In this document: positions 1-64,000 of the stretch, one piece after another
Layout of the letters: every line of letters begins with the position of its first letter
Numbering within the stretch: the first letter of the stretch is position 1
Assembly: GCA_951406725.2 (NCBI GenBank)
Contig: OX597821.1
Location: 70,184,001 to 70,248,000, forward strand
From: Octopus vulgaris
Lineage: Eukaryota
DNA: 64,000 nucleotides
Direction of reading: 5' to 3'
The notes under the pieces: model-generated
What the model saw: only the letters and a program-made list of their open reading frames with translations
The model's database searches: none
Told to the model about the DNA's origin: nothing
Position numbers and translations under genes: made by a program

Positions 1-273
1 ACATTCTTCGTGGAAAATAGCGATTTTGACGTCTATATCTAGCATATTGACTGTCCACTTTTAGTGGTCAGTCCTTTAAATTTTGTATGTAAAAAATATT
101 TTAATCTTCGGATTTTTTTGATATGCTAAACCACTGGTTTTAATTGATTAATATCAATTTCTACCCTTATTCAATTCGAAACGTCAAACCCTCCTTCTTC
201 CCTGAGCGTCCAATAATACTTTATTTGTTCCACATCCTTGCGTTGTTGTTTTTTTGTTTTCTTGTTTGGATTA

Positions 274-317
<44 letters not shown>

Positions 318-588
318 TATATAAAAAGAGAGAAAAAAGCGAGTGATAGACAGACAGATTGAGATGGACGAGAAGAGAGTGGAGGAATAGTTGTTTCCAT
401 GTGAGCGTATTTTTATGTTGTTTTGTGTGTGTGTGTGTGTGTGTGAATGAGTGAGAGAGATGAGAGAGAAGGATCAAGCAAGAAAGTGGTTGGAAAGGAA
501 TGCTTATGTAAGAGCAGTTTGTGGTTTTGGAAAAACTTGTTGAGGGTTAGATAGAGAGATCGATCTTTCGATCGATCGGTAGACAGAC

Positions 589-630
<42 letters not shown>

Positions 631-650
631 TGATAGATAGATAGATAGAT

Positions 651-964
651 ATGTTTCTTTATTAGCCACACAGGGCTGCACACAGAAAGAACAACTTACA
701 AGGTAGAGCTTTTCTTTTGGGGGTAAAAAAGGGGGGTGGTTTTGATCAAAAGGGATCGTAAAAGGAAAGAAAGAGGACAAAAAAAGGGGAGGATTTAAAA
801 AAAAGGGGGAGAGAGGGGAAAAAAAAGAAAAGGGGAGAGGAAAAAAAAGTTGATCAATAGGGATCGTAATCACAGAAATGTCAATATGAAGTGTAAAGGG
901 GAGGACAGGTGAGGTTTACCCGTGGAAGGAAAAGCCTACGGAAAAGACCACGGTAACTTCGGTC
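651..964 (-). mobile_element. 3' UTR fragment of a Tx1/L1-like LINE inserted in (GATA)n
   Basis: Homologous to 58981-59250 (atgtttctttattagccacac...aaagcctacggaaaagaccacggtaac), which is attached to a Tx1-like ORF2 C-terminus. Flanked by GATA repeats. Confidence 0.75.
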
Positions 965-1149
965 GAACAAACAGGTAGATGAATAGAAAGATGCAAAAAC
1001 AAATAGATAGATAGATAGACTCAGTGAGAAAGATAGAGAAAGTAATGGAGTGTGTGCATGTTGAGATGTGTATGGTACGAGTTATTGGGGGGAATAGTTT
1101 TGTATTTAAAAAGATATTTCAATGCGACACTTCATTTCTTGCAATCCAT

Positions 1150-1184
<35 letters not shown>

Positions 1185-1332
1185 CTCTCTCTCTCTATCT
1201 CGCTCGCTCTCTGTCTGTCTGTCTCTTTCATCCCGCTTTTGTCTGTTGCTCTCTCTCTCTCTCACTATCTACCACCGTCTTTCTATGCAATATATATTTG
1301 CTAACGTCTCTTGAAATCCCTCCGTTTTGTTC

Positions 1333-1364
<32 letters not shown>

Positions 1365-1379
1365 GTGTGTGTGTGTGTG

Positions 1380-1410
<31 letters not shown>

Positions 1411-1490
1411 TTCTCCCCTTTCAGTGTTCTTTTTCTGCTTCTGCTCCCCCCTCTCTCTCTGTATGTGTGTATGCGTGTGTATAATGCATG

Positions 1491-1535
<45 letters not shown>

Positions 1536-1830
1536 ATGCGTGTTTATAACTTTGAATATATTCTGCATATTTATGTTTGTGTGTTCATGTTTGTGCGTTT
1601 GTATGTATGTGTGTGTTTATGTGTATGGGAATTTGTGTGTGTCTGTATGTCTGTGTGTGTGTATGCTTGTCTGTCCGTATTACCTATGTCCCAACTTATC
1701 TATCTGTTTACTTACATATCCAGTTACCTACACACATACGTCTACATCACAGCATATTACCAACTCTACCTGTATATATATATAAACTGTGGGCATTAGG
1801 GTATTACTAACTTCTACGTATATTTCCTAT

Positions 1831-3265
1831 TTAGTACTGGAATGTTTCATTTATGATGACGTACTCTAGCATTTGTCTGTGCGTTGGGTCCTTCGGGTGC
1901 TTAAATAAAATGCGGATGTCAACTTGACCCAGTGTGCCTCTGTTTTGTTCTTTGGCATGTTGATAGAGTATGAAGGATATTATTTTGTCGTCATATTGTC
2001 TCAAATGGTCATTTAGTCTCTCCGCAATGCTTCTAGATGTCTCACCTATGTATATCATGTTCTTGTCTTTAAAAGCAACCTCTATACACCTTATGCTGTT
2101 GACTACATTTCTAGTTCTACAGGTAACGCCTGGGTTAATCTTACATACCGTGCAGTTATCATTGGTGCATGTGGTACTCTCAAAGGGGTACGTCCTACAT
2201 AGTTGTGACCTTATTGAGCTCCCTGTCTTTTCAACGATCTTAAGATTGAGTGTGGCCTCCGTCAGAGACTTCCTAAATCTACGGGCTAGTTTTCCATTGG
2301 ATGTGACCTCTACAAACGTCACTCCTTGATATTTGTTGGTCTTGTACCACGTGTTCATCCTGTTTGTTTTCTCACAAACTCTTTGTATCCTATTCCAGTC
2401 TTTACTTTTCTATCTAGGGTTGGTGCCACTAGTTTCATAACATGTGATGCTATCTATCTTCTTTCTAGCACCCCTGTATATTCGAATCCTATTTTTCTGG
2501 TCACATCCAGAGAATTGCATGCGGTGCGTGAAATTCTGTACACGTTTCTTTGTTTCACAGGATTCGCGTAGTGGGGACACGTTGTTAATTATCCCGAGTC
2601 TGCTATCAGTGTGCTGAGTTTTATAAGCCATGGGTTTCGTGTAATAAGAGCGGAGGAGTTGCACTCTGTTGTTCACACCTCTAACCAAAGTTCAGTATCA
2701 AGGACAGGGTATCTATTGTTATGGTGTCTAGTGAGTTAATCTATAGTTACCTTGATACTTTGGTGGATGGGGTTAGTTACGTGCTGGATGCTCTCCATTA
2801 TGTTCTTCTCGGTTTCTACATTACAGTTACTAGAATTTGTCCTAACTAGAATATTAATGTCATCTACATACCTACAGTAATGCAAATCAGTCGAGGATTG
2901 TTCCACTAAGGATTGTTTAAATTTTCTATCCCACCAGGTCATGAAGAGTCTGGTCTCATCTCCAGCCACACCTTGAACCTAGATGTACAGTTTCTTGTTG
3001 AACTTTACTATGTGGTTCTTCAAGGTGGTTCTTACGCTAGCTCCTATTGCATGAGCAGTCAGTCTTCTCATTCGACTGTTGTTCTCAGGGTCCTGAGTGG
3101 GTGTGGTCCAGGCACTCCAGCGCTCTGCGGTGCTTTCCTTCTCTGTCAAGGTGATGGTGGGTGGTCTTCTCCACTGTGACCAGGTTTTGGTGAATCTAGA
3201 AGCTCCTAGTCCGGATCTGCACGTTGGCAACAGATGCAAGACGGTCGCCTTCCTGAGAGCTGGTG
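1831..3265 (-). mobile_element. Decayed Penelope-like retroelement (RT + GIY-YIG endonuclease)
   Basis: Frameshifted ORFs: LKNHIVKFNKKLYI (RT), YCRYVDDI (catalytic), YTKPMA, C-x4-C-x2-C linker, then CRTRNVV...YIGETSRSIAERLNDH (GIY-YIG). Confidence 0.9.
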
Positions 3266-3720
3266 ACAACCCAGGGACTCGGTCCTACATCTGTAACCGA
3301 GGAGTCTTATTTGGGAACACCGCTACTCACCCTGAATGGGGAAGGCCCTAGAACAGGTGGGCTAAATATCGAATGTCACCTCAGAATCCTGGCTGGTAAG
3401 CCGCGTCCAGCGGTACACCCATTCAAGCGGTCGAAAAACAACAGAAATTGAATTAAATAAATCAATTTAATCATTGGAACATGGAACGTACGGACGCTTC
3501 TCGATCCTAAAGGCACAGAGAAATCAGAACGTAGAACAGCTCTTGTCTCGAAAGAACTAGCGTGATTTAACATCGACATCGCTGCTCTCAGTGAAATACG
3601 TCTATCTGGGGGAAGGAAAGCCTGAAGAGATACGTTCGAATTATTCCTTCTTCTGCAAAGGGAAAGAAGAAGAAAGAAAAAATCACGGAGTCGTTTTTGC
3701 TGCAAAATCAAAGCTTGTCA
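3266..3720 (+). mobile_element. RTE-clade LINE 5' end with AP-endonuclease N-terminus (pseudogenised)
   Basis: From about 3463 it translates as NLIIGTWNVRTLLD...ERRTALVSKELA*FNIDIAALSEIRLSG. Confidence 0.85.
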
Positions 3721-3958
3721 AGGAATACAATCTGAAACCTTCTGTATGTATATAGTTATATATCAAATATATAGAATTTAAATACTATTGGATTTTACTC
3801 ATAATGTATTGGAATCTTATATATATACCATTCTGCCGAAAAAATGGATCTACAAATACCATATCCTTACACATCTTGCATCTATTTTCTCTCCTCCCCC
3901 TCACTCTCTATTTTGTATCTTATCTAAATTAACTATTACTAAACCATCTTCTCACACC

Positions 3959-4006
3959 GTCTCCGATAAAGGGATATAATAAATATCCTGGAAACAGCTG
4001 TAAGAC
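3959..4006 (+). ncRNA. Minimal hammerhead ribozyme-like motif (family A, copy 1, degenerate core)
   Basis: gtct-CCGATAA-agggatat/aataa/atatcctg-GAAA-cagctg-TA-agac, inside a ~250-bp repeat (about 3790-4030). Confidence 0.6.
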
Positions 4007-4039
4007 CTATCTATAAATGTTCTAAAATCTACACAGCCG

Positions 4040-4490
4040 AGGTTTTCACAGACAGTCCAACGAGGATCGGTGAGGTGCTGAATGACCAGTTCAAAAGTGT
4101 CTTTACCACCCCGTTGGAAAACAGACAAGTGAACGAACCAGTGGACTTCTTTGCCGCCTCACCTATAACCAGCGAGGCAGTTACAATGGAATACATTGAC
4201 ATTAGCGGAGAAGATATACTACTAGCCATAGATGAAGTGGACACAAACTCAACTGTTGGTCCTGATGGTGCCCAGCAAACCTCCTCAAAGCGTGTAAGCA
4301 TTCCCTGGCAAAACCCCTCAAGATTCTCTTCCAGAGCTTTCTTGCAAATGGCAAACTGCCAAGTAAGCTGAAGGAGGGAATAATATGCCCAATCCATAAA
4401 GGGGGATGCAGAGCAAATGCCAAAAACTATAGTCCTATCTCTCTGACTTCACACATCAGCAAAGTCATGGAACGGACAGTCAGAGGGACG
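4040..4490 (+). mobile_element. CR1/L2-type LINE fragment upstream of the RT domain
   Basis: VLNDQFKSVFT...GPDG...PIHKGG..ANAKNYSPISLTSHISKVMER. Confidence 0.75.
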
Positions 4491-4494
4491 CAAT

Positions 4495-5456
4495 CTTCAT
4501 CATCATATGTTCCCTTAAGATCGAAAGATGGAAATGAGGTTATTAACGATCCTCCCGGAATAAGGAATTGATGGCGAGAACACTTGGCAGATCTTTTCCA
4601 CAATCTGTCTGCAGTGAACATGGATACCATAAACAACTCTCCGCAATGAGAGATAGTGCAACATATGAACGATACTCCTTCTATTGAAGAAGTAAATCCG
4701 GCATTATATAAACTAAGATCAGGTTAAGCTACTGGATTGGATGGTATTCCAGTTGAAATTCTGAAAGCAGGAGAGGGTTAGATTTCATCTGAAATTCATA
4801 ACCTGATAACTCGAGTTTGGAATGAATCTTCAATGTCACAAGAACGGATAAAGGACATTCTAATATCTGTATACAAGGGTAAGGGCCCAAAAGCAGTGTG
4901 TGGTAATTCTAGATGGATAACTCTTGTGGCACATACCGGGAAGATACTTTCAAGGATCATGATGGATCGTCTTGTTGAGAATGTGTATTCACATGGGATT
5001 CCTGAAGAACAGTGTAGTTTCTGACCTGGGCGAGAAACAATGGACATGATATTTCCTGTGAGACAGGTTCAAGAAAAATCCATAGAGGAACAAATGTCAC
5101 TCTACCAGGTCTTCAAAAATTTAACTAAGGCAGTGTGTCCCGGTAAAAAGGGACACGCTGTGGATTGTTTTGTGTAAACTTCGTTGCCCAACACATTTTG
5201 TGGGTATTTTTAAGGAACCACACAGAAACACGAAAGCTCAGGTAATGATGAGCTGTCTCATGAATTTTGGGCAGACAACGGTGTCAAACAGGGAGATGTT
5301 CCTGCCCCTACCCTTTTCTCTACTTATTTTGCTGCATTGCTTTGGGATGCTTCCAGGGATTGCAACAGAAGAATCGGAATCAGATTTCGGACACCTGGTC
5401 GTATTCTTAATTTGACCCGGTTTAACTGTAGAGCAAAGTCGTTCAAAATACTTTGA
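4495..5456 (+). mobile_element. RTE-clade LINE RT fragment, probably continuing 3266-3720
   Basis: ATGLDGIPVEILK, YKGKGPKAVCGNSRWITL...GKILSRI, PEEQCSF*PGR, GVKQGDVPAPTLFS, with stops and frameshifts. Confidence 0.85.
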
Positions 5457-5629
5457 GATGTGACATCGATCATCGTTTGTTACTGAAAGAACGCTGGTTC
5501 ACATACAGTCACATACCACCCTTTACACACACATAAATATACTCAGGTAGAGTTGAAAAGCTCACACTACCACTTTGCCATCACCCCTTCCTTTTTCATA
5601 CATATATTGTGACGGAGAAAAGTAAGTAG

Positions 5630-5717
<88 letters not shown>

Positions 5718-5721
<4 letters not shown>

Positions 5722-5968
5722 ATATAGATTTACCCAAGGTTTCGACCCAGAAAGTCAAGGCCTTGTGGACAGCTGGTCAGCCTCTATATGAATACAAAAA
5801 TATCTACGTCACAGACCTGAGCAAATAACCCGTACTCATTAACGTATTCCTTGAGTTCTGAGCGTTTCCTCATGTCTGCCACGTTGGTATATTCATATAG
5901 AGTCTGACCAGCTGTCCACAAGGCTTTGGCTTTGTGAGTGCGAAAACTTGGCTAACTTTATTTAAAAT
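5718..5968. repeat. Inverted repeat with an HHR-like motif in each arm (5725-5786 minus, 5898-5960 plus)
   Basis: Plus arm: tagagt-CTGACCA-gc...gc-GAAA-acttggc-TA-acttta. Arms are about 78 bp with a ~90-bp spacer. Follows a (TA)n(GA)n tract. Confidence 0.6.
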
Positions 5969-6044
5969 TTTGTCGAAATAATTACTGCTCTATATTTTTA
6001 GAGTGTGCTTCAGATGAATTGTTTATAAACTATATCTCTGTATA

Positions 6045-6450
6045 TATTAAACTGAGAATGTGTGTCTGTCTGTCTGTCTGGGTGTTTCCCTAAAACTTGA
6101 GAACTGCACAACCAATTTCATTCAAATTTTACACATGCCTTTCTTAGGGTCCGGGGAGTGTCATCGGTAAAAAAATGTTTAACTTTTTGCCTAGGGCGAG
6201 CCCACAGCAATATCATATCTTCTCCACTACGATTCCCTAAAACTTGAGAACTACACAACCAATTCCATTCAAATTTTACACATGCCTTACTTAGGGTCAT
6301 GGGCAAAAGAATGTTCAACTTCTTGCCTAGAGCGAGCCCATAGCAATATCATATCTTCTTCACTATTTCAGTATTACGTGTTAAAAGTGAAACAAAACGT
6401 TTCTCTATATTATGTCAGATACTTTCACTTTAACAATAAAAATAATAATA
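6045..6450 (+). mobile_element. Non-autonomous Helitron-like repeat; second copy at 7088-7500
   Basis: aaactgagaatgtgtgtctgtctg...ccctaaaacttgagaact...aaattttacac, internally duplicated and repeated at 7088. Confidence 0.5.
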
Positions 6451-7087
6451 GCAATTGAATTTATGGGAATAAATTAAAAATAAAATTAGTGTGCAGAAAT
6501 GGAATAGTCCAGATGGATAATAGAAAATTAAATTAAAGAAAAGACTATTGTCTATAAAGTATACAATGTAGAGAAAAAAGATTTGAACACCTGGAGGAAA
6601 GCACCTTCGAAAAGTGTCTTAGTGCGACTATGAAAGATATCTAACCAGAAGCGGTAAATTCGCCACAATAGAAGCAAGGTTCGAGTCAACGGAGCGTGCA
6701 AGGGAGTACTCGACTCGAACTTGCAAAGTGGAAATATTTTATTTTTACCTTTATATCTGGGACGTAGGACGTCCCGGATAAAAATTTAAAATCCCCCCTT
6801 CATAAGTAGAGATAAGCTGGATTGTAGCCACACTTCTATACAAGAGGGAAGACAAGATGCAATTGATCGAAATTACAAGAGACGGGCTAACAATTCCAGT
6901 CTGTAATATATATTGAGTATTGTTATCACTAGCGATATCAAGATATAACTTTGTATTTTGTATTTTATGTGTAGATGTATATATATAGATATACATGTAA
7001 TATGTACACATATATATACACATATATACATGCACTAGCACTATGACCCTGCAACGACGGCTCATAATTCTAGTATATATATATATA

Positions 7088-7500
7088 TAAAACTGAGAAT
7101 GTGTGTGTGTCTGTCTGTCTGTGTGAATCCCTAAAACTTGAGAACTACACAACCAATTTCATTCAAATTTACACATGCCTTACTTAGGGTTCATGTAGTA
7201 TCATGGGCAAGAAAATTCCTAACATCTTGCCTAGGGCGAGCCCACAGCAATATCATATCTTCTCCACTATTTCAGTATTACGTGTTAAAAGTGAAACAAA
7301 AACATCTCTCTATTGTAATGTCAGATACTTTCATTTTAATACTGAAACTATTAAAGTCAAACTATTATGTAACAGGGATGAATCGTTAACAGTGGACATC
7401 CATTTTGCTAGAAGATCCGCTATGGTCTTATATGCTACACCACTGGTTTTCAATTCATATTAATCAAATTAATATTCAATTTCTCACCCTTATTATTTTA
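7088..7500 (+). mobile_element. Second copy of the Helitron-like repeat
   Basis: Near-identical to 6045-6440 over about 250 bp. Confidence 0.5.
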
Positions 7501-7774
7501 AATTTAAATTTAAACCCAGGACCATGTGTTTTGGAACGAAGTTTGTTACCACACAGCCACACCTGCACCTATGTATGTGTGTGTGTGTGTGTATGTGTGT
7601 ATAGCTGTATATGTATACATTTAGTTTTATACATATAGATATATATGTATACATGTATATGTGTAGATGTATATATAGATAGATGTACATGTAATATGTA
7701 CACATATATATTTACATATATACATGCATACCTATATATACACCCATACACACATACACACACACAAATACATA

Positions 7775-8100
7775 GGTGCAGGTGTGGCTGTGTGGTAACA
7801 AACTTCGTTCCAATACACATGGTCCTGGGTTCAATCCCACTGTATCTTCTGGCATGTGTCTTCTGCTATAGCCCCAGACCAACCAAAGCCTTGTCAGTAG
7901 ATTTTGTAGACAGAAACTGAAAGAAATCAATCGTATATATATATATATATAAGTAAGTATGTGTGTGTGTCTTTGTGTTTCTCCCTCATCACTGCCTCAC
8001 AACTGGTATTCGTTTATTTACATCTCCATAACTTACTGGTTTCACAAGAAGAAACTGATAGAATAAGTACCAGGTTTATCAAAACAAAAAAAAACCCCAC
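7775..8100 (+). mobile_element. tRNA-derived SINE, with an inverted copy of its head at 7512-7570
   Basis: A-box-like gtggctgtgtggta and B-box gggttcaatccc. Confidence 0.65.
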
Positions 8101-8141
8101 TAGGCAGTATCTCATATTTTTGTTTGCCCTCATAGTTTATC

Positions 8142-8206
<65 letters not shown>

Positions 8207-8474
8207 TGTGTGTATACATACATACATACATACATAGATACATACATATATATATGGATTTCGTAGACAGAAACTTAAAGAAATCAATCGTATATATATA
8301 TGTATATATTTAAGTGTATGTGTGTGACTTTTTTTCTGTGATTCATCCTCATCACTGCTTCACAAGAAGAAACTAATAAAATAAGTAGCAGGCTTATCAA
8401 CATAAAAAAGCACTACGCTGTGTCTCATATTTTTATTTACCCATTCAGTTGTATGTATCAATTTATCTTTGTGC

Positions 8475-8518
<44 letters not shown>

Positions 8519-8607
8519 CACACACACACACGCACACATACACACACACATATATATATATATATGTATATATATACACACATGTATGTATATGTGTACA
8601 TTCATAT

Positions 8608-10275
8608 TTATTATATCAAAGACAATGTCTTTATGTGTTCGTGTATTACTTATACATTCGAAAACTGCTGCACCGATCATAATGAAATTTGGAACACAAA
8701 ATCGAAGCCTAGGGAGAAGGGTAATGCTGTGTGCTTCATACAATTTCATGGACCAAAATTACTGAATGGATCCTTATGATATTTGAAACTTAGATTCAAT
8801 GCATAAGGGCGGGTATAATGCAATATGTTTGGTTTGAATTTCAGATGGCTTAAAGGGGGCAGAACCCCCCATGAAAATTCATAAATTTTCGATGTTGATG
8901 AAATTTCAACCATGGGTAATTGACACACATCAAGAAGTATTCTCAGTTTCCACTTCACATGAGGATTCTAAGACACCCTAATGGGGGCCTTAAATCCAAA
9001 TTTTAGTAATTTCTTTTATGATCCAAACCTAAGTCAAAAGTACTGAATGAATATTTACGAAATTTGGAAATTATATTCTATGCATAAGGGCCACAACCCC
9101 CATGACACTTCATATATTTTTGCTGTTGATGAAATTTTAACCATAGATATTAAATACAAATGAAGCAATATTTATAAAATTTCTTCTTACAAGTTAGTAA
9201 GACCCCTTCATGGGGACTTAACACCCACAATTTTGTTATTTTATCTAAGCAAAGACGAATAGTTGAACTCTTGGAAGCTGTGGGGTTATCCGAGCATAGA
9301 AGATGAGAATTATTTGTGATTCAATGGCACAACAGTGTAACAGTTTGCTTTAACATACACCTAGATGGTGATTTCTGCAATGTGTTGCGTAAATTGTCAA
9401 GTGAATGAGAGGAATTTTGCCACCACTGATTCAGTTGCAAAGTGTTGAGAAAAGTTATTTGATTGCAGATCTCCTTTCAGTCTTTTTATTATCACTGGGT
9501 CACACATAGTCCCCACATAGTAACACTGATTTCAAGGCCTTCCCAGTTGAGTTACTGGTTATTCAGAGACATTTATAGACTGTATATTTATTATGTCCAG
9601 TTACGTATCAGTATAGTGGACATTTGCAAACTCCAACTTTCATTTCTCCTTACCCCTCACGTCATACAGTTGTTATTGTTGATTTCAGTTGGGTCACGCT
9701 CTTCCAATTGCTATAGATTCGTAATGCATCCTACGGCTGTGCCTGTCACCTGCATTGTGAGGAATGCTACATTGGGAGTGGTAACGACTATGGTACTGTA
9801 GCTGACTGCTTATTGTGATCATTCGTCTTTTGGTTTCCTGCAGCTTTGCTCTCTTTTACAAACCCAGTGAACATATGTTTCCTATTTCAAAGAAATTCAA
9901 ACAATAGATATAAGACCCAAGTTAAAAAGATTCTCAACAAGTCAACTTCTCTGGTTGACATTAAGCTGCCCACCCCCAATAGGGGCCTTAACTCTCACAT
10001 TTTAGAGCTCCATGACCTCCATTTTTCTGGAGCAAAATCCTTTTAACAGGTTCTATAAGACTGAAATTTTGGAATATGCGCATAAAAATCAGTAGTATGG
10101 AATACATGTGGCACGATTACAATTTTGTTTGGGTGTGTAAAGAGGGATATAACACTCATCTGCAATTTTGATGAAATTCGAAACATAGGTATTCCAGTTC
10201 ATTGCAGAAAATATAACAGAAAAGTTTAATTCTTCAATTGTATGTAATTCGGGCAACGCCGGGTAATTCTGCTAG
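8608..10275 (+). mobile_element. Non-autonomous Helitron
   Basis: 3' end cgggcaacgccgggtaattctgCTAG|t (GC-rich subterminal motif plus CTAG) and internal subrepeats at 8740-9250. The 5' boundary is approximate. Confidence 0.6.
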
Positions 10276-10279
10276 TGTG

Positions 10280-10351
<72 letters not shown>

Positions 10352-10353
<2 letters not shown>

Positions 10354-10788
10354 AGAAATATTGAATTTCTAAATGTCTCAGAGAGACATGAGCGGTGGTG
10401 GAGCGATATAGTGGTCGTATACTATTGAGTTGACAGTATACGACCACTATATCGCTCCACCACCACTCATGCCTCTCTTAGACATTTAGAAATTCAATAT
10501 TTTCAATTTCGGTGATCAGTAAATAAATTTTACTGAAAATAGGATATATTTGCGAAAAGGTTGCAGTCATCTCAGCGAGCGAGACTGGCTACCCTGGACT
10601 GACGACGAGCAATAGACTCAGAAACATATGTCTTCAGGTGCATCTCCCAGCTGGCGGCGGTGATTGCCTCCCCTTTGCAAATATAAGGACACAGAAAATG
10701 TGTCAAAGCCGACAGGAAACGTCGATGTTTCCTAGGTCGAAATGGTGGTGGTGTAATTCCCTTACGGGACTGTCACATTGAGTTGACA

Positions 10789-10793
<5 letters not shown>
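10352..10793 (+). mobile_element. HHR-bearing 353-nt unit with 17-nt terminal redundancy and a 5' inversion, between two (TA)n tracts
   Basis: attgagttgacagtata at 10424 and 10777. 10352-10423 is the reverse complement of about 10435-10507. Confidence 0.8.
10593..10638 (+). ncRNA. Minimal type-I hammerhead ribozyme, canonical core
   Basis: cctgga-CTGACGA-cgag/caataga/ctca-GAAA-catatg-TC-ttcagg. Confidence 0.85.
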
Positions 10794-10850
<57 letters not shown>

Positions 10851-10851
<1 letters not shown>

Positions 10852-11352
10852 ATAGTTATCGGCATACTAATATGGCATTCTTATAAAAATAAGAAAAAAG
10901 CTGTCCGCTTATTAGCTCCATGAGGCCATCGCCTTAAGTTAGCTATTTGATACACAAACTGTATCCATATAACCTTCGAACAAGGGAGGTCAGTCGCTCC
11001 ACACTACTTGACCGGCAGCTACAGACGCGTTTCGGAGTATTGCCCCTTTTCAATGCAGCGTAGCCAGCCAGTAGGTGTCGCTTCCGACAATCTCTGTTCG
11101 ATGGTTTTATTTACCTAGTTTCGGTGGAATACATCCACTTGTTTTCAATAATAGAAATATTAAAATAACTAAGTCTCTCTAAAAGAGAACAGCGGCAGCG
11201 TTCCCGGAAAATAATAGTTATCGCCATACTAATATGGCATTCTTATAAAAATAAGAAAAAAGCTGTCCGCTTATTAGCTCCATGAGGCCATCGCCTTAAG
11301 TTAGCTATTTGATACACAAACTGTATCCATATAACCTTCGAACAAGGGAGGT
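10851..11352 (-). mobile_element. 1.4 copies of a 362-nt HHR-bearing unit
   Basis: 10851-10990 is repeated at 11213-11352. The HHR lies between the repeats and the element starts at a (TA)n tract. Confidence 0.8.
11018..11059 (-). ncRNA. Minimal hammerhead ribozyme (UUGAAAA core)
   Basis: Minus strand: gctgca-TTGAAAA-gggg/caata/ctcc-GAAA-cgcg-TC-tgtagc. Confidence 0.75.
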
Positions 11353-11399
11353 TTGTCCCCTCTGTGTTTAGCCCCTTGTGGGTAGTAAAGAAATAGAAA

Positions 11400-11570
11400 T
11401 AGGCATTTCGTCTGTCTTTACGTTCTGAGTTCAAATTCCGTCGAGGTTGACATTGCCTTTCATCGTTTCACGGCACGATAAATTAAGTACCAGTTGCGTA
11501 CTGGGCTTCAATCTAATCGACTGACCCTTCCCCCAAAATTTCGGGCCTTGTGCCTTGAGTAGAAAAGAAT
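11400..11570 (+). mobile_element. Octopus-type SINE, 5'-truncated
   Basis: tttcgtctgtctttacgttctgagttcaaattccgtcgaggttgac...taagtaccagttgcgtactgg; same family as 57900-58125 and 63317-63476. Confidence 0.75.
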
Positions 11571-12241
11571 ATATACAGACATTAACTGAAAGATACAAAA
11601 AATGTGTAAAATAAGAGGAAGGAAGACATGAAGAGAGGAGGGAGGGAGAAAAGTGAAGAACTATAAGTGGAAGAGAAGGGAGAGAGAGAGAAAGAAGAGG
11701 GAGGAGGAGGAGGCAGTTTCCAGAATTAGTTTCTAAGAAGCGTCTCTCGGACAACTTCAATTCTTAATGGCGAGAAGTTGCTTCGTGTTTGCCTTACTTT
11801 TCAAGTCTTTCTCTCTTTCTCGTCCTCTTCCACCCCTTCTCTCTCTCTCACCCTTAATTACGTTTCTGTTTTATTTTCGTTTCCTCTCACCTTACTCTCT
11901 CCGTCTCCCGTCTTCCTTCCCTTCTTTTTCTCTCTCTTTCTACAATCTAACATTTCTCTCCCTGTTCCCTCTCCCACCATCTTTCTTTTCTTTCTCTCTC
12001 TATCTCTCTCTTCTGTTTATCTCTACTCACTCTTTCTGTCTGCAACATTTCACTTTCGTTGTTTTTATTCATCGATATTTCTAATCTTCCTCACTCTCCC
12101 TCTTTCCCTCTCTATCCCACTTTCTCTTTCCCTCTCTATCTCTGTTCTTTCCTTTATCCTTCTCTATCTTTCTTTTTTATCTCTTCATTATTACGTCATT
12201 ATTATTTTCTCCACCAAAACTGTCTCACTTTCTCTCTTTCA

Positions 12242-12311
<70 letters not shown>

Positions 12312-12527
12312 CTCTTCCCTCTATATATCTACCTCTCTATCTCTTCCGCTCTCTCTCTCTATCTATCTATGTCTCTCTTCCTCTTTCTATCCCTCCAGTC
12401 CGTCTTCTATTGAACTGGGATCTCCTCCTATCGACTTAATGAAATGATATTAAGTGGGCCCTGAAGATCGAGGGAATAGCATTTGGTTGTAGTATGTTAA
12501 AACATGTGAAAATAATATTTTAGAATA

Positions 12528-12558
<31 letters not shown>

Positions 12559-14729
12559 GAGAATTGTAGAAGTTGAATAGAGGTGGGCACATCTATCATC
12601 ATTTCGCTTGGTTCATCGTTAGCTCAAGTAGTAAATCTTCTCACTTTTTCTGCTGCCCGGCAGGAGAACTGAAAACTCGAATAGAGTGTAAGAGAAGAGA
12701 AACGGGGAAAGACGAGGCAATTGTGTTAATCGAACTTTAAACAACGACGACAATGCTAATAGTCGTGGTTACAGTGAGCTGTACGCCGGTGGTGGTGGTG
12801 GTGGTGGTGGGTTGGGGATGCTGGTGGTGGCCGTCGTGGTGGTGACGACTGTGGCGGCCCGTAATGATGGTGTTGATGATGATGATGATGCTGAAAACGC
12901 TGGTGACAATGCGGATGGTGATTGAACTGGTGTGTGCGTGTGTGTGTGTTCTGATGGTGGTGTTAAGTTCGGCGAAAGGAGCAGTGGTGGTGGTGGTGAT
13001 GATCCTGACGCTCTTCGTTGGACGCTGTTATGGTTGAGTGTCCATTTTTAAGCGAATGGCAATGGCGTTTCTTTTGCTGTCTTGATCCAAGACCAATTTG
13101 ATCGGGAAATCCTGTGACCGAACACACTCCTGTCGTGACCATCTCATCTATTGATAAAACAATAAGGTTTAATATGAAGGAGACATAACTGCCATTGCTA
13201 ACCGGTAGAACGACTCCACAAGGGCTCCAGAGATGGTGCTGACGGTCCTGGGGTTTGGTGGTGGTTATAGCCTAACGCTGAAGTGTTGGCTGCGACATAG
13301 AAAATAACAGATGGTGTTGCTTCCAGCCATGTCGACTCTCATTGAAACATATTTATGATCAAAGGCGTTCCAGTCATGAGCATCCCGTCGCTTTGCATAC
13401 CAAGAACTGCATAGTCAAATGTGTCCTTCCTCGTTTTAAGATAATGTGTGATTCGGAGAAAATTTCGCTGCAATTTCTCACGCGTGAAGACACCATATAC
13501 AGCCTCCGATGTCGGAACGATATTGTGTGTGTGCGTATGTGTGTGTGTATCTGTGTCTGTGTGTATCAGTGTGTGTGTGTTTGTGGGTATGTGTGTGTCA
13601 GCGCGTGTGTCAATATGTGTCTGTGCGAGCCTGTGTGTCTGTGTGTGCCTCTGTGTGTGTGCCGGTATGAGTCTGCGTCTGTGGTGTGAGTCTGTGTCTG
13701 GTGTGAGTCTACGTCTGTGTGAGAGTCTGTGTGTGTGAGAGTGTGTGTGCGTGATAATCTGTGTATATGTGAGTGTGTGTGTGTGTGTGTGTGAGTGTGA
13801 GTGTGTGCGTGCGTGATTGTGTGTAATTGTGTGTGAGTCTGTGTGTGAGTGAGTCTGTGTGTGAGTGAGTCTGTGAATGAGTCTGTGTGTATATGAGGCT
13901 GTGTGTGTGCGTGTGTGAGCGTGTGAGTGTGTGTGTGTGAGTCTAAATGTGTGTGAGAGTGTGTGTGTGTGAGTCTACATGTGTGAGTGAGTGTGTGTGT
14001 GTGTGTGAGTATGTGTGTGTGTCTGTGTGTGTGTCTGTGAGTCTGTGTGTGTAAGTCAGTATGTGTGTGTGAGTCAGTGTGTGTGAGTGCGCCGGCTTCC
14101 AGGGTTTAGTCGAACCAATCGATTCCAATACTTATTCTATCGGGTTCTTTTGTCGAACCGCTAAGTTATGGAGACCAAAACAAATCAACATCGGTCGTTA
14201 AAATTTGGTGGGAGACAAACATAAACCCCTAAACGCACACACACACAAGGCTTCCTTCAATTTCCCTCTACCATGTGTGTGTGCGTGTATCGGTAATGGC
14301 GGTGCTTGTCATCAGGTTTTTGGTGGTGGTCCTAAAGTTCTGTTGCGAAGAGAGATATTAAATCTAGTAGTAGTAGTAGTAGTAGTGATGGTGGTAATGT
14401 TAGAAAATCCAGTCCTTATGGTGGTGGTGATATTCTTGTAGTGATAAAAATCCACGTGATATTGATTACTTCGGTGATATTGTGGTTCTGCCTCCCGCAC
14501 GCCCAGCTCCATTATATCTCTGATCAAAAATGTCCAATCTTCAGTCTGTCCAGTGGATTCTTTCCCCCACAAGACTACATATCTACCGATCTGTCTTTTA
14601 TAGTTCCTCATGACATAATGTATCTAAGAATGGTGTCGTTGTATGCTAAAGTGTTATAGGTATATACCTGATTAACGGGGAGTGGTCGTACATGTAACAG
14701 TAACTGTGAGAGCAGTCACTAAAAGACTG

Positions 14730-14771
<42 letters not shown>

Positions 14772-15116
14772 ACTACTTATAAGGATTCAGTAGAATCTAG
14801 GCAGATTAGCCCGTAGGACTCCTGAAATGGCTAGATACAATCACATGGGTTTCACAATGAGGTAAACAACATAAAAAGCAGCGAGTGTTGGTAGAATACT
14901 ATTGATATGTCCGTACCAAAATTCAATTTAAACTGTAGATCCAACTCTGAGGATGGTTCTACGTGTGACGTTGGTATAAAAAGAAAATACAACTGGTATT
15001 CTAAATTTACAACAGCTCTTTTCGTAGAATAGATTACATCATAGAAAATTCGCCATCTCCAGGTTAAATTTTAAACACTATTTGCGTCTTCTTCATAAAT
15101 TTGTGTATGTGAGTGT

Positions 15117-15176
<60 letters not shown>

Positions 15177-15297
15177 ACAATCAAGGAACGGCCATAATAG
15201 GCCATTCACCCACTAGAAATAACAGCCAAAGCTTCAACCGCAAATAAAAGTTAATTCTGTAAACCAGGAGAAAATTTAAAAAAACATTTACCCTGTA

Positions 15298-15404
15298 ATT
15301 TCTTATACGATATACCGTTTCATCTGCTGATTAATGGTAAACTAACCTGATTAAATTAAATCAAGCCAATCTTCCACAGGCCCTCAGATTCTTCAGTAAG
15401 AAAT
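15298..15404 (-). ncRNA. Hammerhead ribozyme with long stem II insertion
   Basis: Minus strand: atttctta-CTGAAGA-atctg...(~58 nt)...cagat-GAAA-cggtatatcg-TA-taagaaat. Confidence 0.8.
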
Positions 15405-15477
15405 AGCCCAAGTCGGAACAGATATTTTCACGAGGCATTTCCGACCTTGCCAAGTTTATATCTGACCTAAAATTTTC

Positions 15478-15713
15478 AAATCGTCGCACTCGCGCCAAAT
15501 TTATCGGCAGCAAATAAATATAAGCCGTCGATTCCATTACGGAATTAACCAGAAAATTCATAATTAATCAATATAGGGTGGCAAAAAAAATTTTGTAGAA
15601 TTCTTTTTGCCACCCTATATTGATTAATTATGAATTTTCTGGTTAATTCCGTAATGGAATCGACGGCTTATATTTATTTGCTGCCGATAAATTTGGCGCG
15701 AGTGCGACGATTT
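15478..15713. repeat. Near-perfect 236-bp palindrome at the 5' end of the HHR element
   Basis: Arms of about 117 bp centred at 15595/15596, with mismatches only near the centre. Confidence 0.95.
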
Positions 15714-15736
15714 ATATGCACATACACACACACACA

Positions 15737-16590
15737 CGAGGTGGTATCAAAAGTTGTTCCCAGACTAGTTCTGTAGCGCGCGAACAGATGGCAGCACACG
15801 AAGTGGGCGTAATCAGAGCTAGCAGTGACTTGCATGAGGGAAGGTGCTGAGTGACATTGATTTGTTTACTTCGCAAGTTGTAAAGTTTGGGTTTTTATGA
15901 TCGCGTGTATGTTGTAGACGTTGGAACAAAAAAAAACACTTGAAATTTTGCGTTGAGCTTAAGAAGTCTTTTACAGAAACATTGAGTATGCTTCGGTAGA
16001 TTTACGAGGACGAGGCATTGGGGCGTATGCAATGTTTCGAGTGGCGCGGGCGCTTTAAAAGCGGAGGAACGTACTTGGAAGGCAATGAGTGATCACTCCC
16101 AGAAATGTGGTATTGTGCTTCGAGAATTCTTTCGCTAGAGCCAGGCTGTCTGCCAAGAGTTCTACTGCGACGTCTTTAAGCGTTTGAGGGAGGACATTCG
16201 GCAAAAGTGACAGAATCTGTGGAGCGCGAAGAATTGGATTCTTTACCGAGCTCTCCTCACTCGTGAGTTTCTTCCCCAAAACAACTTCGTATCACTTTCA
16301 CACTTGCCCTATTCACCAGATTTAGCACTGGTGTACTTACATCTCTCTCCAAAGGATGAAAATGCAAATCAAAGAGCGCTGTATTAACACCATTTTTGAG
16401 ATCCAGAGCGAATCACAGAAGGACCTCGACTCACGGACTTCCAGGCCGGATTCCAAAAGTAGCAGGAACGCCGGGAACGGTGTATTGCTGCGCTAGGTGA
16501 CCATTTCGAAGGAGATAATGCTAAAACTTATTTAAATAAGTTATATTTTATTAAGCATAACTAATCTGGGAACCTTTTGATACCATCTAG
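15737..16590 (+). mobile_element. Internally deleted mariner transposon
   Basis: TIRs cgaggtggtatcaaaag / cttttgataccatctag; remnants CFEWRGRFKSG and HLPYSPDLA. Confidence 0.85.
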
Positions 16591-16593
16591 TAC

Positions 16594-16649
<56 letters not shown>

Positions 16650-16812
16650 GTATCTCTCAATTTATATATCTATCTATCACTAACTAACTCTCTCGCTCTC
16701 ACTATATATATTTATATGGGGGGGGGGAGTTCACGAAAAATAAACAAAAGACGAAGGCAGGTGATGTAAAACAAACAGATGTATTAGTATAACGCTCAGG
16801 AATTGAAAAAGT

Positions 16813-16848
16813 CTTTTACGTTTCGAGCCTACGCTCTTCTACAGAAAG
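16813..16848 (-). ncRNA. Degenerate minimal HHR-like motif
   Basis: cttt-CTGTAGA-a-gagc/gtag/gctc-GAAA-cg-TA-aaag; A6U substitution. Confidence 0.45.
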
Positions 16849-16919
16849 GGACACAGAAAACAAAGTGAGAAACAAGGAGAGAAAAAATGTGTGTAGTGGC
16901 TACCAATCCATCATGGCTA

Positions 16920-17338
16920 TATGTATCAGCATGGCGGAGAGGTTAAATGAACGTTTGAGACAATATGACAACAAAAATCAGTCCTCCATACTCTACCAAC
17001 ATAGCAAAGACCAACATGGAGGCACAATTGATCGACTTGACATCTGCGGTTTATCCAAGCACCCGAAGGACACAACAGTCAAGCAAATACAGGAGTACGT
17101 CCCCATGGATGTAACATCTCCTGTACTAAGTACGAGATACGCACAGTAGGTAGTAAAACCCGTATCCCTACACAAGTGTATTTGTTAGTAGGCTGTTATG
17201 TAGATTAATATATATACATACATGGGTAGGTAAATGGGTATGTAAGTAGCCATATGGATAAGTACGTAATTACATGGATAATACGGACAGACAAGTACAT
17301 ACACACACACACACGCATACATACACAAAAGGAGACAG

Positions 17339-17383
<45 letters not shown>

Positions 17384-17400
17384 TACACATACATATGTAT
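16920..17400 (+). mobile_element. PLE GIY-YIG C-terminus plus 3' region, paralogous to about 1540-2030
   Basis: SMAERLNERLRQYDNK...ILYQHSKDQHGGT...KHPKD aligns with ORF 1831-2358; the downstream non-coding sequence also matches. Confidence 0.8.
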
Positions 17401-17545
17401 GCAGATGCACAGAGACAGGGGTACACACACAATTACACATGCACATACACACACTACACACACGCATACATACATACATACATACATACATACATACATA
17501 CATACATACATACATACATACATACATACATACATACATGCATAC

Positions 17546-19140
17546 AATATCACAAAGGGATATTCCAAGGGTCCAGCCTCTCTGTGATGTTTATACTTTC
17601 TGTAAACCCCTCGTCATTCATGTCAAGGAAGTCTGAAGGATATCTCACTGGTTCACAAGGAAGCAGGAATACCAAAATTACACACCGTTTCTTTGTGGAT
17701 GACTTGAAATTTTATGCAAAGAATATGCATGAGATGAAAAAGTGCTTTGACCTAAAGACAACATTCTCAAAGGACGAAGGATTGGCGTTTGGTCTGGATA
17801 AATGTCGTTATATGGTTGTGAAAAGCGGTAAAACTATAAACCAGACTAGTAACATCTCGATCAATGATTTGACTGTTTCCCCTGTATCTGATGAGGAATG
17901 TTACAGGTATCTAGGGGTGGATGAAAATATATCTTAGAAAAAGCACATGTAACAAAACATGTGTCACTTAAGAATATTGCAGGCGAATAAAAAACATTTG
18001 CACCTCAGAACTATCTGTATTCAATAAAACTGTGGCCTACAATGTATTTGCAGTGCCAGTACTCATACCAACATTTGGGCTGCTTCATTGGACGATCGAT
18101 GACATCTGAGCCATTGATGTAAAAACCCGAAAAATACTAACAAGCACACGTAATCTCCACATTAACAGTGATGTATACCGCCTTTACCTAAAACGAAAAC
18201 AAGGCGGTAGAGGTATAACATTAATCCAAAATGCCTTTGAATGTCGCATCATATCCCTTCGGCAACATCTTTTAACCACCAAGCATCGAAGTGCATCCTT
18301 CGACAAAGTTTGCATACATGGGGCTGATAACATCATAAGACTTGAAAGGCAGCTCCTTGAACAACATTCTTTGTCTGATAAACTTAAATACATGCCCTGT
18401 GATGTATTCGATCCTCAAAGCAGTTTATCATAGACCAACAGCCGGATTACTACGTTTCACTTTGAAGGGTATGCGTTTGCAATCCAGGAACAGGTAATAT
18501 CAGCCAAGTACCTGATGCACAAAAGGGATAGAGATGCAGGTAAAACCATAAAGTGTGAGAATCGATGCAGACTTTATGGAGTTCACACTGAATATATCAC
18601 CCACATCATAAGCAGTTGTCCGAAAATGTCATCATGGTAGTATCTACTGATGAGACATGACGTTGTAATGAAATCTGTCGGAAAGATAATCCCGAGGACA
18701 AAGAAATAAGAACCCACAATATGGTAGAAGTCATAGGCACTCATAATAAAAAGGAATACCGGTGGAATGTACCAGTGAAGACCACAATGAAATGTAAGCA
18801 CAACAGATCAGATATTATGATTTGGGTTAGAGAAAATAAACTGTGTACAGTTGTGGAAATTAGCTGCCCTGTGGTGTTAATATAAAGCTGAAGATCAGTA
18901 AAAAGAGAACACCTATGCTGAAGTACTGAGAAATCTGCAGTTACTCTATCCAAATTACAAGTTCAGGTAAATACCTGAATTATTGGGGCCCTGGGATATG
19001 TAATACACTGCCTAAATACCAATCTTCAGAAATTAGGCTTCTCAAAACCTGAAAGGAGAAAGCTAATTCGAACACTACAGATCCAGTCCATCACAGGAAC
19101 TGTAAAATCTGTACAACTTTCCAGAAGTTTATCCTTTCAA
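17546..19140 (+). mobile_element. R4/Dong-type (RLE) non-LTR retrotransposon, 5'-truncated
   Basis: KGIFQGSSLS, THRFFVDDLK, FGLDKC, YRYLGV, GGRG, CCHC remnant (CRL...HIISSC), RHD, HNRSDI. Begins after (TACA)n. Confidence 0.9.
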
Positions 19141-19629
19141 TATATATGAGCATGTCTAGATATGTAACTATATGCATGAAAATACATACATAAAACATAC
19201 AAATTTGCACATACATACATGCATATGTACATACATTGTTACGACTTGATGGCCATAACCCGAATTTATAGAATCAACGAGGATACCATGAATTTTCTTG
19301 TAAAATATTATTAATAGTCAGCATAAAAACAGCTTACATACACACAAATATATACACAAACAAACAGCAAATGCGTGCAGTCAAAAGTTACAAGGGTAAC
19401 ATATATATACAGTCCAGAAATTCGGTCTCCCTGTCCCGTGTTTTGGTTTCACCAAAGTTGGCCTCACACAAATTTGGTTTTTCAAAATATGCATTCCAAA
19501 AATTTTGGATTTCATAAAATCCGGATTTCCATTTTAGTACAAATTCGGTTTTCGAACCTTTACTTCATAAAATCCGTCTTCACAAATTCGGTGTTCATCC
19601 CTGGATTTCGAACCATGGGCCACAATACA

Positions 19630-21090
19630 TTGAAACACTTTTACTTTTCCCTTTTTTCTTTCAACAAAACAATTTTACTTACTCTTGTTTTTTTTTTCCA
19701 TTTTAATACCTCGGTTTCTTTATTAGCCACAAGGGCCCAAACATAGAGGGGGACAAAGAAGGACAGACAGGACACCACAGAGGGGACAATACATAGAACG
19801 AATATAATAATTAAATCTAATGTCAAAGCAGCCATTTAAACAATGTTCATGGCACAAAACGGCTGCCAGACTACATCAATAATTAATTAAAAAATTAAAT
19901 AGTGAAACAAAGAGCTAGTTTGCTTTAAATTCACACAAAACTGCTTCATACAAGCCTGCTGAGTAACCATTTGACAAAATTTATAGTTAGCCGTCTAATA
20001 CAAGAAATTGGCTACCTGAAAATATTAAATTCATGCACCCTTTAGCTATTTATACAAATTTTAACGTTTATCTTCACAGAAAATAGCTAGCAGAATTATT
20101 ACACAGCCTGCCACTAATGCAGGGTTCACAGTTCACATAAATATTATAACATAACATAACTTAGATTTTTTTTTGTACTCCCCAGATGTGACACAGAAAT
20201 AATTTTAAATCTGATGAAAGTTCTGGCGAATTCCTGGAGCATAAAATAAATCCATAGGTGCAAAGCACAGAGTGCATAAACTAAACAGGCAATCATAACT
20301 TCCAAAATCCAATTTAACAAATTTGTCTCACAGAATAAACAGTCACTAACAAAAAAAAAAAAAACTGGATTGGTAAAATTATCTCTATTTATAAAGTTTT
20401 CCAGGGTGTAGCCAATTTGTCATAGTTTCCCAGTTTTGGCTAATAACTATAGCGTCCCCCATTTTAACAATGGACTCCATCCTTACAGCATGAAAGCTGT
20501 TTTCCTGTTTCCTTCACAGGTGGTTTGAGTTGTTTTTTGTCATAGTGTTAAATTTAATTGATTGTTATGGTTCAAATTGTTGTTAGTCAGTTATGTAGTA
20601 GCTTTTGAGCCTTACATGAGGTATTAAAATGGAATAAATAAGTATGTCAAATCGACAGGAAAAAAGAAAAGGAAAAAGAAAAAAAAAGGAAAAAGAAAGA
20701 GTAAGTGTTTTATGTTATGTTTAATAATATCGGAAAATAGAAGAACAATTTTAGAGAACATATAACGGTTCAAATAACTGTAATGGTAGACAATAATTAA
20801 GTGTTAGTTAAATATATGATAAAAACGGACAGTTTAAAAAGATTAATGGTAATGCATGTGATGAGGGGCGCATGCAGCCATTCATAACCCCATTATTGTA
20901 TAATCATCTCATCATATTCGTTCTATGTATTGTCCCTTCTGTGGTGTCCTGTCTGTCCTTGTTTGTCCCCCTCTATGTTTGGGCCCTTGTGGCTAATAAA
21001 GAAACCGAGGTATTAAAATGGAAAAAAAAAAACAAGAGTAAGTAAAATTGTTTTGTTGAAAGAAAAAAGGGAAAATAATAGTGTTTCAAT
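19630..21090. repeat. ~175-bp inverted duplication (19630-19805 / 20915-21090) containing a LINE-like 3' end
   Basis: ggtttctttattagccacaagggcccaaacatagagggggac and its reverse complement; a diverged third copy lies at 21235-21325. Confidence 0.8.
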
Positions 21091-21397
21091 GAAAAAAAGA
21101 GAAGATTAAGAAAAAAACAGTAGAAAAATAGAACGATGGTAAATAATTTGTATAAACGTTCCAATGGTACTGCACGGGAATGGGGCCCATGCAGTCATTT
21201 CATTTTTCATTTTTATATAACATTTCATTCTCATTCGTTTTATGTTTTATATCCCCATTGTGGTGTTGTGTCTGTCCTTGTAGTGTCCCCCTCTGTATTG
21301 TGGCCGTGGTGCCAAATAAAGAAATACAGTTATGTAGCAGCTTTTTGGTTTATTATAGAAATATTGTGACTTCTGTGTGAAGAAGGTAAAAACTATT

Positions 21398-21834
21398 GGA
21401 TCTTTTCGGTTTGAACGGCAGTTTTTAACATAATTTCTAGGGTTCTAAAAATTTTTAAATTTCGTATACTGGTAGAATGTGTTTATAAAACATCTTTTTC
21501 TCTTGGCTTTATTGAGAAAGTTCTATATTTTCTAAGAGATTTGGTCTTTAATTTGTTGCATTTCGGCAATTTCAACCAATCAATGACCGTCTATTGTGGT
21601 GAAAACATTCTGTGCCGTATGAAGATGTCCCTCGTTTAAGAAACAGATTGGGTTTATTTACATTTGTGAAAAAAAAAGATACCCTTCCCCCACCCCTAAC
21701 CCTCACCTTAACCCTAACTAACCCTAACCCCAAAACAGATTGAAATGCAATAGATCGATATTAGGGTCAAAATTATGGGTGACAATTTCATATGACACCG
21801 CTAGAAAAAATTGCCGTTCAAACCGAAAAGATCC
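21398..21834. mobile_element. MITE with ~29-bp TIRs, 8-bp TSD and internal (CCCTAA)n; Merlin- or hAT-like
   Basis: TIRs ggatcttttcggtttgaacggca / tgccgttcaaaccgaaaagatcc; TSD aaactatt at 21390-21397 and 21835-21842. Confidence 0.9.
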
Positions 21835-22195
21835 AAACTATTGTTATTTTTGTTGTTGTTACTGTTGGTGAAGCGTTTCGCGCGAGCTGCCTGCTGTATT
21901 TGCTGTGTGGTCCCTCCGTTATGGAGCGCTACGCGAAGGTCACTGAGGCACGGCAGCGTCACTAGAAGTAAGGAAAATTGTGATTAATAAGGAGGATATT
22001 TTGATATGTGAGCAGTATTTGAGAAGGGAAGGAGAGAACTTTAACAAACGATAACAGACAGTTAATAACTCTCGAAGAGATTGCAAGAAGCAACGAAAAT
22101 TTTAGAAAAGAAAAAATAAATGAGGGGAAATTGAACCGGTTAATTAATAAGGCATTAAAACAGAATGACTTTCCACAAATACAACAAAATAATGA

Positions 22196-22302
22196 AAGGC
22201 AAAGTCGACCTCGGCGGAATTTGAACTCAGAACGTAAAGACAAGCGAAATACTGCTAAGCATTTCGCCCGGCGTGCTAACGATTCTGCCATTTCGCCGCT
22301 TT
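22196..22302 (-). mobile_element. Octopus-type SINE head
   Basis: Reverse complement of gcggcgaaatggcagaatcgttagcacgccgggcgaaatgcttagc...gagttcaaattcc. Confidence 0.8.
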
Positions 22303-23078
22303 AGTGTTACAACAATAATATTGATTAAGCAGTAATAATAGTATTGATAGTGATAATGTCGGTAATGGATATGTTGAGAGCGGAAATGTTAGGTATTTAT
22401 AAAATTGATAGTGATAATGTTGGTTCAGAACCATTAATGATAGAGAGTGGAAGGGGGAGGATAGAAGTGAGAGTAAAAGTGTTTTTATTCTTAGCATTTG
22501 GAACAATAATATTGGGAGCAATAGTGTTGGCTGTAATAGTGTTGATAGCAATAGCGCTGATAACCGATAATGTTGATAGTGATAGTGTTGACTCTGTTGA
22601 TATTGATACTAGAAACGCATAAGAGATGAGAAGAAAATAAGGTGAAAGTAAAAGAAAGAAAATGAAGGAAAAGAGGAGAAAATAGTTTTTAAAGTAATTC
22701 TATTAGAAATGAATGAAATAGAAGGAAAATAAATAAATGAATAAATAAATAAATAAATAACTAAATAAATAAATAAAAAGATTATGTGTGTCATTTGGTT
22801 AACAACAAATCTATTTTTAGCTTCCGGGGAAGATTCTGGAGACAAATTCCAATCTCTGCCATTGAGAAGAGCAGAAGATGAGTTGATTAAGAGAGGAGAG
22901 GGGGGAAAGAGAGATGAGAAAGATGAGAGAGAGAGAGCCAGACAGATAGACGAATAGACAGAGAGCTTGAGAGAGAGAGAGGGGGGAGGGGAAGAGGAGA
23001 GAAAGTAGAAAAGAACGAAAGAAAGCAAGGAAAGGCGTGAAAGGATAAAACAGATGAGGGAAGTTATCGAGAGAGCAG

Positions 23079-23109
<31 letters not shown>

Positions 23110-24144
23110 GAGAAGATGAAGAGAAATAGAGCGAAAAGAGAGAAGAGAAACGGAGAGAAAGAGAGAGAGAGAGCAGCAGACAGACTGACAGAAGAGAGAG
23201 AGAAAAAGAAAAAGACAAAGAAAGAGGATGAATATTGAAGAGAAGGAAAATACATGGAAAAGGGAGAGAAAAGAGGCGGGAGAGAAAGAAAGGAAGGAAA
23301 AGATAAGGGGAGACAAGGAGTGGGAGAGAGGGAGAGAGGGAGAGAGAGAGGGAGAGAGAGAATATGCGTGCGTGTGTTGAGAGAAAGAAAGGCTGGATGA
23401 GAATGGTGTGGTTCCAAGGCTGCGATTGGTGTCGTTATTGGAATGCAAACTTTAAACTTCAGCAATGTGTTGTCTTTCAAGATATTTCGGTTTTTAGACT
23501 AACTTCAGATTAGCAGAAAGAAATCCGATTGCAGAAATGCGATAAGTGTACGAAAGATACGTTTGTAGGGTTTGACTGAGTAATGGAGAGAAGCGCCATT
23601 TGCATTTGGTGGTAGACGCAGGAAGGACGGAAGTAGAAGGAAAAAAAAGAACGTGAAGATTATGGTGATGATGATGATGATGATGATGATAAAGACGAAG
23701 AACAGGAACAAGAACAAAAACAAAGAGCTAGTAGTAGTAGTGGTGGTGGTGGTGGTGATGGGAGGAGGAGGAGGAGGAGGCGGAGCAAAAAGTAGTCACA
23801 AAACCAGCAAAATTAACAAGAGGAAGAATAAGAAAGAGAGATGGAGGTGGGGAAGAAGAAGAAGAAGAAGAAGAAGAAGAAGAAGAGAAGAAGAAGAAGA
23901 AGAAGAAGAAGAGAAGCTTAGAATTCAAGGATAACTGAATAAAATATAAGAGGTCCAAGAAAAAGAATCGGAGAGGAAGAAGTGGAGGGAAGATGAAATA
24001 AATGGAGATAAGTCGAAGAAGAAAAACGAAGAAGGACAAAGGGGAGAAGGAGATAAAGAAAAATAGCTGAGTGATGTAAAAGATGGCGGCTGTGAAACAG
24101 AAATAATTTCACACATACACACCCTAACCACATACCTATATATG

Positions 24145-24184
<40 letters not shown>

Positions 24185-24222
24185 TGTATATATGTGTATA
24201 TATATATATGTATGTGTGTGTG

Positions 24223-24255
<33 letters not shown>

Positions 24256-24787
24256 ATGTATATATATATATATATAAGTATGTATAATATATATATATAT
24301 GTATATATAATATTCATATGTATATGCAACATATGTATATACATATATAAATATGTACGTATATATATATATGTACACATATAGATAGCTTGTATATATA
24401 TGTATGTAAGTTTATATATATTTATATATATGCATATGTGTGCGTATAAACATATATACACATATACATTATATATATGTTTGTGTGTGTGTATATATAT
24501 ATACGCACATACATACATAAAAATATATGCTGACACCCACACCCAGATGCAAGCACATACATGAGCAAGCGGATAAAAACTCCGCCACGTGCATTCGCAC
24601 AATATAGACATACACACATGCACACACTCGCACACACACATATATATAATATACATATAACATATATGTATATATATTATATATATATATGATATATATA
24701 TATATATAATATTTGTATATATAATATATATAAATAATATTTATATACATATATTCATATGTATATATGTACATACGTACATATATA

Positions 24788-24827
<40 letters not shown>

Positions 24828-24875
24828 CATACATATATGTATATGTATATGTATGCATATATGTATGTATGTATG

Positions 24876-24931
<56 letters not shown>

Positions 24932-25109
24932 TACAAGTATATATATATGGATACCAGGCAAGTCAAGTTGAGATTGGCATGAGTGAATTGAACAGCGGAC
25001 ATGTTTTACACACCCGATTAACAATATTAAACTTTCACTTTTAAACGCTTCGGCAACTCCCAAACTTTCAGAACCCCACACAAGTCTCGGCCCACCATCA
25101 TCATCACAA

Positions 25110-25174
<65 letters not shown>

Positions 25175-25780
25175 GCTGTTGCATATTGTTATTGCTCATT
25201 TTTTTAGTTGTTTAATTATACGCCATTTTATTTTGTCTTGTATTACGTTGTGAAGACGTGAGGTCTTTGATGTGTCACGTGTCACGATTGCTTTCCTCGA
25301 CGAGCGATACATGCTTAGGTTTGAGAAAAACAAGTTAAAAGTAAAGAAAGAAAGGGAAGAGATAAATAAATAAATATACACTTTTTCCGAATTGCTAAAA
25401 AAAAAATCAATGAAAATAAATATATAAGTAAATAAAGTGTTATTATTATCATTATTATTATTGCTGTTAAGGTGGTGGTGGTGGTGGTGGTGGTGGTGCT
25501 AGTTTTGTTGTTATTATTATTGTTATTATTAATCTGCAAGTCTATAGGGAAATATAGTCTTTATTGTTGCTAGAAATGATAAAAGGATTCGGAATTTAAA
25601 AATATAAGTAGAATCATAGTAAATATATATATAAATAAAATTAACAATGATGATGGTGATGATGATGATGATGATGATGAGAATGATGATGCTGATGATG
25701 ATGATGGTGTTTTTCATGGCGACAACAGTCATGAATAGATGTATACAGATATAGATATACATACATATATACACACACAA

Positions 25781-25822
<42 letters not shown>

Positions 25823-25973
25823 TTATATACATATTTATGTTTATACATGTGTTTATATACAGAGATCTACGTATGTTGTATATTGTACATACACATGTAT
25901 GTTTATAAATTTATACACAAATATGTGCATATATACATACATGCATACATACATACATACATACATACATACA

Positions 25974-26009
<36 letters not shown>

Positions 26010-26249
26010 TACATACATATATATATATATATGCATTTAAAAATCGACAGACTTTCATAGCAAAGATATACAAAACTAAAACGTATACGTTTACACTTCA
26101 TACATACACACATACGTACGTACATACATACACACACACACAAACATACAAACATACATACATACATATGTATAGACAGACATCACACACACATAGACAT
26201 GTATATATACGTATATAGATATATACACATTTATACAAACATACGTTAT

Positions 26250-26291
<42 letters not shown>

Positions 26292-27322
26292 TATAAATGC
26301 ACATATGCACATACATATACCAACATATATGTGTGTGTGTTCATATATATAGAAATATGAAAATATACATGCACACACACACACATATATATACATGTAT
26401 ATTACATATACATCTGCACAAGAGTATACATATAGGTGCACGTGCCTGTATGTGAGTGTGTGTGTGTGTGCGCGCGTGTGCGCTCTGTGCATTCGCATGC
26501 GTGTGCGCGATTGTGTGTACACTTGTAATGTCGCCATTTAATTTTCTAGAACTTATTGTCCGGTTCACTTACTGAAATAGTAGAAATTTCGTTTCATATT
26601 TTGTTGTTAGCAATAATTCTGCGAGTTGTTTTTGTTTGTTGTAGATATGATTGTTGTTCTTATTGTTGTAGTTATGTTACAGAAGAAACTGCTGCTATTT
26701 ATGTTGTTATTGTTTCGTTGCTGTTGTTATTAGCACCCTTTTAAATGGCGTTGGTTCTAGAGATAATGCTGGTGATGGTGACGGTGGTATCGGCAAGATG
26801 GCAGTTGGCGAAGGAAATAGAAAAAAGGCGGGAGCGAAGCTGTTATTGTCGCTTTCTAAACCATCTGTATTGTGCTTCAAAAGGTTTTTATTGCGAAAAA
26901 TGGTAAATTCATGCAAAGTGTCTTCATTGCTAACAAAGAAGTTTTTTAATAGAAATAAAATATTAATAAATAAACCAAAGAACAAATACGGAAATGAATT
27001 CAATAACTAATTTAAAAAAACACACCAAAAAATCTATTTTAAAAAATACAAAAAAAAAAAGCCTATAACATTCTTTTTTAGTCATTGAAATTTCGTTTGT
27101 TTTTGCATTTTGTTTATTTAGTTTATTTTTCTTTTTTCAATTTGGTTTCGTATATAATAAATAAATTTATATATTGAATGTTCTTCTAGTCGTAAATTTT
27201 TTTTTTAAAAAGCCCGTAGAATTAGTAATAATAATAAAAACAACAACAAGGATTGTTATTACTATTATTATTACTCTAATTTATTTGTCCTATTATTGTT
27301 GTTTTTGTTATTATTATTATTA

Positions 27323-27360
<38 letters not shown>

Positions 27361-27395
27361 GCTGTTGTTGTTATTATTATTATTATTATCATTAC

Positions 27396-27452
<57 letters not shown>

Positions 27453-27682
27453 CATTATCATTTTAAAGTGAATGAATAGCAATACAGTTTTGTGATTGTT
27501 GTTGTAGTTGTTATGGTTGTTGTTGTTGTTCGTAAAGGGGATGATTAGAAGTTTTTTAATGTAAAGTTTGGCGCATTTTAGTTTGCGTCTGTTTTTTACC
27601 TCCTGTCTTCTTTACATAGTTTGATGCCTAAGATTATATACGCGCCCTCATTTCTGTCTCCCTTTCTCTCTTCCCTCTTTTC

Positions 27683-27757
<75 letters not shown>

Positions 27758-28329
27758 CTAGCTATCATCTATCTATTCAGTGGCATCTATCTATCATCTA
27801 CCTATCTGTCTCACTCCAGCTAAATATATAGCTACACATACACACACATATATAAATATATACATACATATATGCATATGTATACATATATATATATATA
27901 TACACACACAAACATACATATAAACACACATATGTATATTCAAATACACACATGTATATTGATATATAAAAAGTGCGAGACGAATTGAACAAAATGTGTG
28001 TGTGCGTGCGTGTGTGCGTGTGTGCGTGCGTGCGTGCGAGTACATGTATTGTTTGTTTGTTGGGTGCGCGTGCGTGTACTAGTATGTATCTGTATTTATA
28101 TAAAGGAATTTGAGAGACCAATTAAGAGAAAGATATCTCGGTTTTGCATTCAGATTTTCACAGACAATCTTTAATACTTACGTACTGAATATGCGCGCGC
28201 GCGCGTGTGTATGAGTGTGTGCGTGAGTACATGTATGTGTGTGTGCGTGAAGATGTGTGTTTAAGTCTGTGTGTGTTATTGCAGAAAGCTTTTCTTACTA
28301 TATTGCCACGACATAATTATAGCACGTCT

Positions 28330-28371
<42 letters not shown>

Positions 28372-28451
28372 GGAGTAAACACATAAATGTGAAACAAGGT
28401 GGAAAAAAGAGTACTCAGATACCAGGGGTAGAGTAATATGCTTTATTTCAA

Positions 28452-28489
28452 CTGTCCGACGAACGGGAACGTGAAACTCCGAGTAACAG
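28452..28489 (+). ncRNA. Minimal hammerhead ribozyme (CCGACGA core)
   Basis: ctgt-CCGACGA-acg/ggaa/cgt-GAAA-ctccgag-TA-acag, in a 150-bp insert between (TA)n tracts. Confidence 0.75.
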
Positions 28490-28521
28490 GTTTTGTTGAG
28501 TTTCTGCTGCTTTTATATAAA

Positions 28522-28561
<40 letters not shown>

Positions 28562-28704
28562 CAATTAAAAATGAGGGTGTCTAAGAGACACCAACATGCC
28601 GAAATAGCAGTCGAAACTCTGACTATAAAAACCACGTTAAGTGTTCGTATCGCACCATGAGATAAGACAGAGGGACAAAATATACAAGCAAAAATTATTG
28701 AATA

Positions 28705-28763
28705 ATTCAAGATCCAGGATTTCTGGTTTTGCTTTAAATAAGCTTTACCGTCATCGGTTGAAT
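28705..28763 (-). ncRNA. Minimal hammerhead ribozyme (CCGAUGA core)
   Basis: Minus strand: attcaa-CCGATGA-cggt...acca-GAAA-tcctgga-TC-ttgaat. Confidence 0.7.
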
Positions 28764-28879
28764 ATATCAAGAGTACATAAATACAGATATATATATGCAG
28801 AACAAACGATATACTTACATATACGAACGTCCATACATAAATACATATGCACGTATTTAATGTAAAGCTGGTCACAATG

Positions 28880-29107
28880 CGTTCGCATTTTTAGCCTTCG
28901 AATGACGCCAACCCGCTGGCTAAGCGAGCAGGCCAACAGAAGAAAGAGTGGTGAAAGAGTACAGCAGGGATCCCCCCCCTGCCAGAGCCTCGTTGAGCTT
29001 TTAGGTGTTTTCGCTCAATAAACACTCACAACACCCGGTCTGGGAATCGAAACCGCGATCCTACGACCGCGAGTCCGCTGCCCTAACCACTGGGCCATTG
29101 CGCCTCC
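28880..29107 (-). mobile_element. tRNA-derived SINE, same family as 33363
   Basis: Head ggaggcgcaatggcccagtggttagggcagcggactcgcgg...ggtttcgattccc with A and B boxes. Confidence 0.85.
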
Positions 29108-29111
29108 ACAT

Positions 29112-29207
<96 letters not shown>

Positions 29208-30449
29208 AATAATATATATAGATACATATATATATATTGCATACATATATGCATATATGTATACATATGTGTTTTTGCGTATGTATGTATGTATGTGTGT
29301 ATGTACATCAGTCGATTTATAGATTGAATGTGTACTCCACACACAGTCATGCATGTGTTACACTTCTTATACTAAAACTATGTCTAACAAAACTCTGCCT
29401 TTTAAACTTTGGTAACTCCATTTTAAACGCTGCATGTCCATTTTACACCGTGTCTGATATTATAACTTTAATTATTATTATTTTCTTTGTTAAGAAAGTC
29501 TATTTTGAACTGAAAATTATCTGCTTTTGCTCTAATTTTGCACAACAAGTCGTAGCGAATTGCTAAACTTGGGCGATTGTTCCAAAGCTAGAAAACATTT
29601 TTCCCTATTGCTGTCAAGATGAAGAACATCGATGAGTTCTATAAAAGATTTTGCTGTTCTTCGTATATTCTCTTGCCTACGACAATCACCGGTTTTCGAT
29701 GAAAGGGGTCCCAATGCAAATACTTATATACATAAGCACCTTCCATTTCTTTAAAATTAACGAGAAGGTAAGAATTATAGCAGTGCTTGTGCCCGACATG
29801 CCGGTTCACAGGATGCCATCAGAATACATGGATAGGAGGCCTAAAAGGTTCATCGACGTTGATTTGTGAGCGTGGCTTTGAGTCATCTTTGGGACACAAT
29901 GCAAGCAGCAGACGGTCTTCGCAGGGATCTGCAACAATATGAAATCCTTTCGGATGGCCATGGACATTTAGGTCTTGATGACGTCCGGGTATCACAAGTG
30001 TTCAAAGTGTGTATGTGTGTGTGTGTGTATGAGTTGAGTAGCGTTGTGTGTCTGTGGCGCATGTGGATTGTGTGTGTGTGTGTGTTGTGTAGTAAATGGA
30101 AGAGTGTTAGCATATATGTTATCGGTGCTGTCAATGGAATATTTAAGTACGTATGTCTATGATTTTATACGGTGTGTGTGTGTGTTTGTGTATGTGTGTT
30201 TAAGTGTCGACATGTATGTGTAGTATGTGGTCTGAGAATCTGTCTTGTTGCGCGTAGATATGATGTGTGTATGTGGTGAATGAAGACACGATGGTGGTGT
30301 GTGTATGTTTGTTAGTAATGGAAGAGCTTGGTGTGTTTATATATGTATAACATTTATTGCTGTAGATGTGTATGTGTGTGTGTGTGAGTGTGTGTATGTG
30401 TGTGTGTGTGTGAGTGTGTGTATGTGTGTGAGTCAACATATGTAACTGA

Positions 30450-32030
30450 AGGAAGGCAACCTGCTTGTTTAGCTCAATCCGTTACAATGCGAAAAATATG
30501 ATGGTATTTGCATTGTAAAGAAGATACTGGAGAACCATGGAAGAGGACAATACCAGGCGACAGACGCCGCAGGGAAGAATGGTCAGGTGAGGGGGAAAGC
30601 GGACTGCAGGGAAGAAGAAGGAGAGGAATTGGTCGCTAGACCAATCAGGTATTCTCCAACCGAACTCTTCTACATACAGCTGACCTCATAATCAGTATTT
30701 CTTGTTATGAATGAACTTCTTGGAGATGCAGGTGAGTCAGTTCATGACGTAGGACAATTGTAAGACATTATAAGCGTAATTATGTTAAGAATGTTTGTCA
30801 GGAATCCTCAGAATCGCCTTTAAATGGGATTCTGGTCTTTTACAGAGTTCAAGGCCAGCAATTTCTAACGCGAAGGAATCAGTCGATTACATCGATCCAA
30901 TTGCTTGATTGATATTTTATGTTATCGACCCCGAAATCATGAAAGTACTTTGAACTCGCAGCCTAAAGAATCGGACGAAATGCAGCTAAGCACTTTGTCC
31001 GATGTATTAGCTATTCTAAAAGGTCGCCGCCTTAGTGTTTGGAATGAAAGCACAAATATGCTACATGAAACAGAAACCGGTGATGAATGTGGTTTGATTA
31101 TGTCCAGAGGTGAGTTTGGCCCCGTCAATCATGTAGAATCGGCTACATTTAAAGCCGAATATGAAGTGTTCGGTTCTGTGGGTGCCGATGGGATCAATAT
31201 GGCAGGTGTAGATGTGGGTGGCATCCAGAGCTATACTGCGATAGCCATTATGCAGGAATTAATAGTCCGTATGTTCACACGGGGTTTCAAGTGATGTGTG
31301 ACAGGTGGTGAGGGGAAGACGTTTGATGTGGGTGAAGTTGAATGGGGGGAGGTGAGCTTATTATGTATTTGTTGTTGATAGGGATGATGATAACAAGCTT
31401 AGGGTGGTCAGTGGAAGCAGAGATGTCCAGGAAGTTCTTTAAGATGTGGAGTGGTAGATGTGAATACCAAAAAACGGTGGAAAGAATTATTGTCACGAAA
31501 AACGAACCAGTCGTGGGTGAGTGAGATGTCAATACAATCCTACAATAAGTTATCGTATACATTTGGGATGGGACTAGTGAACTGAGAGAAGATCTGGGCA
31601 TCAACATGATCAGTTTACAGGTCAACGTATTTAGGGACTATTTGGTTCCCAAAGCCATTCCCATTGCTCTATCGCTGAGAAATGGGAAGCAGTTGAGGAT
31701 AAAGACGAGTTCGGTGAAATGGAGGAAAGTGAAGATACAAGATGGTTTAAAGGCGAGGAACTTATCGTTATGGGAAATGAAATTGAAAAAGGAGTTGACC
31801 CCGTCTACGGTGAACAAGTATTGGGAGGAAAGCCAGAAGCTAAACACGTGGTTGGACGGAGGAGGGAAAAGTATCAACTGAAGGAGGAATAAATTTTGTC
31901 AAGGTACAAATGGAAATAACGGGTGATAAGCCGTCTGTGGCTAAGATGGGTTTGAGGAGTTTGTAGGGAACAAGTAATAGACCAGTTGATGTAGGAAATG
32001 TGTAGACGCTGCAACTGATGGAAATGGTGA
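30450..32030 (-). mobile_element. Highly decayed PLE RT region, interrupted by a SINE remnant (about 30870-31035)
   Basis: YLFTVDGVNSFFNFISHND resembles DV.SLY..I.H; ELVFILNCFPF...MGMALGTK resembles N.F.F...G.AMG; PCGVC linker remnant near 30560. Confidence 0.55.
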
Positions 32031-32094
32031 GAGACATGCATGTATATACATAATGCACTAGACACACATATACATACATGCAATACACACAAAC

Positions 32095-32145
<51 letters not shown>

Positions 32146-32303
32146 ATTGTGTGTACATGTGTGTGTACATATATGCGTGTGTGTGTGTATGTATGTATTC
32201 GCAATAATTTTAATTTCCGTATTTACTAAAATTGATTTCATTTTAATATAATTTCTCAAATGTATGTGTGATGCGTATGTATATGTACATACACACATTC
32301 ACG

Positions 32304-32365
<62 letters not shown>

Positions 32366-32372
32366 CTCTCTA

Positions 32373-32418
<46 letters not shown>

Positions 32419-32487
32419 ACACACATACACATGTGTATATAAACATGGCGAATACATTTGATATCAAAGAATTTTTCAAAACCGTTT

Positions 32488-32534
<47 letters not shown>

Positions 32535-33306
32535 GAAGCGTACGTAGCCATACTTTTCCTTCCTATTTCTCCCCTGCCGCACAACCAGCCCCAGCTACTC
32601 GGCTCCTTTACTATATTCTCGCCTGTTTCACTAAGTATCGGTATCTTTAAACACAAGTGAAAACAAGTGAACAACAAGGCCCGTTTATCACGCATCAACG
32701 CTGCCCTGTTTAACCGCAAGATATACTTTGGTAAGTGAAAATCTACTGTGCGGAATGGAAACTTCTATCGCTCGATTCCGTTGTCTGATTAATGAACGTA
32801 GGAAAGTATAAAATTGGGACAATATTATGGAGTCTGTTCTTCAAAGACAAGCGTTAATTTTCCAAACGCCTATCAGAGAAAAAAAGCAAAAATATAAAGT
32901 AAAATTTGCTAAGAAAATAAGTATTTCATGATAAATAATACCTAAAAGGCGTGGATAATAAACAAAGAAGTTAGCGATCGTAATGGAAAAAATAATGATA
33001 ATGCTGTGTGTGTGTGTGTGTGTGTCTGTGTGTGTGTGTGTATTTGGTGTGTGTGTGTGGTGTGTGTGTGTGTGTGTATATATGTAACGGTCACTGTTGT
33101 TGCACGTATGTGCAGACATTTCGATGTATTTATGTGGATGTTTGTTTGAGTGTGCTTATGTTTGTGTGGGTGTGTGTTTTGCGAAATGTGTGTGTGTGCG
33201 CGCGCGCGCGTGGATGCAAGTCAGTGTGAGTAAATTATAGGTGTAGTTTTACTACTACTCCTAGCACCACCATTACTACTATTCCTATCACCGCCACTAC
33301 TACTAT

Positions 33307-33348
<42 letters not shown>

Positions 33349-33362
33349 CAGCAGCAACAGCA

Positions 33363-33670
33363 GGAGGCGCAATGGCCCAGTGGTTAGGGCAGCGGACTCG
33401 CGGTCAGAGGATCGCGGTTTCGATTCCCAGACCGGGCGTTGTGTGTGTTTATTGAAAGAAAACACCTAAAGCTCCATGAGGCTCCGGCAGGGGGTGGTGG
33501 CGACCCCTGTTGTACTCTTTCGCTTCAACTTTCTTTCACTCTTTCTTCCTGTTTCTTGTCCCCGACTTCCTACGCAACCGCTGAGCCTGAATTCACATTC
33601 ATCCATCCGTCGATGCTCTCGGTGTCGGGGGTTGACGTTCTTTCTCTTCTGCGGGTCTTACGAATAGCAA
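33363..33670 (+). mobile_element. tRNA-derived SINE
   Basis: A-box tggcccagtgg and B-box ggtttcgattccc; matches 28880-29107. Confidence 0.85.
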
Positions 33671-33793
33671 AGGGTGGGTGTTACTGTAGCTTTTAGCCCC
33701 AGGAGGTCATCGTCTCCACCTGGCTTTGGGCACACTTTCTGTACCCTTATGGTATTTGCAAACGGTTTCCCTTTATCGAAAACCGGTGATTGC

Positions 33794-33837
33794 CGTACGC
33801 GAAGACAGGCAAATACCTAGAAACTGCAGTCCGTGCA
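33794..33837 (+). ncRNA. HHR of unit 1 (1-nt core deletion)
   Basis: cgtacg-CGAAGA-cagg/caaata/ccta-GAAA-ctgcag-TC-cgtgc. Confidence 0.55.
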
Positions 33838-34146
33838 TATCACTTAGGTTGACGAGAGAGGGATGAATTCCCTTTGCAAATACCATAAGGGCACAGAAGG
33901 TGTGCCTAAAGCCAGCTGGAGACGATGATCTCCTGTGGTTAAAAGCTACAGTAACACCCACCCTTAGTGGTTAGCCATATTGAGATGGCTAGTATACTTT
34001 ACGTTGTCGTGCAGTTACTCTTTACATCTCGTTCAGAGATTTATTATTGCTTGCAGACAGTTTTTCGAAATCAGTGACGAAAGTTACTGGAAAAACAATA
34101 AATACGTATTTGCAAACGGTCTCCCTTATCGAAAACCGGTGATTGC

Positions 34147-34191
34147 CGTACGTCGAAGACAGGCAAATACCTAGAAACTGCAGTCCGTGCG
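34147..34191 (+). ncRNA. Minimal HHR of unit 2 (UCGAAGA core)
   Basis: cgtacg-TCGAAGA-cagg/caaata/ccta-GAAA-ctgcag-TC-cgtgcg. Confidence 0.75.
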
Positions 34192-34500
34192 TATCACTTA
34201 GGTTGACGAGAGAGGGATAACTTCCCTTTGCAAATACCATAAGGGCACAGAAAGTGTGCCTAAAGCCAGCTGGAGACGATGATCTCCTTGGGCTAAAAGC
34301 TACAGTAACACCCATCCTTAGTGGTTAGCCATATTGAGATGGCAAGTATACTTTACGTTGTCGTGCAATTACTGTTTACATCTCGTTCAGAGATTTATTA
34401 TTGCTTGCAGACAGTTTTTCGAAATCAGTGACGAAAGTTACTGGAAAAACAATAAATACGTATTTGCAAACGGTCTCCCTTATCGAAAACCGGTGATTGC

Positions 34501-34545
34501 CGTACGTCGAAGACAGGCAAATACCTAGAAACTGCAGTCCGTGCG
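34501..34545 (+). ncRNA. Minimal HHR of unit 3
   Basis: Identical to 34147-34191, exactly 354 bp downstream. Confidence 0.75.
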
Positions 34546-34783
34546 TATCACTGAGGTTGACGAGGGAGGGAGGACCTCCCTTTGCAAATACCATAAGAGC
34601 ACAGAAAGTGTGTCTAAAGCCAGCTGGAGACGATGATCTCCTGTGGTTAAAAGCTACAGTAACACACACCCTTAGTGGTTAGCCATATTGAGATGGCTAG
34701 TATACTTTACGTTGTCGTGCAGTTACTTTTTACATCTCGTTCAGAGATTTATTATTGCTATATATATATATATATATATATAT

Positions 34784-34912
34784 ACGTCATCTGTTCAAAA
34801 GACATCTGACAAACGGTCTTCTTCTTAGCTTCAAAAATGGTGAGATAAATTATTATTTCGACCAAGAAACCCTGGGTAGTTGGGTTTATCAGGATTTGTG
34901 GTTTTTATAATA

Positions 34913-34953
<41 letters not shown>

Positions 34954-34973
34954 ATTTGTGGTTTTTATATATA

Positions 34974-35017
<44 letters not shown>

Positions 35018-35146
35018 TATTATAAAAACCACAAATCCTGATAAACCCAACTACCCAGGGTTTCTTGGTCGAAATAATAATTTATCTCACCATTTTTGAA
35101 GCTAAGAAGAAGACCGTTTGTTAGATGTCTTTTGAACAGATGACGT
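34784..35146. repeat. ~130-bp inverted repeat around (TA)n tracts
   Basis: 34784-34915 versus 35013-35146, near-identical; a short third piece lies at 34951-34975. Confidence 0.9.
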
Positions 35147-35931
35147 TTAAACAAAAAGACACGGCTAAGGAAGAATACAAGAAGAAAATCACAAGGGAGA
35201 TAACCAACGCCACTATACTTCGGTGTCAAGCAGACGTAAACAAGGTGTTAATGGTTTCCTAAATGTCCGGTGATCCACTTTTAAATTCCGACGCGATGTT
35301 TCTCTTGAAATGCGCACTGCAGAAAACCTCATTGCCGGAATTTATGTATTATTATTTCGACCAGGAAATCTTGTCTAGCTCTGTATAAAGAGATTTGTGC
35401 TTTTTTGTATAACATTATCGTTTGATATTATAACATCATCACCCTTACATTCTTAGCTGATCGTGCGAAAAACTGGCAGAATTTTGTTTATTACTTAATT
35501 ATGGCACCAAAATAAATTATTTATAAAACTTACATCAAAACTTTATTGAAAGTTTCTAATATGATCCCTGTTTGTATCCCTGCAAATTTCAATCCTATCT
35601 TTAGCGTTGCGAAACACATTTTGAAGCATATCAGGAGTTATCTCCTACACTGCTAACCGAATGTATTTTTTTAAGTTCAAATAAAATATTGCTTCATCTT
35701 GGGAATAGATGAAGAGAAAATGATTGCAACCAAATTGAAAAAAGCTGTCGTTGACAAAGGAGCAGGATCCAACAGGAATGAAAATAAAATTATAAAAAAG
35801 AATTAAAAAATTATAAGCAATATTAAATATTTATACACTTTTTAACACATAAACATTATAAACATAAGCAAAAGTAAACTTTTATAAAAGTTGTCCGATT
35901 TCACTGAAATATTTAATTCTGGGATACCTTG

Positions 35932-36009
<78 letters not shown>

Positions 36010-36094
36010 TGTAAGTATGTATATGTATGTAGTGTACTAATAATTTCAACAAATCCATCATTCATTTTATATGCTCAGATCCACTTCAAATAAG

Positions 36095-36147
<53 letters not shown>

Positions 36148-36424
36148 AGATAGACAAAGACAGAGACAAAGAGGGACGGTATGAGGGAGGGGAACTCTTA
36201 CTTCTTAGAATCCTCCGTCTTATTCTGGGTTTGTCTGTGTGTCTCTCCCCAATCTCGCTCTCACATACACCTTCTCTCTCTCTTTCGCTCTTTCTTTCTC
36301 TCTTTCGTGCGCGCTCTCTCTCTCTCTCTCTCTCTGTCTCACACACACACATTCTCTCGCTTTCACTCTCTCACTCTCTCACACACACCCTCTCTCTATT
36401 TCGCTCTTTCTCTTTCTCTCTCTT

Positions 36425-36463
<39 letters not shown>

Positions 36464-37269
36464 CTAGTTACGGCTCAGAGCTAGCTTTGTTCTTTCTTTT
36501 CACGTTCTCATTTCGTCGTAAACAAAATCATCTTGGGACAATTTTTTTTTGTCAATGACACTTAAGAAAATACATGTTTTGAAATTTTTTAATGAACTTA
36601 AAGACCTCTTTGAAATTTTGAATTAAATTTATTGCAAATGTTTACATTTATAAAAATATCCACAAAGAACAGTCCAACCATGTTTAAATTAAAAATAACA
36701 AGAAACAAAGTTTGATGACCCGTTCTTTGTCTGTTGGTTGCCTGTCTGGTGGATTGGTCGTTTTTTTTCAAAAGTATGGTGTCGCGGGCAAAACATTATA
36801 GAAATGAAATCCTCCAACACCGAAATTAAATAACAGTAAAATTATAAATTCCTCAAGGAATTTTTTTTAACATTAATATTGAATACTACAAGACATGGAC
36901 AAAAAAAAAAACTAACTTTACACTAAAATTACAAACTGTAGTCAAAGAATGCATTGAAGCGTTAAAATATGAATATATTCATGTTTTGACTCTCACGTCA
37001 TTGAAATGTAAATTTTTAAACAACATTATTTTAAATAATCAATGAAATAAAGAAAATGTTTTTTCGGAGAATTATGCAAAAAGTTAAATCGTTCTACAAA
37101 AAGTGAAAAAATAATACACGGGAAAAATAATAAAAGTTCCGGCTAAAATAATTATATTTTCAAGGATGGGGGTGAGTGTGTGACAGTGAAATGAGGGGAC
37201 AATGAGATGCCTACGAAATGCCTATGAATAATTACAAAACTAAATACGTATATGGGAAACAAAGAGAGA

Positions 37270-40326
<3,057 letters not shown>

Positions 40327-40429
40327 TACAAAAGGGGAGGTAATTCGAGGCACTCCTATTAAACAGTCAGCAAGACGACGATTCGAAGAGATGCTAACGA
40401 ACATATTGACTTAAAAAGTATCTCACATA

Positions 40430-40950
40430 CATTGAACTTTAGAAAAAAATCGGACAAAAATCTTAGAAGTTCTTTCCCTATTTTTTTCTCATTAATCAAG
40501 CAAAGAAGACAGCTTCCCCTCCATCTAATGGTTTATAATAAAAGAGCTTGTGTGGTGGATGGAGTGAAAATGTGTGAGGATAGAGGCTTTCCTCTTTGTA
40601 AGAGAATTAATCAATTTTTTAAAATTTCCTCTTGAAAAGGCAAACGAAGGCGGAGGAGCTGCTATCTTCGCGTAAACTTATTGAAAACTGGGTGAGAATG
40701 ATGAAAATAGAACTCGAATATTTGCTACTATCATGACCTTAACCTGTAATCGATGGCCCTCCTATAACTGATGGAAGTTCTTCTGAATCAAGGGGATTTG
40801 CATCGCCATTTTTCATTGTTTGTATACTTGTATTTCATGTTTTCATTTTTACTTTCTGCATTAGCGTCCTCTAGGTAAACCCTTACATTTCATGTGTGTC
40901 TTTGCGATCTTCCCCCACAACCGTTGTCTTGGTCGCAAATAAAAGACATC
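40430..40950 (+). mobile_element. Decayed Tx1/L1-like 3' end followed by (CAT)n
   Basis: KELVWW...LINFFK..LKRQTKAE...NWVRM resembles ORF 59315-59632; AATAAA then (CAT)n. Confidence 0.6.
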
Positions 40951-41285
40951 ATCATCGTCATCATCATCAGCCGTTGTCATCGTCGTCGTCATCATTGACG
41001 TTGTTACTGATTATAAAGACGAACGGCGCCACATATACATCCGACATGCAACTAATATGAAACAAGGAAGAAGCCATAGCATTTCAGTAAAGAAAGCCGT
41101 CTAATGCACATTTAATCAACTGTTATTTTGCCAGGTCCCATCAAGCTGTAAGACAAACATGTCTATTCTATATTCATAAACAAATGTTATATTCAATAAT
41201 ACAGCAGGAAAAAAAAATAACAAGGAAACACACACAACACAGCTTTCTTACTTAAACTACATACATACACAAACACACAAGCACA

Positions 41286-41338
<53 letters not shown>

Positions 41339-41556
41339 ACACGCGCGCACATACACACACACTCTCACACACACATATCTGCGGGAGTTAAGTGGGAAAG
41401 CAAATTAAAAATCAACGTAATGCTCTTCACAAGATGTATGAGCATATGTATATACGTTTACATGTATGTGTCTATTTATATGTGTATGTGTGTGAGTGTG
41501 TCTGTATGTGTGTGTGTATTATGTATGTATGTGTATGTATGTATGTGTGTGACATG

Positions 41557-41604
<48 letters not shown>

Positions 41605-42013
41605 TGTATGTATGTATGTATGTATGTATATATGTATGTATGTATGTATGCATGTATGTATGTATGTATGTATGTATGTATGCATGTATGTATGTATGTA
41701 TGTATGTATGTATGTATGTATGTATGTATGTATGTACGTATGTATGTATGTATGTATGTATGTATGAACATGTAGATGAATACGTACATACATATAATGC
41801 TTCGGCATGAACATTGTTGAGAGTAATTTCGAAATTTCGGTCTGTTTTGCCGAATTTGGACGGTTCGATGGAGGTTAAGTCTGATGAAAACTTCGAAGTC
41901 ACAATCAAATTTATTGTTGCTTAAAGAATAATATAGTCTATCAAAAGTTTTTTTGAGTAATATTCCAGCTGATTTTCAAGTGGTTTTTATTATAATACGA
42001 CATAAAAATAAGC

Positions 42014-42097
<84 letters not shown>

Positions 42098-42349
42098 AAC
42101 AAACACAAACACACACACACATGCACGCACGCACATACACATGTATATACATATCTACATATAATCTTTTCTACTCTAGACAAAAAGGCCTGCATTTTTG
42201 GGGGAGGTGGCCAGACGATTAGATCGACCCCAGTACGTAACTGATACTTAATTTATCGACCCCGAAAGGTTGAAAGACTAAGTCGACCTCGGCGTGACTT
42301 CAACGTAAAGACGGATGAAACGCCGCTAAGCACTTTGTTCGGCGTTTCT

Positions 42350-43260
42350 GTATCTGCAAGCAATCAAGAATGAAATACAAAGAGAGCATATCAGACAGAT
42401 CGAAGAGAAACTTCTGCATGGCTAGTTTTGGAGAGCCACTGAAGACGTGTGTGTGGACCAAAATCCTCGGCTTGGTTAAAAAAAGGAGCAATTAAAATAA
42501 AGAAACAGGGAACCTAATTGTAGCAGCCCAAGATCAAGCGATACAAACAAACAACTTGAGAAAAATTAAATATGAAATAATGTGCCAGGAAAATGTAGAG
42601 CCTGTGGAACTTGGAATGTGACAGTGGCACACATTGTAGCAGAATGCCCCAAGTTGACACTGGAAGTTGGCATGACCATGCTGGCACGACCAGGCTGGCC
42701 CCAAATTGGTACGACCAGGATGTAAAAGTTTTAAACTGGAAACTGTGCCAGAAATGAAGATTTGAAGCTAGAAGAACACAGTACAATCGTTGAGTCGAAA
42801 GAATCCCGGAGTCGGAGAAATGTAAGAGTCTGTGGAACTTTCCTATTCCAATGGAGAAGAAGTTAGACAATAATAGATCGGACATAACAATTATAGATGA
42901 GGAAAAGCAAAGCTCCTTACTGATCGAACTATCATTCCAGTGTGATTGCAGGATCGTAAAGAAAGAGGACGAAAAACAAGAAAAAATACAATCCCTTAAA
43001 ATTTGAAATAACAAGTCTTTGGAGCATGCGAACTGTAAAGGGGGTACCTTTAGAGTTATTGGTGCGTTGGGAACAGGAAGCTAAGATAGAGACAAATGGC
43101 TGGAGGGGATTTGAACAGAATGCCCGGTTGAGCTCCTACAGAAAGTTTGTCTTAGAGACAGCAAGGATTATCAGGAGGGTTCTAAGCATTTGAAAGACTG
43201 CTGAAAACTTGTGAATACCCGCTACCCATAAGGAATAAGACGGAACCAGAGCCAAACCAT
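42350..43260 (+). mobile_element. R4/Dong 3' fragment ending in a (TAA/TGA)n tract
   Basis: LIVAAQDQAIQTN, VAHIVAECPKL, NNRSDITIID, VIGALG. Confidence 0.85.
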
Positions 43261-43348
43261 AATAATGATGATGATGATGACGATGATGATGATGATGATG
43301 ATGATGATGATAATGATGATGATAATGATAATGATAATGATGATGATG

Positions 43349-43406
<58 letters not shown>

Positions 43407-43486
43407 TAATAATAATGATGACGATGATGATGATGATGATGATGATGATAATGATAATGATAATGATAATGATGATGATGATGATG

Positions 43487-43529
<43 letters not shown>

Positions 43530-43597
43530 TGATGATGATGATAATGATGATGATAATGATGATGATAATGATAATGATAATGATGATGATAATAAAG

Positions 43598-43664
<67 letters not shown>

Positions 43665-43697
43665 CGACGACGACGACAACAACAATAACAATAATAA
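43260..43697. repeat. Compound (TGA)n/(TAA)n microsatellite
   Basis: About 440 bp of trinucleotide repeats. Confidence 0.95.
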
Positions 43698-44680
43698 GAT
43701 GGGTTACCGATATGGGAAGAAAGGCTCATCATTGAACCATCTTCTGTTATATGGATGACGTGAAATTTTTTGAGAAATCTAAAAACCAGATATAATGCTT
43801 AACCAAAGCAGCCCAGAAGTGTGGTAGGAACGTCGGTACGGAATTTGGGATTACTAAATGCTCAGCACTTAATATGAAAAGAGGGAATAAAACATCCTGC
43901 AGAGTATTGCAGTTACCATCATGAGAGACCATGGATGAACCCGACGGTAGTGGCTATAGTTATTTAGGGATTTTGGAGATGGATGACATTCTACACAGAG
44001 AAATGAAAGTCAAGGGCGGCGTGGCGTCTCAAAAGAGGGTGAAGATGGAGTTGAAATCCAACGTGAATGCCAAACATTTGATTACCGCAATGAATAACTG
44101 GGCATTTGCGGTGGTCAGATATAGTGCGTCCATCCTCAAACTAAGGAGGAAATATCAACACTGGATAGAAGGATCAGAAAATTGATGTTGCTGCATGGAG
44201 CGCTACGCTTTGAATAAACATAAACAGACTGTATATGAAAGGAAAGAATGGTGGCAGAGGACTAATTAGTATAGACAATTGTATAAGGAGAGAAAGGAGA
44301 ACGTTTGACGATTATTCGATAAATAGTGATGAAGACCTTGAAATGAGAATGCATGGACAGTTTGAAAGAAATACACAGGACTGAGCGAGGTGATTTGAAG
44401 CGTACCACCGAAAGCCTGATCATTGCTGCACAAGACCAGGCTCTTGCTACCAATTCGGTGAAATATAACATCTATAAAACACCTAACACCCAGAAATGCA
44501 GACTCTGTGGAAAGAATGTGGAGAATAGGACCCACTTGTTAAGTGAATCTGAGAGCCTTGCGCAAAAAGAATGCAATCGCCGCCACGGTAAAGTTTGTGT
44601 GCATCTTCATTGGCTCTTACGCTGTAAATAGTAATAAGGAGTAACAGAAAACTGGTATGAGCATGTACCATGTAAAGTTA
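43698..44680 (+). mobile_element. Second R4/Dong fragment (RT thumb to CCHC)
   Basis: NHLL.MDDVK, FGITKC, YSYLGILE, GGRGL, TESLIIAAQDQAL, KCRLCG..E...HL, WYEHVP. Confidence 0.85.
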
Positions 44681-45400
44681 TGCTGATGTCTTTTGTTCCT
44701 CTGTAGGTGGTGGTGGTGTGTTTTCTGAAGCCCTCTCTGCTTCCTTTCCTTGGAGTTTCTTCTCGGAGTTGCTTTTGTTGTTGGGTGTTCCTTCTGTAGT
44801 TGGGGTTGCTGCAGTTGTTGTGGTGTGGATGGTGCTTGTATCAAGAGGGTGGTGCCCTCCTTCTGTTTTAGCTGTGGGCAGAAGACTTTCAGGTAGTTAT
44901 TCTGTCCGCATTGATAACATGTTCGTCTTCTGCCCTCAACTGTGACATTCAACATAGTGCCATCTGGAAGGCTGAGCTTGGCAGGAATTTGTTCCAAAAC
45001 GTCTTGGTTTATTTGGATCATTATTTGCAATTCTTGATTTGCAATTCCTGACCAGTTCAATTGTTTTTTTCTTGTTTCTCGACTTCGATGATTCTGTTTT
45101 TATCTTCCAAGTCGTGGAGGACGGCTTCGGTAATCCAGCAAGTGTTCATTTCTGGTGATATCTCCATGCATTTTTTTTTATCTCGGCGACGCGCCGTCCC
45201 AAGTATTTTGGAACAAGGACAAATTCACTGTTTCTCAGCTGGGCTGTTGAGTGCTGTTTTACTACGTTTTCTATAGCAAACATGACTTCAATTATACCAT
45301 ATTTCTTACCCCTAAACAGATAGTTACGTCTTGCCAAATGGGTTGCAAGCATGTGCCAAATGCTTGCTCTGTGGCAGTTCCTAAACATCTATTTTTTAAA
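44681..45400 (-). mobile_element. LINE ORF1 (gag-like) fragment with zinc knuckle, Tx1/L1-like
   Basis: LNVTVEGRRRTCYQCGQNNYLKVFCP. Confidence 0.65.
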
Positions 45401-45729
45401 GATATAGTTTTGTACACTTATGGTACGATTGTTTGTATTATCTATGATATTTATGTTTGTATTAGCTATAAGGAGTACTCCGTCGGTTACGACGACGAGG
45501 GTTCCAGCTGTTACGATCAACGGAACAGCCTGCTCGTGGTCACTTGAACCACTTCAGGCATCCTGACTGGGCCAACAAGTCTGTCCCCACTCAGACTAGC
45601 CAACATGACTCCTCTACCCTGTTGTTGATGTCGTAAACGTTGGTGGTGCTCATCTCCAAAAGAGACCCAACCGTTTTATTCCTTACTCCAGCTGCTGTAG
45701 TCAACTCGAGTTTCTTGAGAACATTACCC

Positions 45730-46995
45730 AAATCACTGATCGCGGATCCTGGGTGGATGCTGTTTACCTGGACTTTGCTAAGGCTTTTAACTCTGTGCCA
45801 CACAAAAGACTTATGGTGAAACTCTCTGCGTTGGGTGTAAAAGACGATCTCTATAACTGGTTGAAGTCCTTTATTATCGGCCGAAAAGAGGTTGTCACAG
45901 TTCTAGGACAGCACTCTTCACCCTATGAGATGACATCTGGTATACTACAGGGATCTGTTCTTGGCCCCCTTTTATTTGTTGCATATGTTAATGACATAGA
46001 TGCCAACTTAAAGAATGCCACAGTGCTGAAATATGCAGATGACATCAAGCTGTACCGCGAAATAAAGAGGTCAGATCTTGTACACTATAGATCTCTATTG
46101 CAATCAGACTTCGACACAATGCAGCAGTGGATCATGGACTGGCAACTCAAACTGGCTGTGGACAAATGTACCACCATGCATTTTGGGAGGAAGAACCCAG
46201 CGTCTACTTACTCCCTCCACAACATTAATCTCAAAAAGTCTTCGTGTGAGCGTGACCTGGGCGTTATTGTCGACATCGATTTGCGTTGGACTAAACACAT
46301 CACTAAAATTGCCAAGAAGGCTGAGGGTGTCTTGGCATCACTCACCAAGTCTTTTGTGAGCCGCTCTCCGGCTAACTATCTGCGGCTTTATATAGCTATG
46401 GTACGACCTCACCTGGAATTTGCATCACCGGTCTGGAACCCCTATCTTGCCCAGGATATTAATCGTCTGGAAGCCGTTCAGCGACGTGCAACCAAGAGAA
46501 TACCCTCCATCAGGCATCTGCCATACTCTGAACGCCTTACTTCCCCGGGCATGGACACATTGAAACTCTGACGTCTGGCAGCTGACTTGGCAGACATCCA
46601 TCAAATTATTAACCATCTTACAAACAATAACTCTGAGCACCTTTTCAAACTCCACCTGTCTAACACCCGTGGATATGTTTACAAAGTCAGAAAACAGCAC
46701 AGCTCCCATGACGTTCGGAAACATTTTTTCACGCTAAGAGTTGCTGAAGCATGGAACAAACTGTCGGCATCAGTTGTTAGTTGTCGGAGCATTGCATCCT
46801 TTAAAACTTCCATGCTTCCTGAGATTCGCCAACACTACACCTGATTTTCTCCCCTCCATACACGCAAGCATGTATCTGACTCACACACTGTTCGCTTTCC
46901 AGACATTTGTACATTACTGCATATACTTTATACGCACTTTTTGACAAGTTGTGGTGCACCTGAGCACTGTATACAATAATTTCATTATTATATTA
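45730..46995 (+). mobile_element. CR1-clade LINE 3' half (RT domain, ORF 45753-46571, plus 3' UTR)
   Basis: AVYLDFAKAF, SGILQGSVLGPLLF, YADDIKL, RDLGV, VRPHLEFA..VWNP; (ATT)n tail. Confidence 0.92.
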
Positions 46996-47002
46996 TTATA
47001 TA

Positions 47003-47121
47003 TATACCGAGAAAAAAATAAGCTGAAGCTTAAGAGATATACAAACAGACAAACAGATAAATAAATAGATAGGCAAAGAGATTATAAATGAACAAACGGT
47101 ATGGCGGAAGAGAAGGAAAAA

Positions 47122-47156
<35 letters not shown>

Positions 47157-47235
47157 CAAAATGGGACAAGAACGCAAAACATTCAGATAGACTACACAAA
47201 AAACGGACGGGTCATTCGAAGCCTCTAATCTTCGT

Positions 47236-47292
<57 letters not shown>

Positions 47293-47472
47293 CATGTATA
47301 TTCATTATGTATAGATTACAAATATAAAGATGTGTGTGTATAGGCTTGTGTGAGTGCGCGCGAGTATTAGTATGTAACATCATGTGATTACGGCCAGTAT
47401 GTAATGTCCAGTATTGAAGACAGGACAAAAACCGGTTTTATATTTTAAGACTTAACAAACAAACACACACAC

Positions 47473-47518
<46 letters not shown>

Positions 47519-47968
47519 ATATATATATATTATACAGAGAGAGAGAGAGAGATACACACATACATACATGCATATATTTGTATGTATCTTTCTTTCTGTG
47601 TGTGTATATGTGTGCGAAGCTGAGTTTGCATATGTCTCTAAGTGTATTGGTCTCTCTGTGTATGTGTCTGCGTTGACTGATGTTTACTCCAAACTCTGAG
47701 ATGCTCCAGGGAGTCAGTCACATAATTACATACTTATTTTCTTTCTAGGCTTCACTTCTATCACATCTATTCCTATTTCCAAGCCTCCCCCTCTTTCCTT
47801 CCACCTTCTCCTCTTCCCATTCTTCCTCACCCCTCCTCCATTCTTTCTCATTCTCTTCCGCCATACCGTTTGTTCATTTATTATCTCTCTTTGCTCATCT
47901 ATTTATTTATCTGTTTGTCTGTTTGTATATCTCTTAAGTTTCAGCTTATTTTTTTCTCTCTCGGTATA
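47003..47968. repeat. ~110-bp inverted duplication (47003-47113 / 47851-47968)
   Basis: ...aaatgaacaaacggtatggcggaagagaa versus ttctcttccgccataccgtttgttcattta... Confidence 0.85.
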
Positions 47969-48308
47969 TGTGTGTACGTGTGTATGTGTGTGTACGTGTG
48001 TGTATGTGTGTGTGTGTGTGTTATGACCAGAGTTAAGCGATTGATTATTTCCCTTCATAAGGTCCAACTCTTTCTTCTCCTCCTCTTCTCACACAAACCC
48101 CACAGCAGCAGCAGCAGCAATACATTTTGTCGATATAAACAATGCCTCAGACCATCCCATAATTGGTAAGTAATAGTCTCCTTTCTCTTCCCCCTTCTCT
48201 CTCTCACCATATGCGCGCGTGCGTTTGTGTGTGTGTGTGTGTGTGTGTATACTATGCACACACACACACACACATATATGAATGCGCATATTTGTGCATA
48301 TGCATTTA

Positions 48309-48432
<124 letters not shown>

Positions 48433-48453
48433 AGAGAGATATAGAGAGAGAGA

Positions 48454-49023
48454 GAGTAATGCCTCACTTTACGAGGATTCGCTTTATGAGAACCCGAGTT
48501 TACGATTTTTATTTTTCAAGCACAAGATCCAAATTTTGAAAGACGTGCAAAACTTTCGGCTAACATAACAAATGCTTCTGTGTGTCGCCGAGACATTTAT
48601 TGAGAGCGACAAAAACCTTCTTCTAAACTAACAAATCTAGACTTATTTAAAAAAAAGAAATCTACAAGTGCGTCTACGAGTGCTTGTGAATCGGCGATCG
48701 CGTCTACTGATGATAACGTGCGAGTGTCTTGTGCTAGGGAAAGGGATTAAAAAAAAAAACAGGGCTATAATAATGATATTTTTTTTATTACAAATCATCT
48801 TGACATGCTTTTTACTTTACAAAAACTGTCCTTCACATTCTGCTGTTGTTTTATTTTCATTTATTTACGAGTATAATAAACTTTACTTGTTAAATATTTT
48901 TCTGGGAACGAATAATATAATTTATAACATTGCTACTATGGGAAGTTTTTGCTCTGATGTACAAGTTTTCGTTTTAGGAGAGATCTCCGAGAACAAATTA
49001 GCTTGTATATCGGGATATTACTG
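48454..49023. mobile_element. pogo/Tigger-like MITE (old)
   Basis: Degenerate TIRs agtaatgcctc / cgggatattactg with subterminal ttacga repeats. Confidence 0.55.
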
Positions 49024-49104
49024 CATATATATATAGATATATACATATTCCGAATGAGATAAAAAAAACCAAGGCAGTGAAGATTTTAGATCATTTATAA
49101 ATAG

Positions 49105-49152
49105 GTCTTACAGCTGTTTCCAGGATATTTATTATATCCCTTTATCGGAGAC
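49105..49152 (-). ncRNA. Family-A HHR-like motif, copy 2
   Basis: Reverse complement of 3959-4006; the element spans about 49045-49265. Confidence 0.6.
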
Positions 49153-49692
49153 GGTGTGAGAGGATGGTTAAGCAATATTTAAATTTAGATAAGATACGAA
49201 ATAGAGAGTGAAGTGGAGGAATGAAAATAGATGTGAGATATGCAGGGATATTGCATTTGTATATCTAGAGCCGCATTTCTAACCACATAATGTCACACAT
49301 TCCCACACACATAAATAGACACAGACACACGTGTGTGTGAGTGTGTGTATTTATGTGTGTGTGCATGTACGTGTGAAGGTGTGTGTGAAGGTGTGCGCAT
49401 GTGTATGTGCGTGTGCGTATGCGTGTGCGCGTATGTGTGTGTGTGTATGTGTGTGTGTGTACGAACACTACATTTTGTAGACTGATTTGCGGCCATGCAG
49501 GGGTTTAGCTTTCAAGGTCAAGGAGATTATTTGAAACCAGAACAAAGGAACCGATATAGCACGTCTACTTAAATATGAAAAGAAAAAAAAAACCCGCAAC
49601 TATGTACGTATAAGATTCCAGTCCCTTGTGAGTAAATTCCACAAGGTATTGGAATCTTATATGTATACCATTCTGCCTAAATAATGGATTTT

Positions 49693-49757
<65 letters not shown>

Positions 49758-49773
49758 CACACATACATATGTT

Positions 49774-51042
49774 CGAGAGGGGTACCCAAAAGTAACCGGA
49801 AACGTTCTCTGTGGGACAAGCTCGTTGTAGCCCAGGCTTCCACTGCTTGAAGCCACTTGATGCGACCCTCAGGCTTCAATCTGCCATCCGGCGTTGTCAT
49901 GTGGTTTTTGTTTTGCAGTTATTCTCCCTTGTTCGTCGACTTTTGCGATGGCCGAAACGAAGGGACAGAGTGTGCTTCCGTGAAACTTTGTTTTGTGCTG
50001 GAGAAAATGACGGCCGAAACAGTTGTCATGATTCAAAGAGCTTACAAGGACGCTGCCATGCGCAAAACACAAGTTTATAGTGGCTTCCACACTTCATAAA
50101 TGGTCACGTGTCCCTTGAAAACCAACCTCGTCCAGGGCAACCATCGACGTCCCGAACGAATGAAAACATCACGAAAATTCATGCACTGATCTTGGAGGAC
50201 CGTCGCCGAACAATTGATGAACTTATTGACATGACTGGGGAGTCCTGGAAATCCTGCCAACAAATTTTGAACAAGGAATTGTGACTGAAATGAGTTGCAG
50301 CAAAATGGGTGTCTCGTTTGCTCACGGAAGATGAAAATCAATGAGGACTGAATGCGTGTCGTGAACTGAAAGAACAGTTGGAAGTCGATCCGAACTTCTT
50401 TTTAAAAGTCACTGGTGGCGAAAGTTGGTGCTATGGCTCCGACCCGGAAACGAAGCAGCAATCAAGTCAATGGAAGCATTCAATATCACTATACCCCTCC
50501 AAAAGCGCACCAAGTGAAGTCCAATGTTAAAACGATGCTGTTTTGTTTCATCGATGCGAAAGGAAATGTCCACACAGTATTTATTGTTTTTGGGGAGGTC
50601 TGAAGCGTTTGCGAGACTCGGTGAAACGAAGACGTCCCGACCGTGGCAAACTGGAGAGTGGTGGTTTCATCACGACAATGCTCCTTCGCACACCGCCTTG
50701 GATGTGAGACAGTTTTTTTTTTTAATCAGAAATGGCATCATCCCCATTTACTTATAATTCACCCGATCTTGTTCCTTGCAACTTTTTTTGTTCCCCTGAA
50801 TGAACAAAGTCCTTAATGGAAAACGTTTTGCAGACGTGGAAGAGGTGAAGAACTAAACGGCTGAGGCACTAAAAGAATTCACTTTGCAACAGTTCTAGGA
50901 CTGCTCCGAATAGTGGAAAAGGCACCTGGGCCGACGCATTGCTTCAAATGGAGAATACTTCGAAGGCGATAAAAGTGTAAGCATGTAAAACTAAGTGAAT
51001 AAAAGAATATGGTAGAATTCTGGTTTCTTTTGGGTTCTCCCG
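49774..51042 (+). mobile_element. Near-full-length decayed mariner transposon
   Basis: TIRs ggggtacccaaaagtaaccgg / ctggtttcttttgggttctcccg; AETVVMIQRAYKD, RPGQPSTS, VTGGESWCYG.DPETK, WFHHDNAPSH, SPDLVPCNFFLFP. Confidence 0.92.
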
Positions 51043-51084
51043 TATATATACATTATATATGTGTGTGTTTATATACACATATTG

Positions 51085-51151
<67 letters not shown>

Positions 51152-51155
<4 letters not shown>

Positions 51156-51264
51156 CAAAGATATTACAATTAATAGATAATAACAAGCAGGGTACTAGGT
51201 AGCACCCACATACAAAGATATTACAATTAATAGATAATAACAAGCAGGGTACTAGGTAGCACCC
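51152..51264 (+). repeat. 57-bp tandem duplication
   Basis: catacaaagatattacaattaatagataataacaagcagggtactaggtagcacc twice. Confidence 0.9.
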
Positions 51265-51454
51265 GCTTTACTAGAAATAGGAGTTAAAACGATTCAAAAA
51301 CCACAGTTGTCACTGATACACACTAGAGAGTTCGAGAGAAAATGCAAATAGTAAAAACTAACTTACATGGTTTTTGAGCCGTCTTGGATTTCTAGCAAAG
51401 CTGTGCTTGCTACCCATTTATATTATTATCATTTATTAATAAAAATTAGGCTTA

Positions 51455-51605
51455 CGAGAAAGTGATGGCCTCCCTTTGCAAATACCATAAGGGCACAGAT
51501 AGTGTGCCTAAAGCCAGTTGGAGACGATGATCTCCTGAGGCTAAAAAGCTACAGTAACACCCCCCTTTGTGGTTAGCCATATTGAGATGGCTATTATACT
51601 TTACA
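51455..51605 (+). mobile_element. Dispersed partial copy of the 354-bp unit
   Basis: ccctttgcaaataccataagggcacag...ggttagccatattgagatggcta matches about 33870-34000. Confidence 0.85.
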
Positions 51606-52282
51606 ATATCTTTGTATATTCTTATAATTTTATTCATTTCGATCGTTTTTTGAAATTTGCGGCTATATTGAAAATGGTCTGTACAAACATGGTAATGCGA
51701 ATATTTTTAGCCCTCGGTAATGAGGACTGCGCTTATGCACCCCCATACCCACAGATTATATTTTATACAGGTAGAATAGTTAGTGGGCTGTTATGCAGAT
51801 AGATGTATGTTTGCGTGTGTGTGTGTGTGTAAGTGTGTGTGTATGTAGCCATATGGAAATGAAAGTAAACAGATAGACGTACAGACGGATAGGTACATAG
51901 GTTGTATGAACAGCCACATCCACAAATTAAGACTGAAACACCTGACCATATAGACACACACACTTCACTTCTCACAAGGACACATATGGAGACACACGTC
52001 TACACATATGGCGATATACAGGCATACATACCGACACAGTACATAGTCACAAACACACTCAGACATGCACACACAAGGAGGCAGAGGTACACACTCACAC
52101 ACATGCAAACACACACACACAAACACATGAATATGCAGAATACATACATACAAACGTATACACGTATATATATAATAAATTCAGGGTGAATACTTGATAA
52201 ATGTAAGCACCTGTATATGCCAGCTAGTGGTATAGGTGATAGGATATATGTATCAAAAGAAAAACAGGACGCAAAGGATTTT

Positions 52283-52369
52283 GCGGTACATATGTTTCGG
52301 GCTTTATTGAACAACTTATATCAATGCATAATTGATATAACAGGTAGATCGAAAGCCTTCTTCAGCCGC
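52283..52369 (-). ncRNA. Hammerhead ribozyme, inverted copy
   Basis: Reverse complement of 52498-52584. Confidence 0.8.
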
Positions 52370-52497
52370 GTACAATTACCACACCAAAGACATGTATCAC
52401 ATTATAACAGGTTTGAGAAAAAGTTTGGGAATAAAACTCGGTTTTTTCCCACAAACCTGCTATAATGTGATACATGTCTTTGGTGTGGTAATTGTAC

Positions 52498-52584
52498 GCG
52501 GCTGAAGAAGGCTTTCGATCTACCTGTTATGTCAATTATGCATTGATATAAGTTGTTCAATAAAGCCCGAAACATATGTACCGC
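52498..52584 (+). ncRNA. Hammerhead ribozyme, canonical core, extended stem II
   Basis: gcgg-CTGAAGA-aggcttt...(ttatgtcaat/tatgc/attgatataa)...aaagccc-GAAA-catatg-TA-ccgc. Confidence 0.85.
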
Positions 52585-53013
52585 AAAATCCTTTGTGTCC
52601 TGTTTTTCTTTTGATACATATATATATATATATATATACTCGCACACACATACATGCATACACTCACATGCATACATACATATATACATACATACATACA
52701 TACATACATACATACATACATACATACATACATACATACATACATACAGGCATGTGTATGCGCACACACATGCGCACAAACGAACAAAAAGAACGCAATT
52801 TGAATAACGGACAGTCAACAACTATTAAAAAGGTTGCAAGACGCAACGAAATTTTTTTTTAATAAATAAGTAAATGAGTGGAAATCTTACCGGTGACTGT
52901 GTTAAATTATAAGGCCCTAAACGAGAATAACTCTCCCCAGACACAACAGATCATGCTTCAACACACGAACTCATATAAAGAATCTAGCAAAACAAATCTC
53001 AAAACGATATATA

Positions 53014-53098
<85 letters not shown>

Positions 53099-53181
53099 AT
53101 TGGTAGAAATGGCAAGACAACTAAAGAATGAAAGAGACCTCGATATTATGTAAATAGAGGAATTTATTATTCGGTAGCCTT

Positions 53182-53241
53182 GATAAAACTCCGAGTTTCG
53201 GATGTCGGGGTAGAAACTCACGCCACACCTCTTCAGTTATC
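53182..53241 (-). ncRNA. Family-B hammerhead ribozyme, inverted copy
   Basis: Left arm of the hairpin 53166-53371. Confidence 0.7.
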
Positions 53242-53294
53242 GGCCCATCGAAAAGAATTGCTATGCATTTTCATAGCATTTTTTACGATGGACC

Positions 53295-53354
53295 GATAAC
53301 TGAAGAGATGACGGCGTGGGTTCCGCCCCGACATCCGAAACTCGGAGTTTTATC
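53295..53354 (+). ncRNA. Family-B hammerhead ribozyme
   Basis: gataa-CTGAAGA-gatg..ggcg/tgggttc/cgcc..catcc-GAAA-ctcggag-TT-ttatc. Confidence 0.75.
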
Positions 53355-53535
53355 ATGGATACCGAATAATTGTCACATATTATATATATATATATATATA
53401 TTACCATTTTGCCTAAATAATGGAACTTCAGATACAATATCCATGCATATCTCACGTCTATTTTCATTTTTTCTCTCCATTCTCTATTTCAAATCTTATC
53501 TAGAATTTACTATTGCTTAACCATCTTCTCACACC

Positions 53536-53583
53536 GTCTCCGATTAAGAGATATGTAAAATATCCCGGAAACAGCTGTAAGAC
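53536..53583 (+). ncRNA. Family-A HHR-like motif, copy 3
   Basis: gtct-CCGATTA-agagatat..atatcccg-GAAA-cagctg-TA-agac; the element spans about 53400-53645. Confidence 0.55.
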
Positions 53584-53715
53584 CTTCTCTTTATAAATGT
53601 CCTGAAATCTTTCACAGCCTGGGATTTCTTTTTATCTCATTCTGTTTATACATATATATATGATAAGAATTACTTTTCACTAATATATCTATATATATAT
53701 ATATACACACACACA

Positions 53716-54574
53716 CAGGGCGCAATGGGTAAATTGTCGCCATCTCATATTTTTAACTTGCACATGCACATTCTTTTTGATGTTGTCGACTACACAGTAT
53801 AGTAGGGTCAGTTGGACGCCGTCTGTGAGAAAACCAGCACCATGACGCAATTCACTCTGCCAGAAATTTGAAAATGACATGCTGTACTGCTTGGCATTCG
53901 CGCCGGAAGCTCCAATACGAGCATTTTAGAACGTTTAGGTGTCAGTCGTAGGACAGTGCAATCTGAGGACATGTACCAAAAGTGATAACAATCAAACATC
54001 CAGTCAACATCATAGTGTTTGGAGTAATCACTAGTGATGGCGACGTTATACTTCCATTTATCTTACTACACAGCTTCACACTTAACAGGCGTACATCAAG
54101 TGCCTGGAGGAAGTAGTGCTGCCCGGGTCAACAGGATGGCTTCTGGAAGACTTTATGTCAGACACCAGGACACTGCACCATGCCACACAAGCAGGAGAAC
54201 CCAGTCATGGTTGACAATTTCTGCAACCACATCCCGCCTAACATCTGGCTACCTAACTCTCCAGACTGCAACCCCTTATTATGTGTGGGACGCAATTGAG
54301 CGACAAACCAGTAAAACGTCTTGTAACATCAAAGATGACCTGAAAGCAAGGATTATAGCAGCACTCGCCAACTTAAACAAGGAGACCGCCCAGAAATGTT
54401 GCAGGAGATTCCAAAGTCGTCTGGAGGCCGAGGTTGAAGCCAATGGCGAATTTTAATGAACAAATTTACTCTTTAGTATTTCAAGATATTTTAATGTAAT
54501 TCTGGCAAATATATCTGTTAATATGAGATGTAATTTTTGCGTAATTTGGATGACAGTTTATTCACCGCATCCTA
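53716..54574 (+). mobile_element. Deleted Tc1/mariner-superfamily transposon
   Basis: TIRs cagggcgcaatgggtaaattgtc / gacagtttattcaccgcatccta; HQDTAPCHTS and WLPNSPDCNP remnants. Confidence 0.8.
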
Positions 54575-54688
54575 TATATCGATATATATGAGAGATTCTG
54601 TCCACACGTTTGTTTGTTCGGTTGTTTGTCCACCTTAACGAAAGTAAATGGTTCAAGATAGCTATTATGCTGTTTTGTATCTCATATT

Positions 54689-54937
54689 ATGCTATTGCCT
54701 AATTTGTTTGACCAAAAATTATGCAATGGTACAACACTAATTGTGCATAAAACTTTGAGGAACTGCATTAAGGCAAATATTCTCACTGGTCGTGGTAAAT
54801 GCGACACCGCCTTCATTCTTCGCATGCCATTTAATGTTCCATTCTATTTTAAGACGTTACAGTTTCCCATCCCACCTGCTTTTGCCATGAGCATTAATAA
54901 AAGTCAGAGGCAAACACTAAAAATTACTGGGTTGTAA
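54689..54937 (+). mobile_element. Helitron Pif1-like helicase remnant
   Basis: LCNGT.L...ILTG...QFPI..AFAMSINKSQ.QTL. Confidence 0.85.
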
Positions 54938-55046
54938 CTGGAAGAACAAACAAAAGTTCGTATACGAAATCCATCTTTTTTCTACTTCAATTATTACATG
55001 TTTTTCTCTTATATAACACACACACACACACACGCACACGCGCACG

Positions 55047-55081
<35 letters not shown>

Positions 55082-55521
55082 CACGAGAAAACCTAAATCT
55101 ATTGTCGTAGTTTCACTCTGGTTCAGATTCGAAACTGAATCTTTCAATTCTCCTTGGGCATACGGCCTATTTAAATGTCAAAAGAAACTGTGACAAATGG
55201 GTCTTCACTTCACATGTGGCCTTCTCAGTGCCTTCTCAATGGGACAAGTTAATTCGGCTGCGAAACTTGGAGCCCAAATCAAAATTCTATAACTTATACG
55301 TCTCTCATTCCTTCATCCTTTTTGTTTTTCTTTCTTTCTTTCCTTCTCTCTCTTTCTGTCTTCTCGTTCTCTCTCTCTACATATATATATATGTGTGTGT
55401 ATGTGTGTCTGTGTGTGTGTGCGTGTGTGTGTTTGTATGTGTGCATAGAGAGAAGGAAGAGAAAGGCAAAGTAGAAGGGTCGAAGAAATAGGAAAGAAAT
55501 AGTAGGAAAAGACATGTATAC

Positions 55522-55633
<112 letters not shown>

Positions 55634-55639
55634 CTATAT

Positions 55640-55776
<137 letters not shown>

Positions 55777-55973
55777 GTATGTATGTGTGTAAATATGTAC
55801 GAACACATACAGCATGCGTACAACTGGGTGGGTGTGTCTGTGTGAGTGTGTGAACATGCGTGTGAGCGTGCGTTGTGTGTGTGTGTGTGTGTGTGTGTAA
55901 ATATGTAAACAGGAGGAAAATATAGATTGACTAAGAAAACGGAAGACCTGATAGGAGGAGAGGAGAAAGGGAG

Positions 55974-56016
<43 letters not shown>

Positions 56017-56276
56017 AGTGGGATGTAGAGAGAGGGACAATGATGAGATTGATACTAGTAATGGTTCGGTTGAAGGCAACTTAAGCGATGACTAAAAAGG
56101 AGAGAGAGTTTATTATTAAAATGCCTTGGAGGCATTTCACAAATGAGAATGAGAATTAAAATACAGTTTTAAGAAACCAACAGAAAGACCGATAACAGCA
56201 GGGCAACAGCAACAACAGCAACAATTACTACTACTACTACTACTACTACTACTGCAACTACTACTACTGTTACTGT

Positions 56277-56329
<53 letters not shown>

Positions 56330-57279
56330 GCCGCAAAGAAAGCCACCCGTGACACCAGCAAGCTTATTAAAAAGATCTATTTACAATATGCGCAAATGAA
56401 ATGTCTTTCCGTTGCTTATTAATCTATAAACAAACGGATTAACTGGACATGGGTTCGTTCCTAGGACCAACGTTTATAGCATTCTATCTGTCCACAAACA
56501 TAAACACATGATATACATCAGATACGTAGATGCTACCCGAGTGGATACGCTTAAGTAAGTCGGGAGTCGAAAGGAATACTTGGAAAACCACTCAGGACTA
56601 AAATTTAACAACCAGATTTGGTTTTTCGATCTACAGCTAAGGATCGAAAGAAAGAGACACGGTACGTAAGTAGAGACCGAAATATCCAACAAATGCATAG
56701 ACTTACTCAGAGATATTCAGTGTCCACACAACTATAAAATGTCAGGTGTAAAATCACGCCCAAGAAGAGCATTTATATTCTCATTCAGTGGAGCAGTGGC
56801 TCCAAACCGGAGTCCATATGATCTCTGCGGCGTCCAGATAATATTTCGTGGGGTCCGCGCAAACAAAATTGTAAATTGGGTGTCCAATTGACATAGTCCA
56901 ATTTACATAGTAACAGTGTGTAAAACACCCAGCATCAACGAGAAAGGCTCGCATTGAAGTAATACTAAAGCAGTATCTTTTCTTTTTTAATAAATATATC
57001 TTTGTATATGTATGAATCATTTTATTATTAAGCATTCATATTCTATAGAATTTTGTTAAAAGTTAATGTGCAATAAATTGCTTATGCCTCTACAGACACA
57101 AAATATTTTAATAATTTCTTAATAATATTTAGTTATGAAAATCCAACAGGATTTTTAAAATGTTAAATGGTTATGGAGGGGGGGGGCAACCGGAGTAAAA
57201 TATTAATGAAAGGGGTCTATGGTTTAAAGATAGTGAGAAAGAAATACGTAGAATAAAATGTTACCAACAGATATTCTAA

Positions 57280-57800
57280 TATCAACTGATATTCTAATAG
57301 ACTTGTGGAACAACCTCTACGAGAAGGATACAAACACTTTACAATATCACAAATGTATATCAGAGAATACACCCAACAGAAATACTCAAACCACTCATAA
57401 AATCTGCCACGAGAAATGAAAGCACAAAGCTATCAAACTGATGAGCATTTTATTAAAACCCTCATAAAACGGGTCTCAAATTGCATCATAGTTGACCCTA
57501 AACTTTAATTATAATCTTTAAAAACAGCAGTAATACACCAGAAACATGTAAGGCCAAGGAGAAAAAGTGGATGCCCAAGGGAATCAGTCTGACATTAAAA
57601 CTGAGTTTTAAACTATCGGAGACCAGTTGTTACATTGGACAGACTAGTACAACACTATCACATAGGCTCACTATGTACATACAACATGAAGTTATTGCAG
57701 AATATTACTCCACGCGCAACAAAATGAAATTAGGAAAATATTAGAGGAGAATAATTACAAGCTTTATAAAACTTCACAAAAAAATACACGACTATCTGTG
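57280..57800 (+). mobile_element. Decayed PLE GIY-YIG region
   Basis: From 57631: YIGQTSTTLSHRLTMYIQH. Boundaries are approximate. Confidence 0.6.
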
Positions 57801-57899
57801 GAAATTATAGTCTCATATCACAATACAATACCAAACTAAAATGCAAGCACGCACGTAGAACTTGTGGCCAGTGAGATGAGAGGAGTAAATAAACACTCT

Positions 57900-58125
57900 T
57901 CCTGGCGGCGACCTGGCAGAAACGTTAACACGCCGGGCGAAATGCTTAGCGATATTTCGTCCATCTTTAAGTTCTGAGTTCAAATTCCGCTGAGGTCGAC
58001 TTTGCCTTTCATTCTTTCGAAAGCGGCGAACTGGCAGAAACGTTAGCATGCCGGGCGAAATGCTTAGCGGTATTTCGTCTGCCGCTACGTTCTGAGTTCA
58101 AATTCCGCCGAGGTCGACTTTGCCA
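57900..58125 (+). mobile_element. Two tandem Octopus-type SINE heads
   Basis: ggcggcgacctggcagaaacgtta...gaggtcgactttgcc twice. Confidence 0.85.
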
Positions 58126-58538
58126 CACACGCGCAATCACATACACAAACACACACACACACACACATTAAAAGTGTGATTTTCACTCACATAAATCTTA
58201 ATTGCGTTAACGTAAAGATAGAAAATATGACAGGAGGGAGAGGAAGAGAGAGAGAAAGAATGAAGGAAAGAAAGATAAAAAAGAAAGAAAGAAAGATAGA
58301 AAGGAATGGTGAAAGAAAGAAAGTGAGAAAAGGATTAATAGAGAGAGAGAGAGAGGTAGTGCAGCTAAGGTAGAGTCAGACGAAGGCAGAGCTACGGAGG
58401 AAATAAGAATACGATTACGGTTTATTTGGCAAAAACAGTGAAACGCAATAGTGTGGGTGTGAATATTTATATGCATGTATATATGAGTATGTATTTACAT
58501 GAATATATATGCTCATATCTATATCATTATGTATATAC

Positions 58539-58598
<60 letters not shown>

Positions 58599-58750
58599 TT
58601 GTATACATCATACCCAGTCATATGTATACCTGTTTTTATATTTTTATGCTATGTATGGGTGCGTGTGTGTGTGAGTGTGAATATTTACATACATTTTTAT
58701 ATGCATATATATTCATATAAATATATATGCACATATCTATATCATTAAGT

Positions 58751-58781
<31 letters not shown>

Positions 58782-58980
58782 CATCATACCCAGTCACATG
58801 TATATGTTTATATATTTTTATGCTATCTATGTGTGGGTGCGTGCGTGTGTGTGTACCTGTAATCAGCCTTCCTCTCCGCTCGAACGCGTGGTCGACGTGC
58901 TGTATTCATGTGTGTGGGTATACACGTATCGAACATGCGTGTTTGCTTGCCTGTGTGCGCATGTAGTTAGATAGATAGAT

Positions 58981-59849
58981 ATGTTTCTTTATTAGCCACA
59001 CAAGGCTACACACAGATTACGAAGTAGAGCTTTTCTTTTTGGGGGAGAGAAAAAAATATAAGGGTGGGATAGGTTTTTGATCAAAAGGGATCATAAAAGG
59101 GAAAGAGGAAAGAAGAAAAAAAAAGGGAAAGAAAAAAAAACGATCAATAGGGATCGTGTATGAGTGTCATGATGTAAGGTGTAAAGGGGGAAGCAGATAA
59201 GGTTTATCCGTGGGAAGTAAAGCCTACGGAAAAGACCACGGTAACCTCGGTCAATATTGTTACATGTTACCACTTTTGTTTGCAAGTAGGTAACCCTGTT
59301 TCAAATTTCCAGGTTCATAGGATTATGCTCAAGGTGGCTTCGTCATTGATATGTACCATCCTTGCTACATTCACCCATCTTTTTTTAAAACATTCGCTAG
59401 ACAAAACTTGCCTCTCTACTCTCACTTTCCTTTTCAAGTGATACTTGAAGAAGTTGATGAGAGATTGACCAGAGAGGAAAGTGTTTGTCTCCAATCCTTT
59501 CAGACGCGTCCACCAGATACATTCTTTCGCCATAGCCACAAGGATGATGAAAATAGCTCTTCCTTCCCGTTTGAAGGAAGGAGGCGTGACAATATTGACG
59601 ATAGACTCGGCTGATAAACCGACTCGTCCCACACGTGACAGCAGTTGTTCGACATAAGCCTACAGGTCGGAAATTGTTGGACACTGCACGAGTGCGTGCA
59701 GAACGATTTCGTCGCTCTGATCGCATCTCGGGCAGGTCGGCCCCGTGTTTCTCGAGCCGTGTCTGTAGAGCTTATTCCGAATGCGTAGCGCTTCTCGGTA
59801 GCACTGCCAGGCCAGGGATCTATGGAAGTTGTCCAGGGGCCCTGGCCCG
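58981..59849 (-). mobile_element. 5'-truncated Tx1/L1-like LINE in (GATA)n
   Basis: zf-RVT-like CPRCDQSDEIVLHALVQCP, AKECIWWTR, 3' UTR with AATAAA; GATA repeats on both sides. Confidence 0.88.
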
Positions 59850-59865
59850 AGATAGATAGACAGGC

Positions 59866-59995
<130 letters not shown>

Positions 59996-61143
59996 TAAAG
60001 AGAGAGAGAAAAGCAGACAAAGAGATATAAACAGAGCGAAACAGAGAGATTGGAAACAAAAAACTTTTTTTTTATGTGTCAGAATGTGAATTTCGCTGTA
60101 TCTAAGTGGTATGGCCATGTGTATGGATGTGTGTGTGGAGGTGTGCGTGGAGGTGGATATAATTTCAAAAAAGAATATTTAATGGAAAATGGAGAGAAAA
60201 TGGAAAAGGAATGTTATTGAAATGGAAACTGTATACATCCCTATACATACATACATACATACATACATACATACATACCTACATACATACATACATACAT
60301 ACATACATACATACCTACATACATACATGCATACATACATGCATACATACATACATACGTACATGCATACATACATACATACGTACGTACGTACATGCAT
60401 ACATACACTCACGCACATATATATATACATACAGACACACATACACACACATATATATATAAATATATATGTATATATGTATGTATATATGCACACAGGT
60501 ACATTTATGTATTTATATGTATATATCTGTGTCCGTGTGTATGTAAATATATATGCATACATATATGAGTGTGCATGTTTGTATATGTATGTGTGTGTGT
60601 TTGTGTTTATTTGTGTGTGTGCGTGTGTGTGTAGAGTTTTTATTTTAATAACATTCCTGTTTTCAATTTTAGTCCCCACCCCCACCCCTGTCCTTCTATT
60701 ATCACCACGCACGCGCGCATCCGTGTTCGTTCCTGTAATTGTGTGGAGTGGAAGAAGAAGGAATATAAACAAAACGAGGGAAAAGAAAAGGATAATCCGC
60801 GAATGAGAGGTAAAAACAGGAAGAACGAGTGATGTAGTAGTGTGGATATGTGTGTATATATCAGCATGCTACCTTGTCTGTGTAGGTGTATGCTTATATG
60901 CGTGTGTGTGTGTGTGTAATTACTGTGTGTTTGAATACGGAACAGAAAACAAAGAAAAAGAAAGAAAAAGAAAGAAAAAGAAAGAAAAAGAAACGCCTCT
61001 ACTTTGCAAAACGATACAATCCACCAAACTACCATTTGAACGGACAACGGGGTTGATGGTCGTATATGGACGGCGGCCTAACAGCGTGATGGGACAAACA
61101 GAGAGACAAACAGTTTGGGACAGGAATGGTGCTGTTGGGGAGA

Positions 61144-61206
<63 letters not shown>

Positions 61207-62051
61207 GTGTGTAAATCTTAATGAAAACGTTGGTTCTAATGAGCAAACATCTCAAGAGAAACTAATTTCTTTCTTGATGAAATTTTAGATCGAATTTCCT
61301 CTTGGTAAACACCAATAAGAGGTCGGAAGGGTTTTTCTAATGAGATTTTGAAAAATGCGACTAGAAATGAATATAACACCACACCAAAGACTTGGTACCA
61401 GTTTCGTGCACGCGCTTCATTTCTTTAAAATCTTTTTTTTTTCTGTTTTTTTTTTAGTTTCCAGACTTCTTCCTTTTTTTTTTGTATCTTTATCGGCAAA
61501 GAAGGCTTCGAAATTTGTGTTCCAAACTCCTTATTTTCAAGTGGTTACTGGGCGGTAATATTTTCTTAGGACAGATATATAAAGCCTCGTGCTGAGAGTT
61601 GGATACGAACCTCTGATCGCTCAATAAACCGTTCGTCAGCTAGCTTCGTCTGCAAAACTAAGATGGGCAAATGAAATTTCACATAAGGTACGACACTGCT
61701 TTATGTGGGAAAATAATTATTTCAACTATAAAATTAGAAGGTTTTTTTTTCATGAGCCCCAGGACTCTGAAGGCCGGTAACCCGTTTCTATGGCGTATAA
61801 GTGGTCGAGATCACAACATTCTCCCTAAACGGGACGCTGGTCCTTAGCCGGGTCCAAGGGCAGCTTTTGAGGGGAGGATGGCAAGTTGAGTACATCGACT
61901 CCAGTTCATGAAAAGCTAATTGACCTCAGCCTGATTTGAGCTCAGAGCGCAAGAGCTGAAAGCAACGCCGCCCAGCATTCTGTCCGACTTGATAAGGATT
62001 CTGGCAGATCGCCACCTTGATGTAGAATACTTAGCTGGAATGAATTCGGGA

Positions 62052-62321
62052 CTTGTGGCCCCTTAGCTTGTGGTGCTTGTGGCCCTTTAGCTTGCAGTGC
62101 TTGTGGCTCCTTAGCTTGTAGTGCTTGTAGCCCCTTAGCTTGTGGTGCTTGTAGCCACTGAGTTTGTGGTGCTTGTGGCCCCTTAGTTAATGGTGCTTGT
62201 GGCCCCTTAGCTTGTAGAGCTTGTAGCCCCTTAGTTTGTGGTGCTTGTGACCCCTTAGGTTGCAGTACTTGTAGCCCCTTAGTTTGTGGTGCTTGTGACC
62301 CCTTAGCTTGTAGTGCTTGTG
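62052..62321. repeat. 24-bp minisatellite, about 11 copies
   Basis: Unit cttgtggccccttagcttgtggtg. Confidence 0.92.
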
Positions 62322-63201
62322 TTGAGGCGTCTCTTGACAGAACAAATCATTTTAATCAATGACTTGTAAAATCATTTTTACTTTAAAATAAACCCGACAT
62401 TAATATTTATTGAACACTCAGGGCTTTGCTGTTTCGAGAATCGATCGAACAAGTAGCAATCAAATCGATGACATCGGCAACGCAAAGCATTTCTCCATAG
62501 CTTCTGTCATTCTACCGAAGTTAGTTATTATTTTAATAAAATTTCTTGTTTCTTCCTAATTATCGTTAATGATAATCTGGCTATTGTGGATGTTGGACTT
62601 CAGCCTAATGTTAGCCAATTCTAACTGAATACGATCAAAAGCTCAAAATTCCTTCCTTTTCCAAGATCGCTGCGTCTTAATCTTCTGACGATAAAAACAA
62701 TGGTATTGCAAATTCCCCACGGAAAAGTGAAATGCAAGCAATTTTAAAGTTTAATATTTCTAACAAATATAGAAAGCCATTGCTTGTTTTATTCCTCATA
62801 ATTCAGTCTAACAAAATTATGAATAACTCATTTGCTAGACATTTAGTCATTAGTGTAGATTTTCTAAAGACAAAGTTTATTTTTGGAAATCTGCCTCGCG
62901 TCTTTTGAGAGTCTCTGTTCTAGACACAATTCATCCTGTTAGAATTGTATTATCTGATATATCCCGCCTTTTAGTAATATGGCAGTGTCTAATTTAATGG
63001 TGATTTGACTACTAATTGAAACAGGTCGAGCGACTGCGTGACATCCTTGGTGATGCGTACAAATGGCACGCACATAACGAGTCTGGTTAAATCGACAAAT
63101 CTCAGTCTTACTAAAATGTAAATATAAAATCCAAATTCTGACATGGCACGAATGGGAGAGAATTTTATTATTATTGTTATTATAATTATTATTATTATTA
63201 C

Positions 63202-63312
<111 letters not shown>

Positions 63313-63316
63313 CGCT

Positions 63317-63476
63317 GAGGCGGTGAGCTGGCAGAAACGTTAGCACGCCAGGCGAAATGCTTTGCTGTATTTCGTCTGCCGTTACGTTCTAAGTTCAAAT
63401 TCCGCCGAGGTCGACTTTGCAATTCATCATTTCGGGGTCGATTAAATAAGTACCAGTTACGCACTGGCGTCGATAT
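63317..63476 (+). mobile_element. Octopus-type SINE after (ATT)n
   Basis: ggcggtgagctggcagaaacgttagcacg...gagg...taagtaccagttacgcactgg. Confidence 0.88.
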
Positions 63477-63486
63477 TATTATTATT

Positions 63487-63521
<35 letters not shown>

Positions 63522-63729
63522 CGTTCAGGCGGCCAACTGGCAAAATCGTTAGCGATATTTCATCCTTTCGGAGCAACACAAAATATAAGTTAATCACTGG
63601 AATTGATGTAATCGACTTACCCCGCCCCTGAAATTGCTGGCCTTGAGCTAAAATTTGAAAGCATTATTATCGTTAAGGAGGACAGCTGGCAGAATTGTTA
63701 GGATCTTTGCATTTCTATATTCGACGATG

Positions 63730-64000
63730 CCTTCAGGTTTATGGTCGTACTAATCTTTTGGTGTCAAGTCCATACCTGTTGCAAAATGTCCAAAATGTTC
63801 GTACATTGACTCTGCAAGTATTCCAACCAATAACTTCCAACAAAAGTGGCAAACAGGATATCGGCCTTTTTCGATGTTTTTCAGGCACAGCACTGTCAAC
63901 CACTCTGGTGTTACTTGGTTTTTATGTTCTAAGTTCAACCAAGAAGCTCAACCTGGTAGGTGTTACTCCAGCAAGGCCGCAGTTCTAAAACTTTGAGAAA
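63730..64000 (-). mobile_element. R4/Dong RT N-terminal fragment
   Basis: TPEWLT...EKG...WKLLVGILAESMYEH. Confidence 0.65.

Follow-up and report, generated by a model that had tools for sequence, protein, structure and literature searches.

A dispersed hammerhead-bearing repeat family of Octopus vulgaris with the insertion footprint of Penelope-like elements

The locus at positions 10284-10851 of the window, the 64,000-nucleotide stretch of Octopus vulgaris DNA analyzed here (contig OX597821.1, positions 70,184,001 to 70,248,000), is probably a two-armed insertion of a 353-nt hammerhead-bearing non-coding repeat, an animal non-LTR retrozyme written into (TA)n by a Penelope-like reverse transcriptase (RT)-endonuclease. 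It belongs to a protein-free, non-coding repeat family whose copies are dispersed over hundreds of places in the genome.

Anatomy of the locus and of the repeat family

The unit was numbered from u1 (10441) to u353 (10793), which places the predicted hammerhead cut at u192/193. As the original prediction had stated, (TA)n is present on both sides: the target microsatellite forms a left run at 10284-10350 (to 10351 by another reading) and a right run at 10790-10851, neither of which has a strand. Next to the left run lies an inverted arm of 73 nt on the minus strand (10351..10423), which consists of u348-353 and u1-67 and ends at the tailed 3' end of the family, u67. It includes the 56-nt 'tail', u12-u67 (10351..10406, minus strand), located between the two fixed 3' ends of the family. 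The plus-strand arm of 370 nt starts at its truncated 5' end with a 17-nt stub of an upstream tandem unit (10424..10440, u337-353), followed by one full 353-nt non-coding unit (10441..10793). The inverted repeat formed by 10351-10423 and 10435-10507 has arms of 73 nt that are 93% complementary and enclose a loop of 11 nt. A hairpin spanning 10352-10507 had been noted correctly as a 5' foldback, but it is the inverted second insertion arm and not part of the unit RNA. A microRNA precursor was also considered for this foldback and rejected, as the Rfam matches were far under threshold (49.8 vs 90 bits) and any perfect hairpin yields such matches.

The 17-mer ATTGAGTTGACAGTATA occurs at 10424-10440 and again at 10777-10793 with a spacing of 353, as had been reported; the last four letters of the right copy are indistinguishable from the (TA)n run. 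An alignment of genomic copies, which had been proposed as a check, showed that the sequence past u353 (10793) continues as u1 (10441) onward for at least 7 nt in 29 of 29 other full copies. The 17-mer is thus u337-353 of an upstream unit, at the point where the arm in the window broke off. Parts of a unit precede many of the full copies, and one locus (L002) reads u35-353, u1-353, u1-67. The proposal that the unit was copied just over once off a tandem or circular template is borne out by this continuation and by the many partial dimers, whereas a 17-nt terminal redundancy as a feature of the unit is not: it merely marks the truncation of one arm, and arms range from 18 to 748 nt. The 17-mer as a target-site duplication, which together with a chance match and copies that are never multimeric had been named as the refuting case, is ruled out by the continuation in other copies and by separate, genuine target duplications of 10-15 bp of flank.

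The forward unit stops at a TATA which runs into the microsatellite, about 11 nt before the tail-less end that is usual in the family. Among 30 compared copies, the window copy is the only one without these last 11 nt, which were likely lost between two TATA words unless priming happened there. Identity of the window copy to the majority of the 30 copies is 94.4%, and the mean pairwise identity is 92.9%. This level of identity to the majority indicates that it is not young; it is an older, ordinary one-hammerhead product with about 6% divergence. To the right of the element, a 142-nt direct repeat with 99% identity (10849-10990 and 11211-11352) surrounds an unrelated stretch and is either a local duplication of recent date or one more small insertion.

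The genome searched for further copies comprises 2.8 Gb in 227 contigs. With the unit as query at least 94 matches were obtained (40 scored of 2412 candidates). Genome-wide, exact patterns for the subfamily core, the tail and u220-252 gave 68, 374 and 228 matches, and a loose hammerhead pattern gave 369; the reversed controls gave 0 in each case. The 68 core matches against none in the control show that the hammerhead motif is not due to chance. Further subfamilies share 70-89% identity, and subfamilies overall are 70-100% alike. The unit period is 353-354 nt, and the longest ATG-led frames in a natural dimer comprise 27 codons on the sense strand and 53 codons on the other. More than one unit was found in 69 of 212 arms and more than two units in 2 of 212. 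Tandem hammerheads are present in the family (L002, L034, L090, L282-L288), whereas the window locus holds a single one. Exact patterns recovered 3 + 4 loci with two hammerheads in tandem, none exceeding about two units, to which L002 and L090 add further cases, and 20 divergent hammerhead loci viewed with 3.5-kb flanks all contained short units. Internal deletions occur within arms at four loci (L144, L243, L012, L284), several of them in or beside hammerhead stems; these may be template skips across RNA hairpins.

Insertion ends, paired arms and target duplications

Arms were mapped in 150 loci, which were chosen by the tail pattern (85), the whole unit (30), the hammerhead (30) or by hand (5), so that the shares given here are not genome-wide rates. 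After removal of 16 duplicates, 134 distinct loci with 212 arms remained. The 5' ends are ragged, whereas the 3' ends have two fixed positions, separated by about 56 nt: 91 arms are tailed (end at u64-70), 87 are tail-less (end at u352-13) and 34 end elsewhere. The individual counts were 53 at u67, 40 at u12, 27 at u6, 15 at u68 and 11 at u66. Back-to-back arms formed 63 pairs (65 listed minus two duplicates, as L028 and L097 were double-counted), among which 43 combine a tailed with a tail-less arm, 2 are tail-less twice, none is tailed twice and 18 include an atypical end. Opposite ends are therefore paired in 43 of 45 typed pairs (binomial p 3e-11), and this rule holds in each sample of loci taken separately.

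Two-armed insertions are flanked by a target duplication of 10-15 bp, with a mode of 12, in 17 of 21 cases outside TA repeats; mismatched flank pairs used as a control showed such a duplication in 50 of 1092 combinations (4.6%). Among single-armed copies it was present in only 9 of 27 non-TA cases. TA repeats alone flank 22 of the 43 two-armed insertions; at the TA-flanked window locus a target duplication is undefinable. A TA run comes next after 55 of the 91 tailed ends and after 43 of the 87 tail-less ones, compared to 6% of random window positions. The counts of ends, pairs and duplications indicate that a two-armed locus is the product of one event, in which both ends of the target were joined to 3' ends of the element. 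Subfamily could be typed for 41 pairs (25 were untypable), and in 39 of these the two arms agree; the identity within 45 pairs averages 0.929 vs 0.900 between loci. A few rare variants are common to both arms of an insertion, too few to show that both were copied from one template molecule. The ends, the opposite pairing and the duplications constitute the 'tail' footprint of Penelope-like elements.

A mechanism can be proposed on this basis. The endonuclease would nick both target strands about 12 bp apart, and from each free 3' end reverse transcription would begin within the RNA, from one of them at u67 and from the other near u11. The two cDNAs would break off at variable points and then be joined back to back. 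For the window locus this would mean that a Penelope-like protein nicked the (TA)n on both strands and that two cDNAs were primed at u67 and near u11. The Penelope-like protein of anole is described as cleaving AT-rich DNA on both strands and extending them; it is predicted to dimerize, and its reverse transcription begins at two internal sites, one on either side of the tail (PMC11167929).

Related structures were observed elsewhere in the window. Large palindromes of 230-410 nt are located at 7510-7834, 15478-15713, 34781-35149 and 37301-37691, and some of them may be further two-armed insertions. A sister retrozyme with a 354-nt period, about 80% alike over 55 nt, occupies 33668-34760 and consists of a short inverted arm and approximately three tandem units that end at (TA)n. 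It has the helix III ACTGCAGT, a C.A opposition at helix II and the cores TCGAAGA or CGAAGA. Genome-wide, this sister family yielded 153 matches, mostly CCGAAGA, followed by CTGAAGA; given this prevalence, the cores in the window look like decayed CCG cores. A 160-nt, 5'-truncated copy of the sister family at 51446-51604 has no hammerhead. Two more back-to-back palindromes beside (TA)n, at 52244-52623 and 53166-53370, carry hammerhead-like motifs (CTGAAGA...GAAAC at 53300 and 53236, and GAAACATATGTA at about 52570); they belong to other families of the same build.

The hammerhead and the RNA template

The type I hammerhead is located at 10593..10638 on the plus strand, at the tip of a predicted long rod that extends helix I (10542..10678, plus strand; RNA fold z = -6.0). 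Helix I is formed by 10593-10598 and 10633-10638 (6 bp), and the conserved parts are CTGACGA (10599-10605), GAA (10621-10623) and GTC (10630-10632), with a predicted cut after C10632 (10632/10633). The earlier description of a canonical mid-unit hammerhead holds for the core CTGACGA/GAA/GTC, with two qualifications: helix II has 3 bp and opens with a C.A opposition, and helix III has only 2 bp and a palindromic loop, ACATATGT; among the hammerhead parts the palindromic helix III reads ACAUAUGU. A helix II that begins with a mismatch has been described for natural ribozymes (PMC3088659). An Rfam scan of the window at the gathering score found no hammerhead, and an E-value scan returned Hammerhead_II as its sole hammerhead row (E 2.8; 15.3 bits where the cut-off is 37).

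From loci L001-L257, leaving out 30 Penelope loci, 116 hammerheads were parsed with a parser that needs anchors and misses badly broken ones. The core is intact in 96 of the 116, and 102 have a perfectly palindromic helix III of 6, 8 or 10 nt, namely ACATATGT (56), ACATGCATGT (39) and ACATGT (7); ACTAGT characterizes a further subfamily. The 6-nt forms leave a 2-nt loop, which is too short for a hairpin. Helix II alternates between GAG/CTC and GGG/CCC, and its base is C.A in 86 and U-A in 25. Helix I is 97.7% paired and shows a change from A-U to G-C in 6 of 73 sequences (73 of 115 distinct sequences). Percent paired and the covariation score exceeded 500 of 500 shuffles, although kinship inflates such scores, whereas two pair-count covariation measures failed to beat the shuffles (394/500 and 491/500). 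By these sequence comparisons, the hammerhead is conserved in the family and has compensatory changes.

In the energy model helix III adds no stability to the monomer (-4.3 vs -3.9 kcal/mol), whereas pairing as an 8-bp duplex amounts to -7.0. A hammerhead with a 2-bp palindromic helix III is therefore predicted to need a partner. Short palindromic helices III are usual in animal type I hammerheads, which are described as poor ribozymes as monomers and active as dimers (PMC4209133). With its single hammerhead, dimer-dependent by prediction, the window locus alone could not release unit-length RNA. The original prediction had named it the best candidate for an active ribozyme; with one hammerhead, the predicted need for a dimer and about 6% divergence, the window copy is by this modeling a poor one.

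As for the template of copying, the cut site is read through in 78 of 100 arms reaching u220, which indicates that the template was mostly uncut or re-ligated. The remaining 22 of these 100 arms ended within the segment on the 3' side of the cut. Over the following 27 nt 8 arms stopped according to the script, or about 4 by eye without internal deletions, and there were only 3 stops at the cut or one base off (p 0.001, which applies to the by-eye count alone). Of 25 arms that had not yet ended in the sample picked by the tail, 13 stopped between u210 and u186. The drop-off is equally high at u260-222, so that stalling on the rod explains the 5' stops as well as ribozyme cleavage does. A single fragment covering u131-192, whose 3' end coincides exactly with the predicted cut, was observed inside other sequence (L056:1473-1534, element strand) and could be a captured cleavage product or a chance match. 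Contigs of four runs presumed to be RNA cover mainly the 3' half of the unit.

Given Penelope-type copying, we lean towards a circle as the template. Less firmly than the steps at the target, such a unit-length circle would be cut from a two-hammerhead transcript by the dimeric ribozyme and then ligated, and it would let the enzyme run beyond one lap. A circle is favored since few long linear sources exist and arrays would otherwise shrink; in addition, the predicted circular fold of the unit is good (L002 unit, z = -7.5). A serious, though somewhat doubtful, alternative is Penelope-type insertion in which a linear tandem transcript left uncut, or template jumps made repeatedly, took the place of a circle, the hammerhead being dispensable for copying. 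The read-through of the cut site in 78 of 100 arms is equally compatible with uncut RNA and with a ligated circle, hammerhead mutants of the anole element were reported to insert normally in vitro (PMC11167929), and 8 of 9 Xenopus dimers reportedly failed to cleave (10.64898/2026.07.22.740005). Against this, only 2 of 212 arms exceed two units, and the 3 + 4 tandem double-hammerhead loci do not provide longer linear sources. Arrays copied from linear RNA would also shorten with each generation, yet the unit persists over subfamilies that are 70-100% alike and the ribozyme is conserved.

Extending the preferred circular template, a more specific scheme is put forward tentatively: one RNA circle may be copied from both strands of one 12-bp staggered cut by a dimer of the Penelope-like protein, with a separate fixed start for each active site (u67 and u11). 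As a counter, the dimer-dependent hammerhead would cut only two-unit transcripts and spare the circle, so that only insertions extending past two hammerheads would found the next generation.

Relation to retrozymes and Penelope-like elements

The family resembles animal non-LTR retrozymes such as those of mussel (350-390 bp) and the axolotl Rtz353 (PMC7229834; 10.64898/2026.07.22.740005) in its non-coding 353-nt unit, a GC content below 50%, a single type I hammerhead in each unit, copies in tandem, a highly self-paired predicted RNA, target duplications of more than 4 bp and a host genome rich in Penelope-like elements. A retrozyme unit was taken as about 150-450 bp of low GC without LTR, PBS or PPT, and was judged on period and ORFs. 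The family has a short non-coding, low-GC unit with a 353-354-nt period and no long ORF, a type I hammerhead per unit, tandem hammerheads (not at the window locus) and dispersed insertion with target duplications of more than 4 bp. At the level of sequence it displays every retrozyme feature that was assessed, self-cleavage being predicted and circular RNA tentative. In contrast to the retrozymes described so far, the octopus family mostly has 0.1-2 units per arm and no long arrays were seen. Its two fixed 3' ends and back-to-back arms are absent from the published descriptions as far as these were accessible (PMC7229834, 10.64898/2026.07.22.740005), and the word 'inverted' does not occur in PMC7229834. 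It also has a dimer-type helix III, which is tied to vertebrate retrozymes in the literature, and Y.A at the base of helix II.

Penelope-like elements with an endonuclease share with the family 5' truncation, partial tandems, an adjacent inverted copy, a tail at only one end, a pair of internal start sites, targets that are AT-rich or (TA)n, and a hammerhead with a short palindromic helix III (PMC8557442, PMC11167929, PMC4209133). Penelope-like insertions are described as having partial tandems and a neighboring inverted copy, with a tail that is often confined to one end (PMC8557442), and a tail, two fixed 3' ends, an inverted 5' copy, partial tandems and an AT-rich target are all found here. 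The family differs in the absence of an ORF, in a tail of 56 nt vs 30-40 nt and in having no sequence link to the one autonomous family compared (30 loci). Without an ORF for RT and GIY-YIG it does not belong to the autonomous Penelope-like elements; it works like one at insertion but is not an autonomous one. N-terminal-endonuclease clades of Penelope-like elements are described as lacking canonical hammerheads (PMC8557442). The non-autonomous elements of Chlamys, e.g. MRC1, are likewise non-coding, Penelope-dependent repeats with head-to-tail insertions, but they are green-algal and resemble their autonomous partners at the 3' end (PMC8557442).

The genome is rich in elements that combine RT with a GIY-YIG domain at the C-terminus (150 of 150 scored candidates, of 8173). 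A partner search with the GIY-YIG fragment encoded in the window yielded one large family, and 30 loci of this family showed no homology of their own to the unit and no consistent or matching hammerhead in the first 1.5 kb downstream. The sole unit-like match among them, at L154 and 1.1 kb downstream, appears to be an independent insertion of a sister repeat. An autonomous partner was not found among these loci, and only 1 of 247 family loci lies near an RT/GIY-YIG ORF, about 1.1 kb off. The window itself contains a broken Penelope-like element at 1831-3200 on the minus strand, in which remnants of RT are left alongside a GIY-YIG domain bearing a zinc-finger-like linker; a relative (L152) has an open frame of 665 codons.

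A quite improbable reading takes the copies for pseudo-LTRs, the 5'-truncated ends of some autonomous Penelope-like element, rather than for an independent non-autonomous element. The tail, the inverted arm and the hammerhead are all described as pseudo-LTR traits (PMC8557442, PMC4209133), but the unit is preceded in mapped loci by the end of the same unit and never by a shared coding stretch, u67 continues into u68 of the same unit, and no RT or endonuclease match adjoins a copy in 247 loci. For the copies seen this explanation is largely refuted. An origin by a DNA-level process, be it satellite amplification, repair by fold-back or target duplication of 17 bp, is suggested by the unstable microsatellite flanks and the many large palindromes in the window but is highly improbable, as the fixed 3' and ragged 5' ends, the opposite-end pairing and the separate 12-bp duplications are footprints of reverse transcription and the copies are dispersed, not arrayed.

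Retrozymes are treated as Penelope-like derivatives, and the precise mechanisms of their mobilization in animals are stated to be still in need of elucidation (10.64898/2026.07.22.740005). Mobilization by Penelope-like elements has so far been argued from co-occurrence and pseudo-LTR trees, and the route of copying has mostly been inferred. A 'tail at only one end' is already in print for Penelope-like elements (PMC8557442); for retrozymes, no statement of the opposite-end rule was found in the main-text literature searched, although supplements may show such ends. The window locus by itself is ordinary. The family is a new one of a known kind, likely an animal non-LTR retrozyme mobilized by a Penelope-like element, with a clear and testable enzyme footprint: its copies carry the mark of the enzyme itself in the tail, the opposite start points on two arms and the 12-bp duplication. 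They thereby supply exact coordinates for in vitro study of the formation of inverted copies and tails, a task that is named as open in PMC8557442.

Follow-up and report, generated by a model that had tools for sequence, protein, structure and literature searches.

The insertion at positions 10851 to 11352 of the window analysed here (a stretch of 64 kb of Octopus vulgaris DNA) carries a hammerhead ribozyme motif in which core positions 3 and 8 are occupied by U and A. The question raised by this locus is whether the U3-A8 pair was inherited from an RNA template and reflects selection for catalysis, as was claimed in the preliminary description, or results from decay of a C3-G8 core after insertion.

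The 362-nt element and its hammerhead motif

The proposed 1.4-mer organization of the element was confirmed: its length corresponds to 502/362 = 1.39 units with a single internal junction, and the direct repeat of period 362 described as bracketing a minus-strand hammerhead is identical at 139 of 140 positions, the sole mismatch being G at 10862 and C at 11224 (coordinates of all features are given in Table 1). The repeat register runs 2 nt further left (10849/11211), and positions 10849-10851 can be assigned to either the target or the element. The mismatch at 10862 disrupts a pair of the terminal hairpin that is retained in the two sister families described below, and thus fits an ordinary post-insertion mutation. 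The unit contains no open frame longer than 55 codons and, with its GC content of 0.41, falls within the range of short non-coding retrozymes (about 150-450 nt, GC < 50%). An ORF for reverse transcriptase (RT) and GIY-YIG endonuclease between pseudo-LTRs is absent from the element, for which reason its interpretation as an autonomous Penelope-like element was rejected. Similarly, a tRNA-derived SINE was rejected for want of A and B boxes: no Pol III box of either kind was found in the 362-nt unit or in its 353-nt and 354-nt sisters, and there are no tRNA genes in the window. No target-site duplication, an optional feature of non-LTR retrozymes, was detected (the longest shared word is 3 nt with the TA tract and 5 nt with the far flank).

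Table 1. Coordinates of the 362-nt element, its hammerhead, and related features in the window
Feature	Position	Strand	Remarks
1.39-mer insertion, 362-nt non-coding unit	10851..11352	-	5' end 11352, 3' end 10851
5' partial copy (last 140 nt of unit)	11213..11352	-	terminal hairpin intact
3' copy (again the last 140 nt of unit)	10851..10990	-	three hairpins conserved in sister families
Type I hammerhead	11009..11070	-	stem I extended by 8 outer pairs beyond its 6 bp and a 3/1 internal loop
Catalytic core, nucleotides 3-9	11047..11053	-	U3 = 11053, A8 = 11048
Palindromic stem III (11030-11025) and C17 (11024)	11024..11030	-	predicted cut between 11024 and 11023
Upstream hairpin with second core-like string	11110..11147	-	hairpin kept in sisters, core-like letters not
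(TA)n tract common to 353 and 362 elements	10790..10851	.	elements tail to tail
Piece of another dispersed repeat at 5' junction of 362 element	11351..11393	.	2-nt overlap, left half missing
Homologous 353-nt element	10351..10793	+	1.05-mer 10424-10793 and inverted 73-nt 5' piece 10351-10423
353 hammerhead	10593-10638	+	C3-G8, C10.1·A11.1
Homologous 354-nt unit, 2.8 tandem copies	33752..34759	+	ends on (TA)n; extent with inverted 5' piece 33670-34759
354 hammerheads	34147-34191, 34501-34545	+	U3·G8, C4, C10.1·A11.1
354-family fragments	51446-51604, 29671-29730		

The hammerhead consists of three helices and is open at stem I, of which all six pairs are formed (11059-11054 with 11023-11018). 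Stem II (11046-11034) is paired at four of four positions, including G10.1-C11.1, and is followed by GAAA and stem III. All invariant core nucleotides are present (U4 G5 A6, A9, G12 A13 A14, A15.1-U16.1, and H17), and positions 3 and 8 read as a U-A Watson-Crick pair. Thus the claim that U3-A8 keeps the Watson-Crick pair between these positions holds, the rest of the core and the stems being intact. The 3/1 internal loop and a loop 2 starting with CAA recur in the loop 1 - loop 2 region of all three families; the loop letters of the 362 motif presumably resemble those of the Schistosoma repeat Sm-alpha.

With a strict type I descriptor that leaves positions 3, 7, and 8 free, this motif is the sole match in the 64-kb window. 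When the 502-nt element was dinucleotide-shuffled 3000 times, the same descriptor found no match, and it gave a single match in 25 block-shuffled whole windows, with neither C-G nor U-A at positions 3 and 8. A relaxed descriptor returned eight rows at seven sites, of which those at 11053 and 10599 were examined further; the 354 motif is invisible to it because it lacks UGA. The Rfam hammerhead models do not match the 362 motif at the gathering score or at E values up to 10, and they likewise miss the C3-G8 sister, so that hammerheads of this form evidently escape them; 31 sub-threshold Rfam rows were dismissed as hairpin and TA artefacts. A second hammerhead at 11147-11110 was considered and rejected, since its stem I is out of register, its stem III is non-palindromic, and even the relaxed descriptor misses it. 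Outside the window, bacterial and archaeal genomes scanned for the pattern yielded one match, a Bacillus record without the stems, attributed to chance, and blastn against phages and plasmids produced no match. Two natural open frames run across the core, with codons that would report positions 3 and 8, and no spurious-protein homologue was found for them.

Taken in isolation, the 42-nt motif is of ordinary stability (z -0.82; 38 of 200 shuffles are as good). When folded as a circle, the complete unit has a z-score of -7.8 (0 of 40 shuffles as good), with 64% of nucleotides paired and stems I and II still formed; the controls are -7.1 for the opposite (plus) strand and -5.4 to +1.0 for 25 background windows. 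The palindrome of stem III gives a duplex of -7.5 kcal/mol, and the minimum-energy fold of the dimer is a double hammerhead joined through this palindrome (-52.9 vs 2 x -23.4). We would, with modest confidence, predict measurable in vitro cleavage of the 362 dimer.

The inserted copy contains one complete hammerhead, whereas an active retrozyme has at least two, and it therefore cannot free a monomer on its own. This makes it probably a dead-end, inert offspring, and any selection must have operated in the source lineage rather than at this locus. No second copy of the 362 family was found within the 64-kb window. With the sequence-level features of both a retrozyme unit and a type I hammerhead, the element appears to work like the offspring of a non-LTR retrozyme, and its assignment to this non-autonomous class is very likely correct.

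Homologous families and insertion sites

The 353-nt element, which had been regarded as unrelated, is a distant homologue of the 362-nt unit (nhmmer E 2.6e-8). The two units align end to end and in phase, with 174 of 344 aligned positions identical, and the global alignment has a z-score of 8.5 (0 of 500 shuffles as good; reverse-strand control, -0.6). The 354-nt unit is in turn homologous to the 362 unit (E 2e-4, z 3.1) and to the 353 unit (E 4.7e-12, z 4.2), with reverse-strand controls near 0, and the hammerhead occupies the homologous place in each of the three. Standard CUGA descriptors miss the 354 hammerhead due to its U3·G8, C4, and C10.1·A11.1 states. Its array includes two intact-length hammerheads, while in the first copy a base is missing where the core begins; C4 is found in two of the three copies of the family.

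Positions 3 and 8 form a standard pair in all three families, namely U-A in 362, C-G in 353, and U·G in 354, with no instance of C·A. Stem I is paired in all 24 cells over four intact motifs, although of its 12 bases only 7, 4, and 3 are common to the families in pairwise comparison. In the hammerhead alignment, three of whose five rows represent a single family, pairing is seen in 92.4% of 79 cells, compared with 27-49% in slid controls, and nine of 16 pairs have changes in both partners, a result equalled by 0 of 500 shuffles. The invariant core is identical at 10 of 10 positions between the 362 and 353 families, against 49% identity downstream (P 7e-4), and at nine of 10 in each of the other two comparisons (P 0.02 and 0.02; downstream identity is 49-55% overall). 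The 362 motif is the most canonical hammerhead of the three families. On the other hand, C10.1·A11.1 in both sisters and C4 in the 354 family show that the core varies to some extent within the clan, and on the sequence evidence these non-canonical cores point to a loose constraint on it.

The arrangement noticed at the outset, in which the 362 and 353 elements meet tail to tail on one (TA)n tract, is borne out by the boundaries of both. The 3' ends of the insertions sit just behind a conserved hairpin, at a distance of 173 nt (362 element), 157, 220, and about 171 nt from the cut site in four insertions. Three of these four ends abut (TA)n, two of them on the same tract, while tract edges cover about 3% of the window; the fourth, in fragment 51446-51604, lies in merely AT-rich DNA. 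This fragment ends about 49 nt earlier than the 354 tandem, which suggests two alternative 3' ends for the family, resembling the Penelope 'tail'. At the junctions, element and target overlap by 1-4 nt. Inverted 5' pieces are present at the 353 and 354 elements, and that of the 353 element forms a long hairpin that produces false miRNA scores in Rfam. The dispersed repeat interrupted at the 5' junction of the 362 element has other copies at 20961-21004 and 19715-19757.

The window as a whole is dense in microsatellites (166 tandem-repeat rows, GC 0.25-0.44) and contains broken RT and GIY-YIG frames. Next to the 362 element, a dispersed short repeat with at least five other copies in the window lies at 11402-11582, and a long inverted repeat centred on AT tracts was noticed by eye to the right of the 354 tandem (34820-35100). 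RT fragments are located at 45609-46571 (+) and 17230-17937 (+), matching Pfam RVT_1 with E values of 2.3e-23 and 1.9e-6. Two GIY-YIG endonuclease remnants, at 1831-2409 (-) and 16793-17149 (+), are 57% identical over 63 residues; the former matches Pfam PF01541 (E 3.7e-5), contains a cysteine-rich linker, and is followed by a short TA run that lies about 50 nt past its stop. Both remnants are candidate relics of Penelope-like elements. They share no sequence with the 362-nt unit, and a helper search starting from a GIY-YIG remnant retained none of 280 candidates at E 1e-10.

Origin of the U3-A8 pair

Both 140-bp copies come from one copying event, and thus their divergence dates the insertion. 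This divergence is 0.36% per site (95% upper bound 2%), although gene conversion or assembly polishing could make such a clock read too young. At this rate, 0.15 post-insertion changes are expected in the 42-nt motif, and the chance that two named sites both changed after insertion is about 1e-5 (upper bound 4e-4). U3 and A8 were therefore very probably already in the template, and we regard their inheritance from an RNA template as almost certain. By the same reasoning, decay from a C3-G8 source by two independent post-insertion changes that happen to pair is extremely improbable: both changes would be transitions and the nearest relative is indeed C3-G8, but neither the small number of expected changes nor the intact state of all other core and stem positions agrees with this scenario. 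It is also reasonably likely that U3-A8 is the majority state of the 362 family.

The claim that the pair indicates selection and not decay is therefore upheld in part. Decay in this very copy is unlikely, and the conserved core together with covarying stems across three families is sound evidence that the ribozyme fold was under selection during the evolution of the clan. However, covariation at positions 3 and 8 taken alone is weak evidence for selection: the neutral chance that a C-G pair stays a standard pair at the observed divergence is 0.47 per comparison, and the neutral chance that a double change at these positions is Watson-Crick is 0.35.

The polarity of the hammerhead identifies the minus strand as the RNA. 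In the proposed life cycle, a tandem source locus would be transcribed, and the paired palindromic stem III would join two hammerheads, giving one cut per unit; a host ligase would then close the monomer into a circle. A Penelope-like RT/GIY-YIG protein would nick AT-rich DNA and prime synthesis at an internal hairpin, and at 10851..11352 reverse transcription would have run 1.39 times round a template in which U3-A8 was presumably already present and kept the 3-8 pair of the active fold. The 3' ends, junctions, and inverted 5' pieces fit a Penelope-like protein that starts reverse transcription internally on a template of circular or tandem form. A helper of this kind can be proposed as likely, and the overall reading, a non-LTR retrozyme moved into (TA)n by a Penelope-like helper, is in our opinion quite probable.

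Two further explanations concern the function of the fold and the nature of the template. The same class of element could have a drifting core, with the fold serving as a structural or protein-binding module, cleavage being slow or dispensable, and U3-A8 being a subfamily state reached stepwise. Related repeats may read C at position 3 with A at position 8; the sister cores depart from the consensus at 10.1/11.1 and 4, and pairing of positions 3 and 8 would often be retained by chance. In addition, eight of the nine predicted Xenopus retrozyme dimers reported by Li et al. were inactive, cleavage being detected in one (bioRxiv 10.64898/2026.07.22.740005), and hammerhead mutants did not block in vitro insertion by a Penelope-like protein (PMC11167929). 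A freely drifting core is nevertheless at odds with the identity of the invariant core (10/10 between 362 and 353, and 9/10 between 362 and 354, where the background is about 50%), with the 362 copy being the most canonical one, and with the absence of C·A from all three families; we consider this explanation unlikely. Alternatively, the layout could have arisen with no RNA circle, by tandem duplication at the DNA level, by head-to-tail insertion of two 5'-truncated Penelope-like ends, or by copying of a linear read-through transcript. Penelope-like elements are known to insert as partial tandems (PMC8557442, PMC6765202), and a linear tandem transcript gives the same geometry, the 362 element having just one internal junction. 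At the same time, the period stays within 353-362 nt in three diverged families, which align end to end in phase, the 354 array keeps a single period over its junctions, and the region upstream of the hammerhead holds no ORF and no RT or endonuclease sequence, which makes formation without a circle improbable.

A bolder reading can be offered as a possibility that we hold to be rather doubtful: the three families might belong to a previously undescribed clan of ~355-nt (TA)n-targeting retrozymes, all still mobile, in which the 3/8 pair walked through C-G, U·G, and U-A, the complete series of viable steps. The remaining part of this reading is equally tentative, namely that C10.1·A11.1 was fixed in two families and C4 in one, while a shared three-hairpin 3' module sets the RT start for one helper. 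If true, the clan would constitute a natural allelic series for asking whether the spread of retrozymes depends on cleavage rate.

Comparison with known retrozymes and Penelope-like elements

Penelope-like elements were reported to make up 6.83% of the Octopus vulgaris genome (PMC13282606); ribozymes are not mentioned there, and its supplement names neither ribozymes nor Neptune. No published description of cephalopod hammerheads or of the present sequences was found, and four short strings do not occur in paper full texts; species lists of earlier surveys may already include the 362 family. With the reservation that literature coverage was weak, the element represents an additional retrozyme family, from a lineage in which we found none described.

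Animal retrozymes described by Cervera and de la Pena (2020; PMC7229834) are 170-400 nt long and are expressed as circles. Like the ORF-less non-LTR retrozymes of mussel (350-390 nt) and axolotl (331 and 353 nt), the 362-nt unit has a GC content below 50%, a type I hammerhead with a short palindromic stem III, and a tandem or partial-tandem layout, and its predicted circle is highly paired with an unblocked ribozyme, as reported for animal retrozymes (PMC7229834). It differs from metazoan retrozymes in the U3-A8 core, the single ribozyme, the lack of a visible target-site duplication, and the 3' end on (TA)n. Li et al. tie animal retrozymes to Penelope pseudo-LTRs (bioRxiv 10.64898/2026.07.22.740005), and by their criterion a copy with one ribozyme, such as the 362 element, is a 'monomer'.

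The mode of insertion resembles that of the Penelope-like elements Poseidon PAc, Neptune, and Naiad, which, like the 362, 353, and 354 elements, form partial tandems, have inverted 5' pieces, insert into AT-rich or microsatellite DNA, and have a 3' end set by an internal RT start. Partial tandems, inverted 5' pieces, and a microsatellite bias are reported in PMC8557442, while PMC11167929 shows for a Penelope-like protein that RT starts internally, on the downstream side of the hammerhead, and that targets are AT-rich. The putative RT start lies 157-220 nt after the cut in the octopus elements and about 85-92 nt after it in PAc, the latter by subtraction from the data in PMC11167929. Penelope-like elements differ in having the RT/GIY-YIG ORF, which the 362-nt unit lacks. 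Schistosoma Sm-alpha and newt satellite 2 are similar to the 362 element in carrying type I hammerheads in short repeats, with a stem I internal loop facing loop 2 and a dimer mechanism (PMC6155905), whereas the 362, 353, and 354 units lack their Pol III A and B boxes.

The U3-A8 swap itself is already published for other animals and is nothing new for hammerhead catalysis. Natural compensatory U3-A8 pairs were noted in several ribozymes by Perreault (2011; PMC3088659), where they are stated to have already been shown active in vitro, and Cervera and de la Pena (2014; PMC4209133) counted about 1,300 U3-A8 minimal hammerheads in Schistosoma, with two U3-A8 families and a U3·G8 case in their figure S3. 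These were the only two reports on U3-A8 hammerheads found, the subscription literature being thinly covered. The hammerheads of the Schistosoma Penelope-like element Cercyon display the same covariation at positions 3 and 8, and in family 4 of figure S3 all seven core letters are identical to those of the 362 motif (PMC4209133). Cercyon hammerheads are minimal, with no real stem III, an extra base before stem II, and a short stem I, and lie in pseudo-LTRs beside an RT ORF (PMC4209133), while the 362 hammerhead has canonical helix sizes, an extended stem I, and no ORF. Overall, the 362 element is a young copy and a further example of a known variant rather than a surprise. The U3-A8 core occurs here in a hammerhead of canonical, not minimal, size, and the three homologues, with their three states of the 3/8 pair and a shared 3' hairpin module, represent natural variants with which to ask whether cleavage is needed for spread.

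Follow-up and report, generated by a model that had tools for sequence, protein, structure and literature searches.

The locus raises the question of what kind of element has left almost three head-to-tail copies of a 354-nt unit, each copy with a hammerhead motif, beside an inverted piece of the same unit in the genome of Octopus vulgaris, and by which enzyme they were written. The window is the whole stretch of 64,000 nt that was analysed, and positions refer to it unless unit positions are named. We are fairly confident that this locus is a decayed insertion belonging to a family of hammerhead retrozymes, likely non-autonomous, which carries the insertion footprint of Penelope-like elements (PLEs), and that it was likely written by a PLE enzyme in trans.

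Anatomy of the array

A tandem-repeat scan places the head-to-tail array at 33752–34759 on the plus strand, with a period of 354, 2.8 copies (about 2.85 units), 95% matches and a score of 1860. The units are 354, 354, and 300 nt long and show a pairwise identity of 95.0–96.3%, in agreement with the first-pass annotation, which had described about 2.8 highly similar 354-nt units. Repeat finding over the whole window gave an output dominated by microsatellites, and the genome searched (2.8 Gb, 227 contigs) is also microsatellite-rich. Unit positions are numbered from 34106. The array and its borders are composed as follows:

33670..33765, minus strand: inverted left arm, 96 nt, corresponding to unit positions 119–214 with 93% identity
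33752..34105, plus strand: unit 1, 354 nt
34106..34459, plus strand: unit 2, 354 nt, with a candidate transcription start at 34128
34460..34759, plus strand: unit 3, stopping at unit position 300, the second fixed 3′ end of the family (the "tail" end)
34759..34784, no strand: (TA)13, the likely insertion target

The inverted arm is joined to the array via the self-complementary overlap GTATTTGCAAA. An inverted piece of 90 bp, joined through a microhomology, had been proposed for the 5′ end and is found here with a length of 96 nt; likewise the 3′ end runs into (TA)n as claimed. The right side of the copy, with its end at position 300 leading into (TA)13, fits the PLE footprint described below. 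On the left, the arm ends about 36 nt before the usual end at about 250 and no target duplication was seen; it appears that the native left end of this insertion has been lost. Since the differences among the three units are private alleles and each unit departs by 3–4% from the family majority, we judge that the insertion is not recent. The array is best regarded as an ageing, decayed copy of a large dispersed family.

A dispersed and non-coding family

Searching the genome with the unit yielded 3473 candidates, the best 40 of which were scored. Genome-wide exact-motif matches numbered 726 for a 19-mer across the cut site, 754 for the hammerhead core pattern and 1514 for a 22-mer at unit positions 210–231, compared with 0–1 for the controls. 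These counts agree with the earlier proposal of a mobile dispersed family instead of a local satellite. Both relatives that had been pointed out in the window, at 51455 (plus) and at about 29670–29723 (minus), were recovered:

51446..51604, plus strand: 5′-truncated family copy, unit positions 93–251, 89% identity, without the hammerhead core, stopping at the first fixed 3′ end
29678..29723, minus strand: family fragment, unit positions 1–45, 83% identity

Most insertions of the family are 1–2 units long, and one array has 10 units which are 98.8% alike on average. A 119-nt sub-repeat of unit positions 201–296 occurs seven times, without a hammerhead, in L136–L142 (G000:C1:11168322-11169262).

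No reading frame of at least 120 aa covers the array, the longest stop-free stretch in the concatemer is 100 codons, and unit length varies among copies by non-multiples of three. As expected of retrozymes, the copies are dispersed, have target duplications longer than 4 bp and a GC content of 0.43–0.46 (below 50%), and consist of tandem units in the range of about 150–450 bp with a type I hammerhead motif each, the cores in the window being mutated and without a match in Rfam. Thus, the family is likely a non-LTR retrozyme that is non-coding and non-autonomous.

Paired ends and the PLE footprint

Insertion ends were mapped for the insertions behind the first 100 of the 1514 matches of the 22-mer, all on contig C1, a sample that is independent of the cut site. 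The 22-mer anchor is held by 76 of the 90 mapped insertions, and it cannot sample ends below about position 232 on the anchored arm. The 3′ ends of the 124 outer arms fall at 243–258 in 62 cases and at 292–310 in 53, with 9 elsewhere; fixed 3′ ends at about 250 or about 300 are therefore found in 115 of 124 arms. Two diverging arms are present in 48 of the 76 insertions. Among these, 40 combine an end at about 250 with one at about 300, one has two ends at about 250, none has two at about 300 and 7 are off-class (p = 1.5e-11 against independent choice). Where one insertion has two arms, these carry the same letter at 557 of 601 diagnostic sites, as opposed to a mean fraction of 0.58 for shuffled pairs. 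Target duplications of 10–14 nt flank 17 of the 48 two-armed insertions, and 17 more are uninformative on account of simple repeats. Within 25 nt of an end (TA)5 occurs in 30 of 76 insertions, against a background of 7.8%.

An inverted truncated copy, a tail at one end and a bias for (TA)n have been described as traits of PLEs (PMC8557442), and an anole PLE was reported to extend both strands in vitro, with two internal starts of reverse transcription defining the tail (PMC11167929). The octopus family has the two fixed 3′ ends and hence a tail, the inverted truncated arm, and the AT-rich or (TA)n target. These insertions carry the PLE footprint, which likely comes from copying by a PLE-type enzyme. 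We read the two fixed ends as priming from both ends of the cut DNA on one type of RNA. At the window locus this pairing cannot be checked, as the left end is missing.

Two earlier expectations have to be revised. The first-pass annotation anticipated permuted starts and regarded ends shared by all copies as evidence against its reading; with 115 of 124 arms ending at two sites free permutation is not supported, and the ends are indeed fixed as far as the 3′ side is concerned. It also attributed the inversion to a single template switch, whereas paired ends and target duplications are better explained by priming from two DNA ends.

The hammerhead motif

Predicted GUC cleavage sites had been placed after 33831, 34185, and 34539. 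In fact GAAACTGCAGTC closes at exactly these three positions, with a spacing of 354 nt, and one hammerhead motif is found in each unit as claimed, the motif of unit 1 having a core deletion:

33786..33843, plus strand: hammerhead motif 1, catalytic core minus one base, predicted cut after 33831, predicted inactive
34139..34197, plus strand: type I hammerhead motif 2, core UCGAAGA (U3.G8, C4), predicted cut after 34185
34493..34551, plus strand: hammerhead motif 3, core UCGAAGA, predicted cut after 34539

In the family the motif belongs to type I: stem I is split, stem II has 3–4 bp and stem III is palindromic; motif 2 has the same split stem I and palindromic stem III together with C.A at the base of stem II. 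Rfam reports no hammerhead at gathering score in the window and none among the 38 matches up to E=10 in 33600–35300, so the ribozyme assignment is based on motif and covariation. Pairing in the helices amounts to 93–98% over 301 distinct pieces of the family, and the paired positions covary: core 3–8 is CG in 96, TA in 34 and TG in 8 of 144, a pair in stem II is AT in 121 and GC in 20 of 150, and one in stem I is TA in 115 and CG in 16 of 139, where the counts are sequences from few subfamilies and not independent events. These compensatory core changes (C3-G8/U3-A8) imply, at the level of sequence, selection on the hammerhead fold. U3-A8 is a published hammerhead variant (PMC4209133).

Core quality varies within the family. 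A hand tally of the first 100 of the 754 core matches gave 46 CTGANGA, 24 CCGANGA, 17 TTGACAA, one TCGAAGA and 12 others; about a quarter of the copies thus have C4. At the base of stem II, C.A is found in 102 of 148 family pieces and G-C in 35, and most C3-G8 copies carry the C.A (102 of 148). Many family members may therefore cut poorly. The non-canonical core UCGAAGA which had been noted for the array applies to units 2 and 3; unit 1 lacks one core base, and with one case in the 100 sampled the core is not a trait of the family. In its context UCGAAGA occurs 16 times genome-wide, two of them in the window array; 10 of the 14 other loci were read, and among these its subfamily background is mixed. 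A distinct UCGAAGA lineage was rejected for this reason, and the core is recurrent decay of the CCGAAGA subfamily by mutation rather than a family trait.

A canonical type I hammerhead has a Watson–Crick pair 3–8, U4, and a paired 10.1–11.1. Units 2 and 3 have U3.G8, C4, and C.A instead, and unit 1 departs from the canonical form by its core deletion. We assume that U3.G8 (C3U) in the window cores lowers hammerhead activity; a literature search for the effect of C3U on the hammerhead found nothing. Given the C3U cores and the deletion in unit 1, the hammerheads at the window locus are probably weak or dead and the locus is probably a poor or dead template.

The unit is predicted to fold far better than shuffled sequences (z −5.2), and circular folds, each compared with 25 shuffles, give z −4.5 to −7.9 for five units. 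For unit 2 taken by itself the hammerhead fold, at −6.2 kcal/mol, is not the most stable one, the minimum-energy fold having −14.0 kcal/mol. For the palindromic stem III a self-duplex of −11.1 kcal/mol is predicted, which is in line with the suggestion that the ctgcag palindromes of neighbouring units could form a dimeric hammerhead.

Sequencing runs that may be RNA ("RNA?"), none of them recorded as such, were examined as assembled contigs, which are not assignable to the window locus and cannot distinguish a circle junction from a tandem junction. Contigs of four such runs cover the family. One contig of run X5 (depth 12.9) starts with adapter-like sequence that is attached precisely at the predicted cut; by its letters it belongs with a sister subfamily and not with the window locus. 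No such end was seen in four further "RNA?" runs, whose contigs read through the cut site. We take the adapter-joined end as a weak hint which concerns the family only.

A candidate promoter and the template

Two copies of a short box precede the same position of successive units:

34070..34075, plus strand: ATCAGT box, 58 nt upstream of ATCG at 34128, candidate snRNA-type promoter element
34424..34429, plus strand: second ATCAGT box, 58 nt upstream of ATCG at 34482

In 17 of 20 U2 snRNA loci ATCAGT lies at −57 to −61, against a background of about 0.1%. In units 2 and 3 it lies at −58 of unit position 23, a match which comprises 6 nt and the spacing and which suggests an snRNA-type transcription start at unit position 23. 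An octamer-like motif was rejected as distal promoter element, being present within 400 nt in 1 of 20 U2 loci and forming part of an RNA stem in the unit.

The arms at other loci give a hint which molecule is copied. Fifty of the 124 arms cross the cleavage site and 19 exceed one unit, and none of the 47 arms that reach the cleavage site stops there. Nor do 5′ ends pile up at position 23. Among the 67 non-LINE copies reaching position 30, 4 of 63 have their end at 17–23, and 50 continue well upstream of position 23. Ends piled up at either place were thus rejected (0/47 and 4/63). Because no arm stops at the cleavage site, a cleaved linear monomer is not the usual template, and circles or multimers would fit. 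The earlier proposal of rolling reverse transcription is supported in so far as templates extend across the cleavage site. That a circle more easily explains why arrays do not shrink is an argument and not evidence.

The most serious competitor keeps the family and the PLE enzyme and assumes an uncleaved linear multimer as template, with the hammerhead as a passenger and the circle unneeded. Hammerhead mutations do not block insertion by the anole PLE in vitro, where uncut RNA is the main substrate (PMC11167929), and among nine dimers of predicted Xenopus retrozymes only one showed cleavage in vitro (bioRxiv 2026.07.22.740005). The CCGANGA cores among the sampled copies, the majority of C.A stem II bases and the contigs reading through the cut site point the same way. 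However, linear transcripts starting within the unit would become shorter by one unit in each generation, and their copies would have 5′ ends at position 23, whereas 50 of 67 copies run well past it and an array of 10 closely similar units exists. In addition, the compensatory core changes argue against a passenger hammerhead, as does the single adapter-joined contig end against an uncleaved template. We therefore consider the linear multimer unlikely, though by no means negligible. Alternatively, a shorter copy could have been inserted first and then expanded into the trimer by local tandem duplication. Units 2 and 3 have the rare C3U in common, and as C3U recurs on different backgrounds elsewhere, its presence in both calls for a single template molecule or for duplication or conversion at a later time. 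Against this, the units differ from each other (4–5%) about as much as from other loci (best 95.6–96.8% identity), and by private changes, so that the repeat should be about as old as the insertion; moreover arms longer than one unit exist at other loci (19 of 124). A later duplication is in our view improbable, and we prefer a trimer that dates from the insertion itself.

A LINE that inserts into the unit and the search for a PLE partner

Coding sequence upstream of some copies belongs to a 5-kb LINE with zf-CCHC, AP endonuclease, RVT_1, and zf-RVT domains, which we take to be Tx1-like by its domain order and by traits typical of the Tx1 clade. Of its 30 best copies 28 are directly followed by the unit family, mostly from position 23; the other two involve a distant hammerhead-like motif and a further LINE start. 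It could therefore be argued that the LINE is the mobilising partner and the unit its 3′ end. On the contrary, full-length LINEs sit inside the unit, and four of them are flanked by a 14-nt duplication of unit positions 23–36. The LINEs are 97–100% alike, whereas the units behind them are 77–93% alike and fall into several subfamilies. Furthermore, a sister LINE, 96% identical to the LINE before the unit in L232, is found at the first base of U2 snRNA genes (L286 and L293, two of the three U2 loci without ATCAGT). A partnership with this LINE has hardly any probability left; the unit appears to be its target and not its cargo. The LINE family is young (L231–L236 and L201–L230, G000:C1:70475500-70484500 and others). 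Two LINE families are stacked at one site in L232/L233, and L119 has a third, different insertion near unit positions 40–50. No LINE is inserted in the window array, and none of the three LINE 5′ ends tested follows the fragment at 29678. In our literature search, with incomplete coverage, no case of a Tx1 LINE that inserts specifically into a hammerhead repeat came to light.

The genome contains stop-free GIY-YIG frames of 781 aa and PLEs with PLE-type hammerheads of their own. Linkage of the unit to a PLE reading frame, which the first-pass annotation had advised to look for, was not found: 59 of the 60 GIY-YIG loci examined are without the unit, the similarity in the remaining one is a separate two-arm insertion, and at none does the repeat flank an RT and GIY-YIG frame, as it would in an autonomous PLE with terminal repeats (pLTRs). 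The unit might still be the pLTR of an autonomous PLE which was not found, the arrays being its truncation products. Retrozymes and pLTRs are close kin in Xenopus (bioRxiv 10.64898/2026.07.22.740005), and the partner searches scored best candidates only. However, the long arms run round into the unit itself and not into a reading frame, the only shared upstream coding sequence is the Tx1-like LINE inserted with a target duplication, and the 59 GIY-YIG loci without the unit speak against a pLTR as well. We hold this reading to be very improbable and retain a non-autonomous unit that is copied in trans. Several candidate partners were rejected individually: the PLE family of the remnant at 1830–2950 and the GIY-YIG loci selected by Pfam have a different 3′ region and hammerhead, the PLE loci L064 and L200 near unit copies are separate insertions into PLE sequence, and the shared upstream coding sequence is the LINE inserted into the unit. 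The remnant itself, on the minus strand of the window, is a broken PLE with a GIY-YIG match and cysteine motifs upstream, and belongs to a large family in the genome. L200 (G000:C2:57963000-57969500) holds a copy of 1.8 units, starting at about unit positions 20–23, inside a partial-tandem PLE.

Other elements in the window

A distant relative of the unit lies at 10540–10790 on the plus strand, with an inverted part at 10370–10490. Its hammerhead reads CUGACGA and shows the same C.A pair where stem II begins, and its stem III is formed by another palindrome. The relative also has an ATCAGT box and is flanked by (TA)n on either side. Hammerhead-like families with matches in other loci are seen at 53166–53400 (an inverted pair, 53236 minus and 53300 plus), at 28430–28760 (motifs 28456 plus and 28757 minus) and at 10870–11350 (motif 11053 minus). 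Adjoining the array, 34785–35145 is an inverted duplication around (TA)n with arms 99% identical, its repeat family showing 77–86% elsewhere; it is either a recent fold-back duplication or an assembly artefact. At 33363–33555 there is a SINE head which by eye is tRNA-like, with copies at 28953–29107 and several loci; ARAGORN finds no tRNA in it. The 114 nt between this head and the inverted arm have no match among the loci compared.

Proposed mechanism

We suggest the following course of events. The snRNA-type promoter inside a unit would drive transcription from position 23 of the unit that follows, which would restrict activity to copies exceeding one unit in length. Successive hammerheads, probably aided by pairing of the stem III palindromes, would release a monomer of about 354 nt, which would then be circularised. 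The PLE protein would cut AT-rich DNA with a stagger of 10–14 nt and prime reverse transcription from both DNA ends, at about unit position 300 on one and at about 250 on the other. The cDNAs would extend back past the cleavage site, in some cases over several units, and their joining through short stretches of complementarity would leave a long tandem arm and an inverted arm.

The complete picture is tentative, and we would sooner expect some part of it to fail than all of it to hold. In this picture the family is a very small circular RNA that brings along an snRNA-type promoter; a PLE protein copies it at the two ends of a single DNA cut and always pairs two different starts on one RNA, subfamilies with weakened cores kept spreading, and a Tx1-like LINE has specialised on the transcription start. 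If true, the family would offer natural, countable material both for the second-strand step of PLE insertion, which is unresolved, and for the question whether the hammerhead matters; the need for cleavage can be tested with the natural core variants CUGANGA, UUGACAA, and CCGANGA, in which the base of stem II is either C.A or G-C. The insertions lend genomic support to the proposed but mostly inferred mobilisation of animal retrozymes by PLEs and quantify how the two PLE start sites are paired.

Comparison with known systems

The type of element is already known in animals; the family itself is new, and the window locus is a decayed copy of it. In a literature search that covered neither most subscription journals nor the repeat databases, repeats of this kind were not encountered for octopus-type genomes. 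Metazoan non-LTR retrozymes have units of 350–390 bp in mussel and 330–350 nt in axolotl (Cervera and de la Pena 2020, PMC7229834). In the part of that work drawn on here they share with the octopus family the tandem units of a few hundred bases with one type I hammerhead each, the GC content below 50% (here 0.43–0.46), the strong predicted self-pairing, the short palindromic stem III, the target duplications longer than 4 bp and a genome that also contains PLEs. The metazoan elements include a case in which stem II has a mismatched base pair at its foot, U.U in HHR_Amex2, where the octopus family has C.A. On the other hand, circles and cleavage were shown for the metazoan elements, whereas for the octopus family both are predicted, and the C.A pair, the C4 variants and the mostly 1–2-unit insertions with two arms set it apart from the retrozymes of that source.

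With EN+ PLEs the family shares the inverted 5′-truncated arm, the tail at one end and the (TA)n or AT-rich targets (Craig et al. 2021, PMC8557442) as well as two internal starts of reverse transcription with extension of both strands (Frangieh et al. 2024, PMC11167929). Unlike these elements the octopus unit has no RT or endonuclease frame, and its tail is about 50 nt long compared with the 30–40 given for EN+ PLEs. The strict pairing of start sites (40 of 48) also contrasts with the in vitro system, for which no difference in start site between the strands is described (PMC11167929).

Retrozymes have been proposed to be non-autonomous derivatives of PLEs (Li, Clavereau and Pollet 2026, bioRxiv 10.64898/2026.07.22.740005). 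We likewise propose a dependence on PLEs; their proposal is based on co-occurrence and pLTR kinship in vertebrates as far as that preprint is drawn on here, whereas ours is based on the anatomy of the insertions, no kin pLTR having been found. Newt satellite 2 is a hammerhead repeat that is cited as using an snRNA-type promoter (PMC2220036), and the octopus unit may resemble it in having such a promoter internally, to judge from one 6-nt box and its spacing. Finally, the LINE behaves like target-specific members of the Tx1 clade, such as Tx1 in Tx1D, Keno in U2, and Tx1-Mar (PMC4494074), in inserting at one site of another repeat and in stacking there, and it differs from the examples given in that source in that its target is a hammerhead repeat.
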